Part shown: positions 1-64,000 of the stretch, one piece after another
Layout of the letters: each line of letters opens with the position of its first letter
How positions within the stretch are numbered: the stretch's first letter is position 1
Origin: Capsulimonadales bacterium
GTDB taxonomy: Bacteria > Armatimonadota > Armatimonadia > Armatimonadales > Armatimonadaceae
NCBI GenBank assembly: GCA_033762295.1
Contig: JANRLW010000020.1
Location: 1-64,000 of the forward strand
Length of the DNA stretch: 64,000 nucleotides
Direction of reading: 5' to 3'
Position numbers and translations under genes: made by a program
The notes under the pieces: generated by a model
Seen by the model: only the letters and a program-made list of their open reading frames with translations
Told to the model about the DNA's origin: nothing
The model's database searches: none

Positions 1-1713
1 AAGCCCGTTCACATCCCCCTCACTACTGGGCTGCTTGAGTGCGCTGAACGAACGCCGATGCAGTTCGCTAATAAACGAGTACGGGATACGGAGCGCATAG
101 TACCGCACACCGTCCATCTCCAGGTAATCCTGCTGGAAATCGAAAACGGCTTTGGGGGCGACGATGCAAAACTCGTCGCCCCCCTTTCCGCCGACGATCT
201 CATGGATGTTCTGAACGAACTCTTCATCAACTCGCTGTCCGGGCCGTTCGTGGTGGTTGAAGACCAGAACACTTGCCCCGCGCCGCTTGCCATCCAGCGT
301 CAACCCGTTGACTACGTGCGGCTCGTCCCTGCACTCAAACAATGCCAAAGCGAAGAAACGCCAGTCCTTCCACGGCAGGGTTTTCAGAGTCGCAAAGTCG
401 TACAAACCCGCGTTGCAAAGGTCGAAAGGCTTGGGGGAAAGGGATTTGCCTTTGTTCCCAATTTCAGCCTTCAGGCTCAACATTCGCTTCTGAATTGTAT
501 GGACAGCGAGTTTACCGCTGTCTATAGCAATCCATCGTCGCCCCAATTTTTCACCGACAGCGGGGGTAGTACCTGAACCCGCGAAGGCATCCAATACAAG
601 GTCACCCTCGTCAGAAGCCAACTCAATAACCTGCGCCAGCAAGGCTTCATTCTTCTCAGTTGGGTACTTTGTGCTTGAAGCATAGACGGGTATGCCCGCC
701 CAAACTGTATCTGCTAAACGATCTTTCGCAGGCGCACGCCAGTATTGAGGCGAACCATCTTCAGGGTTCCGCCGCACGAAACGCAGTGTAGAACCAGTGT
801 CTCGCCAATACTCCGCTAATGTGCGCCCACCTCCTTCTTCAAGGAATCGCTCATAGTTCTCTACGGCCTGCATCCCTGTTTCTTTGCCCCAAACCCACTG
901 ACCTGTTTTGGGTGTGACCCCAAACAGTTCATAGCGCATAGTTTGTCTATCGGCGGTACTCCAAAAATGATGCCAGTGACCTTCGGGGTTACCAGCGTTG
1001 TGCTTTTGAATCCAAAGTTTTCCAAACTTTGTTGCGCCCGTTCTACTGTACCAAAGCAACGTATCATGACGGACATTCAGGCGGCTTATTGTCTCAAACT
1101 GTTGTTGCAAGTTTTTTGATGCTCGCCCTGGAAGCATAATTTCATTGCGAAAATTATGCTCTCCAAAAACTTCATCAAGAATTGTTTTGATATAGTGAGC
1201 CTTACGTTGGTCTAAATGAACAAAAACACCGCCGTTTGGCGAGAGTAGCTCACGCAACATAACCAATCGTTGCCGTATGAACTCTATAAATCTCGCGCCG
1301 TCAAGTTTGTCTTGATATGCACGTTGCTATTTATTGGTCGCAAACTCTTGCTTAGAAGCAAACGGGGGGTCTATGTAAACACGGCGAACTCCTTCGCTAC
1401 CATCCGCGTTCTTCAACGCGCCTCGTTTTTTCATGGTCAGCAACGTCTTCATGGCTTGGAGGTTGTCGCCGAAGATCAACAGGTTGCGCCAGTCAGTCGC
1501 GTCAGGAGTGGCCGCGCCGAATGTGCGGACAGGCTGAAGCGGAACCGCCATCGTATCCGCCAGTATGTCGGCTTCGCGCTCCTTGCCGCCATACACGAGT
1601 TCGTACTCGCGCCGCTCCGGGGGGAACAAGAATCGCTGATACTCCAGCGGCACGTCCTCGCCGCGCATGAGCAGGTCTACTATCTCATCTCGGATGTCGT
1701 CAGGTAATGTCAT
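1..1713 (-). pseudogene. Site-specific DNA methyltransferase (beta-class N6/N4, type III Mod-like) interrupted by one in-frame TAG; 3' end runs off the window
   Basis: ORF 1327-1713 carries NLLIFGDNL and YIDPPF. Manual translation through TAG (1327-1329) continues in frame QRAYQDK...FVHLDQRKAHYIKTILDEVFGEHNFRNEI...YPTEKNEALL...GDLVLDAFAGSGTT...GRRWIAID to position 1 with no further stop. Confidence 0.85.
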
Positions 1714-1966
1714 AAGCGTTTTCAGGTAGTTGAGCGGCCTCTCCCGGCCCGCCCTTTTTCCTGATCCAGTATAGGACAGGAACTACCTGCGCGGTAGGCA
1801 AAGCGGAAACGGAAGGCAAACAATTAAATAGCACAGGCACAAACAAATAACCTTTGCGACGAGGGCGTTACCCAGGAATCATTTTGAAGTTTGCGTCGTC
1901 CGGCGTAGACTGGGGAGGTACTACTTAGGTGATAAAATTGGTCTTCTTAGTCGGTTATACCCATAG

Positions 1967-3409
<1,443 letters not shown>

Positions 3410-3421
3410 TTGGTGAAATGA

Positions 3422-3445
3422 CGGCCACCCGGAACCGGGTGGCCG
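3422..3445. terminator. GC-rich inverted repeat downstream of metY (terminator or stabilising hairpin)
   Basis: CGGCCACCCGG-AA-CCGGGTGGCCG, perfect 11-bp IR; no clear U tract. Confidence 0.5.
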
Positions 3446-3467
3446 CTGCGCACAGTATAGATTAGAC

Positions 3468-4229
3468 GTGAAAGCCTCGCGCAAGGATGCCTTTACACTG
3501 ATCGAACTGCTGGTCGCCCTGGCGATCGTATCGCTGCTGGCGGCGATCCTGATGCCCATTTTCCTTCGGACCCGCGAACTGTCGCGCCGGACCGCCTGCC
3601 TGTCGAATCTCCGCCAGATCGGACACGCTTTCGCCGCCTACGGTGCGGACCATAACGAGGCGTTCCCCAACAATGGAGACCCGTACCTCTGGATAGGGCG
3701 TCGGTTTCGCTGGCCGATCATGCCGTATCTGGCGATCGGTCAACGCAAACGCGACGGCGGGTTCGATGCCCGGACCCGGTCGGACTTGTTGCGCTGTCCC
3801 TCCGACCCCGAAACCAACCGGTTCGATGAGACCTCTTACGCCTACTCCGCCGTGTTCTACCGTCATCCGGAGACGGTCAACCGGATGCGCCTGACCGACC
3901 TGATCCCCGCCGAACCGCCGTCGCCCTTTCCCTGCGAAACGCAGACCCTCGCCTCGGTGAGTTTCCCCTCCCAAAAGGTCCTCGCGTTCGAATGGAATAA
4001 CGGCCATGACTTTACCGGCGCGGCGCGGGCGACCGGTCCCTGGGGAACGCTGACCGCCGACCGACAACCCGGACCCGACCGCTGGTCCGGGCGACGAATG
4101 GCCCTGTTTGTCGACGGTCATGCCCGTCATGTTCCCGTTCGACGGATGACCCCCTCCGTCGACGATGCGCCCGACCCCAACCTGACCCCCAACGGCGTAC
4201 GCGGGGTCGACCTGCGCGAATCCCCGTAA
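3468..4229 (+). CDS. Prepilin-type N-terminal cleavage/methylation protein (DUF1559 / H-X9-DG-like)
   Basis: [37 protein letters not shown]-terminal ALFVDGH. Confidence 0.88.
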   Translation: MKASRKDAFTLIELLVALAIVSLLAAILMPIFLRTRELSRRTACLSNLRQIGHAFAAYGADHNEAFPNNGDPYLWIGRRFRWPIMPYLAIGQRKRDGGFDARTRSDLLRCPSDPETNRFDETSYAYSAVFYRHPETVNRMRLTDLIPAEPPSPFPCETQTLASVSFPSQKVLAFEWNNGHDFTGAARATGPWGTLTADRQPGPDRWSGRRMALFVDGHARHVPVRRMTPSVDDAPDPNLTPNGVRGVDLRESP

Positions 4230-4237
4230 AATTCCCC

Positions 4238-4278
4238 TTGACAAATTCTCATATTGATTATATTCTCATTGTGAGAAT
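4238..4278 (+). promoter_or_regulatory. Sigma70 promoter overlapped by two tandem palindromic operators
   Basis: TTGACA (4238-4243), 17-nt spacer, TATTCT (4261-4266); ATTCTCA-tat-TGATTAT (4245-4261) and ATTCTCA-ttg-TGAGAAT (4262-4278). Confidence 0.75.
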
Positions 4279-4876
4279 GGGAAACGATCCGACCGGCGAC
4301 TCGTTACGAAAGGCTGAGGCGTTGCTGCACCCCGTCCGGTTGCGCATCGTCAAAGTCCTGCAAACCGGGAGTAAAACGCCCGGACAGATTGCGGCGTTGC
4401 TTCCCGAAGTGGCGCAGGCGACCCTGTACCGCCACATCGCCCGCCTCGAGGAGGCGGGAGTGATAACGGTCATCGAACGCCGTCAGGTACACGGTACGGT
4501 GGAGCGTGTCTTCGATTTGATCCCCGAACGGGCGGTGTTCAACCACCAGGAACTGTCGAGCGTCCCTCCCGATGAGAAGATCGTGCTGGCGCGTCTGTTC
4601 TTCGGAGAGCTGATTGCGCTGTTCGAACGCTACTTCCGAAACCGATCGTCCGACCTGAGCCGCGATCATGTCGTGATGTACGAACAGGCGGCTCATCTGA
4701 CACCGGAGGAGGCGCAAAAGGTGCGAGAGGAGATGCGTAACCTGATGGATCGGTATGTGTCCAACCCTCCGAACGCGGAGAGACGGCCTTACAGTCTGAC
4801 CGTCGTCTCGGTGCCCGAGGTCGCTCCGGAAGCCGCACAGGGCAGGCCGGCGAAAAGGAAGAAGTCGGATGATTGA
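4277..4876 (+). CDS. ArsR/HTH_20-type helix-turn-helix transcriptional regulator
   Basis: LLHPVRLRIV...VAQATLYRHIARLEEAGVI...VHGTVERVF winged HTH; first gene of the operon. Confidence 0.85.
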   Translation: MGNDPTGDSLRKAEALLHPVRLRIVKVLQTGSKTPGQIAALLPEVAQATLYRHIARLEEAGVITVIERRQVHGTVERVFDLIPERAVFNHQELSSVPPDEKIVLARLFFGELIALFERYFRNRSSDLSRDHVVMYEQAAHLTPEEAQKVREEMRNLMDRYVSNPPNAERRPYSLTVVSVPEVAPEAAQGRPAKRKKSDD

Positions 4877-5648
4877 AGTCAAGGAAATCGGAAAGACGTT
4901 CCAGGATAAAAAGCGGGGTGAAGTGGTCGCGGTCGAGAACGTCACGTTCACGGCGCACCCCGGAGAGATCTTCGGGGTTCTGGGGCCGAACGGGGCGGGC
5001 AAGACGACCCTGTTGCGGATGCTGGCCACCATGTTACAGCCGACGCACGGTACCGCCTTGATTATGGGGCACGATGTCCGGACGGCGCCGGAAAAGGTAC
5101 GTGAGAACATCGGCTTCCTTACCGGCAGCGCCGGGCTGTACGAACGGCTGACGCCCCGGGAGATGCTGACCTATTTCGGCGAACTCAACGGTCTTCGTTC
5201 GGATGTGATCGCCGCCCGGATACGGGAGGTCTGTGCGACCCTGGAGATGGAGGAGTTTATCGACCGGCGGGCCGACAAACTGTCGACCGGTCAGAAGCAG
5301 CGCACCTCGATCGCTCGCGCCATCCTGCATAACCCGCCCGTTCTGTTTTTCGACGAACCCACCAGCGGCCTGGATATCATGGCGGCGCGTACGGTCGTTC
5401 GCTTTATCCGACGCTGCCGCAACGAGGGACGGACGGTCCTGTTTTCGACCCATATCATGAGCGAAGTCGAGGCCCTCTGCGACCGTATCGCGATTATCTA
5501 CCAGGGGAAGGTCGCTGCGATCGGCACTCTGGCCGAGTTAAGGGACCGAACCGGCGAAACGCTGTTTGAAAACGTCTTCCTCAAATTGATCGGTGAGACG
5601 CCGGATGTGGCGTCCGAGCCTTTTGGCACTACTCTTTTCGGAAAGTGA
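4869..5648 (+). CDS. ABC transporter ATP-binding protein (NatA-like)
   Basis: Walker A GPNGAGKTT, signature LSTGQKQR, Walker B FFDEPT, STH switch. Confidence 0.92.
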   Translation: MIEVKEIGKTFQDKKRGEVVAVENVTFTAHPGEIFGVLGPNGAGKTTLLRMLATMLQPTHGTALIMGHDVRTAPEKVRENIGFLTGSAGLYERLTPREMLTYFGELNGLRSDVIAARIREVCATLEMEEFIDRRADKLSTGQKQRTSIARAILHNPPVLFFDEPTSGLDIMAARTVVRFIRRCRNEGRTVLFSTHIMSEVEALCDRIAIIYQGKVAAIGTLAELRDRTGETLFENVFLKLIGETPDVASEPFGTTLFGK

Positions 5649-5655
5649 TTCCCTG

Positions 5656-7692
5656 ATGTATCGAAATTTCTTTCACCGGATGACGGGATTCGCGGTGGCC
5701 GCGCTGCTGCTGAGCGGCTCTTCCGCCATTGCCCAGCCCGGGGTCGATGTCTCCACGATCGACCGGTCGGTCAAGCCGACCGAGGACTTTTATCGTTTTG
5801 CCAACGGCCTGTGGCTGGACAAAACGGTGATTCCGGCCGCCTACCCGCAGTACGGTACGTTCGCCGAACTGACCGACCGCAGTCAGGAGGCGTTGCGCAA
5901 GGTGGTGGAGAAGGCGGCGGAGGACGCGCGTAGCGGCAAGGCTGCGCCGGGGACGAACGCCCGCAAGGTCGGCGATTTCTATCGCATCGGCCTCGATGAG
6001 GAGCGGGCGAACCGTCTCGGGATCGAACCGATCCGCCCGGAACTCGACCGTATCGCCCGGATTCGGGACGTCGGCGAACTGCTGGAAACCATCGCATTTC
6101 TTCACCGCGAAGGGATCGAGGCCGGGTTCAGCGCGGGACCCGGACCGGATTTGAAAAACAGCAGCCGGTATATCGCCAACATCGGGCAGGGCGGACTCGG
6201 ACTCCCCGATCGGGATTATTACGTCAAGACCGATGAAGCCACGGTCGGTATCCGAAAAGGGTATCAGGAGCACGTGGCGAAGATGCTGGCGCTGCTCGGC
6301 GATTCTCCCGCCGACGCGGCGCAGTCCGCCGAACGGATCATGGCGATCGAGACCCGGCTGGCAAAGGCCTCCCTGACGGGGGTCGAGCGGCGCGACCCGA
6401 ACGCCAGCTACCACCTGATGAGCGCCGAAGAGGTGCTGAAGCGCTTCCCCGGCGTACCGTTCGATCGGTACCGGAAAACGCTCGGGTTTCCGGAGAAGGG
6501 GGACGTCAACTTCGCCCATCCGACGTTCTTCAAGGAGTTTCATACGCTCCTGACGGAAGTGCCGCTCGATCACTGGAAGGCGTATCTGCGCTGGCATCTG
6601 ATCGCCACGACCGGTCGCTATCTGAGCCAGCCGTTTATCGAAGAGCGATTTCGTTTCGGCAGCGCGATGACCGGACAGAAGGAACTGCTTCCCCGATGGA
6701 AACGGGTGCTGGCGGTGACCGATGAAAATCTCGGTGAAGCGATCGGCCAGCTCTACGTACAGGAAAACTTTCCGCCGGAAGCCAAGGAAAAGGCGCTTAC
6801 CCTGGTGCGTAACCTGATCGGGGCGTTAAAGGAGCGGATCACCGCCCTCGACTGGATGAGCGCACCGACCAAAGAGCAGGCGTTGCGGAAACTCGGCAAG
6901 ATCGCGATCAAGATCGGCTATCCGGATAAGTGGCGCGATTATTCGGCACTGGAGGTGGCGACCGATTCCTACTGGCGGAACGTGGCGCGCGCGCATGAGT
7001 TTGAAACCGAACGCCTGCTGCGGAAAATCGGGAAACCGGTCGATCGTGGCGAGTGGGGAATGACTCCGCCGACGGTCAACGCCTATTACAATCCGTTGCT
7101 GAACGAGATCGTCTTTCCGGCCGGAATCCTCCAACCGCCGTTCTTTGACCCGAAGGCGGACGACGCCAGCAACTACGGCGCGATCGGAATGGTGATCGGG
7201 CACGAGTTGACCCATGGTTTCGACGACCAGGGCAGAAAGTTCGATGCCGAAGGGAACCTGCGCGACTGGTGGACACCGGACGATGCGTCCAAATTCCAGG
7301 AGCGAAGCGCGGTGTTGATCAAGCAGTTCTCCGCCTATTCGCCGATCGAGGGCGTGAACGTCAACGGCGCTCTGACTCTGGGGGAGAACATTGCCGACCT
7401 GGGGGGTCTGAACGTGGCGTACCAGGCGTATCTCAAGGCGCTCGGCGGGAAGGAACCACCCGTTATCGCCGGTTTCACGGGCAAACAGCGTTTCTTCCTG
7501 GCGTTCGCTCAGGCGTGGCGGGTGAAAACCCGTCCGGAGATGGCGCGGATGCTGGTGACCATCGACCCGCATTCGCCGGGCCTTTTCCGGGTCAAAGGCA
7601 CCCTGACCAATGTGCCGATGTTCTGGGAGGCGTTCGGCGCGGACCCGGCCAAAGCCTCACCGGCCGGCGGCAAATTCATATCCATCTGGTGA
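5656..7692 (+). CDS. M13 family metalloendopeptidase (PepO/neprilysin-like), exported
   Basis: Signal peptide; GLGLPDRDYY, VNAYY, HELTH zinc motif, GENIADLGG. Confidence 0.93.
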   Translation: MYRNFFHRMTGFAVAALLLSGSSAIAQPGVDVSTIDRSVKPTEDFYRFANGLWLDKTVIPAAYPQYGTFAELTDRSQEALRKVVEKAAEDARSGKAAPGTNARKVGDFYRIGLDEERANRLGIEPIRPELDRIARIRDVGELLETIAFLHREGIEAGFSAGPGPDLKNSSRYIANIGQGGLGLPDRDYYVKTDEATVGIRKGYQEHVAKMLALLGDSPADAAQSAERIMAIETRLAKASLTGVERRDPNASYHLMSAEEVLKRFPGVPFDRYRKTLGFPEKGDVNFAHPTFFKEFHTLLTEVPLDHWKAYLRWHLIATTGRYLSQPFIEERFRFGSAMTGQKELLPRWKRVLAVTDENLGEAIGQLYVQENFPPEAKEKALTLVRNLIGALKERITALDWMSAPTKEQALRKLGKIAIKIGYPDKWRDYSALEVATDSYWRNVARAHEFETERLLRKIGKPVDRGEWGMTPPTVNAYYNPLLNEIVFPAGILQPPFFDPKADDASNYGAIGMVIGHELTHGFDDQGRKFDAEGNLRDWWTPDDASKFQERSAVLIKQFSAYSPIEGVNVNGALTLGENIADLGGLNVAYQAYLKALGGKEPPVIAGFTGKQRFFLAFAQAWRVKTRPEMARMLVTIDPHSPGLFRVKGTLTNVPMFWEAFGADPAKASPAGGKFISIW

Positions 7693-7722
7693 TCGATCCG
7701 TGATCGTCGAAGGCAGGGAAGC

Positions 7723-8901
7723 ATGTCGAATCGAATGATGGTGGTGTTCCTGAAGGAACTCCGCGAGATCTTCCGCGACGGGCGAAGTCGCTTCAACCTG
7801 ATCGTCTCGCCGCTCATTGTGACGCCCCTGATCATTCTCCTGATCGGGAACGTCGTGAAACAGCAGGCGACGAAGTCAAAAAACGAAGCGATCGCGGTAG
7901 GGATCGTCGTCGGAAAAGGCGCGGAGGAGACGCGAAAAACGATCCAAACCGGGGATAAGATCCGGCTGGAACCGGTCACGCGGGAGGAGGCGGAGGAGAA
8001 GATCCGTACGCGGAAGCTGAAAGCCGCTCTCCTCCTCCCGGACAACGCCGACGAGGACCTGAAGGGGATGCGTCCGATCAAAGTGCGTCTCCTGATCGAC
8101 GAGGGCAGCGAGTCGTCACAAAGCGCGGCCCAGCGGATCACCGAGCAGGTCACGCAGTCCGGGCAGTTGCTGACAGCGGAGCGGCTGCATGAAAACGGAC
8201 TGTCGATGGAGATCGCGAAACCGTTCGACACGGTCCGCGAACCGATCAAGGGCGGAGGCAATGTCGGCGCGGTGCTTCTGGCGACCACTCTGCCGTACAT
8301 GCTGGCGATCTATGCGATCATGGGCGGCATTTCGGCGGCGAACGATTCGGTGGCCGGAGAAAAGGAGCGAGGCACTCTGGAGACGCTTCTGGTGTCGGCG
8401 GTCTCGCGTCGCGACCTGGTCCTCGGGAAGTTCAACGCCATCGCCGTCTCGGCTCTGATCTCCAGTTGTCTCAGCGTCGTCGGGCTGTTCGTCGGATTGA
8501 ACATGCAGAATAATTCGCAGCTCAACTTCACGCTGAAACCCGTCGCCGTGATTGCGATCCTGCTCGTGCAGATTCCGCTGGCGGTCCTGGGTTCGGGGAT
8601 GCTGCTCGCCATCTCCACTTATGCCCGTAACCAGAAGGAAGCGCAGACCTATCTGGCGCCGGTGCTGGTCGCCGTGACGGTCGCCGCGATGCTGTCGATG
8701 TTTCTCAAAGCGGATTCGGGGATCGTCTTTGCGATCGTTCCGATTTTGAATGCGGCGCTGGTTTTGAAAGCATCGCTCGACGGCACCTTCAATATTCTCT
8801 TTATCACCCTGGCCTGTATCACCTCGGTCCTCTACGCCGGAGTCGCGGTGGTGGCGGCCATACGGATGTTCGAGCAGGAAAGCGTGCTGATGAAGGCGTA
8901 G
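7723..8901 (+). CDS. ABC-2 type permease (NatB-like)
   Basis: VFLKELREIFRD, AGEKERGTLETLL, KEAQTY; multiple TM helices. Confidence 0.9.
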   Translation: MSNRMMVVFLKELREIFRDGRSRFNLIVSPLIVTPLIILLIGNVVKQQATKSKNEAIAVGIVVGKGAEETRKTIQTGDKIRLEPVTREEAEEKIRTRKLKAALLLPDNADEDLKGMRPIKVRLLIDEGSESSQSAAQRITEQVTQSGQLLTAERLHENGLSMEIAKPFDTVREPIKGGGNVGAVLLATTLPYMLAIYAIMGGISAANDSVAGEKERGTLETLLVSAVSRRDLVLGKFNAIAVSALISSCLSVVGLFVGLNMQNNSQLNFTLKPVAVIAILLVQIPLAVLGSGMLLAISTYARNQKEAQTYLAPVLVAVTVAAMLSMFLKADSGIVFAIVPILNAALVLKASLDGTFNILFITLACITSVLYAGVAVVAAIRMFEQESVLMKA

Positions 8902-8902
8902 C

Positions 8903-10276
8903 ATGGAAAGGCGTATGAATCGAAAAATCCTTCGGGCGAGTCTGTTTGCGTTCGCCCTGACAACTCTGACGGCGGGCCAACCGGCGCGTTGCGCCGAACC
9001 GCCGACGGCTCCGAAAACGACGCTGGATCGAAAGACGCGGGAGGAGGTCTTCGAGATCGTCTGGTCCCGGATCAATGAGCGGTTCTTCGATCCGAAGTTC
9101 AACGGGACGGACTGGGGACTGATGCGGCGGCGTTACGCGCCCCAGGCGGCGGAAGCCGCGACCGACCAGGCATTCTACGAGGTGCTCGAGCGGATGCTCG
9201 GGGAACTGCGTCAATCGCATATCGGGATCATTCCTCCCGAAGCCTATGCCGACGAGGAGAAGGAGCAGGACGCGGCCGATCGACCGGGAACCGTCGGACT
9301 GATCGCTCAGTGGGTCGAGGAGAAGCCGATCATCACCCGGGTCGCGCCGGGCAGCCCTGCGGCCAGAGCCGGTCTTCGCCCGGGGTATGTCCTGACGGCG
9401 ATCGGCAATCTCCGAATGGAGGACCTGATTCCCCGCCTTCGAAAACGGGCGAAGACCGACCGGGACTTTGCGACCTATGTCCGACTCACCGTTCCGCGCC
9501 TGATCGACGGCGCGGTCGATTCGGACGTGACGCTGGAGTATCTGGACGGCGACGATAAACCCGGAACGGTGACCCTGAAACGAGTCCCGGTGGGTGGAAC
9601 GGTCGCGCGTTTCGGCGAACTGCCGCCCATGCCGGTCGAGACCGAGGCGAAACGGCTGGCCGGAGGAATCGGGTATGTCCGCGCCAATATCTTCATGATG
9701 CCGATCCTGGAACCGATCCGTAAAGCGGTGCGGGAGATGAAGGACGCTCCGGGGATCGTTCTGGACCTTCGGGGCAATCCGGGCGGGATCGGCGCACTGG
9801 CCAACGCGATCGGCGGGTCTTTTTTCGCCACGGAAACCAACCTGGGGACCATGAAACTCCGACGGGGGAACATAAATTTCCTCTCTTATCCGCAACCCAC
9901 GGTCTACCGGGGACCGCTGGTCATCCTCACCGACGAGGGATCGGTCAGCACCTCGGAGATTCTGGCCGGCGGTTTCCAGGAAAAGGGACGGGCCTACGTC
10001 ATCGGCGAGGCGACGGCGGGCATGGTCCTGCCCTCGGTGGTGGAGGCGTTGCCGGGCGGCGCGCGTTTGCAGTATGCCTTCGCGGATTATCGAACGCCGA
10101 AAGGCATCCTGCTGGAGGGACGGGGCGTCCTCCCGAATCGGCGCGTTTCCCTGACCCGGGCGGCGCTCCTGAACGGTGAGGACCCGGCGCTGGCCGAAGC
10201 GATCCGTTACATCAATGCGCAGGCGGAGGCCAGACGTCGGCGCAACCCCAATAAAGGAGTCGGAAAGAAACCGTGA
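8903..10276 (+). CDS. S41 family peptidase with PDZ domain, exported
   Basis: Signal peptide; PGSPAARAGLRPG PDZ; LDLRGNPGG; SVSTSE catalytic serine region; EGRGVLP. Confidence 0.88.
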   Translation: MERRMNRKILRASLFAFALTTLTAGQPARCAEPPTAPKTTLDRKTREEVFEIVWSRINERFFDPKFNGTDWGLMRRRYAPQAAEAATDQAFYEVLERMLGELRQSHIGIIPPEAYADEEKEQDAADRPGTVGLIAQWVEEKPIITRVAPGSPAARAGLRPGYVLTAIGNLRMEDLIPRLRKRAKTDRDFATYVRLTVPRLIDGAVDSDVTLEYLDGDDKPGTVTLKRVPVGGTVARFGELPPMPVETEAKRLAGGIGYVRANIFMMPILEPIRKAVREMKDAPGIVLDLRGNPGGIGALANAIGGSFFATETNLGTMKLRRGNINFLSYPQPTVYRGPLVILTDEGSVSTSEILAGGFQEKGRAYVIGEATAGMVLPSVVEALPGGARLQYAFADYRTPKGILLEGRGVLPNRRVSLTRAALLNGEDPALAEAIRYINAQAEARRRRNPNKGVGKKP

Positions 10277-11022
10277 AACGAAACCTGTCGATTGTTCTGT
10301 GCTTTGTCGCCGCGTCCTCGGCGTCGGCGCAAAAAACCCCGGCGACGGGGTCTGCGGCGAAGCCGTCCATCAGTCCGGCCGCCGTTCTGGACCGGTATGT
10401 CGAAGTGACCGGTGGCAAGGCGGCTTATGCCCGCCTCAAGACGATCGTCATGAAGGGAACCATCGCCGTTACCGCCCAGAACCTGAAGGGAACCGTGGAC
10501 GTTCGGGCCAAAGCACCGAACAAATTCTACACCGTTCAGGAAATCAAGGACGTCACCAAAACGACGATGGCGTTTGACGGAAAACGTGGGTGGTCGAAGA
10601 ACAACCTTCAGGGGTTGCGCGACATTACGGGCAGCGAACTTCAGCAGTTGAAGGATCAGGCGTTGTTCAACAGCTCGGTCCGCTGGCGCGAACTCTATCC
10701 GAAGGTCGAAATGATCGGTATCCGCAAGGTGGACGGCAAGGACACGTACGCCATTCGCCTGACTCCCAAAGTCGGCAAACCGACCGTCCAGTACCATGAT
10801 ACGAAGACGTTTCTGATCGTGCGAACCGATTCCGTCCAGGAATCGCCGCAGGGAACCCTGCCGGTGGAATCCTACCTGTCGGATTACCGGGCGGTCGATG
10901 GCGTCAAGACCCCGTTCCGGGTCCGTTCGCGGGTCGCTGCGGCGGAGATTATCACCGAAATCACCGAAGTTCGCAACAATGTGCCGGTTCCGGACAGTCT
11001 TTTCGTCAAACCGAAGGAGTGA
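10273..11022 (+). CDS. Exported LolA-like / outer-membrane lipoprotein-sorting fold protein
   Basis: Signal peptide; LDRYVEVTGG, KAPNK, AFDGKRGW, YLSDYRAVDGVKTPF pattern; overlaps the S41 stop (GTGA). Confidence 0.65.
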   Translation: MKRNLSIVLCFVAASSASAQKTPATGSAAKPSISPAAVLDRYVEVTGGKAAYARLKTIVMKGTIAVTAQNLKGTVDVRAKAPNKFYTVQEIKDVTKTTMAFDGKRGWSKNNLQGLRDITGSELQQLKDQALFNSSVRWRELYPKVEMIGIRKVDGKDTYAIRLTPKVGKPTVQYHDTKTFLIVRTDSVQESPQGTLPVESYLSDYRAVDGVKTPFRVRSRVAAAEIITEITEVRNNVPVPDSLFVKPKE

Positions 11023-11047
11023 CCGGGCGCGTTACGGAGAGTGCCGA

Positions 11048-12214
11048 TCAGGGCCGGACCTGATCGGCAATACGCTTGACTTCCTCGTCGGGAAGCGCGC
11101 TGAACAGCAGGAAGACGTTTCCGGAGGTTTCCCAGATATAGGCGCGTTCCCCCGGTCCCTTCGGGTTCGGAAGGAATCCCGGCGCGGACTTCGTCAGCCG
11201 TTCCTTCAACCGTTCCGGCAGGTTATCGGATTTGAATCGGGTCAACGAGATCACGGAAAGGCCGTTGGAGTATCGAAGGGTGACCCGCGGCCGCTTGCTG
11301 TCCCGGGTAGCCGCTTCGATCGTCCGCAAGGTGTAACCGTTCGGGAGATATCTCGGCTCCGGTACATCCACATTCGCCTGTTGCGCTTCCGCGAGCGATT
11401 TGAATGTGACGGAACGGCGGCTTCGTTCGGCCACCACGGCACCTTCCGGTGGCGTGAAGTCATCGGAACGGAAGCGCGGGTTCAAATCGAGGGAAAGCAG
11501 GTAGGAGGAGGTAAAAACGCGACCATCCTGCCCGACAACCTCCATCTTTAACCGAAGACCGGTACCCCGATCGATCCAGAAGCGGTGTGACGGTCCGGAA
11601 ACCCCGTTCGCCGGCGCGATTCGTATGATCGTGCAGGGCCGGGAAGCGACGGTGTCCTCGCCATCGATGGTGGCCTTCAGTTCCCCCTGGTCGACACGGC
11701 GAAGAATCTCCCCCAGAATTCCGCGAAAGATCGGCAGCATCGGCGGCCGGGAAAACCATTTCCGCTCCCGGGGCTGGTAAACGAACGCCTGCCGGGGCGT
11801 ATCCAGAACGATTTTATTGTCGGGCCGTATGCCTTCGATGCGGACGCCGACCGACGGATTGACCCGCAGCCACTGTTCGGTGTCCTGTCCCTGCGCCACC
11901 TGCCGTACTTCCCGGGCCACATAGGGAACGGATTGGTCGGCGCGTACCATGCGCAACAGCTGCCGCCAGGCCTGACGTTCCTGAGGCGTCAGGGACTTGG
12001 CCTTCCGGGCCAGGTGACTGATCAGGTCGGCGATCTTGTCGGGGTCCGGTCGCGGAGCGTTCTCGACCTGTGCGCGGACCCCGACCGTCAGACCGAGAAC
12101 GAGCGCCGACGCCAGGGCGACCCGAACCGAAAGCCGGCGTCTCCGCCCTCCCTCCGATACGGGAGGCGGGAAAACCGGCCTTCGATCCGAGCATACGTCA
12201 GAGATTCGTTCCAT
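11048..12214 (-). CDS. MucB/RseB-like periplasmic sigma-E regulatory protein
   Basis: GEDTVASRPC...FWIDRGTGLRLK (LolA/RseB fold) plus PRYLPNGY...RYSNGLSVISL C-domain; follows anti-sigma and sigma. Confidence 0.72.
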   Translation of the reverse strand: MERISDVCSDRRPVFPPPVSEGGRRRRLSVRVALASALVLGLTVGVRAQVENAPRPDPDKIADLISHLARKAKSLTPQERQAWRQLLRMVRADQSVPYVAREVRQVAQGQDTEQWLRVNPSVGVRIEGIRPDNKIVLDTPRQAFVYQPRERKWFSRPPMLPIFRGILGEILRRVDQGELKATIDGEDTVASRPCTIIRIAPANGVSGPSHRFWIDRGTGLRLKMEVVGQDGRVFTSSYLLSLDLNPRFRSDDFTPPEGAVVAERSRRSVTFKSLAEAQQANVDVPEPRYLPNGYTLRTIEAATRDSKRPRVTLRYSNGLSVISLTRFKSDNLPERLKERLTKSAPGFLPNPKGPGERAYIWETSGNVFLLFSALPDEEVKRIADQVRP

Positions 12215-12752
12215 CGATTTCGTTGATTACCTCGAGGACGGACCCTCGATCGCCCAGCGATACCGAGGAAGCGTACGCGTTGTGTTCCTGCCACAGTTCA
12301 TTGACCGGGTCGGGTTCGTGGGCGGCTCCCACGGACGGGGTCGCGCGAACGGTGATCCGGTTGGCCGGCGCATCCGGACGGACGGCGAAGAAGGCGAACA
12401 GGCCCATCATGGCGAGAACCGCGCCGGAGGCGAACGCGGGCCGTACGCCCGGACGGTGCCACGACTCCGCGAACTCCGTCCATCGCTCCTTCCAGTAAGC
12501 GAACGGCGAGGCCGGTTTCGGGCGCAGCACCTCGTCGGCAAGACGTCGGGCGAGCATCTCCTCGAAGTTTGCCGACGGCTGCTCCGGCGGCAGGGACGCC
12601 AGAAGCCGTGCGGTCTTCGAGAAATCGTCCGCGACCCGGGCGCAGACCGAGCAGGTGACCAGGTGCTTCTTGATTTCCCAGGTCCGGTTTTCATCCAGCA
12701 TGCCGTCGACATACTCCGACAGCAGCGGTCGTATCGAATTACAATCCTTCAT
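12198..12752 (-). CDS. Anti-sigma factor with zf-HC2 zinc finger and one TM helix
   Basis: C...LLSEYVDG...HLVTCSVC (HxxxCxxC); TM segment AVLAMMGLFAFFAV. Confidence 0.88.
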   Translation of the reverse strand: MKDCNSIRPLLSEYVDGMLDENRTWEIKKHLVTCSVCARVADDFSKTARLLASLPPEQPSANFEEMLARRLADEVLRPKPASPFAYWKERWTEFAESWHRPGVRPAFASGAVLAMMGLFAFFAVRPDAPANRITVRATPSVGAAHEPDPVNELWQEHNAYASSVSLGDRGSVLEVINEIDGTNL

Positions 12753-12864
12753 GACAACATGCTCCGATGGTTCGGATTAGCCGATGTGACCTCCGCCAAT
12801 CCCGTAACTCCATAGATCGACATAATATAACTGCCCTGCAGCCGTGTCCGCCGAACGAGCGGGC

Positions 12865-13476
12865 TTAGCTTTCCAGATACGGGCGCAGGTGTTCCCGCAG
12901 GGCCACCCGTCCGTTAAAGATTCTCGATTTCACCGTGCCAAGCGGGATGCTTTCGGCAGCCGCGATTTCGTCGTAGGCCAGACCTTCGATATCATGCAGA
13001 ATGATCGCGGAACGCAGCTTCGGCGGCAGCTTGCCAAGCGCCTCCTGTATCTGGGAGGCCAGTTCCTTCCGACCGATCACGGTTTCGGGAGCCTGCGACC
13101 AGTCCGGCACATCGCGCGTCGCGCCGCTCTCCTCGTCGTCCGGCGTCAACGGCGCATCCAACGAATGCACCAGGCCACGCTTTCGGCCACGTCGAAAGGA
13201 GTCCACGCAAAGGTTTCCGGCGATCCGGAACAGCCAGGTCGAAAGACTCGATTCCGCCCGGAAGGTGCCGATGCTCGTGTACATACGGACGAAAACCTCC
13301 TGAGTCAGATCTTCGGCATCTTCGGCGTTGCCGGTCATCCTGTAAAGGTAGTTATATATTTTCCCCTTGTACCGCGCAACAATCTCATTAAAGGCGGCAA
13401 GGTCGGCCTTCTGGCAGCGCGAAATAAGCGCGGCATCGCTGTTTTGCAAAGTCAGGCTCCGGGCAAAAAACATCAA
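12865..13476 (-). CDS. ECF RNA polymerase sigma factor (RpoE/SigW-like)
   Basis: DAEDLTQEVFV, STWLFRIAGN, GLAYDEIA, GTVKSRI. Confidence 0.93.
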   Translation of the reverse strand: MMFFARSLTLQNSDAALISRCQKADLAAFNEIVARYKGKIYNYLYRMTGNAEDAEDLTQEVFVRMYTSIGTFRAESSLSTWLFRIAGNLCVDSFRRGRKRGLVHSLDAPLTPDDEESGATRDVPDWSQAPETVIGRKELASQIQEALGKLPPKLRSAIILHDIEGLAYDEIAAAESIPLGTVKSRIFNGRVALREHLRPYLES

Positions 13477-13779
13477 TCAGCCTCAATCCCAACCCATCCG
13501 ACCGGTAGGTGTTCAAACCGTCAACGACCGTCGCTCCGGGCGGCCGTCCGGTGATCCTTCTCTTGCCCTTACCGACGTTGACCGAAACGGGAAAGTTCAT
13601 TTTCCGTCCCCCCTATCTGATACCGGGAACTTCGTGAGAAATGTCACAGGGTTGCGGACGAGGAACGACGTTTTCGAATCAGGCGAGGGGGGAACCCCGG
13701 GGTTCGGCATAAGATTATCGAAAATTCGCCGGTTCGACCGGGACACGACGGGAGCGTACCCGGGGAACGGCAACGTATA

Positions 13780-14490
13780 ATGAACCTAAAGGATCAGACG
13801 GCGACGAAAGTGACAAAGGTCCGGGCGGATAACCTTTATAAAGCGTTCGGAAGGCGGCCCGTGCTCGAAAATTTCGGGCTGACGGCGGACGCCGGGGAGG
13901 TCGTCGCGATCGTCGGAGGGAACGGGTCCGGGAAATCCACCCTTTTGCGGATCGTCGCCGGGCTGTTACGGCCGACCCGGGGACGGATCGTGCTGGAGTC
14001 CGACGGGGTTCGAGCGACGGAAACGATCGGACGACGACGACTCGTCGGCTACGTCTCGCCCGATCTGCGCTTCTATCCGGAATTGACGGCGCGTGAGAAT
14101 CTGGCGTTCTTCCGGAGCGTCGCCGGACGACCGCCACGCACGGAGGAAACGACCGCCGTACTGGCCCGTGTGGGACTGGCGAAACGCGGCGAGGAACCGG
14201 TCGGAACCTTTTCCTCCGGAATGATGCAGCGATTGCGCCTGGCGTTTGCGTTGCTTTCCGGGACTTCGGTTCTTTTGCTGGATGAGCCGACACTGGCTCT
14301 GGATGCGGACGGGGTCCGCCTCGTCCGGGAGATCGTCTTCGAGCGGCGTCAGGAGGGCGGGATCGTGCTGCTGGCGAGCAACGACCCGCGAGAGATCGAA
14401 TGGGCCGACCGACAGGTGCCGGTGAAGGCGACCGGTCCGTCGGCGGAAACCGGGGAAACCGGGGGAACGGCCAATGGACTGGACCCGTGA
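13780..14490 (+). CDS. ccmA: Heme exporter ATP-binding subunit
   Basis: GGNGSGKST, FSSGMMQRL, LLLDEP; heads the ccm cluster. True start may be GTG 13810. Confidence 0.8.
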   Translation: MNLKDQTATKVTKVRADNLYKAFGRRPVLENFGLTADAGEVVAIVGGNGSGKSTLLRIVAGLLRPTRGRIVLESDGVRATETIGRRRLVGYVSPDLRFYPELTARENLAFFRSVAGRPPRTEETTAVLARVGLAKRGEEPVGTFSSGMMQRLRLAFALLSGTSVLLLDEPTLALDADGVRLVREIVFERRQEGGIVLLASNDPREIEWADRQVPVKATGPSAETGETGGTANGLDP

Positions 14491-15169
14491 AGCGCTGGCG
14501 GTGTTCGTGCGCGAGTGGCGTACCGAATGGCGAACACGGGTCGCCCTGACCTCGACCGTTCTGTTCGCCGTCGGCGCGCTGGTGCTGATCGGTCTGGCGA
14601 AACAGGTCGGTCGCACGGCGTTCGAACCGACCGTTACCGCGACGCTGTTGTGGATCGTCCTGCTCTTTACGGCGGCCAGCGGATTGGGCCGGGCGTTCCT
14701 GCACGAAGAGGAGCGGGGAACCGCCCTGACGCTGCGTCTGTGCGCCCGGGGAACGACGGTCTGGACGGGGAAGTTTCTCGCGAACGCCGTTCTGCTGGTC
14801 GGGATTGCGGTGATAACCGCGCCGACGCTGCTCACGCTGGCCGAAACGCCGGTGCGGAACGTCGGTCTGTTGACTGCGGTGTCGCTCCTGGGATGTATCG
14901 GGATCGCCGCGGTACTGACGACCATGAGCGCACTGGTGGCGCAGACCTCGGCGCGCGGCGGACTGCTGGCGGTGGTTTCGTTTCCGTTACTGACGCCGCT
15001 GCTGCTGGCCGGAGTTCATGGAACGCAGGCTGCGCTGGGCGTTGGTTCGAAACCCGGAGGAATGGTATCCTTCTCCGTGGGAGTGGGGGATGTGAAGATA
15101 CTGCTGTCGTTCGCGGTGATTGCGATAACGGCGTCGTTGCTGTTGTTCGACTTTCTCTGGAACGATTGA
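14474..15169 (+). CDS. ccmB: Heme exporter membrane subunit
   Basis: EWRTEWRTR, FLHEEERGT, LLAVVSFPLLTPLL; about six TM helices. Confidence 0.85.
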   Translation: MDWTREALAVFVREWRTEWRTRVALTSTVLFAVGALVLIGLAKQVGRTAFEPTVTATLLWIVLLFTAASGLGRAFLHEEERGTALTLRLCARGTTVWTGKFLANAVLLVGIAVITAPTLLTLAETPVRNVGLLTAVSLLGCIGIAAVLTTMSALVAQTSARGGLLAVVSFPLLTPLLLAGVHGTQAALGVGSKPGGMVSFSVGVGDVKILLSFAVIAITASLLLFDFLWND

Positions 15170-15183
15170 GGGTGAGATTAGCG

Positions 15184-15840
15184 ATGGCTCAACTGGCGAA
15201 AATCCTGCTTGGGATCGGGACGGCGATCGTCGTGGCCCTGTCCTTTCTGTATCTTCCGGCGGCGGAAGGCTTTCCGTCGCCGGAACTGGCGCGCATCGTC
15301 GCCCTGCATCTGCCGAACGCGATGGCCGGACTGGTGGCGGCGGTTGCGGCGGGATGCTACGGCTGGCGGTATCTGGCCGGCGGGCGCAACCCGCTCGATG
15401 ACGCTCGTTCGCTGGTGGCGGCGGTTCTGGCGACGATCTTCCTTGCGCTGACCACCGTGACCGGAATGGTCTTCGCCCAGGTGCAATGGGGACAGTTCTG
15501 GAATTGGGACCCGAAGCAGACCTGTATCTTCATCCTGTTGCTGATCTTCGCCGCCTATTTCGTTCTGCGGGCCGGAATCGAGGACGAGGAGAAACGGGCG
15601 ACCGTCAGCGCCGTCTACATCCTGTTCGCGGCGGTCATGACCCCGGTGCTGGGCTATATGGTCCCAAAATATCTGCCATCGCTGCACCCGACCAACACAT
15701 CGTTCGACGCCGCCTACCATACCGTGATCTGGTCGGCGTCCGCCTGTCTGATCGGCCTCTATGCGTGGCTGTTCAACCTCGGCGTTCGCTACGAGCGTCT
15801 TCGACTGCATCTGGACGCGATCGTGCGCGATGAGCCGTGA
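15184..15840 (+). CDS. ccmC: Cytochrome c biogenesis heme-handling protein
   Basis: RIVALHLP, WWD domain WGQFWNWDPKQT, SLHP; C-terminal part of ORF 14515-15840. Confidence 0.88.
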   Translation: MAQLAKILLGIGTAIVVALSFLYLPAAEGFPSPELARIVALHLPNAMAGLVAAVAAGCYGWRYLAGGRNPLDDARSLVAAVLATIFLALTTVTGMVFAQVQWGQFWNWDPKQTCIFILLLIFAAYFVLRAGIEDEEKRATVSAVYILFAAVMTPVLGYMVPKYLPSLHPTNTSFDAAYHTVIWSASACLIGLYAWLFNLGVRYERLRLHLDAIVRDEP

Positions 15841-15876
15841 ATTAGGCGAGAATTAGGCGAGAAGGAAAGCATCAGG

Positions 15877-16008
15877 ATGTTACCGTTATTGATCGTTGCC
15901 CTGCTGATCTGGGCGGGCGTCTTCGCCTTCACCTTCCGTGTGGATCAGCGATTGAGCCAACTGGAAAATCGATTCGGCGTCGGGGAATCGGGGAAGGACC
16001 GCGAGTAA
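15877..16008 (+). CDS. ccmD: CcmD-family small membrane protein (43 aa; absent from the ORF track)
   Basis: MLPLLIVALLIWAGVFAFTFRVDQRLSQLENRFGVGESGKDRE: one TM helix followed by a charged tail, between ccmC and ccmE. Confidence 0.78.
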   Translation: MLPLLIVALLIWAGVFAFTFRVDQRLSQLENRFGVGESGKDRE

Positions 16009-16013
16009 TCTCC

Positions 16014-16442
16014 ATGAATACGGAACAGGTTGAGGAAAAGTCGGGCATCAAGCCCGCAGCGATCGTCGGACTGCTGGTCATTCTGGGCGCGCTGGCATTC
16101 GGCGCGAACGCGTTCGTGACCAACCTGACGCCGTATGTCACCTTCAAGGTGGCACGCGAGGCGAAGGGGACGGTGCAGGTCATGGGGAAGCTGGACAAGG
16201 AAAGCGTCGCCAACAGCGAGAAAGAACTCCGCTTCGTCCTGGTTTCCGAGGAGGGCGAACGCCTGCCGGTCTCCTTTACGGCGACCAAACCGGCCAACTT
16301 CTCGATGGCGACGCAGATCACGGCGATCGGAACCTATGACGGCGCGGTCTTCCGCGCCAAAAATCTTCTGGTGAAGTGCCCGACGAAGTATCAGGGTAAG
16401 GAATCCGAAAAGACATATTCGGCCGACAGCCGGGTGAATTAG
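16014..16442 (+). CDS. ccmE: Heme chaperone, CxxxY variant
   Basis: N-terminal TM; LLVKCPTKY in place of the canonical HxxxY. Confidence 0.88.
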   Translation: MNTEQVEEKSGIKPAAIVGLLVILGALAFGANAFVTNLTPYVTFKVAREAKGTVQVMGKLDKESVANSEKELRFVLVSEEGERLPVSFTATKPANFSMATQITAIGTYDGAVFRAKNLLVKCPTKYQGKESEKTYSADSRVN

Positions 16443-16459
16443 GAAAGAGCGGTTCGAAC

Positions 16460-18916
16460 ATGGTTCTGGGTTATCTCCTGACAGGTCTCGCGCTCGCTCT
16501 GACCGTGATCGCGAACGTGTTTTTCGCGTTCGCGCGGCGGCAGGGCGAAGTCTGGGTTGTGCGTGGCAAACAGGCGGTCACGGCGGCGACGGCGGCGATC
16601 GTCGGAGCGGCAGGGTATCTCGTCTATCTGATCGCGACCCACCAGTTTCAGGTCTCGTATGTCGCGGAGTATTCGGCGCGCCGCTCCTCCGCCTGGTATC
16701 TTCTGGCCGCGTTCTGGGGCGGGCAGGAGGGATCGATCCTCCTCTGGACCTTCATGGGCGCGATCCTCGGGTGGACGCTTTCCCGCAAATCCGGGGATAA
16801 GACCGCCCGTGTCTGGCCGATTTTCGGTATCATTCAGGTCTATCTGCTGTCCCTTCTCCTCTTCAAGAGTCCCTTCGCTCTGGGAGAGGGGCCGGTTCCG
16901 GCGGATGGCCGCGGCTTGAACCCGCTGCTGGAAAACATGTGGATGGTCATCCATCCGCCGATGCTGTTCCTGGGGTTCGCCGCTCTGATGCCGGTCTTCG
17001 CCTGGTGTCTTTACGGGCTTCTTTTCCGTGACTGGCATGGCTGGGCGAAAGCCGTGTTTCCCTGGGCGCTCTTCGCGTTTGCCACCCTCGGTTTCGGGCT
17101 GTCCCTCGGCGGGTTCTGGGCGTATGAAACCCTGGGCTGGGGCGGCTTCTGGGCCTGGGACCCGGTGGAAAACTCGTCGCTCGTTCCCTGGCTGTTCATC
17201 ACGGCGCTTCTGCACGGACTGCCGATCCAACTGAAGAACGGCGGGTACCGGGTCAGCAACCTCGTTCTCGGCTTCCTGCCGTTCGCGTTCATGTTCTATG
17301 GAACGTTTCTGACCCGATCCGGCGTTCTGACGGACTTCTCGGTCCATTCGTTCTCCTCGCTCGGGCAGGACGGGTTCTACCTGCTGCTCGGCGGACTCCT
17401 CACTTCGGTGCTGGTGCCGGTCGGCCTGATCATCGGCCGTTTCCGGTCGATTCCGAAGGTCGGCGCGTTTCAACGGATTCTCACCCGGGAGTTCGGATAC
17501 TTCCTGGGGTCCGCGCTTCTCGGTCTGATCGGGTTGATCGTGGCGGTCGGGATGTCCGCGCCCCTGATTACCAAAATCTGGATGGAGAAGGGGGCGGCGG
17601 CGCAGCAGAGCTTCTACAATACCGCCGCGTATCCGCTCGGTATCCTGATGCTGGTAGGGATGGCGGTCACGCCGTACCTCGCCTGGAAGTCGTCCGACGA
17701 CGGGGAACTCGGGAAGCGATTACTGCCGCCGTACATCGCCACGCTTTTGCTGACGATGGTAATGACCGCTCTTGCCTTCACGCTCGGCATTCGAAAACCG
17801 TTCATGGTGCTGTTGTTCGCCGCGTCGATCTTCACGGCGGCGTCCAACCTGTTGTTGATCCTTCCGCGCTTGAAGCATGCCGAGAGCCGGAAAAGCGTCG
17901 GCGGGTTCGTCGCGCATATCGGAGCGGGACTGACTCTGGCGGGGGTCGCCTGTCTGGTCGCGTTCACGCAGAATGCCGAGCGTGTCATGCTGACGAAGGA
18001 TCAGCCGGTGGAGAAACTCGGCTATACCTTCATTTACCGGGGGCAGACGAGCCACGCTTACGATCGGGAACGGAACCACATCCGGGTCGAAGTCCGACGC
18101 GGCAAATATACGTGGGACGCGTTCCCGCGCTACTATATCGCACCGTGGGACAACCGGGACACGGTCTTCGCCAATCCCCCGGCGATTCTCCCGAGCGTCT
18201 ATAATATCAATTCGCCCATTGACCTGTTGCGCTGTCTGCCGTGGAATACGCCGTTCCCGTGGGGTGACCTGTACGTTTCGCTGAATACGGAACCGCAGAG
18301 TCCGCCAATGCTCTCGAAAAACCCCAATCAGGGGTTTACCCTGGCGGCGGGCGAGGAAAAGACGATCGGCGAGTACACGTTCCGTTTCCGCGCCTTGAAA
18401 TTCGATGAAGCGGCGCAGAAAGCGCAGAACAGCCGCGACGAGTTGAATAAACTTCCGCAGATTTTCGTCATGGCGACAATCGATGTCACCTACCGTGGCA
18501 GGACGGAAACGGTAACGCCCCGGCTTCGGCTGGAACGGACAGGCGCGATCTACTCGCTTCCGGTGCCGATTCCGGGTAGGGAGGGCCGCCCGGTCGTGCT
18601 GAAACTGGAACCGCCACGCGAGGAGGAACAGGGCGCCTCCCGGGAGATCACCCTGCGGACCCTGGGCGCGGAAGACCCGTTCGAAACGGTGTTCGTCGAT
18701 GTGTCCACCAAACCGATGATCGGACTGGTCTGGATCGGCGCATTGCTCTATACGGCGGGCGGTTTGATCGCGTACCGGCGGCGAGCGGTCGAACTGCGTC
18801 TTTTCGGGACGTCGGAACCGTCCTCGCCCGAGTCGCATCCGGCGTCCGTCACGCCTCCCGGGAAGGGGAAGGGGAAGACCGGAACGAAGGCTCGACCGGT
18901 TTCCGCCAGGGGATGA
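16460..18916 (+). CDS. ccmF: Cytochrome c heme lyase / synthetase
   Basis: WGGQEGSILLW, GLNPLLEN, HPPMLFLG, WAYETLGWGGFWAWDPVENSSLVPW, SVHSF, AHIG. Confidence 0.93.
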   Translation: MVLGYLLTGLALALTVIANVFFAFARRQGEVWVVRGKQAVTAATAAIVGAAGYLVYLIATHQFQVSYVAEYSARRSSAWYLLAAFWGGQEGSILLWTFMGAILGWTLSRKSGDKTARVWPIFGIIQVYLLSLLLFKSPFALGEGPVPADGRGLNPLLENMWMVIHPPMLFLGFAALMPVFAWCLYGLLFRDWHGWAKAVFPWALFAFATLGFGLSLGGFWAYETLGWGGFWAWDPVENSSLVPWLFITALLHGLPIQLKNGGYRVSNLVLGFLPFAFMFYGTFLTRSGVLTDFSVHSFSSLGQDGFYLLLGGLLTSVLVPVGLIIGRFRSIPKVGAFQRILTREFGYFLGSALLGLIGLIVAVGMSAPLITKIWMEKGAAAQQSFYNTAAYPLGILMLVGMAVTPYLAWKSSDDGELGKRLLPPYIATLLLTMVMTALAFTLGIRKPFMVLLFAASIFTAASNLLLILPRLKHAESRKSVGGFVAHIGAGLTLAGVACLVAFTQNAERVMLTKDQPVEKLGYTFIYRGQTSHAYDRERNHIRVEVRRGKYTWDAFPRYYIAPWDNRDTVFANPPAILPSVYNINSPIDLLRCLPWNTPFPWGDLYVSLNTEPQSPPMLSKNPNQGFTLAAGEEKTIGEYTFRFRALKFDEAAQKAQNSRDELNKLPQIFVMATIDVTYRGRTETVTPRLRLERTGAIYSLPVPIPGREGRPVVLKLEPPREEEQGASREITLRTLGAEDPFETVFVDVSTKPMIGLVWIGALLYTAGGLIAYRRRAVELRLFGTSEPSSPESHPASVTPPGKGKGKTGTKARPVSARG

Positions 18917-19545
18917 CCGTCGCCGAACGGCTGATCGTTCTGCAGACGGAGATCCGGCAGTGTACTCGCTGCCGGGACGCCGGATTTATTACGGAAGCCC
19001 GCCCGTTGACCGAGGGAACGGGGCCTGCGCCGTTCCTGGTGATCGGGCAGGCTCCGTCGCGCACCGACCATGAAACCGGAACATTTTACCGGGGGCCGGC
19101 CGGTCGGAAATTTCGCGCCTGGCTGAAAGAGGCGGGGTTCACCGACGAGGAGTTCGGAACGCGCCTCTACCTGGCCGCCATCACCAAATGTTTTCCCGGT
19201 CGGGTCACCGGGTCCTCCAAAGACCGGCTTCCGTCGCGGACCGAGCGGAATCTCTGCCGTCCGTGGCTGGAACAGGAAATCGGTCTGGTCAACCCGGAGG
19301 TCGTGCTTCTCTTCGGCGGTCTGGCGATACGGACCTTTCTTTCGTCGGCGCCCCTGGAGGAACTGGTCGGGAGGACCTTCGAGCGGGAGGATCGGCTGTT
19401 GATCCCGTTACCGCACTCCTCGGGCGCAAGCACATGGCTGAACTCCGAACGCAACCGGGCGTTGCTGACCGAGGCGATCGAGCAGATCCGCGCCGCTCGA
19501 ACGGAGCGGAGCGCCGATAGGGCCGCCCTTTCGAGTGCGATATAA
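18913..19545 (+). CDS. Uracil-DNA glycosylase family protein (family 4-like, Fe-S)
   Basis: CTRC, VIGQAP, KCFPG, CRPWL, PLPHSSG. Confidence 0.82.
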   Translation: MTVAERLIVLQTEIRQCTRCRDAGFITEARPLTEGTGPAPFLVIGQAPSRTDHETGTFYRGPAGRKFRAWLKEAGFTDEEFGTRLYLAAITKCFPGRVTGSSKDRLPSRTERNLCRPWLEQEIGLVNPEVVLLFGGLAIRTFLSSAPLEELVGRTFEREDRLLIPLPHSSGASTWLNSERNRALLTEAIEQIRAARTERSADRAALSSAI

Positions 19546-19628
19546 TGATCCTGCCGTGCGCGGTGTCCTCGTCGAGGGGGGGCAACGTGGGGTTGCACAA
19601 AACACGTTGGCGGCATCCCTGAATTCCC

Positions 19629-20498
19629 ATGGAATCGGAGTCCGATATGTCCGTTTTTACCGGGGCGCGGGACCGCGTCCGGGGCGTCCTCGTTCGCCCG
19701 ACCGCCTTTACCCTGATCGAACTGCTCGTCGTCATCGCGATTATTGCGATCTTAGCCGCCATCCTCTTTCCCGTCTTCGCTCAGGCCCGTGAAAAGGCAC
19801 GGGCGGTTTCGTGTCTGGCCAACATGAAGAACGTGGGCATCGCCATTCTTCAGTACAATCAGGACTACGACGAAACCTATCCGATCGCCTACCAGGCGTT
19901 CAACGGGTCCTTTTCGGCAAGCCGAACCCGGATGTCCTGGCCGCGCATCATTCAGCCGTACGTGCGCAATACAGGGATCTTTCGCTGTCCGAGCGAGGCA
20001 AATACGACCGGAAACGTGCCCGGTACCGGCGACACTCCGGAGACGCGTTACCCGGTCAGTTACGCCTACAACTACTTTTTCGGAGGCAATTTCTCGCCGA
20101 CCGGAGTTGTCGGAAGCTCGCTCGGAAAGGTGCGACGACCGGCGCAGACGGTGATGATGGTGGATGGCTCGAGCCAACCGCAACTCGGGGTCGCGCCGGA
20201 ACGATGGCCGCAGAAGCGCGGAGCGACGGCGGTCACGGGCCTGCCGGATACGGCCAACCGATCCGCGTGGTTGCTGGTGCATGCGGGGACGCAACCGTTG
20301 ATCGGATTTGCCGATTACGGTGCGCCGCTCGCGCGACACAACGAACGAGTCAACGTCCTCTGGGCCGACGGTCACCTGAAATCGGCGCGCATCGAATCGT
20401 TCTATCATCTGCCGGGTCAACCGGAGGACCCGGACCGCCCGGCGGGCTATTCGGAGTACTGGTCCCCTTGCCTGGAACCGGAGTTCGGCTGCCCGTAA
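19629..20498 (+). CDS. Prepilin-type N-terminal methylation / DUF1559 / H-X9-DG protein
   Basis: [50 protein letters not shown] is an exact H-X9-DG. Start may be ATG 19647. Confidence 0.92.
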
Positions 20499-20506
20499 GC
20501 GGTACG

Positions 20507-20565
20507 GAAAAACGAGGAAACGGACGGATCGTACCGGAGCGTTTTCGTCCGTTTCCTCGTTTTTC
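20507..20565. repeat. 20-bp perfect inverted repeat (long hairpin or terminator)
   Basis: GAAAAACGAGGAAACGGACG (20507-20526) and CGTCCGTTTCCTCGTTTTTC (20546-20565). Confidence 0.8.
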
Positions 20566-20603
20566 GTCCGGAACTTGGGGTATGATGAACGTATTCACCG
20601 AAA

Positions 20604-20888
20604 ATGAAAGTTCATCTCCATTTTGATTTCGAGAAGACGCGCATCGATGAGGTCGTCGATGCCGCGAACCCGGAGGCGGTCGTCGCCGAAGTCAAGGAGC
20701 GGGTGGCGAAACGCGCCGGTTTCCTGGTGGGAACTCTGATTCGGGGCATGACGCCGCTGGCTTTTGCACAGGAGGCGACCCGACGCTACGCGGTGTTGGC
20801 CGGAGAGACCATGCCGCCCCCGGCCACCTGCGCGGATTTTGTTCGGCTGGCTGTCGAACGGAAATTCGCCACCCTGCTCGAGGAGTAA
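20604..20888 (+). CDS. Small hypothetical protein
   Basis: 94-aa ORF with genome-typical codon usage, upstream TATGAT, co-oriented with the next gene. Confidence 0.65.
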   Translation: MKVHLHFDFEKTRIDEVVDAANPEAVVAEVKERVAKRAGFLVGTLIRGMTPLAFAQEATRRYAVLAGETMPPPATCADFVRLAVERKFATLLEE

Positions 20889-20906
20889 TCGGGGAGAGGA
20901 CGCGAA

Positions 20907-21653
20907 ATGGCTTCGACATCCGAACCCGATTTCCCGGCGGACGACGGCTCTCCGAAAGGCGCGTCACGCGTCACCGAAATCCCGCTGTTTCCGCTGGAAT
21001 TGGTTCTTTTTCCCTACATGATCCTTCCGTTGCATATCTTCGAAGAGCGGTATAAGGAGATGGTGAACCGCTGTGTCGAGGAGGATATTCCGTTCGGTAT
21101 CGTTCTGGTAACCGGCGTCGATGCGGCCACCGGGGGAGTGGAGACGGGTTCCATCGGCTGTACGGCGAGAATTCAGCGTGTCGAACCGTTGAAGGACGGC
21201 CGGATGAACATCGAAGTCGAGGGGAAGGACCGGTTTCGGATTCTGGATACGCACGAACAGCGCTCGTACCGCACGGCGTTGATCGAACCGTTCGAGGACG
21301 TGGCGGGCGACGATCAGGAGATGCGACCTCTGGTCGAGGAGGTGCAGCGACTTCTCAAGGACTTTCTGATGCGTTCGCTGGCCGCGATGGGTCAGGAGAT
21401 CGGCGATTTTGACCTTCCCGACGACCCCCGGCACCTCTCCTACATTGCGGCCGGAGTCCTGCCGGTCGGGAATGAAGATAAGATGACCCTGCTGACGGTT
21501 CGGGAGACGGCGCAGCGGTTGACGGTCGTCCGGGAGTTTCTTCTGCAGGAAGTGACACGTCTGCGGCGCGCCGCCGAGACCCGGGAGCAGAACGAAACCG
21601 TCTGGAAGCGGCTGGAATCGGACGTGTACGACGCGTACGTCTGTCCCAATTGA
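20907..21653 (+). CDS. LON peptidase substrate-binding domain protein (no ATPase or protease domain)
   Basis: IPLFPLELVLFPYMILPLHIFEERYKEMV, IGCTARI, DGRMNI. Confidence 0.88.
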   Translation: MASTSEPDFPADDGSPKGASRVTEIPLFPLELVLFPYMILPLHIFEERYKEMVNRCVEEDIPFGIVLVTGVDAATGGVETGSIGCTARIQRVEPLKDGRMNIEVEGKDRFRILDTHEQRSYRTALIEPFEDVAGDDQEMRPLVEEVQRLLKDFLMRSLAAMGQEIGDFDLPDDPRHLSYIAAGVLPVGNEDKMTLLTVRETAQRLTVVREFLLQEVTRLRRAAETREQNETVWKRLESDVYDAYVCPN

Positions 21654-21782
21654 TTTCCGTAACGGTGTTCAACGGATTTTTAACGGCGATCGTTCCAAAA
21701 CGGGAACAAGCGTGTAAAATGGGATATAAACGAATGGGCCTCCATTCCGCAACGTCGTGGCTGCCGACGACCAAGGAACACC

Positions 21783-21968
21783 ATGCGCAAATCCGCCCTG
21801 CCGATGCTTCTTTTCATCGTGATCGTTCCGTTCGCCGCGATACTCGTTGGGTGCGGCAAGGACGCCGAACCGACGCCAACACCGGTGACGTTATCCGACC
21901 AGGATAAAGCGTTCCGGGAGCGTGTTATGAATTCCCGCCGGACCAAAGGTGAAAAGGCGGACCGATAA
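21783..21968 (+). CDS. Small putative lipoprotein
   Basis: MRK + hydrophobic stretch + lipobox LVGC; AAGGA SD; sits just upstream of a prepilin-like gene. Confidence 0.65.
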
Positions 21969-22027
21969 ACCCTCAGGAAGGAATTGAACCGTTGCGCCCC
22001 TTGAACCTGAAGTCCGGACGCTCCGCC

Positions 22028-22900
22028 ATGGGAGCGTTCACTTTGATCGAACTGCTCGTGGTCATCGCCATTATCGCCATTCTGGCGGCCATTCTTTTTC
22101 CCGTCTTCGCCCAGGCCCGTGATAAGGCCCGCCAGGCCAACTGTATCTCCAACTCCAAGCAGCTCGGACTCTGCTTGCTCCAGTACGTCCAGGATTACGA
22201 TGAAACCTTTCCGTTGAACGCGGCCGAGTATCCGGGACAGCGGTACATTTATGATTACACCTGGGTGAAAAACGTCCAGCCGTACGTCAAGAATCTGCAG
22301 GTGTTCATCTGCCCGAACGGAAAGATGAGTCCGGTCCTGAGTTCGGCCGATGTCGACCCTTCGACGGATATCACCCGATCCGGTGATGTCGGCGTAACCA
22401 CCCGGCCGAGGGGCGGACCGATCGTCAGCTACGGTATGACCGCCCGCGCCTACTATACCGGGTTCTCGTCGGAGTGCGAGGGGGCGCCCTGTTATTACGC
22501 GAACGAGTACAACGGCGGGGTCGCGTTGTACGATGGGATCGGCGGCTACAAGGCCGATCCGAACAGCTCCATGGAGTGCGGCGGCCCGGCTTATGAGGCT
22601 CCGAGCCTCGGGCTGGCGGCGATCGCCCGCCCCGCCGAATACGTTCTGCTCGAGGAGACCAGTCGTTACGATACGGGGGCCTGTTCCGGATTCATCTCCT
22701 ACCTCCGTCCCCGCCATAACAACGGCGGCACGTTCGTCAGCCCGACCTACGGAGACCTGGTCGGCAAGGGACTGGCTACCATTACCTTCTCGGACGGTCA
22801 TGTCAAGCCGATGCGCGGTGAGCAGTTGTATGACATCATCGTCGACGGGCCGAACGGTTCTCAGGGGGACTACTATCGCCATTTCTTCCCGGGTAAGTAG
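22028..22900 (+). CDS. Prepilin-type N-terminal methylation / DUF1559 / H-X9-DG-like protein
   Basis: [45 protein letters not shown]...FSDGH with an insertion. TTG 21992 is an alternative start. Confidence 0.92.
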
Positions 22901-22928
22901 TCAATCCGTCCGGTAAGACCGACAACGA

Positions 22929-22967
22929 AAAAAACCGGGGGATGCCATCGGCATCCCCCGGTTTTTT
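22929..22967. terminator. Bidirectional intrinsic terminator
   Basis: AAAAAACCGGGGGATGCC-atc-GGCATCCCCCGGTTTTTT between convergent genes. Confidence 0.92.
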
Positions 22968-22976
22968 GACTTGCCG

Positions 22977-25574
22977 TCAGTCGCGGTCCGGCGCGGAGAA
23001 TCCGGCCATCCCGAACCGGCGCGGCGGTTTCGGTGTGTTCACACCCTTGATAGCGTGCCACAGGATGTCGTTCAGCTCCTCGTCCGGTTCCGATTCCTCC
23101 CGCCGCGGGTTCAGCAACCGCTCGGAGTCGGCGGATCGGTAGGCCACCGACCGGTTGATCTCACCGATAATCTCCTTCGCCGGAAGGATGGCGTCATACG
23201 GGGTATCGTTGTCCGAAGCGGCCGTGAAGATTCCGAAAGGCGTAGCGGCGGCGTCGTAATGGTTGAGCGGATCGGTTCCCATCAGCAGGCCCATCGTCCG
23301 CAACATGGAGTCGGTATTGTAGAACCGGCTGTCCACGGTCCCCTTGCGGATGAACGGGCTGATGACGAACGCGATGGAGCGGTGAGCGTCGACATGGTCG
23401 AATCCCGCCTGCGAGTCGTCCTCGATCACGAAGATCGCGGTTTTTTTCCAGTACGGGGATTTACTGATCGCCTCGACCAGTTGACCGACCGCGTAATCGT
23501 TATCGGCGACCATGGCGCGCGGTGAATACTGTCCGGCGGCGGTTCCGGCGGTGTGGTCGCGGCCCAGACGGACCATCATGAAGCGCGGCAGGTTTTTATT
23601 CCGGACGTACTCGTTGAACTCCCGCAGCCAGGCCGTCATACGGGCCGGGTCGTTGAATTTGCCGAAGGTCTTCATCTGTTTCGGCGCGGGCGGCAGGTTA
23701 TACTTCACCCAGGCTTCGCTGTCGGCGTAGGAGGTGTCGTAGCCATAGAAATCCCGGCACGTCGTGCCGGTAAGCGCTTTCTTCGCCGGGGTATTTCGAT
23801 TTCCTTCCGGACCCGCTTCGGGGTTATTGCGGGGCAACTGGAAGTCATCGACGAAGAAACCGTAGTTGCGATAGGGGAGCTTTTTCGCGCCGACCCGATC
23901 CCAGATGTAGCCGCCGGCGGTTCGGGAGACGTCCGGAACGTCCATCAGGTCGACCGGGACGCCGTTGTTGGTCCCTTCGTAATCGTAGGGCTGTTCCTTG
24001 CCCGTGTAGCCGTAGACGACGTTGCGGGAGTTATAGGCGGTCACCATCCCCTGGGTCGACCAGTTCCAGCCGTCCCCGGAGACCTCGGCGCAACAATAGA
24101 AGTTGTCGAGCAGGACGAATCGTTCCGCCAGGGCATGCTGGTTGGGGGTCACTTCCCGACCGAACATCAGCAGGCTTTTGTCACCGTTCCCGACCGGGAG
24201 GTCGGACAGCACCTGATCGTAGGTCCGGTTTTCCTTGATGATGTAGATCACATGCTCGATGCCCGGATTGACAAACTTCTCCGGTTTCCGGGCGATGGCG
24301 GTCCGGTTGTTCTTCAGCACCTGCTCGGTCTTTGCCGCGAGGTTCGGTCGTACCCCGGCGAAATCGATGGCCGACACCGTGCCTTCGATGATGTTCTGGA
24401 TATACTGGCTGCGCCCCGGAATCTCCGGGTTGGGCTTGTCATTGGGATTGCGCGCGGCGATTCCCTTGGCGTTGGCGACGAACAGTTTACCGTTGGGAGC
24501 GTATGCGACGGCGGTGGGATACCATCCGGTGGGGATATAGCCGAGCACCTGACCTTTGTCGGCGTCCACCACGCCCACCGCATTGAGATCGGACAGGGCC
24601 ACGAATAGAAGGCGTTCGTCGGTGGAAAACGCCATGCCCTGCGGGGTCACGGAGGGAATGCCGCGCAGGTCCGCCGGACGCAGAAGAATGGTTCGGACGA
24701 TTTTGTCGGTCGACGTGTCCACCACGGCGATCGTATCGCTTCCGGAAACGGCCACGTACAACCGATCCTGCGCCTTGTTCAACAGGAGGGAGGAGGGACT
24801 GGCGCCGACCGGAATGGTCTTCGCCACCCGGGCAGCGGTCGGATCGAGGAGGACGAGGTTTCCTCGCTGTTCGCTGGTGACATACACCTTCTTATCCGCG
24901 TTCGGACCGACGGTCAGGGCGGCCACGGCGAAGGGATAACCGGGAGTCGCGATGGTCGCGCGGACCGAACCGGAGGCGACATCCGTCACCGAGACGCTGC
25001 CCTGCAGTTCGGGCGACGCCGGATCGATCGTATTGTTGGCCGAATACATCGTTTTGCCGTCGCTGCTGAAGGCGATTCCGGCCACATGGTTGGGTTTCCT
25101 GCCGGCGAGAGAGGAAGGCGTCACCAGGTCCGACGCATTGCGGGTGAGCGACCCGTCCGCGCCGACCGCCATCGGGGTCACGCGATCGTCCGAACCGCGG
25201 GCGGCATAGAGCGTACTGCCGACGAACGCGAGTCCGTAGAACGCGCCTTCCCGGCGACCGGGTCGACCGGGCGCGGGCTCTTCAAAATCGACCTTGCCCG
25301 CGACGTCACCGGTGTCGGTTCGCAGCATCGAGACGCGGGAACGGGCGCCCAGGGTGGTGACCGCCACGAACCGGCCGTCCGGCGAGAGCGCCAGATTGCA
25401 GGGATAGGAGCCGACGTTCGTTTGCGCTCCCTCGGGGGTGAGAAACTTGCCGGTCACCAGCGGAATGGCCGTTGGCGTCACGACGGACTGGCGCGCCCGA
25501 GCGATGGTGACGCCCGCCGCCGCGATACAGGGGATGGACAATAGGCCGAGGTAGGCCCTGGTAGAATTTCGCAT
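22977..25574 (-). CDS. YVTN/YncE beta-propeller + phosphoesterase (alkaline phosphatase-like) protein
   Basis: Signal peptide; propeller repeats (IPTGWYP, IPVGASP); HVIYIIKENRTYDQV, DNFY, DHT, EDDSQAGFDHVDAHRS. Confidence 0.88.
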   Translation of the reverse strand: MRNSTRAYLGLLSIPCIAAAGVTIARARQSVVTPTAIPLVTGKFLTPEGAQTNVGSYPCNLALSPDGRFVAVTTLGARSRVSMLRTDTGDVAGKVDFEEPAPGRPGRREGAFYGLAFVGSTLYAARGSDDRVTPMAVGADGSLTRNASDLVTPSSLAGRKPNHVAGIAFSSDGKTMYSANNTIDPASPELQGSVSVTDVASGSVRATIATPGYPFAVAALTVGPNADKKVYVTSEQRGNLVLLDPTAARVAKTIPVGASPSSLLLNKAQDRLYVAVSGSDTIAVVDTSTDKIVRTILLRPADLRGIPSVTPQGMAFSTDERLLFVALSDLNAVGVVDADKGQVLGYIPTGWYPTAVAYAPNGKLFVANAKGIAARNPNDKPNPEIPGRSQYIQNIIEGTVSAIDFAGVRPNLAAKTEQVLKNNRTAIARKPEKFVNPGIEHVIYIIKENRTYDQVLSDLPVGNGDKSLLMFGREVTPNQHALAERFVLLDNFYCCAEVSGDGWNWSTQGMVTAYNSRNVVYGYTGKEQPYDYEGTNNGVPVDLMDVPDVSRTAGGYIWDRVGAKKLPYRNYGFFVDDFQLPRNNPEAGPEGNRNTPAKKALTGTTCRDFYGYDTSYADSEAWVKYNLPPAPKQMKTFGKFNDPARMTAWLREFNEYVRNKNLPRFMMVRLGRDHTAGTAAGQYSPRAMVADNDYAVGQLVEAISKSPYWKKTAIFVIEDDSQAGFDHVDAHRSIAFVISPFIRKGTVDSRFYNTDSMLRTMGLLMGTDPLNHYDAAATPFGIFTAASDNDTPYDAILPAKEIIGEINRSVAYRSADSERLLNPRREESEPDEELNDILWHAIKGVNTPKPPRRFGMAGFSAPDRD

Positions 25575-25670
25575 GGTGCCATTGTAGCGGCGGCGGATTA
25601 AGAGAGTTTTAAGAACCTTTCATTCCCGCGGTTTTAGGATAAACTAACGGGCGGAGGATGCAGACCGAAC

Positions 25671-26039
25671 ATGAAGACTCTGGGCGATATTCCCCTGCGA
25701 CAGATACCGATCGTGGAACCGTCCGCCTCTCTGGCGGAAGTGATCCGATTGATGGAGGCCGAACCGTTGCGGACGGTCGCGCTGGTCGGCGACGAGCAGT
25801 TCTTCGGGCTTTTCAATGACGATTCGCTGGCGGGCGATCTGATTCCGCCCGGCGAGGATCTTTCCCTTTTGCAGGTCGGGCCGTACGTACATTCGACCCG
25901 GGTGGTCGGGGAACCGGAAATGCCGACCGACACTGCGCGGGCGCTCGCCGAACGTCGGAAGATGACGGTGATTCCGATCGTGGAAAACGTCTCCTATCGC
26001 GGTGTCGTGACAATCGACGATTTGAAAACGTCGTCCTGA
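25671..26039 (+). CDS. CBS domain pair protein
   Basis: VEPSASLAEVIRLM...IPIVENVSYRGVVTIDDL; GGAGG SD. Confidence 0.78.
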   Translation: MKTLGDIPLRQIPIVEPSASLAEVIRLMEAEPLRTVALVGDEQFFGLFNDDSLAGDLIPPGEDLSLLQVGPYVHSTRVVGEPEMPTDTARALAERRKMTVIPIVENVSYRGVVTIDDLKTSS

Positions 26040-26057
26040 CGCCGGACGGTTTCCTCC

Positions 26058-26636
26058 TTACTTTTTCCCGGTCGAGCCGGGGCGGGTGACCGGAACGCGA
26101 TTCAGCCAGTCGGGAACGGCGTCGGGGTCGTACGCTTCGACCTTCAACGGTAGTAGAGCGATCGTCGGGACGCCGAAATCAACGGTCCCTCCGGAACGGT
26201 CGATGAGCAGTCCGACGCCGCACAGTTGTCCGCCCGCCGAGGTCACCAGGTCGATACACTCCCGAACCGACCCGCCGGTCGTCAGGACGTCATCGACCAC
26301 GAGGACCCGCTGACCGCTTCGGAGGTGTTCGGGACGCCGGAGGAACCGTTTTCCGTCCGCGCCCTTCTCGCCGTAGGCGGCGGGGACGCCCAGATGTTTC
26401 GCCACTTCGTAAGCCAGGAGGACACCGAGGGTCGTCGGGCCCAGGACGACATCGGGCGCGAGCGAAGCGGACCGGGCCGCCAGCTCCCGGCAGAGCGTTT
26501 CGACGTGCCACGGCTGGTTCAGGACGTTGAATTTTTCGAAATAACGGTCGGAGTGCTTGCCACTGGTCAGAATGAAATGCCCGGTGAGAAGGGCTCCGCT
26601 GTTTTCGAAGAGGTTGAGAATATCGGAATCGGTCAT
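26058..26636 (-). CDS. pyrE: Orotate phosphoribosyltransferase
   Basis: GHFILTSGKHS, PRPP motif VLVVDDVLTTGGS, PGS tail. Confidence 0.92.
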   Translation of the reverse strand: MTDSDILNLFENSGALLTGHFILTSGKHSDRYFEKFNVLNQPWHVETLCRELAARSASLAPDVVLGPTTLGVLLAYEVAKHLGVPAAYGEKGADGKRFLRRPEHLRSGQRVLVVDDVLTTGGSVRECIDLVTSAGGQLCGVGLLIDRSGGTVDFGVPTIALLPLKVEAYDPDAVPDWLNRVPVTRPGSTGKK

Positions 26637-26737
26637 GGGTATCCCTTTTCGGAAGCGCAGGGCGTTATCTGGCAGAATACCGCGCCGGGTGGCCTGCGTC
26701 CATGCCCGACTGTTGGAAGGGTTGGAAAGGCGAGTAG

Positions 26738-27793
26738 ATGCGGGCGACCATCAAGCAGATAGCGGAGAAGACCGGGCTTTCCGTGCCCACGGTCAGTCGG
26801 ATTCTCAGCGATAAGGGAGCCGCTCACCAGGAATCGACCCGGGAACGGGTCCTGGCGGCGGCGCGTGAATTGGGGTACCGCCCGAACAGTTCGGCGCGCG
26901 CGATGCGGCGCGGGCGTTTTGACACGATCACGCTGTTGCGCAGCGCGACCGACGCCGCCCGGAGCCAACTTCCCGCCGAACTGCTGGCGGGGATACAGGA
27001 GGCACTGCACCGGGCGGAGATCCGCCTGTCGATCGCCTCGCTTCCCGACCCGCAACTGACCGATCCCGGCTTCATGCCGATTATCCTGCGGGAATGGGCG
27101 TCGGATGGACTTCTGATCAACTATAACGCCGCGATTCCGAACGAGTTGATTCGCCTGATCGCCGAATACTCGATTCCGGCCATCTGGATCAATTCCCGTC
27201 ATTCGGCGGACTGTATATTTCCCGACGATGAAGCGGCCGCCGCCGATGCGACACGCCACCTGATCACCCTGGGGCATCGCCGGATCGCCTACGTCGACTT
27301 TCAGGAGTCGGGGCATTACAGCGCGGCGGAACGGCGTAACGGATACGAAGCGGCGATGGCGGAAGCGGGTCTGTCACCCCGGAAAATCGTCGGACAATAC
27401 ATTCCCGAGCGTCTGGGAACCGTACCGTCCGAGGTTGACGAACGTTTCGGCGGCGACTGGCCGACCGCCCTGCTGACCTACGGCGCCCACACGATGCGCC
27501 CGATCCTGATCGCCGCGCTGGCCCGGGGTCGCCGGATACCGGAGGACCTTTCCGTCATCGATATCACCGCCCATAATCGCGAGACGATCTCGGTTCCGGT
27601 CGATTCGATGGTGTTGCCGCAGCTGGAAATCGGTCGCCGCGCCGTTGAAATGCTTCTCGACAAGATCGCCGATGGCCGCTCTTTCGCCCCGTGTCCGATT
27701 CCGTTCGGCCGCAGTTTCGGGGCGACCTCCGGACCTCCGCCGGAACGGGTATCCTCAGTGGGTGGCGACGATTCTTCTCCTGACGTGGCGTGA
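26738..27793 (+). CDS. LacI family transcriptional regulator
   Basis: TIKQIAEKTGLSVPTVSRIL, LGYRPN, LGHRRIA, IPEDLSVI. Confidence 0.92.
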   Translation: MRATIKQIAEKTGLSVPTVSRILSDKGAAHQESTRERVLAAARELGYRPNSSARAMRRGRFDTITLLRSATDAARSQLPAELLAGIQEALHRAEIRLSIASLPDPQLTDPGFMPIILREWASDGLLINYNAAIPNELIRLIAEYSIPAIWINSRHSADCIFPDDEAAAADATRHLITLGHRRIAYVDFQESGHYSAAERRNGYEAAMAEAGLSPRKIVGQYIPERLGTVPSEVDERFGGDWPTALLTYGAHTMRPILIAALARGRRIPEDLSVIDITAHNRETISVPVDSMVLPQLEIGRRAVEMLLDKIADGRSFAPCPIPFGRSFGATSGPPPERVSSVGGDDSSPDVA

Positions 27794-28601
27794 AGCGGTT
27801 CGGCGGCGGGTTCCCGGAATCCTGGCGCTGGTGGCCCTCATGCTCGCGCTCGGAGCCTTCCTGCCCGCGGGCGGACGTCTGGCCCTCCTTCCGCCGGAGG
27901 AGGGGAACCGAGTCTTCGCCTCCCTTTATATCTTCTTCGGAGTCAATATCATCAAGTTTTTCGCCGCCGTGCTGAGCGTCGCTCTCGCTGCCGGTGCATT
28001 GACGTCCGAGCGGGAGCGAGGGGGATTGACGATCGTCCTGAGCAAGCCGATCTCCCGAACGGAGTTTTACCTCGGAAAATGGATCGGTCTGGTGACGTTT
28101 ATCGTCGGTGGGGTGGCAGTCTGGGGCGTCACGGTCTTCGTGGTCGCCGGCCTTCGCGGACCGGGCGATTGGACCGTCGCGCCGCTCAAAGCGATCCCCG
28201 CACTATGTCTTTATCCGGTCGTCTTTGTTTCGGTGGCGTTGTTCTGTTCGTCCTTTGCCCGTTTTCCGTCGGCGATCGGCTGGACGGCGGTCTGGACCGG
28301 GATCGGCTGGGCTGAGGGAACCTTCTTCGTTCTATCCCATCTGTTCTCCATACCGTCCCTGCGGCAGCTTTCCGTCTGGTCGGGTTTCGTCTTTCCGATC
28401 GGGCGCATGTCCCGAACGGTCGCCGATGCGATGGGCGATTTGCCGGGTCTGAACGTTCTCGAAGAGACAGCGGACGGCGGCGCGAACGGGCCCGTTTTCG
28501 GCACGCTCGCCAATGGTCCGTACGATACGTTCTACGTGCTGTTGTTCGCACTGGCGCTGGTGGTCGCGGGGGGAATATGGTTCGCCCGTCAGGACGTATA
28601 G
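27762..28601 (+). CDS. ABC-2 type transporter permease
   Basis: LTWREAVRRR, SERERGGLTIVLSKPISRTEFYLGK; six TM helices; GTG start inferred. Confidence 0.8.
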   Translation: MATILLLTWREAVRRRVPGILALVALMLALGAFLPAGGRLALLPPEEGNRVFASLYIFFGVNIIKFFAAVLSVALAAGALTSERERGGLTIVLSKPISRTEFYLGKWIGLVTFIVGGVAVWGVTVFVVAGLRGPGDWTVAPLKAIPALCLYPVVFVSVALFCSSFARFPSAIGWTAVWTGIGWAEGTFFVLSHLFSIPSLRQLSVWSGFVFPIGRMSRTVADAMGDLPGLNVLEETADGGANGPVFGTLANGPYDTFYVLLFALALVVAGGIWFARQDV

Positions 28602-28658
28602 GACATATCACCGGGGAAGGACGGCGCGTTCCCCGCCTCAGAGGTTACGGAGGGTTTC

Positions 28659-29093
28659 ATGCTTCGCAAGGGAATTGTCGAACGGCAAGTGGAGGCGCTG
28701 GTCAGAACCCTTTTTCTTCTCAAACGACGGGAGGAGGAGGGAGCGCTGGCGGAGGTACGTCAGGGGTTGACGGCCGCGAGCAAGGAACTCACCGGAATCC
28801 CCTGGAATCTGGCACGGACCATGACCGCGGAGTCCCTGCTGGGACTCTTGCGAAACGGTTCGCTGCTGGATGCCGGACGGGCGGCGGTGCTGGCGGTGTT
28901 GCTGCACGAACATGGAATGCGCGAGGAGTCGATCGACTCGAACGGGGCGGCGCGGACCGAATTCTCCAAGGCGCTCGTCCTGCTGGAGGCGGCGGTGGAG
29001 AGCGAACCCCTGTTACGGACGGCGGAGTTCGAGGAGCGTCTGGCCGATCTGCGTGTTCGTCTCGGAGTGCCGAACAGGCCGAAGAAAGGATAA
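28659..29093 (+). CDS. Hypothetical helical protein (DUF6483-like)
   Basis: MLRKGIVERQVEALV N-terminus; GGAGG SD. Confidence 0.6.
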   Translation: MLRKGIVERQVEALVRTLFLLKRREEEGALAEVRQGLTAASKELTGIPWNLARTMTAESLLGLLRNGSLLDAGRAAVLAVLLHEHGMREESIDSNGAARTEFSKALVLLEAAVESEPLLRTAEFEERLADLRVRLGVPNRPKKG

Positions 29094-29122
29094 AGCCCGG
29101 CGCAGAATCGCGACCGGGCTTT
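29092..29122. terminator. Hairpin between convergent genes
   Basis: AAAGCCCGG ... CCGGGCTTT. Confidence 0.6.
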
Positions 29123-29143
29123 CAGGGGACGAGGGACAGGTAT

Positions 29144-29368
29144 TTACAGTTCGCTTTCGTGATAGTGGCGAACCGTGCGCCAGCGGCACGTCGGGCAGCC
29201 GTAGCGAACCATGATCTCGTCGTCATCCACACGCTCACGCACATCTTCGCGCGCGAGGTCTCCGCACTGGGCGCAACGCACCACGCGCGGAATCCAGACA
29301 GTAGACGCGACATGATGGGGATGTGCCTCCGCCATATTTGCCGGCCGTTGGGCCAACGTCGTTCCCAT
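29144..29368 (-). CDS. Small CxxC...CxxC zinc-ribbon-like protein (74 aa)
   Basis: CAQC and CPTC; strong AGGAGG SD 8 nt before ATG. Confidence 0.62.
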   Translation of the reverse strand: MGTTLAQRPANMAEAHPHHVASTVWIPRVVRCAQCGDLAREDVRERVDDDEIMVRYGCPTCRWRTVRHYHESEL

Positions 29369-29665
29369 TTCCAATTCCTCCTGAGTGGTTAAAAAAACCG
29401 CGTGGGGCCTGAAGGTTCCATGCGGCGGTCCTCTTTGACCACACCTATGTTATCACGAGGACGGGGATTTGGATTAAGGGAAGGTTAAATTCTCGAAAAA
29501 ATATTCTAACAGGAAAATGTTTCAAAACGGTTTCAAAAGCCGAGGTTCGAAATAATTCTTTTTTGTTCGTCGGTTCAGGGATACGAGGGTCGAGCGAGCG
29601 TGACAAGAATCGCGATTCGAGCGTACAATGACGTTGTGCCCATATCCCAAAAAGGTAGGAACAGG

Positions 29666-29977
29666 ATGAAACGAATCGCTCTCTCCCTGGTGACCGTCGT
29701 GGCGTTCTCCGCCGTGACCGCCTTCGCACAGGAAAAGCCGGCGGCAAAAAAACCGGCCAAAACCGAAGTGATCGCCAATGCAATCAAGGGCGGCAAGGCG
29801 ATCTGCCCGATTATGAAGGAAGAATTCCCGGTCAAAACAACTTCCGCCCGGTCGAACTACAAGGGTAAAACCTACGTCTTCTGCTGCGAGGGCTGCAAGC
29901 CGGAATTTGACAAGGCCCCGGCAAAGTACGCGGCCGCCGCCAAGCCGGCTCCGAAAACCTCGAAACCCAAATCGTAA
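29666..29977 (+). CDS. Exported YHS-domain protein
   Basis: Signal peptide; CPIM...YKGKTYVFCCEGCKPEFDKAPAKY. Confidence 0.85.
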   Translation: MKRIALSLVTVVAFSAVTAFAQEKPAAKKPAKTEVIANAIKGGKAICPIMKEEFPVKTTSARSNYKGKTYVFCCEGCKPEFDKAPAKYAAAAKPAPKTSKPKS

Positions 29978-29991
29978 GCGGCGCGATCCTC

Positions 29992-30030
29992 TTGCCGGAA
30001 CCGGGGACCGATTCCGGGCGGTTCCGGCAA
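29992..30030. terminator. Inverted repeat after the YHS gene
   Basis: TTGCCGGAACCG / CGGTTCCGGCAA, 12-bp perfect arms. Confidence 0.55.
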
Positions 30031-30086
30031 AGCCGCTCCAATGAACCCGATAGACACGCATCCCCCGAACGCGGTATGATACGGGC

Positions 30087-30917
30087 ATGTTGAGCCGACT
30101 GTCTCTCGTCCTTCTTCTTGCCCTGTTGCTTGGCTGTTCCAACGGAGGGAAGGTCGTCAGCGGCGCCACCCCTTCGGCCAGCCCGTCCCCGGCTTCCTCT
30201 TCGACGCCTCTCGTCGCGCCCCCCGCCTTTTATACGTTTCGCGTGGTCAAATCCTACCCCCATGACGTTAACGCCTACACGCAGGGACTGATCGTCCGCG
30301 ACGGAACGTTCTACGAAAGTACCGGCCTGGTCGGGAAATCCAGCCTGCGCCATGTCGAGATCGAGACCGGAAAAGTGCTGAAGAAAGTGGCCGTGGACAG
30401 ACCGTACTTCGGAGAAGGTCTCAACGAGATGGGCGGCAAGCTGTATCAGCTGACCTGGCAGCACGAGATCGGCTTTATCTACGATAAGAAAACGTTTGAG
30501 AGAATCGGTGAGTTTCGCTACGAGGGGGAGGGCTGGGGGCTTACCGACGACGGAACCCACCTTATTCTGACGGACGGGACGAATAACATTCGCTTCCTCG
30601 ATCCCAAATCCTTCGCCGTCAAGCGGACCATCTCCGTTTTCGACGGACTGACCCCGCTGAAGAACCTCAATGAGGTCGAATACATCAACGGCGAAATCTT
30701 CGCCAACATTTACCAAACGAACAGCATCGTCCGCATCGATCCGAAGGACGGAGCGATCCTCGGATGGATCGACCTGACCGGCCTGTTGCCGGAGAGCGAT
30801 CGGACCGATCAGACGAATGTCCTGAACGGTATCGCCTACGATGCGTCGAAGAAGCGCTTGTTTGTCACCGGAAAACTCTGGCCCAAAGTCTTCGAAATCG
30901 AACTGGTGAAGCAGTAA
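30087..30917 (+). CDS. Glutaminyl-peptide cyclotransferase (type I QC), lipoprotein
   Basis: Lipobox LLGC; YPHD..AYTQGL, YESTG, FGEG, QLTW, EGWGL, LNEVE, VLNGIA, VTGKLWP. Confidence 0.92.
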   Translation: MLSRLSLVLLLALLLGCSNGGKVVSGATPSASPSPASSSTPLVAPPAFYTFRVVKSYPHDVNAYTQGLIVRDGTFYESTGLVGKSSLRHVEIETGKVLKKVAVDRPYFGEGLNEMGGKLYQLTWQHEIGFIYDKKTFERIGEFRYEGEGWGLTDDGTHLILTDGTNNIRFLDPKSFAVKRTISVFDGLTPLKNLNEVEYINGEIFANIYQTNSIVRIDPKDGAILGWIDLTGLLPESDRTDQTNVLNGIAYDASKKRLFVTGKLWPKVFEIELVKQ

Positions 30918-30924
30918 CGGACCG

Positions 30925-32745
30925 CTAGGGTGCGTTCGAACCGATCCCGAGCCAGGCATTGCGCAGGCGTGTCTGTTCCACGGTGGATTTATCGGACGGA
31001 GTCAGCGCAAATTCGGGCGTTTTTCGCATCTCCGGCTTGATTTCCAGCGTTTTCAACCGTTCCTGGCGAAACAGGGTCAGGGTCAGAGTGGCCCCCGGTC
31101 CGGCCTCGCGGATTCTTTCGGCGAGGAATGCGGAACCGGTGATACGAAGACCGTCAATGGCGATCAACAAATCGTCGGCGGAAATTCCCTGGACATACGC
31201 GGGCGAGTCCGACGGAACCGATACGACCCGTACCCCCAGAGGGTCATCGGCGAACCGCGCCCCGAGGGAATTCGTCGCCGGTCGGTCCGACTCACGCCGC
31301 AGGTTCAGCCCGACGGCGGCCAGGACAGTCTCGTAGTCCGGGTCTCTGGTGCCTCGAACATAGTCGGCGAAAAAGGTTTCCAGACTGCGTCCGGCCACCG
31401 TTTCGCAGGCCCGCTGGAAGTCGATCGGTGTGTAATTGCGTTTGCGCAACACCGGATCGTTGAACAGGGTCCGCAGGACGTCATCGAGCGATTTCGCCCC
31501 GCCGGTCGCGGCCCGCAGGGTCAGATCGAGCAGCATCCCGATCACCGCCCCCTTGGTATAGTAGCTGACCTGGGAATTGACGCTGTTCTCATCCGGACGG
31601 TAGTACTTGATCCAGGCGTCGAAGGACGCTTCCTCCAGACTGCGAATTTTGCGGCCCGGCGTCTGCTCCACCGACGCGATCCCATCGGCCATCTCCTTCA
31701 AAAAGCGGTCGGCGGGGATCAAACCGGCGCGTTGCAGCAACAGCCATTCGTAGTAGCTGGTAATTCCCTCCGCGATCCAGAGATTCCGGGTGTAGTTCTC
31801 GCCGGAATAATCGAACGGTCCCAGAGCGTCCGGACGAATCCGTTTCACGTTCCAGGCATGGAAGAATTCGTGGGACACCAGGCTCAGGAATGCGAGATAG
31901 TTGGTCCTGAAACCGAACGACGGAAAGATCAGAGCGGTGGACGTCAGGTGTTCGAGTCCGCCCCCGCCCTGCGGACGCAGGGTCAGGAAAAACGTATACC
32001 GATCGTAGGGCAATCCGCCCATCAGCGATCCGGCGGTCTCGACGATCTTCTTTACGTCCGCGGTCATCCGTTCGGGATCGTAGTTCCCCCGGCCGGTGAT
32101 GATGATCCGATGGGGCTTTTCCATCGCGGTGAACGCGAGTTCCTTGAACGTCCCCACCTCAACGGGGCTGTCGTAAAGGATATCGAAATTGGGCGCGCGG
32201 AAGGTGTTTTCCACACCCGGCACGGCGTCGAGCGCGGTCGCGATGCGCCAGTTCTCCGGGGGCCGGATGGCCAGGGTCGCCGGGTGCGCAAGCCCTCCGC
32301 CCAGATGCATCAACACGGCGCCATTGTTCCAGAAAGCGTGAACGTCGTTCACCTCCGCGGTCTGAACGGTGGACTGGTTCGCATAGACCCGGTATCGGGC
32401 GGTAAAAGCCGTCGCCGCGCCTTTTTCGATCCGCCAGATGTTTTTGCTGACTTTGCGAACCGGCAGGGAGCGGTCGCCGGAATCCGAAACACGGACCTCC
32501 TGGACGTTCCGGGCATGCTCCCGAATCAGATAGGAACCGGGCGTCCAGACCGGCATCACCAGATCGGCCGTTTTCCCGGTCAGGCCGGAGACCCGCATCT
32601 CGACATCCAGGTAGTGCGTCCATGGCTGTGGCATGGAGACGGTAAACGCCACCTCCGGGACCGCGAAAACGGGTCGAACGGTTCCGAGGATCGAAAGCAG
32701 GACGCTGGCAAGAAAAACGAGGCAAGGGAGGGAACGACGCAGCAT
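30925..32745 (-). CDS. M61 family glycyl aminopeptidase with PDZ
   Basis: MPVWTPGSY, GGGLEH, HEFFHAWNVKRIRP, EGITSYY, SYYTKG. Confidence 0.93.
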   Translation of the reverse strand: MLRRSLPCLVFLASVLLSILGTVRPVFAVPEVAFTVSMPQPWTHYLDVEMRVSGLTGKTADLVMPVWTPGSYLIREHARNVQEVRVSDSGDRSLPVRKVSKNIWRIEKGAATAFTARYRVYANQSTVQTAEVNDVHAFWNNGAVLMHLGGGLAHPATLAIRPPENWRIATALDAVPGVENTFRAPNFDILYDSPVEVGTFKELAFTAMEKPHRIIITGRGNYDPERMTADVKKIVETAGSLMGGLPYDRYTFFLTLRPQGGGGLEHLTSTALIFPSFGFRTNYLAFLSLVSHEFFHAWNVKRIRPDALGPFDYSGENYTRNLWIAEGITSYYEWLLLQRAGLIPADRFLKEMADGIASVEQTPGRKIRSLEEASFDAWIKYYRPDENSVNSQVSYYTKGAVIGMLLDLTLRAATGGAKSLDDVLRTLFNDPVLRKRNYTPIDFQRACETVAGRSLETFFADYVRGTRDPDYETVLAAVGLNLRRESDRPATNSLGARFADDPLGVRVVSVPSDSPAYVQGISADDLLIAIDGLRITGSAFLAERIREAGPGATLTLTLFRQERLKTLEIKPEMRKTPEFALTPSDKSTVEQTRLRNAWLGIGSNAP

Positions 32746-32849
32746 GTCGTCCTATTGTACGCGATTTTTCCGAGTTGTGGCGTTTCGTTGTGCCGGGGCT
32801 TGGAATTTCCTATAATGGATCATTCCATCGTCCCCTGGGAGATGCCGTC

Positions 32850-35075
32850 GTGCCTCTTTTTGCTCCTCCGTCGTTCCGCCATCTATTTCTCTGTCTGCTC
32901 CTTCTTGCGGTATCGGGACGAGGGACGGTTTCCGTGCAGAAGGACTTTACCCTGGCCGATCTGTACGATGGCTCTTTCTACGGGGAGATTCCGGACGTTC
33001 GACGGTGGCTGAAGGACGGAGACCATTTTCTGGCGTATGGCGGCGACGGCAAGGGGTACGTCGGTCTGTTGCGAACGAACGCCCGGACCGGAAAGATCGA
33101 GCCGTTCTCGGATCGTCGGCGGATGACCGAAGCGCTGGTCCTCGCCGGTATCGAACGCTCCTCGGCGGAGCGGCTGGCGGAACAACCGGAGATCAACCTG
33201 AACCGGGATGAGGACCGGATTCTGCTTTCGCATCGGCAGGACCTCTATGTTTATGACAGGACGGCGGATCGAGCGGTCCGCCTGACCGAGTCACCGGAGC
33301 CTGAAACGGACCCGACCTTCAGCCCCGATGGGAAGCAGGTCGCGTTTACCCGTGGGCACGATCTTTATTCGGTGAACGTCGCCACACCGCGAGCGGAGCG
33401 AAGGCTCACCCGGGACGGCGGGAATCGGGTCCGTAACGGGAGGCTCGACTGGGTCTATGAGGAGGAGATTTACGGCCGAGGTCGGACCCGTGGTTTCGAA
33501 TGGTCTCCGGATAGCCGTCGGCTGGCCTTTCTGCGGATCGATGACTCGCCGGTGACGCCGGTGACGATTACGGACCACCTGCGACGGGAGCCCGCGTCGG
33601 AAACATATGATTTTCCGTTGCCGGGAGAGAAAAACCCGGTGGCGCGGCTTGGAATCGTCCCGGCGGATGCGAGCGCACCGGCGATCTTCGCGGAGGAGGG
33701 GGCCTATCCGCCAGAAAATCGCCTTCTGGTACGGTTTGCGTGGACCCCGAACGGACGCCGATTGACACTGCAGATACAGCCCCGAAACGGCGCGTTCCTC
33801 GACCTGAACCTGATCGAAGCCGATACCGGGAAATCACGGACGTTGTTGCGGGAAACGACGCCCGCCTGGACCGAGATCCTCGATTCCCCGCACTTCCTGC
33901 CGGACGGTTCCTTTCTCTGGTTGTCCGATAGAACGGGGTTCCGACACCTCTACCGTTACCGCAACGACGGTACGCTGATCGGGCCGGTGACGAAAGGGGA
34001 GTGGAGCATCCGGAAAGTGCACGGCACGGACAACCCCGGCGCGTTCGTCTGGTTCGACGCCGGAAAGCAATCGTCCGTTGGCGACCATACCTACCGGACG
34101 GCGGTCGATGGAAAGGGCGAACCGCAGCGGCTGACCGGCCTCGACGGGAACCACGAGGTGCGATTCAATGCCGATTTCTCCCTCTTTGTCGACACGGTGA
34201 GCGACGCCCGCACCCCGCCCCGGATGTTCCTGCGCGGGGGGAACGACGGTTCGGAGATCCGGGTTGTCGCGCGGAACGACACCGCCGTTCGGGCCGTCGC
34301 CCGGTATCGATTTTCCCCTCCCGAGATGCTGAAGGTACGAACGCGGGATGGTTTTTCGATGGACGCGCGGATTATCCGCCCGCCGGACTTCGACCCCGCG
34401 CGACGGTATCCCGTCTGGATGGAGGTGTATGGAGGACCGGGAAGCCCGAGTGTCCGTGATGAGTGGGACTGGACGATGTGGCGGCAACTGCTGGCGCAGA
34501 AGGGATACATTGTCTGGATGTGTGACAATCGAAGCGCGAGCAATCGGGGGGCGCGTTTTGTGTGGACCGTTCACCGACGGCTCGGCGCCGGAGAACTCGC
34601 GGACATCGAGGATAGCGTGACCTATCTCCGCTCGCTGCCGTATGTGGATGCGTCCCGGATCGGGATTTCCGGCTGGAGTTACGGCGGATTCCTTGCGGCC
34701 TATGCGCTGACCCATAGCGCCTCCTTCAAATGCGGGTTTGCCGGTGCGCCGGTGACCGACTGGCGCTGGTACGATTCCGTTTACACGGAGCGGTACATGG
34801 ACCTTCCCTCGGCGAACCCGACCGGCTACCGGGCGGCCTGCGTCGCGGAAAGCGCGGGCAACTATGCCGGCCGCCTGATGATCGTCCATGGCCTGATGGA
34901 TGACAATGTTCACGTTCGTCACAGTCTCCGACTGGCCTATGAACTGCAGCGAGCCGAGAAGTTATTCGACATGATGCTTTACCCGTCACCGGCGGCGCGT
35001 CATGACATCGCGGACCCGGCGCAATCCCGACATCTGAAGAAACTCGAACTGGATTTCATCGAATCCCGCCTGTAG
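32850..35075 (+). CDS. S9B dipeptidyl-peptidase IV family protein
   Basis: DWVYEEE, VYGGPG, GWSYGG catalytic Ser, DDNVH, His. Start set at GTG 32850 (GGAG SD, TATAAT at 32811). Confidence 0.92.
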   Translation: MPLFAPPSFRHLFLCLLLLAVSGRGTVSVQKDFTLADLYDGSFYGEIPDVRRWLKDGDHFLAYGGDGKGYVGLLRTNARTGKIEPFSDRRRMTEALVLAGIERSSAERLAEQPEINLNRDEDRILLSHRQDLYVYDRTADRAVRLTESPEPETDPTFSPDGKQVAFTRGHDLYSVNVATPRAERRLTRDGGNRVRNGRLDWVYEEEIYGRGRTRGFEWSPDSRRLAFLRIDDSPVTPVTITDHLRREPASETYDFPLPGEKNPVARLGIVPADASAPAIFAEEGAYPPENRLLVRFAWTPNGRRLTLQIQPRNGAFLDLNLIEADTGKSRTLLRETTPAWTEILDSPHFLPDGSFLWLSDRTGFRHLYRYRNDGTLIGPVTKGEWSIRKVHGTDNPGAFVWFDAGKQSSVGDHTYRTAVDGKGEPQRLTGLDGNHEVRFNADFSLFVDTVSDARTPPRMFLRGGNDGSEIRVVARNDTAVRAVARYRFSPPEMLKVRTRDGFSMDARIIRPPDFDPARRYPVWMEVYGGPGSPSVRDEWDWTMWRQLLAQKGYIVWMCDNRSASNRGARFVWTVHRRLGAGELADIEDSVTYLRSLPYVDASRIGISGWSYGGFLAAYALTHSASFKCGFAGAPVTDWRWYDSVYTERYMDLPSANPTGYRAACVAESAGNYAGRLMIVHGLMDDNVHVRHSLRLAYELQRAEKLFDMMLYPSPAARHDIADPAQSRHLKKLELDFIESRL

Positions 35076-35195
35076 GTCGCGTGGTTCCCCGTCCGCACCA
35101 CCCTGTGTCGGATTGCGGGATTTGCCGATATATAGGAGGAGCCATCCGTCGGCAGCCAGGAGGTCGCCGGGTTGCTCCGCTGAAATGGGTTATCG

Positions 35196-37238
35196 ATGAA
35201 TTCCTCGTCTTCGGAGCAGACAGCCATATCGATCGGACCGCGCAACCGTCTCGGTCTGCTATTGATCGCCCTGGTCTTCGCCCTGCTTCTGCTCCTGGTG
35301 TCCGCACTCTGGGAAAGCCGCGAGGATGTTAAGATCGCACGGGATACGAACCGTTGCGGATCGCTCCGGAGCAAGTGTCTTCTGATCTACAACGCGACGA
35401 GTCTGCCGGGCAATTCGGGACGGTCCGCTCTTCGGACCGGAATTCCGGACTGGCGGGGGACCCTTCTCGAAATGGAGCGGATTCGTTCCGACCTGCGGCG
35501 GCGTTACCCGGAGGATGTGATTCGATCGGATCGACACTGGGTGGCGTTCCAGGCGGAACTGCGCCGGAACGGTCGGGTGGAATGGAAGACCACCAGTGCG
35601 CTCTTCGGCGCGGTCGATGACCTGACCGGCAAGATCGAGCGGCTGGTCGAGGAGCGGATGCAGCGAATGACGCTCATCTATGCCTTTGGCATCGCCGGTA
35701 TCGCCTTTGCCCTTCCCTGGGGCGTGGTTCTCTTTTCCGAGTTAAAGGAGGCCCAGCGCCGGCTCGCGGAGGAGAACGCCGAACGAGAACAGGCGGCCCG
35801 ACGCTACTCCTCGCTGTTCGCCGACCTGCCCGTCGCCTGTTTCACCTTCGACACCGACGGTCAGTTGCGCATCTGGAACCAGGAGGCCGAGGCCGTTTTC
35901 TCCAAGCCTGCGTCCACCGTCCTGGGCCGTCCCCTGTCGGGGGTGTTCGCCAAGTTCGACCCCTTCAATACCACGGAGATCGTTTCGACCGTTCTGGCCG
36001 GCGAACCCCGGAACGGTCTTGAATGGAAGTACGCGTTGCCCCGCGCCAAGGCGAAACGTCTGTTGAGCAACGTCTTTCCGATCCATGACAGTGAGAAGGG
36101 CATAACCGGCGGAGTGATGGCGACGGTCGATATCACCGCGCTAAAGGAGGCCGAGGAACGGCTGCACAGCGTTCTCGTCGGCGTGCGGTGTATCGTGTGG
36201 GATGCCATTGTCGAAGAGATCGCGGTTCCTCCGTTCTACCACTGGACGCTCCAGCTCTGGAACGAGGAGGCGGCGCAACAGATCGTTCCGCTGGATGTTT
36301 CGGAAGTCGACTATGTGCGGGCGTGGATTCAAAGTCGGGACGGGGACCAGGATCAGATGGACGCCACCAGTTCCGCCGCCCTACGGCACGGCCTTCCGGG
36401 CTATACGCAGGAGTTCCGCTGTCGGGATCGGTATGGCGCGCTCCACTGGCTGCGTGAGGATGTCCATATCCGGATGCTCGAACCGGGACGCTGGCGGACG
36501 ATCGGCGTCTGTACCGACATCACCGGGCGGAAGGAGGCGGAGGAGCGACTGCGCGAAATGACCATGGAACTGGAACGCAGCAATGCGGCGCTTCAGGACT
36601 TTGCGTCGATCGCCTCGCATGACCTGAAAGAACCGCTCCGAAAAATCCAGACCTTCGGCAGCATGCTCTCGAAGAAGGTGGAAAACCTGTCCCCGGAAGC
36701 GCAGAGCTACCTGGATCGAATGCAGGCGGCGGCCGTGCGGATGCAGGCGCTCATCGATGGTCTGCTCTCCTATTCCCGGATTACCGCCAAAGGCAACGAG
36801 TTCGCCTCGACGGACCTGAACGAGGTCGTTAAGGGGGTTTTGAACGATCTGGAGGTCCGGATTCAGGAGGTCGGCGCGGCCATCAAAACCGATCCGTTGC
36901 CGACCGTTTACGCGGACACCGTCCAGATGCGTCAACTGTTCCAGAACCTGATCGGGAATGCGCTGAAGTTCCACCGCGAGGACGAACCGGCCTGCATTCG
37001 GATCGAGTACGCCCGCCGGGACGGTCGGCACGTGATCTCGGTGATCGATAACGGGATCGGGTTCTCGACGAAGGACGCGGAGCGTATCTTCGAGGTCTTC
37101 GAGCGGCTGGAGGGTTCCGGTCGGGAGGGGACCGGAATCGGGCTGGCGATCTGTCGGAAGATTGCCGAACGTCACGGGGGAATGTTGACCGCCACCGGGA
37201 CTCCGGGGGTCGGAGCGACCTTCGTTCTCACGCTCTAG
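35196..37238 (+). CDS. Membrane PAS-domain sensor histidine kinase
   Basis: Two TM helices, PAS/PAC, ASHDLKEPLRKI H-box, NLIGNALKF, DNGIG, GTGIGL. Confidence 0.92.
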   Translation: MNSSSSEQTAISIGPRNRLGLLLIALVFALLLLLVSALWESREDVKIARDTNRCGSLRSKCLLIYNATSLPGNSGRSALRTGIPDWRGTLLEMERIRSDLRRRYPEDVIRSDRHWVAFQAELRRNGRVEWKTTSALFGAVDDLTGKIERLVEERMQRMTLIYAFGIAGIAFALPWGVVLFSELKEAQRRLAEENAEREQAARRYSSLFADLPVACFTFDTDGQLRIWNQEAEAVFSKPASTVLGRPLSGVFAKFDPFNTTEIVSTVLAGEPRNGLEWKYALPRAKAKRLLSNVFPIHDSEKGITGGVMATVDITALKEAEERLHSVLVGVRCIVWDAIVEEIAVPPFYHWTLQLWNEEAAQQIVPLDVSEVDYVRAWIQSRDGDQDQMDATSSAALRHGLPGYTQEFRCRDRYGALHWLREDVHIRMLEPGRWRTIGVCTDITGRKEAEERLREMTMELERSNAALQDFASIASHDLKEPLRKIQTFGSMLSKKVENLSPEAQSYLDRMQAAAVRMQALIDGLLSYSRITAKGNEFASTDLNEVVKGVLNDLEVRIQEVGAAIKTDPLPTVYADTVQMRQLFQNLIGNALKFHREDEPACIRIEYARRDGRHVISVIDNGIGFSTKDAERIFEVFERLEGSGREGTGIGLAICRKIAERHGGMLTATGTPGVGATFVLTL

Positions 37239-37246
37239 CGGTCGGG

Positions 37247-37302
37247 AAAAAAGGACGCTCCGGCATCGGGGCGAGACGCGACGACGGGAATTGCCGGAGT
37301 CC
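37247..37302 (-). terminator. Intrinsic terminator for the yebC-family gene
   Basis: Minus strand GGACTCCGGCA...TGCCGGAGCGTCC followed by T6. Confidence 0.6.
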
Positions 37303-37306
37303 GAAA

Positions 37307-38053
37307 CTATACGGCAGCCAGCGCGGCGTCGTTCGCCTCGAGGTTGAAGAAGACGTTCTGAACGTCGTCGTGCTCCTCCAACCGGTCGATCAATTTGAAG
37401 ACCTTTTCGGCATCCGTTTCCGACAACTCGATCGTGGTGACCGGGATCATGGTCGGTTCGCCGGAAGCGACCGCGATACCGGCGGAATCCAGCGCCTGTC
37501 GGACCGCGCCGAAGTCGCCGAACGCGGTCGTCACCTCAAACCCGCCCTCCTCCGTCGGCTGAACATCGTCGGCGCCGGCATCGAGCGCGACCTCCATCAA
37601 CCGGTCCTCGGTTGTGACACCGGGATCGATCAGAAAGACGCCCTTGTGCTGGAAGAGGTAGGAGACACTTCCGGCTTCCCCCATGTTCCCGCCGCTCTTG
37701 GTAAAGATCGCCCGGACGTCGGCAACGGTGCGCTGCTGGTTGTCGGTGAGGCACTGTACCATGACGGCGACACCGCCCGGTGCGTACCCTTCCAGAGTCC
37801 GTTCGACGTAGGAGACGCCTTCGATCTCACCGGTTCCGCGCTGGATGGCCCGCTTGATGTTGTCGTTGGGCATCGACGCCTTCTTCGCCGCGTCGATCGC
37901 GGTTCGCAGGCGAACGTTCGCGTCCGGATTTCCGCCGCCTTCCTTTGCCGCGATGATGATTTCTTTCGCCAGTTTGGTGAAGGTCTTCCCGCGTACGGCG
38001 TCCTGTTTGCCTTTGCGGAGTCGAATATTATGCCATTTACTGTGGCCCGCCAT
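37307..38053 (-). CDS. yebC: YebC/PmpR family protein
   Basis: MAGHSKWHNI, GGNPDANVRLR, TDNQQRT, DDVQNVF. Confidence 0.95.
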   Translation of the reverse strand: MAGHSKWHNIRLRKGKQDAVRGKTFTKLAKEIIIAAKEGGGNPDANVRLRTAIDAAKKASMPNDNIKRAIQRGTGEIEGVSYVERTLEGYAPGGVAVMVQCLTDNQQRTVADVRAIFTKSGGNMGEAGSVSYLFQHKGVFLIDPGVTTEDRLMEVALDAGADDVQPTEEGGFEVTTAFGDFGAVRQALDSAGIAVASGEPTMIPVTTIELSETDAEKVFKLIDRLEEHDDVQNVFFNLEANDAALAAV

Positions 38054-38172
38054 ATCTGCGGATGCTCCTTTTGCCAGAGTGTCGGGGGGGCAGCGAAGCC
38101 GAAATCGGTGGCGTTTCCGGCGCGATCGATGCTCGCCGTATCGTTATACCATGCGATGCGGCAGGCATCGGT

Positions 38173-40209
38173 TTACCATTGCCGGAGTATATGGTCGCCG
38201 GTTCGGTAGGCGATCGCCATGATCGTCAGGAACGGATTGAAGCCGCCGTTCGTCACATGAACCGATCCGTCTCCGATATAGAGGTTCTCGTGCCCGTGCA
38301 GGCGGCAGAAGCGGTCAGCGGCCCCCTGCGCCGGATCCTCGCTCATCCGGACGGTGCCCGACTGATGCTGTCCGCCGGAAAGTCCCAGTCCGGGGGGCCA
38401 TGCCCAGGTCTCCGTCGCACCGGCGGCTCGGACCCACTCTGCGGCCCGTTCGACCATGAAGCGGGCCGTCCGAACGGTCTCCGGGTGCGTCGTTCCCGAC
38501 AAACGGGCGACCGGTATGCCGAAACGATCACGAACGTCGTGCGCGACCGACACCCGTGCGTCGGGTGAGGGGATGTCCTGGACCGGCCCCATGATCTTCA
38601 GCGTCCGGTGATGATTCGTCCGCATCCACTGTTTGGGGACGGCTCCCCACCGGGGCAGGTCCGGCGGCGTATAGCCTTTCATGAACGTGGGAGCAAGGGG
38701 AATAAAGTCGTCAGCCAGCATGCCGCCACCGACGATGCGTCCGGATTCGTCGGCGTTTCCGTGGCTGAATTCGCAGGTGGCCGTCGTCGGTCCGGGGCCG
38801 ATACCGTCCCAGATATCCTCGGGAAGCAGGCCGAACGCGCCGGGGTAGTAATGCCCCTGGAGGTGACGGCCGACATGATCGTTGCCGAGTCCGGAATTCA
38901 GAAGGAGCCGGGCGGTTTCGATCGCGCCGGCGGCGACGACGATCACTTCGGCATGGACCGTCCGACGTTGGCCCGAGGCATCGAAAAACGTAACGCCGAC
39001 CGCTTTTCCGTCGATCGTCTCGATCCGTTCGACCATCGCGCCGGTTTCCGCATGACACCGGCCCGTCGCCAGGGCGCGCGGAATAACGGTGTTATGGGTG
39101 CCGTTCTTGGCCTCGGTCGGGCAGGGGAAGCCGACGCAATGCTGGCAATGGATACAGGCCGGTCGGCCCAGGTACGGAACGGTGTTGATCGCCAGCGGGA
39201 CGGTGACGGTATGCCATCCGAGTTTCGCGGCGGCCTCGCGCATGGTTCTCCCCTGCGTGTTGAGACGCATCGGGGGCATCGGGTAAGCGGACCGACCGGG
39301 CAGATGCCGGAACGAGTCCGCATCGCCGGCGACTCCGAGTTCCCGTTCCGCCCGTTCGTAAAAGGGCGTCAGGTCGTCGTAGGAGATCGGCCAGTCGGCC
39401 AGCGACGAACCGTCCGGAACGCCGTACGTTGTGGCCATGCGGAAATCGAGCGGATGGAATCGCCAGGCCTGCGCGCCGTACACGCGGGTACCGCCGCCGA
39501 CAATCGCCGCGTTGTTGTGATAGCCGCCCTCGTGGGGCAGGACGGTATGTTCGGTTCCGCGCGAGTCGACATAGACACGGGGGTGTCCCGCATCCGGCCC
39601 GGCATTGGTGCCGTACTGGGAGAGGCGTTGATTACGGAGCGGGTCACGCCCGATCTCACCGAAGCCGTGGTTCCCCCCGCGTTCGAGCAACAGGACCGTT
39701 TTCCCCGCTTCGGAGAGAAGCGCCGCGATCACGCCGCCGCCCGCACCCGCGCCGACCACGATCGCATCGAACCGGTCCGCAAGGGAGAGGGAATCGGCGA
39801 CCGGAAGGGCGAGCTTGCCGCGTTGCTCTTGGGCCGCCCTCGCCGCCTCCGCCGTGTCGGTGACGGTCCAACCGATCCATTGCAAACCGACCGGCGACGT
39901 GTAAAAGCCTTCCTGTACCTGCTCCACCATCCGGCGGAAGAATCCCCGCCATTCGTCCGACGCTTCTGCGGCGCGCAGGCGGCTATCCTTTGCCTCCTCT
40001 GACTCGTCGCAGAACTCCGCTCCCAGTGCCGTGAGAAACCGTTCGTAGAGCGTACGGTCCTTCGCCAGCGCTCCGTCGGGGGCGAGTTGACGGAGGAGAA
40101 ACGTTTCGATGGCGTCGGTGACCGCCGGATCGCCGTCGGAGGGAACGATCCGGTCGATCAGGCAGCGAAGGTGGGGCCGCAACGTGGCGGGCAGGGGCAA
40201 CGAATCCAT
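38173..40209 (-). CDS. GMC oxidoreductase with a fused N-terminal gluconate-2-dehydrogenase subunit-3-like domain
   Basis: N-term LIDRIVPSD...FLLRQL...FF...EGFY; FAD motif VVGAGAGGG; GGGTRVYGA; CIHCQHCVGFPC; HQSGTVRM; NPFLTI. Confidence 0.85.
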   Translation of the reverse strand: MDSLPLPATLRPHLRCLIDRIVPSDGDPAVTDAIETFLLRQLAPDGALAKDRTLYERFLTALGAEFCDESEEAKDSRLRAAEASDEWRGFFRRMVEQVQEGFYTSPVGLQWIGWTVTDTAEAARAAQEQRGKLALPVADSLSLADRFDAIVVGAGAGGGVIAALLSEAGKTVLLLERGGNHGFGEIGRDPLRNQRLSQYGTNAGPDAGHPRVYVDSRGTEHTVLPHEGGYHNNAAIVGGGTRVYGAQAWRFHPLDFRMATTYGVPDGSSLADWPISYDDLTPFYERAERELGVAGDADSFRHLPGRSAYPMPPMRLNTQGRTMREAAAKLGWHTVTVPLAINTVPYLGRPACIHCQHCVGFPCPTEAKNGTHNTVIPRALATGRCHAETGAMVERIETIDGKAVGVTFFDASGQRRTVHAEVIVVAAGAIETARLLLNSGLGNDHVGRHLQGHYYPGAFGLLPEDIWDGIGPGPTTATCEFSHGNADESGRIVGGGMLADDFIPLAPTFMKGYTPPDLPRWGAVPKQWMRTNHHRTLKIMGPVQDIPSPDARVSVAHDVRDRFGIPVARLSGTTHPETVRTARFMVERAAEWVRAAGATETWAWPPGLGLSGGQHQSGTVRMSEDPAQGAADRFCRLHGHENLYIGDGSVHVTNGGFNPFLTIMAIAYRTGDHILRQW

Positions 40210-40246
40210 GGGTAAGGTTTCGTTGCCCTGCCGGGCAATCCCTGCT

Positions 40247-41428
40247 TTAAGGGTCGACGACGAAGACGACCGCGGTTCGTTCGAAGAAACGGGACGTTTC
40301 GTTCGCCGACCGGGCGCGTTCCGCATCGCGATTTTTGAGGATCGGATAGAACCGGTTGTTATCGGCCACGCCGACCGCGCGGACGACCAGCGGGTTCGAC
40401 CCGACTCTCTGGCAGCGCCGGGCCTCGTCGAGGGAACGCGGATAGGCGACGATCCCGGTTTCGATGACATACTCCGGGGAGATTTTCATCGTCCCGTAGA
40501 TTTCATTGTGGGCGGAGTCGTACAGCCTCGGTGACATGCAGGCGGAAACCCCGAGTCCCCGACAATCGACGACCAGACTGCTGTATTCGGCGTTTCCCGG
40601 AGCCGCCGCGCCCGGCGCGAAGGGATTCGGTTTTTCCGCCACCGGAACGGGCGTCGGGGAGGGCGCAGGGGTCGGGCGATGGGTAACGGTATCGATCGCC
40701 TCCATCAGCGAGTGCGGCCCGGCCATGCTCGCCTGGACGACGAGCCGGTAAACACCGGATTTCGGAAGCAGTTTCTCCTCGATGACGGTCGCATGCCGGA
40801 TCAGTCCTTCCACCCGGGTACGGACTTCGTCACTTTTCAAGACGTAGGAGGAGACGCGGGTATCGGCGGTGACGCGTACCTGCGAAACGGCCAGACTCAG
40901 GGAGCGTAGGGCGTCGTTGAAGGCCGCCTCCCTCGCATCGAGGATGTCCTGGGAGCGGGACTTTTTCATGGTCGGTGGGGCAATCGCGCCAAGACCGATC
41001 GCTTTGACGATACCGGCGGAGTAATTGATACGCCCGCGTCCGGCCGCGACGATCTCGACCGCCGCATCCTGCCAGAGGCTGTTTTTGGATGGCGTGACGG
41101 TAAATTTCCCGGAGGCGCTTCGAACCGTTTTCTTTACCGTCGGCGATAAATTGACCCGCACGATGGGGACGGGGCGAATGCCTTTCCTGGTCGGGGAGGC
41201 CGTTCGAATCGCCGCGCCTTTGCGGGACGCGGCCGGTTGCGGGGGGCGACCGTTCCGCGAAGCGGTGGTTCGACCGGGACGATTCGCCATGCTGGCGATG
41301 AAGGTCACGCCTCCTTGCGTTTTGACGACACGGGTTTGAGCGTACGCTTTGCCGGGGAGCAGATACCCGACGGCGAAGACAGCGAACGAACTGCCGATAG
41401 CGGATAACCGGAGAGTTTGAACGGCCAA
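40247..41428 (-). CDS. Exported LPP20-like hypothetical protein
   Basis: Signal peptide; INYSAGIVKAIGLG, AREAAFNDALRSL, YSSLVVDCRGL, MSPRLYD, VGSNPLVVRA; GGAGG SD before TTG. Confidence 0.65.
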   Translation of the reverse strand: MAVQTLRLSAIGSSFAVFAVGYLLPGKAYAQTRVVKTQGGVTFIASMANRPGRTTASRNGRPPQPAASRKGAAIRTASPTRKGIRPVPIVRVNLSPTVKKTVRSASGKFTVTPSKNSLWQDAAVEIVAAGRGRINYSAGIVKAIGLGAIAPPTMKKSRSQDILDAREAAFNDALRSLSLAVSQVRVTADTRVSSYVLKSDEVRTRVEGLIRHATVIEEKLLPKSGVYRLVVQASMAGPHSLMEAIDTVTHRPTPAPSPTPVPVAEKPNPFAPGAAAPGNAEYSSLVVDCRGLGVSACMSPRLYDSAHNEIYGTMKISPEYVIETGIVAYPRSLDEARRCQRVGSNPLVVRAVGVADNNRFYPILKNRDAERARSANETSRFFERTAVVFVVDP

Positions 41429-41549
41429 AGAGCACCTCCGCGTCCCTTAAAGTCCTCAACCGGGCGAGGCGTCAGGGGTTCCTGATCTGCTTCTCAGACT
41501 GCGGTACAGGGGAAATACTTCACCTTTTTTTCGATGACCGGGGAGATTC

Positions 41550-42059
41550 TTACGCCGTGTGGGGCGGAAGCGCAGGATGGGCGGCGGAAGTTTGAGGAAG
41601 GGTCTGGCATTGCGGGCACGTGCCGAACACCTCGAGTTGATGGCGTTCGACCCGAAAACCGCTTTCCTGCTCGAGGCGTAATGTCAGATTGCCGATCTCG
41701 CAGCCCTGGAACTCCTCGATCCGTCCGCATCGTTCACAGACCAGATGATGGTGGTGAGGGCCGTCCTGCGACTCGGCGCGTTCGTAACGGTAGTATCCCT
41801 GGCCGAACTCGACCCGTCGGGCAATCCCGAGGTCGACCAGCAGATTGGCGAAACGGTAAACCGTGACCAGGTTGATCTCTTCCTCCCGGTCGTCCGATTT
41901 CGTACCGGGCGGGTTCACGGCGGCATGAATCTCCTGGACCGAGAGCGGCTTGGTCGCCTGGGCAAGAAGACGCAGCAGGGCGCGGCGAGGACCGGTGACG
42001 CGATACCCCTGCGCTTTCAAAAGCCCTAACATTCGGGCGTATTCCGGAGACTTAGCCAT
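41550..42059 (-). CDS. Fur family transcriptional regulator (Zur/Fur-like)
   Basis: GYRVTGPR, LVTVYR, HHHHLVCERCG, GTCPQC. Confidence 0.92.
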   Translation of the reverse strand: MAKSPEYARMLGLLKAQGYRVTGPRRALLRLLAQATKPLSVQEIHAAVNPPGTKSDDREEEINLVTVYRFANLLVDLGIARRVEFGQGYYRYERAESQDGPHHHHLVCERCGRIEEFQGCEIGNLTLRLEQESGFRVERHQLEVFGTCPQCQTLPQTSAAHPALPPHTA

Positions 42060-42259
42060 GTTCCCATTATATCAGGGCACGTGGTCCGCTGCCGTTGCCC
42101 GATGTCCGGGGTTGTCCGGGGTTGGTCGCCGTGCCTTTGGCACATCGGTGACGATTACGCGCTTCTTCGGGAACACGGCCCCTCCCGACGGCTAATTATG
42201 GTGGGTAACGGACGCCCCGGCGTCAGGAGACGTCGGGAAACGTCAGGAAAGGAACCTCG

Positions 42260-42466
42260 ATGAACCACACCAACGAACGGCAGGAATCGTCCGAGCGGCG
42301 CGAATCCGACGGGGAGACCCGGGAGAAGGGGCCGCAGGAAGCCACGCCGGTCGACGCGTCGGAAGCCCCCGAACAGAACAATATCAGCCTGCCACGCGGG
42401 GAAGAGGCCGAAACGCCGGTAATCGAACAGGAAATCGTCCGGACGGAAGCCGGGACTCATTCCTGA
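42260..42466 (+). CDS. Small acidic hypothetical protein
   Basis: AAGGA SD, 68 aa, co-oriented with the DUF2231 gene. Confidence 0.5.
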   Translation: MNHTNERQESSERRESDGETREKGPQEATPVDASEAPEQNNISLPRGEEAETPVIEQEIVRTEAGTHS

Positions 42467-42520
42467 CGGAGGCGTCCGCCTCGGACTCGCCGGAATCGCC
42501 GGAAAGGAAACCTAATCAAT

Positions 42521-43060
42521 ATGGAAAGCCGTGCGAAACTCCTCGGGCATGCGATCCACCCGATGCTGGTCATGTTTCCGCTCGGGCTGTTGATCACTGC
42601 CACCTTCTTCGACATCGCCGGGATGGTATCGGGTTATGAGGCATGGCATCAGGCGGCCTTCTGGATGATCGGCACGGGGACCGTTGCCGGTTTCGTCGCC
42701 TCCGTCTTCGGCATTGTCGACTGGGTCGCGATCCCGATGGGAACCCGCGCCAAATCGGTCGGTCTGATCCACGGAGTGGTGAATCTGGCGATGCTGGCGC
42801 TGTTCCTCATCGCCTGGCTCTTGCGCCGCGGACAGGCGTCCGTGCTGGACCCCGGCTGGATTCCGATCGCGCTGCAGGTGATTGCCGTCGGAATGTCGGG
42901 CGTCGGCGCATGGCTGGGCGGCGAACTGGTGGAACGCCTGGGAATCGGCGTTGACAACGGAGCGCATCCGAACGCCCCCTCGTCGCTGTCCGGTCGCCCG
43001 GCGGACGAACGCGAGGACGGAACCAATCCGGTCGGACGCCCGGTCAAAGCGCGCGGTTAG
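42521..43060 (+). CDS. DUF2231 membrane protein
   Basis: GHAIHPMLVMFPLG, GIVDW, HG..N, AWLGGELVERLGIGV. Confidence 0.85.
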   Translation: MESRAKLLGHAIHPMLVMFPLGLLITATFFDIAGMVSGYEAWHQAAFWMIGTGTVAGFVASVFGIVDWVAIPMGTRAKSVGLIHGVVNLAMLALFLIAWLLRRGQASVLDPGWIPIALQVIAVGMSGVGAWLGGELVERLGIGVDNGAHPNAPSSLSGRPADEREDGTNPVGRPVKARG

Positions 43061-43096
43061 TCCCGCCGTCGTGCGGTTCGACGGGAACGCTTCTCC

Positions 43097-43888
43097 ATGG
43101 AAGACCTCTTGCCGCGCCACTGGGCCGAGTTAAACGACCTGCTTTTCGCGGGGGCGTGGCAGGAACCGTTGCGACGGTTCCGCGCCTCGTTCGTCTATCG
43201 CGGGCAGTGTGACGCGGACAACCCGTTAACGACGAGCCTGTCCCGTCTGGCAGGGGAGCGTGCGGCGGAGATCGAAGGACCGATGCTGCGAGCGTTCCGA
43301 CGCTACGCCATGCCGTACGGTTTACGCTCGGACGCCAGTATCTGGGAGACTCTGGCGCTGGCCCAGCACCATGGGTTGCCCACCCGTTTGCTCGACTGGA
43401 GTTATTCCCCGCTGGTCGCCCTCCACTTCGCCACCGCCGATACCGAATGGCACGACCGGGATGGCGCGGTCTGGTGCGCCGATCTGCACCGAACCAACGA
43501 ACGATTGCCGACCGCACTCCGGGAGATCCTGCAGACCGAGGAAACCGACGTTCTTTCGATGGAAATCCTGGAACGTATCGCCTCGGACCTGGGCGGTTAT
43601 GACCAGCGGTTCGACCGGCCCGCGCTGGCTTTTTTCGAGCCGCCGTCGCTGGATGAACGTGTCGTCAATCAGTTCGCCCTGTTCTCGCTGCTTTCCAATC
43701 CCGCCGGTTCTCCCGGCGACTGGCTGCGGAAGGAGGCGGGCGATGCGGTCCGACGTATTCGAATCCCGGCAGCGATCAAGCCGGAAGTGCGCGACAAACT
43801 CGACCAGGCGAATATTACCGAACGCGTACTTTTCCCCGGTCTGGACGGGTTGAGTCGGTGGCTCTGCCGTTATTACACCCCTTCCTGA
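43097..43888 (+). CDS. FRG domain protein
   Basis: YRGQ, LAQHHGLPTRLLDWSYSPLVALHFA, RVVNQ, LFPGLDGL. Confidence 0.9.
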   Translation: MEDLLPRHWAELNDLLFAGAWQEPLRRFRASFVYRGQCDADNPLTTSLSRLAGERAAEIEGPMLRAFRRYAMPYGLRSDASIWETLALAQHHGLPTRLLDWSYSPLVALHFATADTEWHDRDGAVWCADLHRTNERLPTALREILQTEETDVLSMEILERIASDLGGYDQRFDRPALAFFEPPSLDERVVNQFALFSLLSNPAGSPGDWLRKEAGDAVRRIRIPAAIKPEVRDKLDQANITERVLFPGLDGLSRWLCRYYTPS

Positions 43889-43964
43889 ACGCCGTAAAAA
43901 TTTCGGAAGCGCCGGTGAACGCTTTTCGTTCGTTTCGGAACTAAGTTATTGAAACGGACAAAGG

Positions 43965-44621
43965 ATGAACCGGGAAGCACAGCAGGAAAAGAGATTGACG
44001 GATGGTATGCGCCGGGGGGACCGGGCGGCGTATTCGCTGCTCGTCGACCTTTACGGCGGGAAAATCCTCGCATTGGCGCGGCGGTACGCGGCCTGTGATG
44101 CCGACGCCGAGGATATCGCGCAGGAATCCCTGATCGAGGTCTGCCGTAGCATCGGATCGTTCCGGGGCGATGCCGCCTTTTCGACCTTTCTCTACCGAAT
44201 CACCCTCAACCGCTGCCTGAAATATCGCGAACGCGAGGATCGGGACCGACAGAACCGCCTCCCCACCGAACATTCGACGTTGCCCGCGGATGAACGCTCC
44301 GATCCGTTGCGGCAGGCGGAGAGAAACGAACTTTCCCGACAGCTGGATCGCGCGCTGGACACCCTTTCCGACGACCACCGGGACGTGGTGATCCTTCACG
44401 AACTGCAGGGGTTGACCTATGCCGAATGCGCGGCGGTGCTAAAGATCCCCGAAGGAACGGTCAAATCGCGCCTTTTCCATGCGTTCCGCCGATTGCGCGA
44501 TCGCCTGACGACCTATGTCCGGGACGATGTTCGGGAGGAAGTTGCGGAGAAGGTGGGTGGGGAGCAGGGGGTGACATCCCGCCGCGTCGCGGTGAACGGT
44601 ACGACAGGAGGCGCCCTATGA
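43965..44621 (+). CDS. ECF RNA polymerase sigma factor
   Basis: DAEDIAQE, FSTFLYRI, GLTYAECA, GTVKSRL. Confidence 0.9.
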   Translation: MNREAQQEKRLTDGMRRGDRAAYSLLVDLYGGKILALARRYAACDADAEDIAQESLIEVCRSIGSFRGDAAFSTFLYRITLNRCLKYREREDRDRQNRLPTEHSTLPADERSDPLRQAERNELSRQLDRALDTLSDDHRDVVILHELQGLTYAECAAVLKIPEGTVKSRLFHAFRRLRDRLTTYVRDDVREEVAEKVGGEQGVTSRRVAVNGTTGGAL

Positions 44622-45889
44622 ACGAACGGGACCACCGGGAACGCCTCAGCGGAGATTCCGGAACGGACGAAACGCCGGAATGCCCGTATGGCGCGGATAC
44701 CAAGGCGTTTCTCGACGGCGAACTGCCGCTGTGGCGGCGATGGACGATGCGGGGGCATCTGGCCCGATGTGAGGATTGCCGCCGGACGATGGCGGAGATG
44801 GAGAGATTCGGAATGGAACTGAAATCGATCGGAACCGGTGAGGCCGCACTGTCGCCCGAGATGCGGGCACGGCTGGTCAACGGATTGGAAGGTGTCGCTC
44901 CGAACGCGGCGGATGTCCCGGATCGTCCAAAGCGCCTCCCGCTCTGGCGGCGGAAGCCGCTGCTGGTCTTCGGCGGCGGTGGGGCGACCGTTGCGGCGTC
45001 CGCGCTGGTTTTCTTCTCTCTGTACCAGCCGATGTTGAAGGAACCGGCGATGGTGAGGAGCCAACGAATCGCTTCGACGAGCGATTTTGCCGCCGCACCC
45101 GCCGCACCGCCGGTCGCTCCCCCCACTGTTCCCGCTGAATTGGCCGCGGCCGCGGCCAGTGCGCCCGGTATGCCGGTCGGGGAAAGCGTTCTTTCCGTTG
45201 CCACGGAGCGGGCGGTGCATCAGCAGGCGTCCGTCGGCGTCGTGGTCGCCTCGGTCGAGGAGGCGGACAACAAGGTGGTGGCGCTGGTGGAGACGGCCGG
45301 TGGTTATATGGCGAACAACCACCTGTCCACGCAAGCCGGCGGCGAACGTTTCGCGGAACTGGTCGTCAAGGTGCCGGTGAAGGAGTTCGACCGGGTCGTC
45401 CGGGAAATCTCCCGGCTGGGGGAGTTACGAGACAAGACAATTTCGGGTGAGGATATCACCGAGCGGATCAGCGAATCGCGTTCCGACGAAGCGGTGCTGA
45501 CGGAAGAGATCGAAAGCCTGGATCGGCGATTACGCGCGGCGGTCGTGCGCTCGGAGCGGGACACGGACCTTCGTGAGGAGTTGCGTCAGGTGCGTCTGGC
45601 CAGAGCGCGCGCCGCGGCTCGACTGGCGACGCTGAAAAAACTGGCGGCCATGTCGACAATCCGGGTTTCGCTCTATGAAAAGCCGAAAGTGTCCGTCGCC
45701 CGACCGGAGGAACCCGGGTTCCTCGCCGACCTGAAGGAGACCAACCGCGCGGCGATGGCCGCTTTCCAGGCCGCGATCCGGGTGCCACTGGTGATGGTCG
45801 TCTGGATACTGGCGTTCAGCCCGCTCTGGGTGCCGGTACTTCTGGTCTACCGCTGGGTCGAACGGAAGGGACGACGCGGAGACCGGTAG
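44618..45889 (+). CDS. Anti-sigma factor: zf-HC2 + TM + DUF4349 domain
   Basis: FLDGEL...HLARCEDC; TM; GGY..., VKVP..EF, GEDIT, C-terminal TM; ATGA overlap with sigma. Confidence 0.82.
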   Translation: MNERDHRERLSGDSGTDETPECPYGADTKAFLDGELPLWRRWTMRGHLARCEDCRRTMAEMERFGMELKSIGTGEAALSPEMRARLVNGLEGVAPNAADVPDRPKRLPLWRRKPLLVFGGGGATVAASALVFFSLYQPMLKEPAMVRSQRIASTSDFAAAPAAPPVAPPTVPAELAAAAASAPGMPVGESVLSVATERAVHQQASVGVVVASVEEADNKVVALVETAGGYMANNHLSTQAGGERFAELVVKVPVKEFDRVVREISRLGELRDKTISGEDITERISESRSDEAVLTEEIESLDRRLRAAVVRSERDTDLREELRQVRLARARAAARLATLKKLAAMSTIRVSLYEKPKVSVARPEEPGFLADLKETNRAAMAAFQAAIRVPLVMVVWILAFSPLWVPVLLVYRWVERKGRRGDR

Positions 45890-45918
45890 CGCAGACGACC
45901 CCCTGAACGACGCTCCTG

Positions 45919-45962
45919 AAAAGGACGACCGGACGTTACCAGGCGTCCGGTCGTCCTTTTTT
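45919..45962 (+). terminator. Intrinsic terminator
   Basis: AAAAGGACGACCGGACG-ttaccagg-CGTCCGGTCGTCCTTTTTT, 17-bp IR with U tract. Confidence 0.9.
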
Positions 45963-46008
45963 GCGCCGGATGAGGGTAATATGCGGAAAAGGTCGGGGAG
46001 GGTAACGT

Positions 46009-46455
46009 ATGGCGGTCGTCGTTCAGATCATCCGTAGGGTCGTCGGGGAGCAGGGCTTGACTCCCGCCGTGATCGAACGGCTGCAGCCCTATGTCACCCG
46101 TTACGCCCAGACGATGGGCATCGCCGTTTTCGCGGTCGGCGGACAGGAGGATCATCTGCATATTCTCTTTCGTCTGCCGGAGGACAAGACCCTGAAAATG
46201 ATCGATACCGAACTCGCCAAAACGACCACCCGTTTCGTTCGCGAGTCGCTCGCCCTTCCCGGGTTTGCCTGGGCGGAGGAACCTCTGTTCCTCAGTGTCA
46301 GCGCGGATGAGGTGGAGGAGTGCGCGGCCTATATCCTCGATAATCCCGCGCGGCATGCGAGCCGGACGGCGATCGCCGCCTGGGAAACGGACGAGGAGGC
46401 GGACGGCGACGACGACGCCGTTCCCGAATGGCTGCGCACGATGGTCCGGCCCTGA
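46009..46455 (+). CDS. Divergent IS200/IS605 TnpA-like (Y1 HUH) protein
   Basis: AVGGQEDHLHIL (HUH), FAW...SVS, AYILDNPARH (putative catalytic Tyr helix); no tnpB. Confidence 0.7.
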   Translation: MAVVVQIIRRVVGEQGLTPAVIERLQPYVTRYAQTMGIAVFAVGGQEDHLHILFRLPEDKTLKMIDTELAKTTTRFVRESLALPGFAWAEEPLFLSVSADEVEECAAYILDNPARHASRTAIAAWETDEEADGDDDAVPEWLRTMVRP

Positions 46456-46528
46456 ACCGACTCCCGGCAGGGACAGACCGTCCGGAATGGCGTATCATGG
46501 GGAGTAAACCCCGACGGACGAGTGAGAC

Positions 46529-47350
46529 GTGAGCCGAATTACCGAACGATTTGCCGAGTTGCAGGACCGGCAGGAAAAAGCCCTGATCTGTTTTGTCACC
46601 GCGGGCGATCCCTTCCCCGAGCATACCGCCGAGGTGGTGGTCGCGCTCGCCGGGGCGGGATGCGATGTGGTGGAACTGGGAATCCCGTTTTCCGACCCGC
46701 TGCTGGACGGACCGACGATCCAGGCATCGACACAGCGAGCGTTGAACGGGGGCATGACCCCTCCGAAGGTGCTGGAGGTCGTCCGTCAGGTGCGCACCCG
46801 GTCGAACATTCCGCTGGTGCTGATGGGCGCGTACAATCCGGTGCTTCAATACGGCCCGGAAAAATTCGCGCGGGATGCGGTCGCGGTGGGCGCGGACGGC
46901 GCGATTCTGAGCGATCTGTCGCCCGAGGAGTCCGGAGAGTGGAAGCGGGCCGCCGATGAGAGCGGACTGGACACGATTTTTCTGCTCGCCCCGACATCGA
47001 CGCCGGCGCGTATGGCGCTCGTTGGCCGGATGTCTCGCGGCTTTCTGTACTGTATGTCCCGCGCCGGGGTGACCGGCGCGCGAAACGATGTTCCCGCCGA
47101 CCTTCCGCCGTTGATTGAAGCGATCCGGACGTACGCCGACCGAACGCCGATCGGGGTGGGATTCGGCGTCTCCCGGCCGGAGCAGGTCGCCGCCATCGGC
47201 GAGTATGCGGACGGCGTGGTGGTCGGCGCGGCGCTGGTCGATTGCCTGTACCGGACGGCGGCGGAGGGCAAGGATCGCGACGAGGTGTTGCGGACCGCGT
47301 CGCAGTTCGTCCTGTCGCTGAAGGCGGCGACGCGTCGTTCGTCGATGTGA
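46529..47350 (+). CDS. trpA: Tryptophan synthase alpha chain
   Basis: FVTAGDP, ELGIPFSDPLLDGPTIQ, GVTGAR, VGFGVS, DGVVVG. Confidence 0.95.
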   Translation: MSRITERFAELQDRQEKALICFVTAGDPFPEHTAEVVVALAGAGCDVVELGIPFSDPLLDGPTIQASTQRALNGGMTPPKVLEVVRQVRTRSNIPLVLMGAYNPVLQYGPEKFARDAVAVGADGAILSDLSPEESGEWKRAADESGLDTIFLLAPTSTPARMALVGRMSRGFLYCMSRAGVTGARNDVPADLPPLIEAIRTYADRTPIGVGFGVSRPEQVAAIGEYADGVVVGAALVDCLYRTAAEGKDRDEVLRTASQFVLSLKAATRRSSM

Positions 47351-47367
47351 CAGAGGTACAATCTCCC

Positions 47368-48078
47368 ATGACTGTCGCCGAATTTGCCCGGTTCATCGAT
47401 CATACTCTCCTGAGGCCCGACTCCACGCGACGGGACGCCCGACGGATCTGTGAGGAGGCCCGAACCCACGGGTTCGCGGCGGCGTGTATCCTGCCCGCCT
47501 GGGTCGCGGATGCGGCGGAGGTTCTGAATGGCAGCGAAACCGCCGTCTGTACCGTCGTCGGTTTCCCGCACGGGAACGCTCCGGCGCAGGCGAAGGCGGC
47601 GGAAGCGGCGACCGCCGTCGCCGACGGAGCGACCGAGATCGATATGGTGGTCAACATTTCGGCGATCAAATCGGGCGCGGACCTGATCGTCATGGATGAG
47701 ATCGCCTCGGTCGTCGAGGTCTGCGGGGCCGGAGACGCTCTGGTGAAAGTCATCCTCGAATGCGCCTATCTCACCGACGCGGAAAAGCGGCGGATCGCGC
47801 AGATGGCGGAGGAGGCAGGGGCCGATTTCGTGAAGACGTCGACCGGGTTCGCCGTTCCCGGCGAGGGCAAGCCGGTCGGCGCGACCGTCGAGGACGTACG
47901 CCTGTTGCGGGCGACCGTGGGCGAGGATATCGGAGTCAAGGCGGCCGGAGGCATCCGCTCGGTCGCCGATGCGCGGGCGATGATCGACGCCGGCGCGGCC
48001 CGACTGGGGACGTCTGCCGGGATCGCCTTGATCCGGGCATTCCGTGAAGGAACGGAGATGTCAAACTCCGGCTACTGA
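47368..48078 (+). CDS. deoC: Deoxyribose-phosphate aldolase
   Basis: IDHTLLRP, VVGFPHG, EIDMV, KVILE, FVKTSTGF, KAAGGIR, RLGTS. Confidence 0.95.
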   Translation: MTVAEFARFIDHTLLRPDSTRRDARRICEEARTHGFAAACILPAWVADAAEVLNGSETAVCTVVGFPHGNAPAQAKAAEAATAVADGATEIDMVVNISAIKSGADLIVMDEIASVVEVCGAGDALVKVILECAYLTDAEKRRIAQMAEEAGADFVKTSTGFAVPGEGKPVGATVEDVRLLRATVGEDIGVKAAGGIRSVADARAMIDAGAARLGTSAGIALIRAFREGTEMSNSGY

Positions 48079-48143
48079 TTTCCGTCAGGTGCGGATACGC
48101 GGGAGTGTTCCGGTAGAATCATTTCGGGGCGGGAGGCGGGGCG

Positions 48144-48524
48144 ATGGCAAGGTCGCAGCAAGATTGGGCGGCGTTACTCGCGGAGTATCCGGCGGTCACG
48201 GTCGAGTACCCGTTCGGACCGGAATCTCGCGTCGTGAAAGCGGGAGGGAAGATGTTCGCTCTCCTGACCGAGGACGAGGAACCGCCCCGAATCACTTTGA
48301 AGGCCGATCCGGAACGCAGCGAAGAGTGGCGCGCGATCTATCCCGACCACGTGCTGCCCGGATACTACATGAACAAACGGCACTGGAATACGGTCCGACT
48401 GGATGGGGCGATACCGGAGGAGGAGGTCGTCGAAATGATCGACCACTCCTTTGACCGCGTGGTCGCGGGCCTGCCGAAAACGGAGCGCCCCCGGTTCCTT
48501 CGCGTGCCCTCCCGGGAAAGCTGA
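48144..48524 (+). CDS. MmcQ/YjbR family protein
   Basis: PFGPE..V.KAGGKMFA, LKADP, PGYYMNKRHWNTV. Confidence 0.9.
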   Translation: MARSQQDWAALLAEYPAVTVEYPFGPESRVVKAGGKMFALLTEDEEPPRITLKADPERSEEWRAIYPDHVLPGYYMNKRHWNTVRLDGAIPEEEVVEMIDHSFDRVVAGLPKTERPRFLRVPSRES

Positions 48525-48530
48525 CCTGAC

Positions 48531-49319
48531 GTGGCAAACTATCGGGCGTCCGCCCTGATTCTCCGCCGTATCCCGCTCGGAGAAACCGACAAGATCCTCA
48601 CCGTGTTCACCAGGGAATACGGCAAATTCAACGCGATCGCCAAAGGGGCGCGGCGGACGACCAGTCGCCTGGCCGGAGCAACCGAACCGCTGGTCTACGC
48701 GAAGATGATGCTCGGAGAGGGGATGAACCTGGATGTGGTCGCTCAGTCCGAGGTGCGGGAGGCGTTTCCCCGGTTGCGCGCGGACTACGGACTTTTCCTC
48801 CGGGCGTCCTATGCCTGCGAACTGCTGGACCGGATCACTACCGAACGGGATCCGTCCTCCTCGATGTTCGATCTCCTCCTATCGACGCTTTTCATCCTCC
48901 AGCGGGCGATCGACCCTGACATCACCATCCATGCCTTCGAGGTCAAACTGATGGCGGAGGCCGGATATGAACCGCGCCTGGAGGAGTGCGTTCGCTGCGA
49001 AAGGCCGTTTGACGGGGATCGTGTTTTGGAAACCGCGTACTCGCCGCATCGCGGAGGGATGCTCTGCACCCTTTGCGCCGAACAGACCCGCGAGTCCGTG
49101 CTGAAAGTTTCGGCGGAGACCGCCCGGACGTTGCGATACCTGGCGGAATCCGACGATGCGCGGGGCCTGGCGGCGTTCACCCCGGAACCGGAGGTTCCCG
49201 CCGAACTGAACCGTCTGCTGCGCGAGCATCTTCGGCTCCGGCTTGAACGGGATGTGCGGTCGACCGCCTTTCTGGATGCCTTTCGTCTCGAGGCCGCCGG
49301 ACCGGATGCGACGACCTGA
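48531..49319 (+). CDS. recO: DNA repair protein RecO
   Basis: LGETDKILTVFTREYGK..AIAKGAR; CVRC...CTLC zinc finger. Confidence 0.92.
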   Translation: MANYRASALILRRIPLGETDKILTVFTREYGKFNAIAKGARRTTSRLAGATEPLVYAKMMLGEGMNLDVVAQSEVREAFPRLRADYGLFLRASYACELLDRITTERDPSSSMFDLLLSTLFILQRAIDPDITIHAFEVKLMAEAGYEPRLEECVRCERPFDGDRVLETAYSPHRGGMLCTLCAEQTRESVLKVSAETARTLRYLAESDDARGLAAFTPEPEVPAELNRLLREHLRLRLERDVRSTAFLDAFRLEAAGPDATT

Positions 49320-49411
49320 TCCGAACGGGCGCGCTGTCCCTGCCCGATATGCCATAATGACCGTGGATGCCCCCGAACTCCGGCGTCCTCGGAAAGGATC
49401 TGCCCTCCGTC

Positions 49412-51448
49412 ATGCCCCGTGACCTCGTGCTGGGAAATGGCAACCTGCTGGTGTGCCTGGATCGCAACCTGTTCATCCGCGACCTGTACTGGCCGTATGT
49501 CGGCCTGTACAACCACGTCTCCGGTCGCCTGGTCCGGTTCGGTATCTGGGTGGACGGACAGTTTTCCTGGATCGATGCCAGCTGGGACCGCGACCTGCGT
49601 TACACCCCCGAGACATTGACGACGCAGTGCCGGCTGCGCAATGAGCGGCTGCGGATCACCCTGCTGGTCAGCGATGCCGTGGACCATCGCGCCGATGTGT
49701 TCGTGCGGCGGATCGTACTCCAGGACCTGAGCGGTCGTCAGCGCAACGCGCGGTTGTTTCTTGCCCCTGACACGGTGATCTGCGAAACCGATATCGGCGA
49801 TACCTGTTATTACGACCCGTTCGCCGATGCGGTGATCCATTATAAACGGGACAACTATCTGCTCTGGGGCGGGGCCGGGGAGAACGGGCGATTGCACGGC
49901 TGGGCCTGCGGGATCAAGGGGTTCGGCGGACGGGAAGGAACCTGGCGCGACTGCGAGGACGGAACTCTGTCCGGAAATCTGGTCGCTCAGGGTTCGGTCG
50001 ATTCCGCTCTCTCGATCTCGGCGACGATTCCCGGCGACGGTGCGACCCATCCGTGCTGGTTCTGGCTGACCGTGGGTAAAAATCGGGAGACCGTCCTCGA
50101 ACTGCAGAGGAAAATGCAGGAGGAGACGCCGGCGGTCGCGCACCGGACGACCGAACAGTACTGGCGCTCCTGGGTCTTCCAGGGACCTTCCGCCGTCATT
50201 TCACCGGTCGGGAAGAATCCGGAGGAGTGGCTGGACCTGCTGCCAAAACGCGTTCGTATCCAGTTCCGTCGATCCCTGCTGCTGATTCGGACGCAGATCG
50301 ACAATCGCGGAGCGATCCTGGCCGCCAATGATACCGACATTATGCGGACGAACCGCGCGCACTACTCCTATCTCTGGCCCCGCGACGGCGCGCTGGTGGC
50401 GCACGCCCTCGACGGGGTCGGTTTCGGGTCGCTGACACGTAAGTTTTTCCGCTTCTGCCAGACGATTCTGCCGCCGGATCGCGGCGCGTTCCTGCAAAAA
50501 TACGGACCCGATGGCTCCCTCGGCGCGACCTGGCACGCCTTCGTCGCGCCGAACGGGCAACCGGAGATACCTGTTCAGGAGGATGAGACGGCTCTGGTGA
50601 TCTGGGCGCTTGCCTATCACTACGAACGGCATCGGGATTTCGAGTTTGTCGAGGAGTTGTACGGAGGGCTTGCCCGTCGGTGCGCCGACTTTCTGCTCGA
50701 ATATCGCTCGCCGGAGACGGGACTTCCACTGCCTTCCTGGGATCTCTGGGAGGAACGTCGGGGAGTCCATACCTTTACCGTCTGCGCGGTAATTGCCGCG
50801 CTTCGCGCCGCGGCCCGCCTGGCCCGGCTGTTCGGCGACGAGGATCGGGAGATCGATTACGCCAACGCCGCCGAGGAGGTGCTGGCGGCGATGACGACCC
50901 ATCTCTGGCAGCCCGAGCAGGCACGGTTCGCCCGACGTCTGGAACTGCTCGCCGATGGCTCCGCCGTACCCGATATGAATCAGGATGCCAGCCTCCATGC
51001 GCTGCACCTTTTCGACGTCCTTCCGACCGATCATCCGATGGTGGTTTCGACGATGGAGCAGATCAACGATCGCCTCTGGGTCAAGGCCGGGATCGGCGGA
51101 ATGGCCCGGTATGAAGGCGACTACTATGCGCGTATCTCCAATGACCTTGTGAGTGTTCCGGGGAACCCCTGGATCCTCTGTACGCTCTGGAAGGCGCAGT
51201 GGCAGATCGCGTCGGCGAAAACGATCGCCGACCTGCAGGACCCGTGCGACCTGCTGGAATGGGCGAACCTTTGCGCCCTGCCCTCCGGCGTTCTGCCCGA
51301 ACAGATCCATCCGTTCAACTTCACACCGACGACCGTCGCGCCGCTCACCTGGAGCCACAGCGAGTTTGTGGAAACGGTCTACAAGTGGCTGAAAAAATAC
51401 ACCGAACTGTCGGTCGGGCAACCGGACCCGGCGGGAACCGAAATATGA
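49412..51448 (+). CDS. Glycoside hydrolase family 15 (glucoamylase-like)
   Basis: MPRDLVLGNG, YSYLWPRDG, QEDET, DLWEER, LPEQ, PLTWSH. Confidence 0.9.
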   Translation: MPRDLVLGNGNLLVCLDRNLFIRDLYWPYVGLYNHVSGRLVRFGIWVDGQFSWIDASWDRDLRYTPETLTTQCRLRNERLRITLLVSDAVDHRADVFVRRIVLQDLSGRQRNARLFLAPDTVICETDIGDTCYYDPFADAVIHYKRDNYLLWGGAGENGRLHGWACGIKGFGGREGTWRDCEDGTLSGNLVAQGSVDSALSISATIPGDGATHPCWFWLTVGKNRETVLELQRKMQEETPAVAHRTTEQYWRSWVFQGPSAVISPVGKNPEEWLDLLPKRVRIQFRRSLLLIRTQIDNRGAILAANDTDIMRTNRAHYSYLWPRDGALVAHALDGVGFGSLTRKFFRFCQTILPPDRGAFLQKYGPDGSLGATWHAFVAPNGQPEIPVQEDETALVIWALAYHYERHRDFEFVEELYGGLARRCADFLLEYRSPETGLPLPSWDLWEERRGVHTFTVCAVIAALRAAARLARLFGDEDREIDYANAAEEVLAAMTTHLWQPEQARFARRLELLADGSAVPDMNQDASLHALHLFDVLPTDHPMVVSTMEQINDRLWVKAGIGGMARYEGDYYARISNDLVSVPGNPWILCTLWKAQWQIASAKTIADLQDPCDLLEWANLCALPSGVLPEQIHPFNFTPTTVAPLTWSHSEFVETVYKWLKKYTELSVGQPDPAGTEI

Positions 51449-51960
51449 ACGGCGATAGCCTTCTGGCCGCCGCCATCCGCATCGCCGTTGAGTGCCATGA
51501 GAACCAGCGGGACAAAAACGGCGCACCCTACGTTCTTCATCCGCTCCGGATGCTGCAGCGGGCGCAGGCGGCCGGTTGGCCGATCGAGGTTCGAATCGTC
51601 GCCGTGTTACACGACGTGCTGGAGGACTGTGCGGACCGAACCCCGGAACAACTGCGGAAGGAAGGGTTCCCCCCGGTCGTGCTGGACGCGCTCGATCTGG
51701 TAACGAAACGACCCGAAGAGGCGGGTGAGGTGGGGTACCGGAGGTTCGTCGGGCGGATTTGCGCGGCGGAGGGCGCGGCGGGCCGAATCGCCCGCCGCGT
51801 GAAAATCCTCGATCTGGAGGACAACATGGACATCCTTCGCTACGATGCCTGGTCGGATAAACTGCCGAAGCGCCTGAAGCGATACTTCGAGGCGCATCGG
51901 CGCGTGACCGAGGCGATTCGCGCGAAGGACGAGACGCCGTTCGCCGAACCGGTTACTTGA
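51445..51960 (+). CDS. Stand-alone HD-domain protein (small alarmone hydrolase / Mesh1-like)
   Basis: HENQRDKNGAPYVLHP, AVLHDVLED, VKILDLEDN. Confidence 0.82.
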   Translation: MNGDSLLAAAIRIAVECHENQRDKNGAPYVLHPLRMLQRAQAAGWPIEVRIVAVLHDVLEDCADRTPEQLRKEGFPPVVLDALDLVTKRPEEAGEVGYRRFVGRICAAEGAAGRIARRVKILDLEDNMDILRYDAWSDKLPKRLKRYFEAHRRVTEAIRAKDETPFAEPVT

Positions 51961-53137
51961 TGCCGAGTTTCGCCAGTGCGGCGCGCATTCCCGCCTCGTC
52001 GAACCCGACACTGCGCCAGACAACGATCCCGCGACTGTCGATGACGTAGTTGGTGGGATAGGCCTGAACGCCGTACCGCTTGAAGATTCCGTTCGGCGTG
52101 TTGTCACCCATCACCATCGGAAAGGCGAACTTGCCCTCGGCCGCATACTGATTGATGACGGCTTTGGAATCGCCCAGATTGACCGCGACCAGGTTCAACC
52201 CCTTGCCCTTGAAGGTGTTGTAGATTTTGTTGAGGTGAGGAAACTCCTCACGACAGGCTCCTCAGCCATAGAACCAGAAGTTGACGATGGTCGCCTTCCT
52301 GCCTTTCATCGCCCGGGCCAGCGAAAGGGTTCCGCCTTTCGGTGTCGGTAGCGAGAAGGCCGGCGCCTTCTTCCCGACCGGCACCAGATTCTTCATGTAG
52401 TCCGGCACCCCTCGGGAGGGGTTTGCGGCCTGCTCTTTCATCACCTCCGCCTGATCCCGAAAACCGGCCGGGGGCGTATAGGTGAAGTCGGCGGGCGTCA
52501 CCGCCGCATCGTCGGTCACGATATTTTTGAACGTGAAGCTCATCTGGGGCGTTTGATTCGGTGCGCCGAAAATATCCACCCGCTTCATAATGCGTTCCGG
52601 CGTAAAATAAAAGCGCACCCGCTGCCCCCCCGACGTGTTGGTGCCTGTTGCTTCGATGACGTCCGTCACGATGCCATCGATCGTTTCCTGACCGATATAT
52701 TTCGTCGTCTTCGGCGGGGTTTTCCCGTCATTCAACTGCTCGAGGGTCGGATGGAAAAAGAAGCCGAACGGAGTCGGCCCCATATTTTTCATGCCTTCCT
52801 CGGCCGTTTTTTTGGAATACGTTTTTTCCGATTGGGTCTGCATGAATAACGTGGTTCCGTCGCAGACGACCAGCATCGCCTCCTGTCCCGGCATTTCCAT
52901 CGAAAATCGAATGAAATTGGGGCGCAGGGCACGGAAGGTACCGGAGAGGGTCATCTCCTTGCTCCCCTGTCCGGTCGCCGGACCGCTCACTGACATATCC
53001 GCAGACAAAGATTTAAGTCGGGCGGAGGCGGCCATCGCCTCTTTGAGAATCGCGTCGGATTTTTCGTCGGCATAAGCGGCGGGAAGAACAATCGTCATTG
53101 CCGCTGTCAGGACGATCGGTACGGTACGGTTCCGCAT
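51953..53137 (-). CDS. Putative selenoprotein: signal peptide + LolA-like domain + TlpA/ResA-type redoxin with UxxC (Sec292), 394 aa
   Basis: In-frame TGA at 52262-52264 in VNFWFYG-U-GAC-REEFPHL. The frame continues without shift into ORF 51953-52198 (YGVQAYPTNYVID cis-Pro motif). SECIS-like hairpin follows. AAGGAG SD before ATG 53137. Confidence 0.87.
52235..52251 (-). promoter_or_regulatory. Bacterial SECIS-like stem-loop
   Basis: mRNA UGA-GGAGCCUGUC-GUGAGGA-GUU-UCCUCAC: perfect 7-bp stem, loop starting with GU 17 nt after UGA. Confidence 0.75.
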
Positions 53138-53203
53138 TCGGTTTCTCCTTTCCGGGGCGAAAAGGGCAGGTCCCGGCACGTCAGAATTCACCGACCGGGC
53201 GAA

Positions 53204-54556
53204 TTAATCCTCGTCATCCTTATCACCGGCTTTACGGGTTACCAGACGGATAGGTGTGCCTTCGAAGGGGAACTTTTTCCGTATCTGGTTTTCGAGGTAA
53301 CGGCGGTAGGAGAAGTGCATCAGCTCGGGCGTGTTGACAAACAGGATGATCGTCGGCGGTTTGACGGCGGGCATCGTCACATACTTCACGCGAAGGGACC
53401 GCCCTTTCTCCGTGTGCGGGTGGCTATCCACGGCATCCCGGACAACCCGGTTGAGTTCGCCGGTGGGAACCCGCAGCGCGTGATTCTGCGCCGAGTCCAG
53501 CGCGGTATCGATAAATGCGCCGATGCCGGTTCGCTTCAGGGCGGAACAGAAGGCGACGGGCGCATAGGTGCAGAAGGGCAGTTCGTCGCGCAGGACCTGA
53601 GTAAAGGCCAGCATCGGGTTCTTCCCCGGATTGGCCTCCAGAACCTGCCCGCGTCCCTCATCCCATTTGTTCACGCAGAGAACCGCCGCCTTGCCGGCCT
53701 CGTGCGCCATTCCCGCCACGCGTTTGTCGCCGTCGAGCAGACCGGCCTCCCCGTCGATCACCGTCACAGCGACATCGCAGCGTTCGATCGCCCGTTGCGC
53801 CCGCAGGACCGAGTAATACTCCACCGTCCCCTGAATCTTGCCCGAACGACGAATACCCGCCGTATCGATCAGGACCAGTTTCTGACCTTCCCATTCGAAC
53901 GGAGTGTCGATCGCATCGCGGGTCGTCCCGGCGATCGGGGAAACGATCGTCCGGTCCTCACCCAGGATCGCGTTCAGCATCGAGGATTTCCCGACGTTCG
54001 GACGGCCGATCAGGGCGATACGGACGGTATCGTCGTCCTCCGGCGTCTCCTCATCCTCCGGCGGGAACGCCCTCACAACCTCATCGAGCAGGTCCGCGAC
54101 CCCGCGTCCGGACAGAGCGGACACCGAATAGACCTGCCCGAGTCCCAGTTCGTAGAACTCGGCTGCGTCCTGGTCCCGCTTGGGATTATCCGCCTTGTTG
54201 ACGACCAGGAACAGCGGCTTTTCGGACCGGCGAAGAAGGTCGGCCAGATCCCGGTCGTTGGACGTGATTCCGTCCTCGGCATCGGTCAGGAAAAGGATGA
54301 CGTCCGCTTCCTCCATCGCGATATCCGCCTGGACCCGGATCAACGCCTGCATGGGGTCCTCTTCGTCCATGCTGATACCACCGGTATCGATCAGCGTATA
54401 ATTGCGCCCGTTCCATTCGCCATCGGCGTACAGGCGGTCGCGCGTGATTCCGGGAATATCCTCGACGATCGCGATACGACGCCCGGTCAGGCGGTTGAAA
54501 AGGGTGGACTTGCCGACATTCGGGCGGCCCACAACGGCGACAATCGGCTTTGGCAT
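53204..54556 (-). CDS. der: Ribosome biogenesis GTPase Der (EngA)
   Basis: Two G-domains (GRPNVGKST and GRPNVGKSS), DTGG and DTAG, NKAD and NKWD, C-terminal KH-like FEGTPI. Confidence 0.96.
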   Translation of the reverse strand: MPKPIVAVVGRPNVGKSTLFNRLTGRRIAIVEDIPGITRDRLYADGEWNGRNYTLIDTGGISMDEEDPMQALIRVQADIAMEEADVILFLTDAEDGITSNDRDLADLLRRSEKPLFLVVNKADNPKRDQDAAEFYELGLGQVYSVSALSGRGVADLLDEVVRAFPPEDEETPEDDDTVRIALIGRPNVGKSSMLNAILGEDRTIVSPIAGTTRDAIDTPFEWEGQKLVLIDTAGIRRSGKIQGTVEYYSVLRAQRAIERCDVAVTVIDGEAGLLDGDKRVAGMAHEAGKAAVLCVNKWDEGRGQVLEANPGKNPMLAFTQVLRDELPFCTYAPVAFCSALKRTGIGAFIDTALDSAQNHALRVPTGELNRVVRDAVDSHPHTEKGRSLRVKYVTMPAVKPPTIILFVNTPELMHFSYRRYLENQIRKKFPFEGTPIRLVTRKAGDKDDED

Positions 54557-54602
54557 AGGAACACTCGCTTTGAAAGTACGGGTTACTATACCGCGAATTT
54601 CC

Positions 54603-55373
54603 TCAATTGGTTTCGACCGGGACGATATCGAGGCCGAAACAGGCCGCGCGAATCGCGGCGCGTCCGTCACCGGCGATCGTCGGAATGCCCTCGGGGAGAC
54701 CCGGAAGACCGGTATGGTACCGAAAACGGCAGACGAACCGACCGCTGTCCTCCTCGATCCGCGCCTCGGTAAACCCTTCCCGCTCCGGACGGTCACCGAT
54801 CAGGCTGAGAAAACGGCGGGAGAGCGCGGAGAGGACGCCATCATCCGCCATCATTTCCGCCTCCTCTTCCGGACCGACGAAAACGATCCCGAACTGCCGG
54901 AACCACCGCAGGCGATCCACCCCGACCATCCGGTCCGGTGCCGCCGCCATCCGGTTGCCGTAAAGTTTCGACGGAAGTTCGATCCCGGCCTGACGTTCGG
55001 ACGCGCGATGGGCGCGAAGCCATTCTTGCAGGGACGGGACATCGAGTTCCGCCCGCGCCTCCTCGAACGGGACACCCGTCTGCCGGATCAGTTCCGCCGC
55101 CTGTCGGCCGGTGTTACCCGCGCCGGCAAGGAGGATCGGACATCCGATGTGAAGCACGGCCGGCAGGATCAGCCACGGGTCCGCGTCGGCGGAGAGCTCG
55201 ATCAGGACGCCGTCGCAATCCGCGCGGCCCAGAATTCCGCTCTGCCGGGTCGCTTCGGCCGTCGCGGTTCCTCCGACCTCCCCGGTGACCACATCGATAT
55301 CGGCCGTTCGAAGGTCGGCGACCAACCGTTCCGCCGGAGAGACCGCGCCGATTCGGAGAATGCCCAGACGCAT
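54603..55373 (-). CDS. Hypothetical protein (possibly a reduced L-fucose isomerase-like fold)
   Basis: 256-aa ORF with TATAAT 7 nt before ATG; weak resemblance only (D..RW..QFGI; IRAAC..LDI.P). Confidence 0.5.
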   Translation of the reverse strand: MRLGILRIGAVSPAERLVADLRTADIDVVTGEVGGTATAEATRQSGILGRADCDGVLIELSADADPWLILPAVLHIGCPILLAGAGNTGRQAAELIRQTGVPFEEARAELDVPSLQEWLRAHRASERQAGIELPSKLYGNRMAAAPDRMVGVDRLRWFRQFGIVFVGPEEEAEMMADDGVLSALSRRFLSLIGDRPEREGFTEARIEEDSGRFVCRFRYHTGLPGLPEGIPTIAGDGRAAIRAACFGLDIVPVETN

Positions 55374-55389
55374 GGTCCCTATTATACCG

Positions 55390-56766
55390 TTAAAGCAACA
55401 GCAGGTAGGGCAGTTCGAGAATTTCCCGAAGACGGGCCAGAAAAGCCGCGGCGGGCGCGCCGTCGGTCGCGCGATGGTCGAAGGAGAGCGACAGACCCAT
55501 CATCGGGCGGATCACCGCCTGACCGTTGCGAGCCACCACCGTATCGGCGATCGCGCCGACTCCCAGAATCGCCACCTGTGGCGGGGGAATGATCGGATCG
55601 AACGAGGTAATTCCGTAGTTGCCCAGATTGGTCACTGTGAAGGTGCCTCCGGCGAGGTCGTTCGAGCCGAGTTTGCCCGCGCGCGCCCGCTTCACCAGGT
55701 CCTCCCGGTCGCGCAGAAGCTCGGAAAGCCCTTTGCGTTCGACGTTGCGGATCACCGGGACGATCAGTCCCTCGTCACCGAGGGAGACCGCAAGCCCGAC
55801 ATGCACCGAATCGAACCGTGTCAGGTGATCGCCCTCGATATGGGCGTTGAGCGACGGGTGTTCGCGCAGAGCGACCGCCGACGCTTTGACGATGATATCG
55901 GTCGGGGAAATCCGGATACCGGTCGCCTTTTCGAGGACGGGAAGCAGTTCGGCGCGCAGACGCATCGCCTCCGTCATGTCGACGGCGGTGTTCAGCGTGA
56001 CGTGCGGTTTCTCCCGGACCGACCGCATCAGGTTGTCGGCCACCCGCTTCCGCAGGCCGGTCAGCACGACCGTACGGCTATCGGATTTTTCGACCGGAGC
56101 CGCCGCCGCCGCTTCGGGCGACGCCGGTTCGGGCGGCATGGCGGCGGAGCGAACATCCTGCGCCGTGATCCGTCCCCCGGCGCCGGAGCCGACGAGGCCG
56201 GAAAGGTCGACACCCTCGCCGGACGCGACCGCTCGCGCCAGCGGCGATACCTTCGGCAACCGTTCGACCGCAGGTTCCAGGGTGGCCGCCGCGGCGGAAA
56301 TCTCCGCGTGGACGGCAAGGACATCCTTCTCCTGTACGCGTCCCTTCGGACCCGTTCCGCGTCCGGTCAGCAGTCCGGGATCGACGCCGAGGTCGGCGGC
56401 CACCCGCTGCGCGCGCGGGGAGAGGATCGGGGGTGCCGTAGCGGACGGTGCAGAGGCGGGCGGTGTCGGTATTACCGAAACGGCCGGAACAGCCGAAACA
56501 GGCTCCGCTCCGTCCAGCGGTTCGTCGGCGGTATTGGTGACGATCAGGACCGGGGCTTCGACCTTCACATAGGAATCGGCCTCGGCGAGGATTTGGCGGA
56601 CCACGCCGGAGTCGGCGCTTTCCCACTCCATACTTGTCTTGTCGGTTTCGATCTCCGCCAGGGGATCGCCCGGTTGAATTCGGTCACCGACCTTCTTGAA
56701 CCATTGAAGGATCCGGACTTCCTCCACACTGTTGCCCAGGACCGGCATTTTGATCGTCTTCGCCAT
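55390..56766 (-). CDS. 2-oxo acid dehydrogenase E2 (dihydrolipoamide acyltransferase)
   Basis: Lipoyl motif EIETDK; two E3-binding repeats (SPRA..GTGPKGRV, SPLAR..GSGAGGRI); GGTFTVTNLG; DHRATDG. Confidence 0.92.
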   Translation of the reverse strand: MAKTIKMPVLGNSVEEVRILQWFKKVGDRIQPGDPLAEIETDKTSMEWESADSGVVRQILAEADSYVKVEAPVLIVTNTADEPLDGAEPVSAVPAVSVIPTPPASAPSATAPPILSPRAQRVAADLGVDPGLLTGRGTGPKGRVQEKDVLAVHAEISAAAATLEPAVERLPKVSPLARAVASGEGVDLSGLVGSGAGGRITAQDVRSAAMPPEPASPEAAAAAPVEKSDSRTVVLTGLRKRVADNLMRSVREKPHVTLNTAVDMTEAMRLRAELLPVLEKATGIRISPTDIIVKASAVALREHPSLNAHIEGDHLTRFDSVHVGLAVSLGDEGLIVPVIRNVERKGLSELLRDREDLVKRARAGKLGSNDLAGGTFTVTNLGNYGITSFDPIIPPPQVAILGVGAIADTVVARNGQAVIRPMMGLSLSFDHRATDGAPAAAFLARLREILELPYLLLL

Positions 56767-56926
56767 CGTTTCGCCCCAATTCGGTTAGGTTTCCGAGAGG
56801 CAGATTCTCGCTGACCGTCTCCGGTTCCTGCAAAGGAAAACAAACGTAAGCAAAACGCAGGGAACGAAAACCGTTTGCCTCTCGTGGGTTTGCATTTTGC
56901 CCGCCGGGTCTTTTCTCCGACGGACG

Positions 56927-56956
56927 AAAAAAGCCCCCCTCCCGAAGGAGAGGGGC
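56927..56956 (-). terminator. Intrinsic terminator with UUCG tetraloop after ABC-F
   Basis: Minus strand GCCCCTCTCC-TTCG-GGAGGGGGGC-TTTTTT. Confidence 0.88.
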
Positions 56957-56972
56957 GGGGTTTCGGGGCGTC

Positions 56973-58559
56973 CTAATCCTCGGCGATTCGGGCGATGACC
57001 GGGTCTTTTTCCATGATCAGTTTCCCCTCCTCGACCCGGAAGATACCGGTGGCGACCGCGTCGATGAACGGCTGATCGTGGGATGCCATCAGCACCGTGC
57101 CTTCGAACCGCTGGAGGGCTTCCTGAAGCACTCCACGGGAAATCTGGTCCAGGTGGTTGGTCGGCTCGTCGAGCAGGTAGAGATTCGCCGGACGCATCAG
57201 GAACTTGGCCAGAGCGACCCGCGAACGTTCGCCGCCCGACAGGACCCGAACCTCCTTGAAGACCTCTTCGCCCCGGAAAAGCAGACGGGCGAGCAGGTTC
57301 CGCGCCATCTCTTCCTGCTGATGGTCCAGGCCGTACAGCGTCTCCTGGAGGATCGTCAATTCCGGGTTCAGGGCTTCCGCCTGATGCTGCGCGAAGTAGG
57401 CGGTGACCGTCTTCGGGTTGATTTCGACCCGCCCTTCGGTCGGTCCCTCCACGCCCGCCACCATCCGGAGCAGGGTAGACTTACCGACGCCGTTCGGCCC
57501 GACGAGGGCGATCTTGTCCCCACGTTCCAGCGTCAGGCTGACCTCGTTCCAGATGGTCTTGGTGCCGTACCGCTTGATCATCCGGTCGATGATGACCGGT
57601 TCATTGGGCGAACGGGGCGGCTCGGGCAATTGCAGGTACATCGAGCGCGGCCGCGCCTTCGGACGAGCCTTCATATCGATCTTGGCGAGTTTCTTTTCGC
57701 GGTCCTCCACCATTCCGGCCTTGGATTTATGGCCGCGCCAGCGCTGAATGAACTCTTTCCATTCCGCGATCTCTTTCTGCTGCGCCTCGTACTCCTGGAC
57801 CTCCCGTTCATAGGCTTCCTGCTTCAGTCGCTCGTAATCCTCGAAGTTCCCCGTGTAGGACTTGACATTTCCGTCGTCGACTTCGAGGATGCGTTCGCAG
57901 GTCAGGTTCAGAAATTCCGGTTCGTGGGAGATCATCACGACGGTGCCAGGGTATTCGGCGATGTAGGAGACGAGCCACCAGCGCGCGGCGTCATCCAGGT
58001 GGTTGGTCGGTTCGTCCAGGAACAGGTAGTCGGGTTCCTGCAGGAGCAGTTTCGCCATCGCGATCCGCATCTGCCAGCCCCCGGAGTAGGTGTCGGTGAG
58101 CCGATCGACGGCATCGAGTTCGAATCCGAGACCGGAGAGAACGCGTCCGATGCGCGCCTCGATGGTATGCGCGTCCAGACGGGTCAGGTCATCGGCCGCA
58201 CGTGCGAGTTCCGCCAGGTCGGCCTTGGAACCGCCGTCGTCGGAAATGGCCTGGGATGCCTTCAACAGCCGTTCCTCGATGTCATCGACGCCTGGGAAGG
58301 CGGAGCGCATCTCCTCGCCGATGGTCACGCCCAGTCGGCACTGCGACTCCTGCGAAAGGTAACCGACCGAACTGCTATGATGATCGACCGCTCCCTTATC
58401 CGCTTCGAGAATGCCTGCCAGAATCTTCACCAGGGTGGATTTGCCCGCGCCGTTCACGCCGACGACACCAATCCGCTCTTTGGGCCTCAGGATCAGGGAA
58501 ATGTCCTTGAGAACGACCTGGGGGCCGAAAGACTTTTGTATCTTTTCCGCAGTTATCAT
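56973..58559 (-). CDS. ABC-F family ATPase
   Basis: Two NBDs (GVNGAGKST, YSGGWQMR, LDEPTNHLD; GPNGVGKST, LSGGERSR); no TM. Confidence 0.93.
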   Translation of the reverse strand: MITAEKIQKSFGPQVVLKDISLILRPKERIGVVGVNGAGKSTLVKILAGILEADKGAVDHHSSSVGYLSQESQCRLGVTIGEEMRSAFPGVDDIEERLLKASQAISDDGGSKADLAELARAADDLTRLDAHTIEARIGRVLSGLGFELDAVDRLTDTYSGGWQMRIAMAKLLLQEPDYLFLDEPTNHLDDAARWWLVSYIAEYPGTVVMISHEPEFLNLTCERILEVDDGNVKSYTGNFEDYERLKQEAYEREVQEYEAQQKEIAEWKEFIQRWRGHKSKAGMVEDREKKLAKIDMKARPKARPRSMYLQLPEPPRSPNEPVIIDRMIKRYGTKTIWNEVSLTLERGDKIALVGPNGVGKSTLLRMVAGVEGPTEGRVEINPKTVTAYFAQHQAEALNPELTILQETLYGLDHQQEEMARNLLARLLFRGEEVFKEVRVLSGGERSRVALAKFLMRPANLYLLDEPTNHLDQISRGVLQEALQRFEGTVLMASHDQPFIDAVATGIFRVEEGKLIMEKDPVIARIAED

Positions 58560-58736
58560 ATAAATAATCCTCCAGTCGAGAGGTCGAATCACTTCCGGTG
58601 AACGCACGAAAAAGGCGGCCCGCTCATGCACGGGTCGCCCGGTGTGATATCAACATCGTATTATACCGCCGTCCGCCCCGACCCGCACGAGTCGTCCGCC
58701 CGGAGACCCGGACCGGACAACCCGATTTCCGAGCGA

Positions 58737-59180
58737 TTACGGTTTATTTTCGGGGGCGTCGGAGTCGGCACTCGCCTCGCTCGAAACGGCGGCCGGCGTC
58801 AGGAGGAAGGGGATTTCACCGTTCCGATGAAACCCTGCCCGGCGGGCCAGCGTTTCCTGCCCCTCCGGCGACTTCAGGTACTCCAGTCTCCGCTCGAGCC
58901 GCTGATTCTCGGCGTTCCGCGCTTCCAGACGATGACGTAACGCCTCCACCTTTCGCGCCTCCTCCTGGCCCAGACGGTAGGGGTGGAGTATCTTCAGCGC
59001 GACCTGAAAGAGCAGCAACGCGGAGAAAACGCCGACGGCGCCCATTCCGGCAAGACGTACCAGGCGACCCAGAAACCGATGCCATCCGATCATACGTCGC
59101 CTCGGACCGCGACTCGGCCCGTGACCGGGCGTCGACGCGGTTCGAGCCGGGGGCGCGGCATTCCATGGAGGGGTCGACAT
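58737..59180 (-). CDS. Septum formation initiator family protein (FtsB/DivIC-like)
   Basis: TM + coiled coil + LKSPEGQETLARRAGFHRNGE. Confidence 0.72.
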   Translation of the reverse strand: MSTPPWNAAPPARTASTPGHGPSRGPRRRMIGWHRFLGRLVRLAGMGAVGVFSALLLFQVALKILHPYRLGQEEARKVEALRHRLEARNAENQRLERRLEYLKSPEGQETLARRAGFHRNGEIPFLLTPAAVSSEASADSDAPENKP

Positions 59181-59184
59181 CGGA

Positions 59185-60636
59185 TTAATGATCGGGTCTC
59201 CGCGCGGGTTGAGTGAGCGGTTGGCCGATGTAGTGGACTTTGATCAGGTTGGTACTGCCGGGGACGCCAATCGGCGTTCCGGCGGTAATCACGACCAGGT
59301 CGCCTTCCCGAACGTAGTGATGCTCAACTGCGGCTTCCACCGCATGCTGGATCATCTCATCGGTGTCGTGCGGCATGGGAACGAGCATCGGGCGGCATCC
59401 CCAGTACAACGCCATCTGTCGGCAGGTTTCCGGACGGGTGGTCGCGGCAAGGATCGGCATGCTCGGTTTGAACTTGGCGACGGCGCGGGCGGTTCCGCCG
59501 GTGGAGGTCGAGCAGACGATGGCGGCCGCTTTCTGATCCTGCGCGATCTGGACGACCGCCTCGCCGATAGCGTCCGTCAGGCTTTCCCAGCCGTGATGCG
59601 GCTGCTTATCAGACAGGATTTTGGCGAAATCCATATCCCGTTCGGCGCATTCGGCGATCCGCGCCATCATCTGCACCGATTCGAACGGGTAGGCTCCGGC
59701 GGCGGTCTCCCCCGACAGCATGACGGCATCGGTGCCATCGAGGACGGCATTGGCGATATCGGTCACCTCGGCTCGGGTAGGACGCGGGTTCCGGATCATG
59801 GAGTCGAGCATCTGCGTGGCCGTGATTACCGGCTTTCCAAGGCGGTTGCAGGCGCGAATGATCTTCTTCTGCGCCATCGCAATCTCCTCGACCGGCATTT
59901 CGACGCCCAGGTCGCCGCGCGCGACCATCGCGCCGTCCGCGACATGGAGAATCTCTTCCAGATTGGCGATCGCTTCCGCCTTCTCGATCTTGACGATGAT
60001 CGGGACGGTCCGATGAGCCTCTTTCATGATCTGTCGGAGCCGGATCACGTCCGCCGCCTCGCGAACGAACGACAGCGCGACGTAATCGACGCCGATCGAC
60101 AGCCCGAAACGGACGTCCTCGATATCCTTTTCCGTCACCGCATCCACGTCCAGCGTGACACCCGGCGCGGAGATACCTTTTTTGGAGCCAAGGGTGCCGC
60201 CGGTAATCACGCGGGTCACCAGCTCGGTCTGGGTTTTTTCGGTAACGACCAGTTCAAGCAGACCATCGTCCAGCAACAGGTGATTGCCTGGACGGACGGC
60301 CGCGAACATCGCGGGAACCGGGAGGTGAACCACCTCCTCGTTGCCCGGAACGTCGTCCGCCGTCAGGACGAAGCGGGAATCCTTTTGCAGACGGGTGCCG
60401 ACCGCCACATTGCCGACCCGGATCTTGGGGCCGCAAAGGTCCTGAAGAACGGCCAGACTTTTTCCCGATTCCTGTGCCGCCTGCCGCACACCTTCCAGGC
60501 GAACCTTATGCTCGGCATGGGTGCCATGGGAGAAGTTCAGGCGGGCGACATCCATTCCGGAGGTTGCCAGGAAAGACAACTGACCGGGTCCATCGACCGC
60601 CGGTCCCAACGTACAAACGATTTTAGTGCGGCGCAT
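59185..60636 (-). CDS. pyk: Pyruvate kinase
   Basis: RRTKIVCTLGP, ARLNFSHG, MVARGDLGVE, ATQMLDSM, VMLSGETA. Confidence 0.97.
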   Translation of the reverse strand: MRRTKIVCTLGPAVDGPGQLSFLATSGMDVARLNFSHGTHAEHKVRLEGVRQAAQESGKSLAVLQDLCGPKIRVGNVAVGTRLQKDSRFVLTADDVPGNEEVVHLPVPAMFAAVRPGNHLLLDDGLLELVVTEKTQTELVTRVITGGTLGSKKGISAPGVTLDVDAVTEKDIEDVRFGLSIGVDYVALSFVREAADVIRLRQIMKEAHRTVPIIVKIEKAEAIANLEEILHVADGAMVARGDLGVEMPVEEIAMAQKKIIRACNRLGKPVITATQMLDSMIRNPRPTRAEVTDIANAVLDGTDAVMLSGETAAGAYPFESVQMMARIAECAERDMDFAKILSDKQPHHGWESLTDAIGEAVVQIAQDQKAAAIVCSTSTGGTARAVAKFKPSMPILAATTRPETCRQMALYWGCRPMLVPMPHDTDEMIQHAVEAAVEHHYVREGDLVVITAGTPIGVPGSTNLIKVHYIGQPLTQPARRPDH

Positions 60637-60681
60637 CGGTCCCCTCCTGCGGCGTATTATAGCCGTCCGCCGGGACGAAAG

Positions 60682-61512
60682 TCAATTCCCGGTCTCTCCG
60701 GACACCGTAGTGCGGACCGGAAAATTTCCCTCGCTGAGATATCGGAACGACGATGCCAGACAGTCGAACGGGTCGCGACGGCAGGTGTCCTGTTCGATAC
60801 AGTACCATGCCACCCCGGCCTCCTCCCCGGCCCCGAGGATCGCGCGCCACGGCAGGTTGCCCTCGCCGATCGCCCCGATCTCCGGCTTCCCCCCGACGAC
60901 CTCCTTGTCCTTCAGGTGGATGACGGGAACGCGTCCGGAGCAACGCCGCAGCAGGTCGGAAGGGTCCACGCCGGCATGCCAGGCCCAGTAGACGTCGACT
61001 TCGAGGAGGTAGTCGGGTCCGCCGTCGTCGATCAAAATATCGAAGAGGGTCGCCGGATTCCCGGCGTCGAATCGTTCGAACTCATGGGCATGATTATGAT
61101 GCCCGAAACCGATGCCGGCCGCGCGGAGCCGTTCGACCACCGGGGCGGCCTCTTCGACAAACCGTCGGTAACCGTCCGCGCCTTCCGCGCCGTACTCGCC
61201 CGGAATTCCCCCGATCGCCACATAGCCGCAGTCGAGGGTCCCGTGAAACTCGATCTCTTCGTCGGTATGGCGGGCGAGCCGTTCCCAGGAGCGGTGCGTG
61301 GCGATGCACTTCAATCCCCGATCGGCCAGCATGCGGGCCGCATCCTTCGCCGTGACGGCGGGCGATTCGCCGTTCATGGCCCCGACCGCCGACAGTTGCA
61401 CGGCGGGGTATCCGATCGCGGCGATACGGCGCAACGCCTCCGCCAGGTCGGCGGCGGTGTGCGTATGGTCTCGAACTGTATACATCTGTACGGCAAGTTT
61501 ATCGGTCAGCAT
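60682..61512 (-). CDS. Sugar phosphate isomerase/epimerase (AP-endonuclease-2 TIM barrel)
   Basis: AVQMYTVRD, HHNHAHEF, EVDVYW, IHLKD, IGEG, IEQD. Confidence 0.88.
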   Translation of the reverse strand: MLTDKLAVQMYTVRDHTHTAADLAEALRRIAAIGYPAVQLSAVGAMNGESPAVTAKDAARMLADRGLKCIATHRSWERLARHTDEEIEFHGTLDCGYVAIGGIPGEYGAEGADGYRRFVEEAAPVVERLRAAGIGFGHHNHAHEFERFDAGNPATLFDILIDDGGPDYLLEVDVYWAWHAGVDPSDLLRRCSGRVPVIHLKDKEVVGGKPEIGAIGEGNLPWRAILGAGEEAGVAWYCIEQDTCRRDPFDCLASSFRYLSEGNFPVRTTVSGETGN

Positions 61513-61520
61513 GTGAAGGA

Positions 61521-63587
61521 TTACCCCGGGGCGCGGTCGGCCGAAAGTCGCCGGAAATCCGGAATAAGGACCTGGGCGCTTCGATTCGGCAGGTATATCT
61601 GAATCGATTGATTCCAGCCGTACATCGGAATTTCCTGCATCGGATACACCGGGTCCGCCTCCACCCGGCCGAACCCGCCGAACGCGCGCGCGTCGGTATC
61701 GAGGAGCAGCCGATAATCGGCGTCCTCGGGGACCGGCAGCCGAAAACCGAAATACGATTCGGTCGGATGGAAGTTGAAGGCGAAGACCAGCGGCCCGCGC
61801 CGGAAAACCAGCTGACGTTCGTCCTCGTGAACCGCCAGTTGATCGATCAACGGGTCCGACAGCAATCCGTACCGAATGTCCAGTTGGAGAAGCATCCGGT
61901 GGAACCGTAAAAGGTCGGCATAAAAAAGGTCCGGGTTTTCCGCCAGCGACCACTGTCGGCGGGCGTGCCGGTAGGAAAAACCGTTGCCCTCGCGCGGGAA
62001 ATCGATCCACTCCGGGTGTCCGAACTCGTTCCCCATGAAGTTGAGGAACGCCTCGCCGGCCAGCGCGAAGGTGATCAGTTCGATCAGTTTGCGTAAGGCG
62101 ATGCCGCGCTCGACGATCGGGTCCTCCGAACCGTGACGCATGCCCGAATACATCGCCGAACCCATCAGACGAAATGCCAGGGTCTGATCGCCGACCAGCG
62201 CCTGGTCATGGCTTTCCGTATATCCGACATGCCGTTCGTCCCGGCGACGATTGAGGAGGGTGTGGTAAAGTTGCGTCAGTTTCCATTCCTCCTCCGGTAT
62301 CTCCTTGACCAGTTGAATCCAGAAGTCGGGGACGCCCATCGCCAGACGATAGTCGAACCCGAGGCCGCCGACCTCCGCCGGGAGGGCGACGCCGGGCATC
62401 CCGGAAACGTCCTCGGCGATGCAGATCGTCTCCGGTCGGATCGCATGCGCCGTCGCGGTTGCCAGCTGCAGGTACAGAAAGGCGTCCTCATCGGTATCCG
62501 GCCCGAAGTAATCGTTGTAGGAGGTAAATTCCCGGTTCAGCCCGTGATCCAGGTACAGCATGCTGGTGACGCCGTCGAACCGGAAACCGTCGAAGCGGAA
62601 CTCCTCCAGCCAGTACCGGATATTGCTGAGGAGAAAGCGTTTGACCTCGTACCGGGAATAATCGTAGAGCAGCGAGTCCCAGGCCGGATGTTCGCCGCGC
62701 GGACCGTCGTGGAAGTACTGATAGGGCGTGCCGTCGAATCGGTTAAGACCCTCGAGCGTATTTTTGACCGCATGGCTGTGGACGATATCGAGGAGGACGA
62801 GAATCCCAAGACCGTGGGCCGTATCGATGATCGCTTTCAACTGCTCCGGGGTTCCGAAACGGGAGGAGACGGCGAACAGGTTGCTGACGTGGTAGCCGAA
62901 CGACCCGTAGTACGGATGTTCCTGGATCGCCATCAATTGAATCGCATTGTAGCCGAGATCCGCGATCCGTGGCAGTATCCGTTCGTGAAAGGCGTCGAAC
63001 GTGCCGACCCCCTCGAACTCCTGGGCCATGCCGATGTGTGTCTCGTAGATTCGCAGTGCGCCTTCCGGGCGGGGAGCGGAGTGACGGAAAACAAACGGCG
63101 GCGGCATCCAGACCTGCCCGACGAAATGGTGGGTAATGTCATCGGGGAGCACGCGGCGGATGTAGGCCGGTATCCGGTCGGACCCGCCGTCCGCGGTGAC
63201 GACATGGACCTTGACCCGGCTGGCATGTTTCAGTGCGGGACCGTCCGGGCCGTCGGGGAGAAAAAGGCTCCAGACCCCGAACTCGTCACGCGTCAGCGGG
63301 TGACGTTGCCGGTCCCATCCGTTGAAATCCCCGATCAAAAACAACCGGTCGGCTCCCGGCGCCCACTCCCGATACCGGATTCCCGGAACACCGTCGATTT
63401 CGCTCCGGTGGATGCCGAAGTAGTGATGCCCCTGTGTCAGGGGGCCGTGCAGACCGCCGTCCGCCGCAATCTCCGCGAGGGCGGACCGGTATCGCGCGGC
63501 GCGTCGTTCGATCACCTCCCGGTGAGGAGACAGATAAGGGTCGCGCTCCAGAACCTCGTCGATCGTAAGGGGGCGAATGGCATACAT
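61521..63587 (-). CDS. glgB: 1,4-alpha-glucan branching enzyme (GH13, eukaryote/Bacteroidota-type)
   Basis: YREWAPGA, QLMAIQEHPYYGSFGYHV, FDGFRFDGVTSM, AEDVSG, ESHDQALVGD, FMGNEFGHPEWIDFPR. Confidence 0.92.
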   Translation of the reverse strand: MYAIRPLTIDEVLERDPYLSPHREVIERRAARYRSALAEIAADGGLHGPLTQGHHYFGIHRSEIDGVPGIRYREWAPGADRLFLIGDFNGWDRQRHPLTRDEFGVWSLFLPDGPDGPALKHASRVKVHVVTADGGSDRIPAYIRRVLPDDITHHFVGQVWMPPPFVFRHSAPRPEGALRIYETHIGMAQEFEGVGTFDAFHERILPRIADLGYNAIQLMAIQEHPYYGSFGYHVSNLFAVSSRFGTPEQLKAIIDTAHGLGILVLLDIVHSHAVKNTLEGLNRFDGTPYQYFHDGPRGEHPAWDSLLYDYSRYEVKRFLLSNIRYWLEEFRFDGFRFDGVTSMLYLDHGLNREFTSYNDYFGPDTDEDAFLYLQLATATAHAIRPETICIAEDVSGMPGVALPAEVGGLGFDYRLAMGVPDFWIQLVKEIPEEEWKLTQLYHTLLNRRRDERHVGYTESHDQALVGDQTLAFRLMGSAMYSGMRHGSEDPIVERGIALRKLIELITFALAGEAFLNFMGNEFGHPEWIDFPREGNGFSYRHARRQWSLAENPDLFYADLLRFHRMLLQLDIRYGLLSDPLIDQLAVHEDERQLVFRRGPLVFAFNFHPTESYFGFRLPVPEDADYRLLLDTDARAFGGFGRVEADPVYPMQEIPMYGWNQSIQIYLPNRSAQVLIPDFRRLSADRAPG

Positions 63588-63594
63588 CGAAACC

Positions 63595-64000
63595 TCAACC
63601 TTCCGAGGCGCGGCGAATCTCCGCAAGGATGGCCTCCGCAGCGGCGACCGGGTCGGGCGCGCCGGTGATGGCTCTGCCGACGACCAGGAAATCCGCCCCG
63701 TCGCGAACGGCCTGACCGGGTGTGGCGATTCGTTTCTGGTCATCGGCGGACGTTCCGGCGGGCCGGATACCGGGGATGACGGTGACGAAGTCCGGACGGC
63801 AACGCTCCCGAAGCAGGGGCAGTTCCTGAGGAGAGGCGACCACTCCGTCCGCACCGCACTCCTCCGCAAGACGGGCAAGGTGTATCACCTGTTCCGCGAC
63901 GGTTCCGGGGACCCGAAGGTCCCGGGCGAGGATCGCCTGGTCGATGCTGGTCAGAACCGTGACGGCGATCAGCAGGGGCGGAGAATCCATGGCCGATGCG
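63595..64000 (-). CDS. pyrF: Orotidine-5'-phosphate decarboxylase (3' part; 5' end outside the window)
   Basis: IAVTVLTS, DGVVAS, VIPGIRP, DDQKRIATP, LVVGRAI. Confidence 0.92.
   Translation of the reverse strand, partial: ASAMDSPPLLIAVTVLTSIDQAILARDLRVPGTVAEQVIHLARLAEECGADGVVASPQELPLLRERCRPDFVTVIPGIRPAGTSADDQKRIATPGQAVRDGADFLVVGRAITGAPDPVAAAEAILAEIRRASEG

Follow-up and report, generated by a model that had tools for sequence, protein, structure and literature searches.

A predicted exported selenoprotein joining a LolA-like domain to a UxxC redoxin in an Armatimonadota genome

The window analyzed here is the whole stretch of 64,000 nucleotides from a Capsulimonadales bacterium, and the gene of interest lies on its minus strand, with an ATG at 53137-53135 and a TAA at 51955-51953. 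From the ATG at 53137, 291 codons are open, followed by a TGA at 52264-52262 and another 102 codons to the TAA. Table-11 ORF calling breaks the gene in two, one frame that ends at 52262 and one of 81 aa that starts at 52198; the 21 codons separating them are open and in frame, just as described in the original prediction. Translation with TGA as U also reproduced the 394-aa product it described, in which the single U, residue 292, sits within NFWFYG-U-GAC at the first position of a CxxC-type motif. The features of the gene are as follows.

51953..53137, minus strand: whole gene, 394 aa when read with selenocysteine (Sec) at codon 292, TAA stop (translation with TGA=U)
53145..53149, minus strand: Shine-Dalgarno-like AGGAG, 7 nt before the ATG (sequence)
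53069..53137, minus strand: predicted cleavable signal peptide of the signal peptidase I type, residues 1-23, A-x-A before D24 (by eye; residues 1-21 have low pLDDT)
52454..53068, minus strand: LolA/DUF2092-like beta-clam domain, residues 24-228 (Pfam, Foldseek, structure alignment)
52388..52453, minus strand: linker, residues 229-250, of varying length among relatives (family alignment, model)
51956..52387, minus strand: thioredoxin-fold (redoxin) domain of the ResA/DsbE/TlpA type, residues 251-394 (Pfam, structure alignment)
52262..52264, minus strand: in-frame TGA, predicted selenocysteine 292 (translation, family comparison)
52235..52251, minus strand: predicted SECIS hairpin of the bacterial type, covering +11 to +27 counted from the TGA, with a stem of 7 bp capped by the loop GUU (+18 to +20) (RNA folding, covariation)

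The predicted signal peptide, judged by eye, ends in AAYA before D24, which agrees with the end first proposed for it, and an A-x-A-D recurs by eye at the N-terminus throughout the family. Neither a lipobox Cys nor a twin-arginine motif was seen by eye in the signal region, and a promoter and terminator scan returned nothing above shuffles.

A LolA/DUF2092-like N-domain and a complete redoxin had been proposed from the sequence, and both scored above their Pfam cut-offs with fold searches in agreement. The N-domain matched DUF2092 (PF09865; residues 28-225, 29.3 bits against a cut-off of 21.2) and LolA (PF03548; residues 56-221, 28.6 bits against 23.6), while the C-domain matched AhpC-TSA (residues 254-374, 77.1 bits, the best Pfam match of the protein) and Redoxin (residues 254-383, 63.7 bits), both above cut-off. 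In the AlphaFold2 model (mean pLDDT 87.8, alignment of 23 rows), the C-domain superposes on DsbE with a Z of 20.7 and rmsd of 1.9 over 138 aligned residues of 3gl3_A, and on ResA with a Z of 19.5 and rmsd of about 2; ResA, DsbE, and CcmG are its nearest solved relatives. The LolA fold was recovered for the N-domain (Z 16.1, rmsd 3.5, 184 residues aligned to 6f3z_B; Foldseek E 4e-12) at 17% identity to LolA. A phmmer search of the N-domain alone against the PDB was weak, with a best E of 0.07, and profile and fold searches were needed. By its beta-clam fold and its Pfam scores above the gathering cut-off, the N-domain belongs within the LolA fold superfamily/DUF2092, and the C-domain, with its thioredoxin fold carrying the redoxin insertion, UxxC, and Pro loop, is a TlpA/ResA/DsbE-like redoxin in the broad sense of that class.

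Residues known from both folds are kept. The N-domain retains R72-P73-N74, D93-G94, and F-x-Y-x-P-P (pattern F-x-x-x-P-P), all of which align with E. coli LolA, and has no conserved Cys among 73 full-length representatives. The redoxin domain carries U292-G-A-C295, E298, and a Y-P361-T loop, and the spacing of U292, C295, and E298 equals that of C74, C77, and E80 in ResA (ResA residues taken from structure entry titles). Among the same 73 representatives P361 is kept in 72, E298 in 62, and both active-site Cys positions in 63. One or both of these Cys are missing in 10 representatives that still have both domains, which implies that not every member depends on redox chemistry.

Relatives were collected from 41 kin genomes, a genome collection (61 loci), a TGA-selecting metagenome pattern, and 401 genomes of the phylum with 20 further regions. 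The metagenome pattern gave at least 120 matches, of which 80 loci were taken and 26 had redoxin homology (hand count); since this pattern selects for TGA, ratios are given also for genome-derived genes. Duplicates and distant WATW-type paralogs were removed to leave a set of 95 distinct members, and two paralogs with other codons fell outside the filter. The family is present in 90 of the 401 phylum genomes at E<=1e-45, often as paralogs, and its titled relatives are mostly Armatimonadota (Armatimonadaceae, Chthonomonadaceae, Fimbriimonadales). A LolA-like N-domain was scored in 47 of the 66 TGA members and 23 of the 29 Cys members. The 19 TGA members in which it was unscored include truncated or diverged sequences, and several are clearly a signal peptide and redoxin only, or have another N-part (TPR-like), indicating that the N-domain is dispensable for the Sec redoxin. 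In three of the 150 best representatives (P0084, P0175, and P0182), ECF sigma-70 regions stand before the redoxin.

The machinery that a Sec codon would need was found above cut-off in the host genome (94% complete), namely selA (514.9 bits), selB (318.3 bits), selD (378.6 bits, itself with one in-frame TGA), and the tRNA-Sec gene selC (69.9, anticodon UCA). TGA ends 1380 of the 2774 long open stretches in this genome and is thus a normal stop elsewhere in it, which led us to reject genome-wide recoding of UGA. The expected pairing of Cys with Sec at residue 292 was recovered across the family: the site is TGA in 66 of the 95 distinct members and a Cys codon (TGC/TGT) in the other 29, or 44 and 29 for the 73 genome-derived members that were not chosen for TGA. 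Rather than being absent from relatives or followed by decay, the TGA recurs, and the part downstream of it is well conserved. The frame after the TGA runs for 98-106 codons in all 44 complete cases of the first collected set, and in 29 two-domain TGA genes the post-TGA part has a median identity to the query of 56%, compared with 29% for the N-domain.

Among the 90 genomes with a family match, 29 have a TGA match and 61 have only non-TGA matches. By hand count, selA occurs in 27 of the former as opposed to 37 of the latter, and the two TGA-bearing genomes without selA have selB; the TGA position was checked in the TGA-bearing genomes except G315 and G120. Kin genomes are not independent, so these selA and TGA counts are descriptions and not tests, and relatedness inflates all cross-genome counts. 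Further Sec paralogs in the same genome, a possibility raised by the original prediction, were not found in the host genome by either tblastn or a profile search. Other genomes carry two to four TGA copies of the family.

Downstream of the UGA, a 7-bp hairpin with a GUU loop after 17 nt has a folding energy of -11.1 kcal/mol. The bSECIS model given in PMC13188914 calls for a loop of 3-9 nt that has G in its first two positions, a 4-16 bp stem, a distance of 16-37 nt from the UGA, and an MFE <= -7.5 kcal/mol, and the hairpin agrees with it on all four counts. Its stability alone does not exceed that of shuffles (z 0.66 for 100 nt and -1.34 for 40 nt; folds of 60-100 nt not significant), and the compelling evidence for a SECIS is the covariation across relatives, not the local hairpin alone. 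At least 5 of 6 stem pairs are kept in 57 of the 66 TGA genes (40 of the 44 genome-derived ones) as opposed to 4 of the 29 Cys genes. In the 58 TGA genes with the standard motif, GAG (Glu) pairs with CCT (Pro) in 42 of 42 cases and GCG (Ala) pairs with CCG (Pro) in 15 of 15, such that where R-E-E changes to R-A-E a synonymous switch in the Pro codon turns an A-U pair into C-G. In the rest of these genes 113 of 1066 Pro codons are CCT, and none of the four Cys genes with Glu at the stem position uses it. Over 49 TGA sequences, 14 cells change on both sides of the stem, a value reached by 0 of 500 shuffles and by none of the slid controls (at most 5); the number of pairs with changes on both sides is 3, which 39 of 500 shuffles reached. 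The hairpin of the host genome's selD has a G-U loop at the same +18 position, as does that of a CMD/AhpD-like gene in this genome. A genome-wide hairpin scan was too noisy to define the selenoproteome (1890 of 117,942 TGA triplets pass). The covariation itself is unusually clean, an amino acid change being compensated by a synonymous codon, and it defines a SelB target in this phylum and provides a ready filter for further hidden selenoproteins.

Could the TGA instead be a true stop, a nonsense mutation, a sequencing error, or a codon read as Trp or Gly? The databases do hold the 291-aa form, the hairpin alone is not significant, and one database homolog (P0006) has W at the site, though probably as a pipeline reading. 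Against this, the codon is TGA in 44 genome-derived genes and is always followed by the full-length conserved domain, the alternatives at the site are Cys codons, and TGA ends open stretches normally elsewhere in the genome, leaving this explanation with hardly any credibility. Taking the machinery, the Cys/Sec pairing, the covarying SECIS, and the fold searches together, we are nearly certain that UGA292 is a Sec codon with a coding-region SECIS, served by the SelA, SelB, SelC, and SelD of this genome. The predicted product is then a 394-aa two-domain selenoprotein in which a LolA-like domain is joined to a UxxC redoxin of the TlpA/ResA type, Sec taking the attacking position, as first proposed.

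The Sec and Cys forms are interleaved in the family. A quick tree of 113 redoxin domains has 16 changes between them, with at least 8 forced by strong branches, and a single Sec clade is rejected (p-AU 0.00014, after leaving out four long branches and one paralog with neither Cys nor Sec, five rows in all). Parsimony at equal cost gives 2-7 Sec gains and 9-14 Sec-to-Cys losses; doubling the loss cost gives 12 gains and 5 losses, and tripling it 21 gains and 1 loss. As these are quick trees (147 columns) with many unresolved forks, the direction of Sec/Cys change depends on the costs chosen. Four Cys genes keep the SECIS stem, and one of them is 98% identical to a TGA gene over 2.1 kb, which favours real Sec-to-Cys reversions. 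Sec/Cys substitutions are rare in bacteria according to a 2026 review (PMC13188914), and the interleaved versions, including the 98%-identical pair, make a natural set for asking what benefit Sec brings in an oxidizing periplasm.

That annotation pipelines would cut such a gene short was borne out in the databases, where the host protein is stored at 291 aa. The same happens to its relatives: the stored sequence stops immediately ahead of the Sec codon in 10 of 24 retrieved database homologs and in 52 of the 150 best 50%-representatives. One truncated relative is named 'LolA' in GenBank (HLV79120.1), and truncation and naming of this kind can lead astray those who survey Terrabacteria for the Lol pathway.

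Across 90 loci (540 kb, mechanical ORFs) no neighbour recurs throughout the family and no conserved neighbourhood names a client; one subclade alone shares neighbours (9-10 loci), and an FtsX/MacB-type permease fusion precedes the gene in one subclade. The query's own neighbours, a der/engA-like GTPase and an HD-domain gene, are not shared among the 90 loci. At the locus of the closest ortholog, lgt and lspA lie about 4 kb from the gene, a proximity seen in 2 of the 90 loci. The host genome has a complete DsbD and a free DsbD-N domain, Lnt, several other CxxC redoxins, and one distant Cys-type paralog with WATW-CGPC (C106). The gene is the only PF03548 match in this genome, and a custom profile finds at least four other LolA-like genes. 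The window also holds a cluster of ccmA/B/C/E/F-like genes at 13780-18916, 33 kb from the gene, in which no ccmG-like ORF of at least 140 aa is listed.

As to what the protein does, we lean toward a soluble periplasmic reductase that is fed by DsbD and whose LolA-like cavity holds hydrophobic clients, a reading we hold to be somewhat better than even. The product would be exported, lose its signal peptide, and act as a thiol-disulfide reductase of the ResA/TlpA kind, an activity suggested by its closeness to ResA/CcmG/TlpA and by the ResA-like spacing of U292, C295, and E298. Sec292 would attack a disulfide or an oxidized cysteine or selenocysteine in an envelope client, Cys295 would resolve the mixed bond, and the Se-S bond would be re-reduced by the DsbD of the genome, a link that comes from co-presence in one genome. 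TlpA proteins act as reductants in the periplasm, where they take electrons from DsbD-type proteins and pass them to a periplasmic peroxiredoxin, and TlpA reduces ScoI and CoxB before copper loading (PMC3322552, PMC6669012). Likely clients here would be Cys/Sec envelope proteins that need reduction once oxidized or ahead of being loaded with metal or haem. More tentatively, the LolA-like domain, which is without a redox residue, may offer a hydrophobic cavity to the client, to the client's lipid anchor, or to the membrane, and stand in for the membrane anchor of ResA/TlpA. The lack of a conserved Cys, the LolA motifs that are kept, and the hydrophobic pocket of LolA folds point this way; LolA-fold proteins have this pocket in common and vary in function (PMC6363788, PMC4520260). 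The coupling of carrier binding to redox control put forward in the original prediction may also exist.

It is possible that Sec is real but that the protein is mainly a chaperone or redox sensor, with a LolA-like domain that binds a hydrophobic client or signal, as in RseB/MucB or GerS, and a UxxC that serves as a switch. The representatives that lack one or both Cys (10 of 73) would fit this, as would the ECF sigma-70 regions in three of the 150 best representatives, but ECF C-terminal fusions are promiscuous. LolA-fold proteins do include regulators (PMC6363788; GerS), yet 63 of the 73 full-length representatives keep both Cys, and a Sec codon with a covarying SECIS kept in 66 members fits selection for catalysis, making a chaperone or sensor unlikely. 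A selenium-dependent lipid hydroperoxide peroxidase, whose LolA-like cavity would extract an oxidized lipid for Sec to reduce, would account for Sec beside a lipid-binding fold and for AhpC-TSA being the best Pfam match, and the C-domain has peroxiredoxin-type structures among its matches as well (Z about 17). However, the best structural matches are ResA and DsbE, Cys members carry the thioredoxin motifs CGPC or CPPC, and the motif is UxxC, where selenoproteins of the peroxiredoxin and GPx kinds have TxxU or UxxT (Table 1 of PMC13188914); we regard a peroxidase as rather unlikely.

The gene could otherwise be the organism's true LolA, taking lipoproteins to the outer membrane while the redoxin keeps cargo cysteines reduced. 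The genome has no second PF03548 match, the R-P-N, D-G, and F-x-x-x-P-P of the protein align with E. coli LolA, Lnt is present, and both the permease fusion of one subclade and the lgt and lspA of the closest ortholog would suit such a role. This is nonetheless improbable given that the gene scores 31.7 bits against a cut-off of 112 for the LolA equivalog TIGR00547, is fused to a redoxin instead of being single-domain, is patchy (90 of 401 genomes) and often has paralogs, and shares the genome with at least four other LolA-like genes. In addition, the best LolC/E match (TIGR02212) in the 94% complete host genome reaches 165.8 against 362.45, lgt and lspA are near the gene at 2 of 90 loci, and Terrabacteria are reported to have practically no Lol system (bioRxiv 2021.05.31.446380). 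The description 'lipoprotein-carrier-like' in the original prediction stands for the fold only (beta-clam, Z 16.1): the protein falls below the TIGR00547 cut-off, and no LolC/E match in the 94% complete genome exceeds its own. A dedicated CcmG/ResA of cytochrome c maturation might be expected from its nearest structures and from a ccm cluster in the window with no listed ccmG-like ORF, but this is very improbable, as the gene lies 33 kb from that cluster, has no ccm gene among shared neighbours at 90 loci, scores below the ResA and DsbE cut-offs, lacks a membrane anchor, and is accompanied by several other CxxC redoxins in the genome. A bolder reading, in which the LolA-fold cavity and the Sec reductase work as one machine in Armatimonadota, gripping a lipid-anchored protein or an oxidized lipid by its acyl chains and reducing it while carrying or repairing it, is conceivable but doubtful. 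If true, lipidated cargo in diderms reported to be without the Lol pathway would have a redox chaperone that depends on selenium, and the protein would be part of a wider exported selenoproteome in the phylum, in a family that returned from Sec to Cys many times.

Compared with named families, the protein falls below the cut-off in all 17 of its NCBIfam matches and belongs to none of these families. Scores were 80.4 against 170 for ResA (NF002854), 29 against 230 for TlpA (NF047696), and 43.5 against 123.15 for DsbE (TIGR00385), and three Cys homologs were also below these three cut-offs. The Sec-redoxin models gave 29.2 against 300 for WAxxUGC_long (NF041054), 15.7 against 100 for TUGYCR (NF053656), and 18 against 120 for the SelL-related NF040769. 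With ResA, CcmG (DsbE), and TlpA the C-domain shares its fold (Z 19.5-20.7, rmsd about 2), xxC-x-x-E, the Pro loop, export (predicted here), and a DsbD in the genome; it differs in having Sec for the first Cys, a predicted cleavable signal instead of a membrane anchor, an additional domain of 205 aa, no tie to ccm or cox genes, and scores that fail the equivalog cut-offs. With LolA (PF03548, TIGR00547) and DUF2092 (PF09865), the N-domain shares the beta-clam fold, R-P-N, D-G, the C-terminal F-x-x-x-P-P, and a periplasmic location (predicted here), but it is fused to a redoxin, is 17% identical, and is patchy and multi-copy with no LolC/E over cut-off. The Cys-type LolA-like/redoxin fusions named 'peroxiredoxin/outer membrane lipoprotein-sorting protein' by JGI have the same two-domain architecture, but have Cys only, no SECIS, and automatic names only, and a literature search found no paper on them.

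The closest known systems in chemistry are the Sec redoxins catalogued in PMC13188914, where the class is already listed in Table 1 as the cd02966, PF00578, and PF08534 UxxC entries. These share with our gene a thioredoxin-fold redoxin, Sec at the attacking Cys, a coding-region SECIS, and Cys homologs, while the N-terminal LolA/DUF2092-like domain, NFWFYx-U-GAC, and an Armatimonadota-centred clade set it apart, judged by the catalogue's descriptions. The LolA fusion is absent from the 119-family selenoprotein list of that paper, 'LolA' occurs 0 times in the main texts of PMC13188914 and PMC9312934, and the fusion was not found in passages of PMC4807772 and PMC12419801. No paper on a Sec LolA-like/redoxin fusion was found, and supplements may list such sequences under 'redoxin family'. 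The novelty suggested at the outset thus holds for the LolA fusion and its clade and not for the Sec-redoxin domain class, and since no chemistry is more common among bacterial selenoproteins than that of the UxxC thioredoxin fold, the surprise is limited. We consider this gene a well-supported selenoprotein with an inferred function, probably representing a new architecture and clade of known chemistry. It would add a predicted exported selenoprotein architecture beyond the 119-family catalogue and makes an uncharacterized LolA-like/redoxin fusion testable.

One case of Sec/Cys exchange in the LolA-redoxin family is a gene with TGT at the Sec position (locus L269, genome G183), which, when compared with L187 and L268, shares 98% identity over 2.1 kb with a TGA gene. 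The TGT gene retains an intact SECIS and selA is present in its genome; either Sec was replaced by Cys very recently, or the TGT is an erroneous base. Another genome, G281, carries both a TGA gene of the family and selB, and selA was looked for in this genome (92% complete) and not found. Beyond exchange, a set of paralogs lacks one or both active-site Cys (database proteins P0049, P0060, P0076, P0097, P0099, P0168 and P0181, and loci L275 and L279), and these still have both domains.

Family copies occur in tandem at L053/L236, L184/L185, L272 and L092, as two adjacent Sec genes at L053 and L184/L185 and as a Cys copy adjoining a Sec copy at L272 and L092. Alternative architectures were also found. 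ECF sigma-70 regions are fused N-terminally to the LolA-like/redoxin unit in P0084, P0175 and P0182, and in L082/L270, L088, L091 and P0017 a long TPR-containing N-terminal part precedes the family redoxin, replacing the LolA-like domain. This TPR-redoxin form has Sec in one Armatimonadota genome and Cys in Isosphaeraceae and Verrucomicrobiales records. In one subclade, the neighbourhood of the LolA-redoxin gene, whether Sec or Cys, is a conserved envelope operon:

L079, 70-8248 (also L081, L245, L252, L254, L257-L259, L267 and L280): LolA-redoxin gene, with a peptidase M28/MacB/FtsX permease fusion of 1635 aa on one side and a membrane protein of 682 aa on the other

Searches of Pfam and NCBIfam with the 682-aa protein gave no match.

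Further envelope and redox genes are found in the window and elsewhere in the source genome:

Window 10273-11022, plus strand: stand-alone LolA_like protein
Window 13780-18916, plus strand: cluster for cytochrome c maturation, with genes similar to ccmA, B, C, E and F, labelled partly from reading of the ORFs
L281, 76-2691 (contig C73): full DsbD; upstream of it, the DsbD-N domain is also encoded as an exported protein of its own

The stand-alone LolA_like gene lies within 10273-13476, where an S41-like protease precedes it, and it adjoins genes for a MucB/RseB-domain protein, an anti-sigma-like protein and an ECF sigma factor on the minus strand. A linker of the DsbD contains a short internal duplication.

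Two other genes of the source genome carry Sec or an in-frame TGA, each with a hairpin:

L011, 1531-1575 (contig C128): SelD gene, Sec in C-A-G-U-A-S-K
L287, 122-706 (contig C117, TGA at 16714), minus strand: CMD/AhpD-like gene, in-frame TGA and hairpin

The SelD hairpin has a G-U loop likewise beginning at +18. In the CMD/AhpD-like gene the TGA falls within C-F-Y-U, followed by a 7-bp hairpin with a GTT loop at +18, in a register identical to that of the LolA-redoxin gene of the window, and this gene likely encodes a second selenoprotein, belonging to a known CxxU class.
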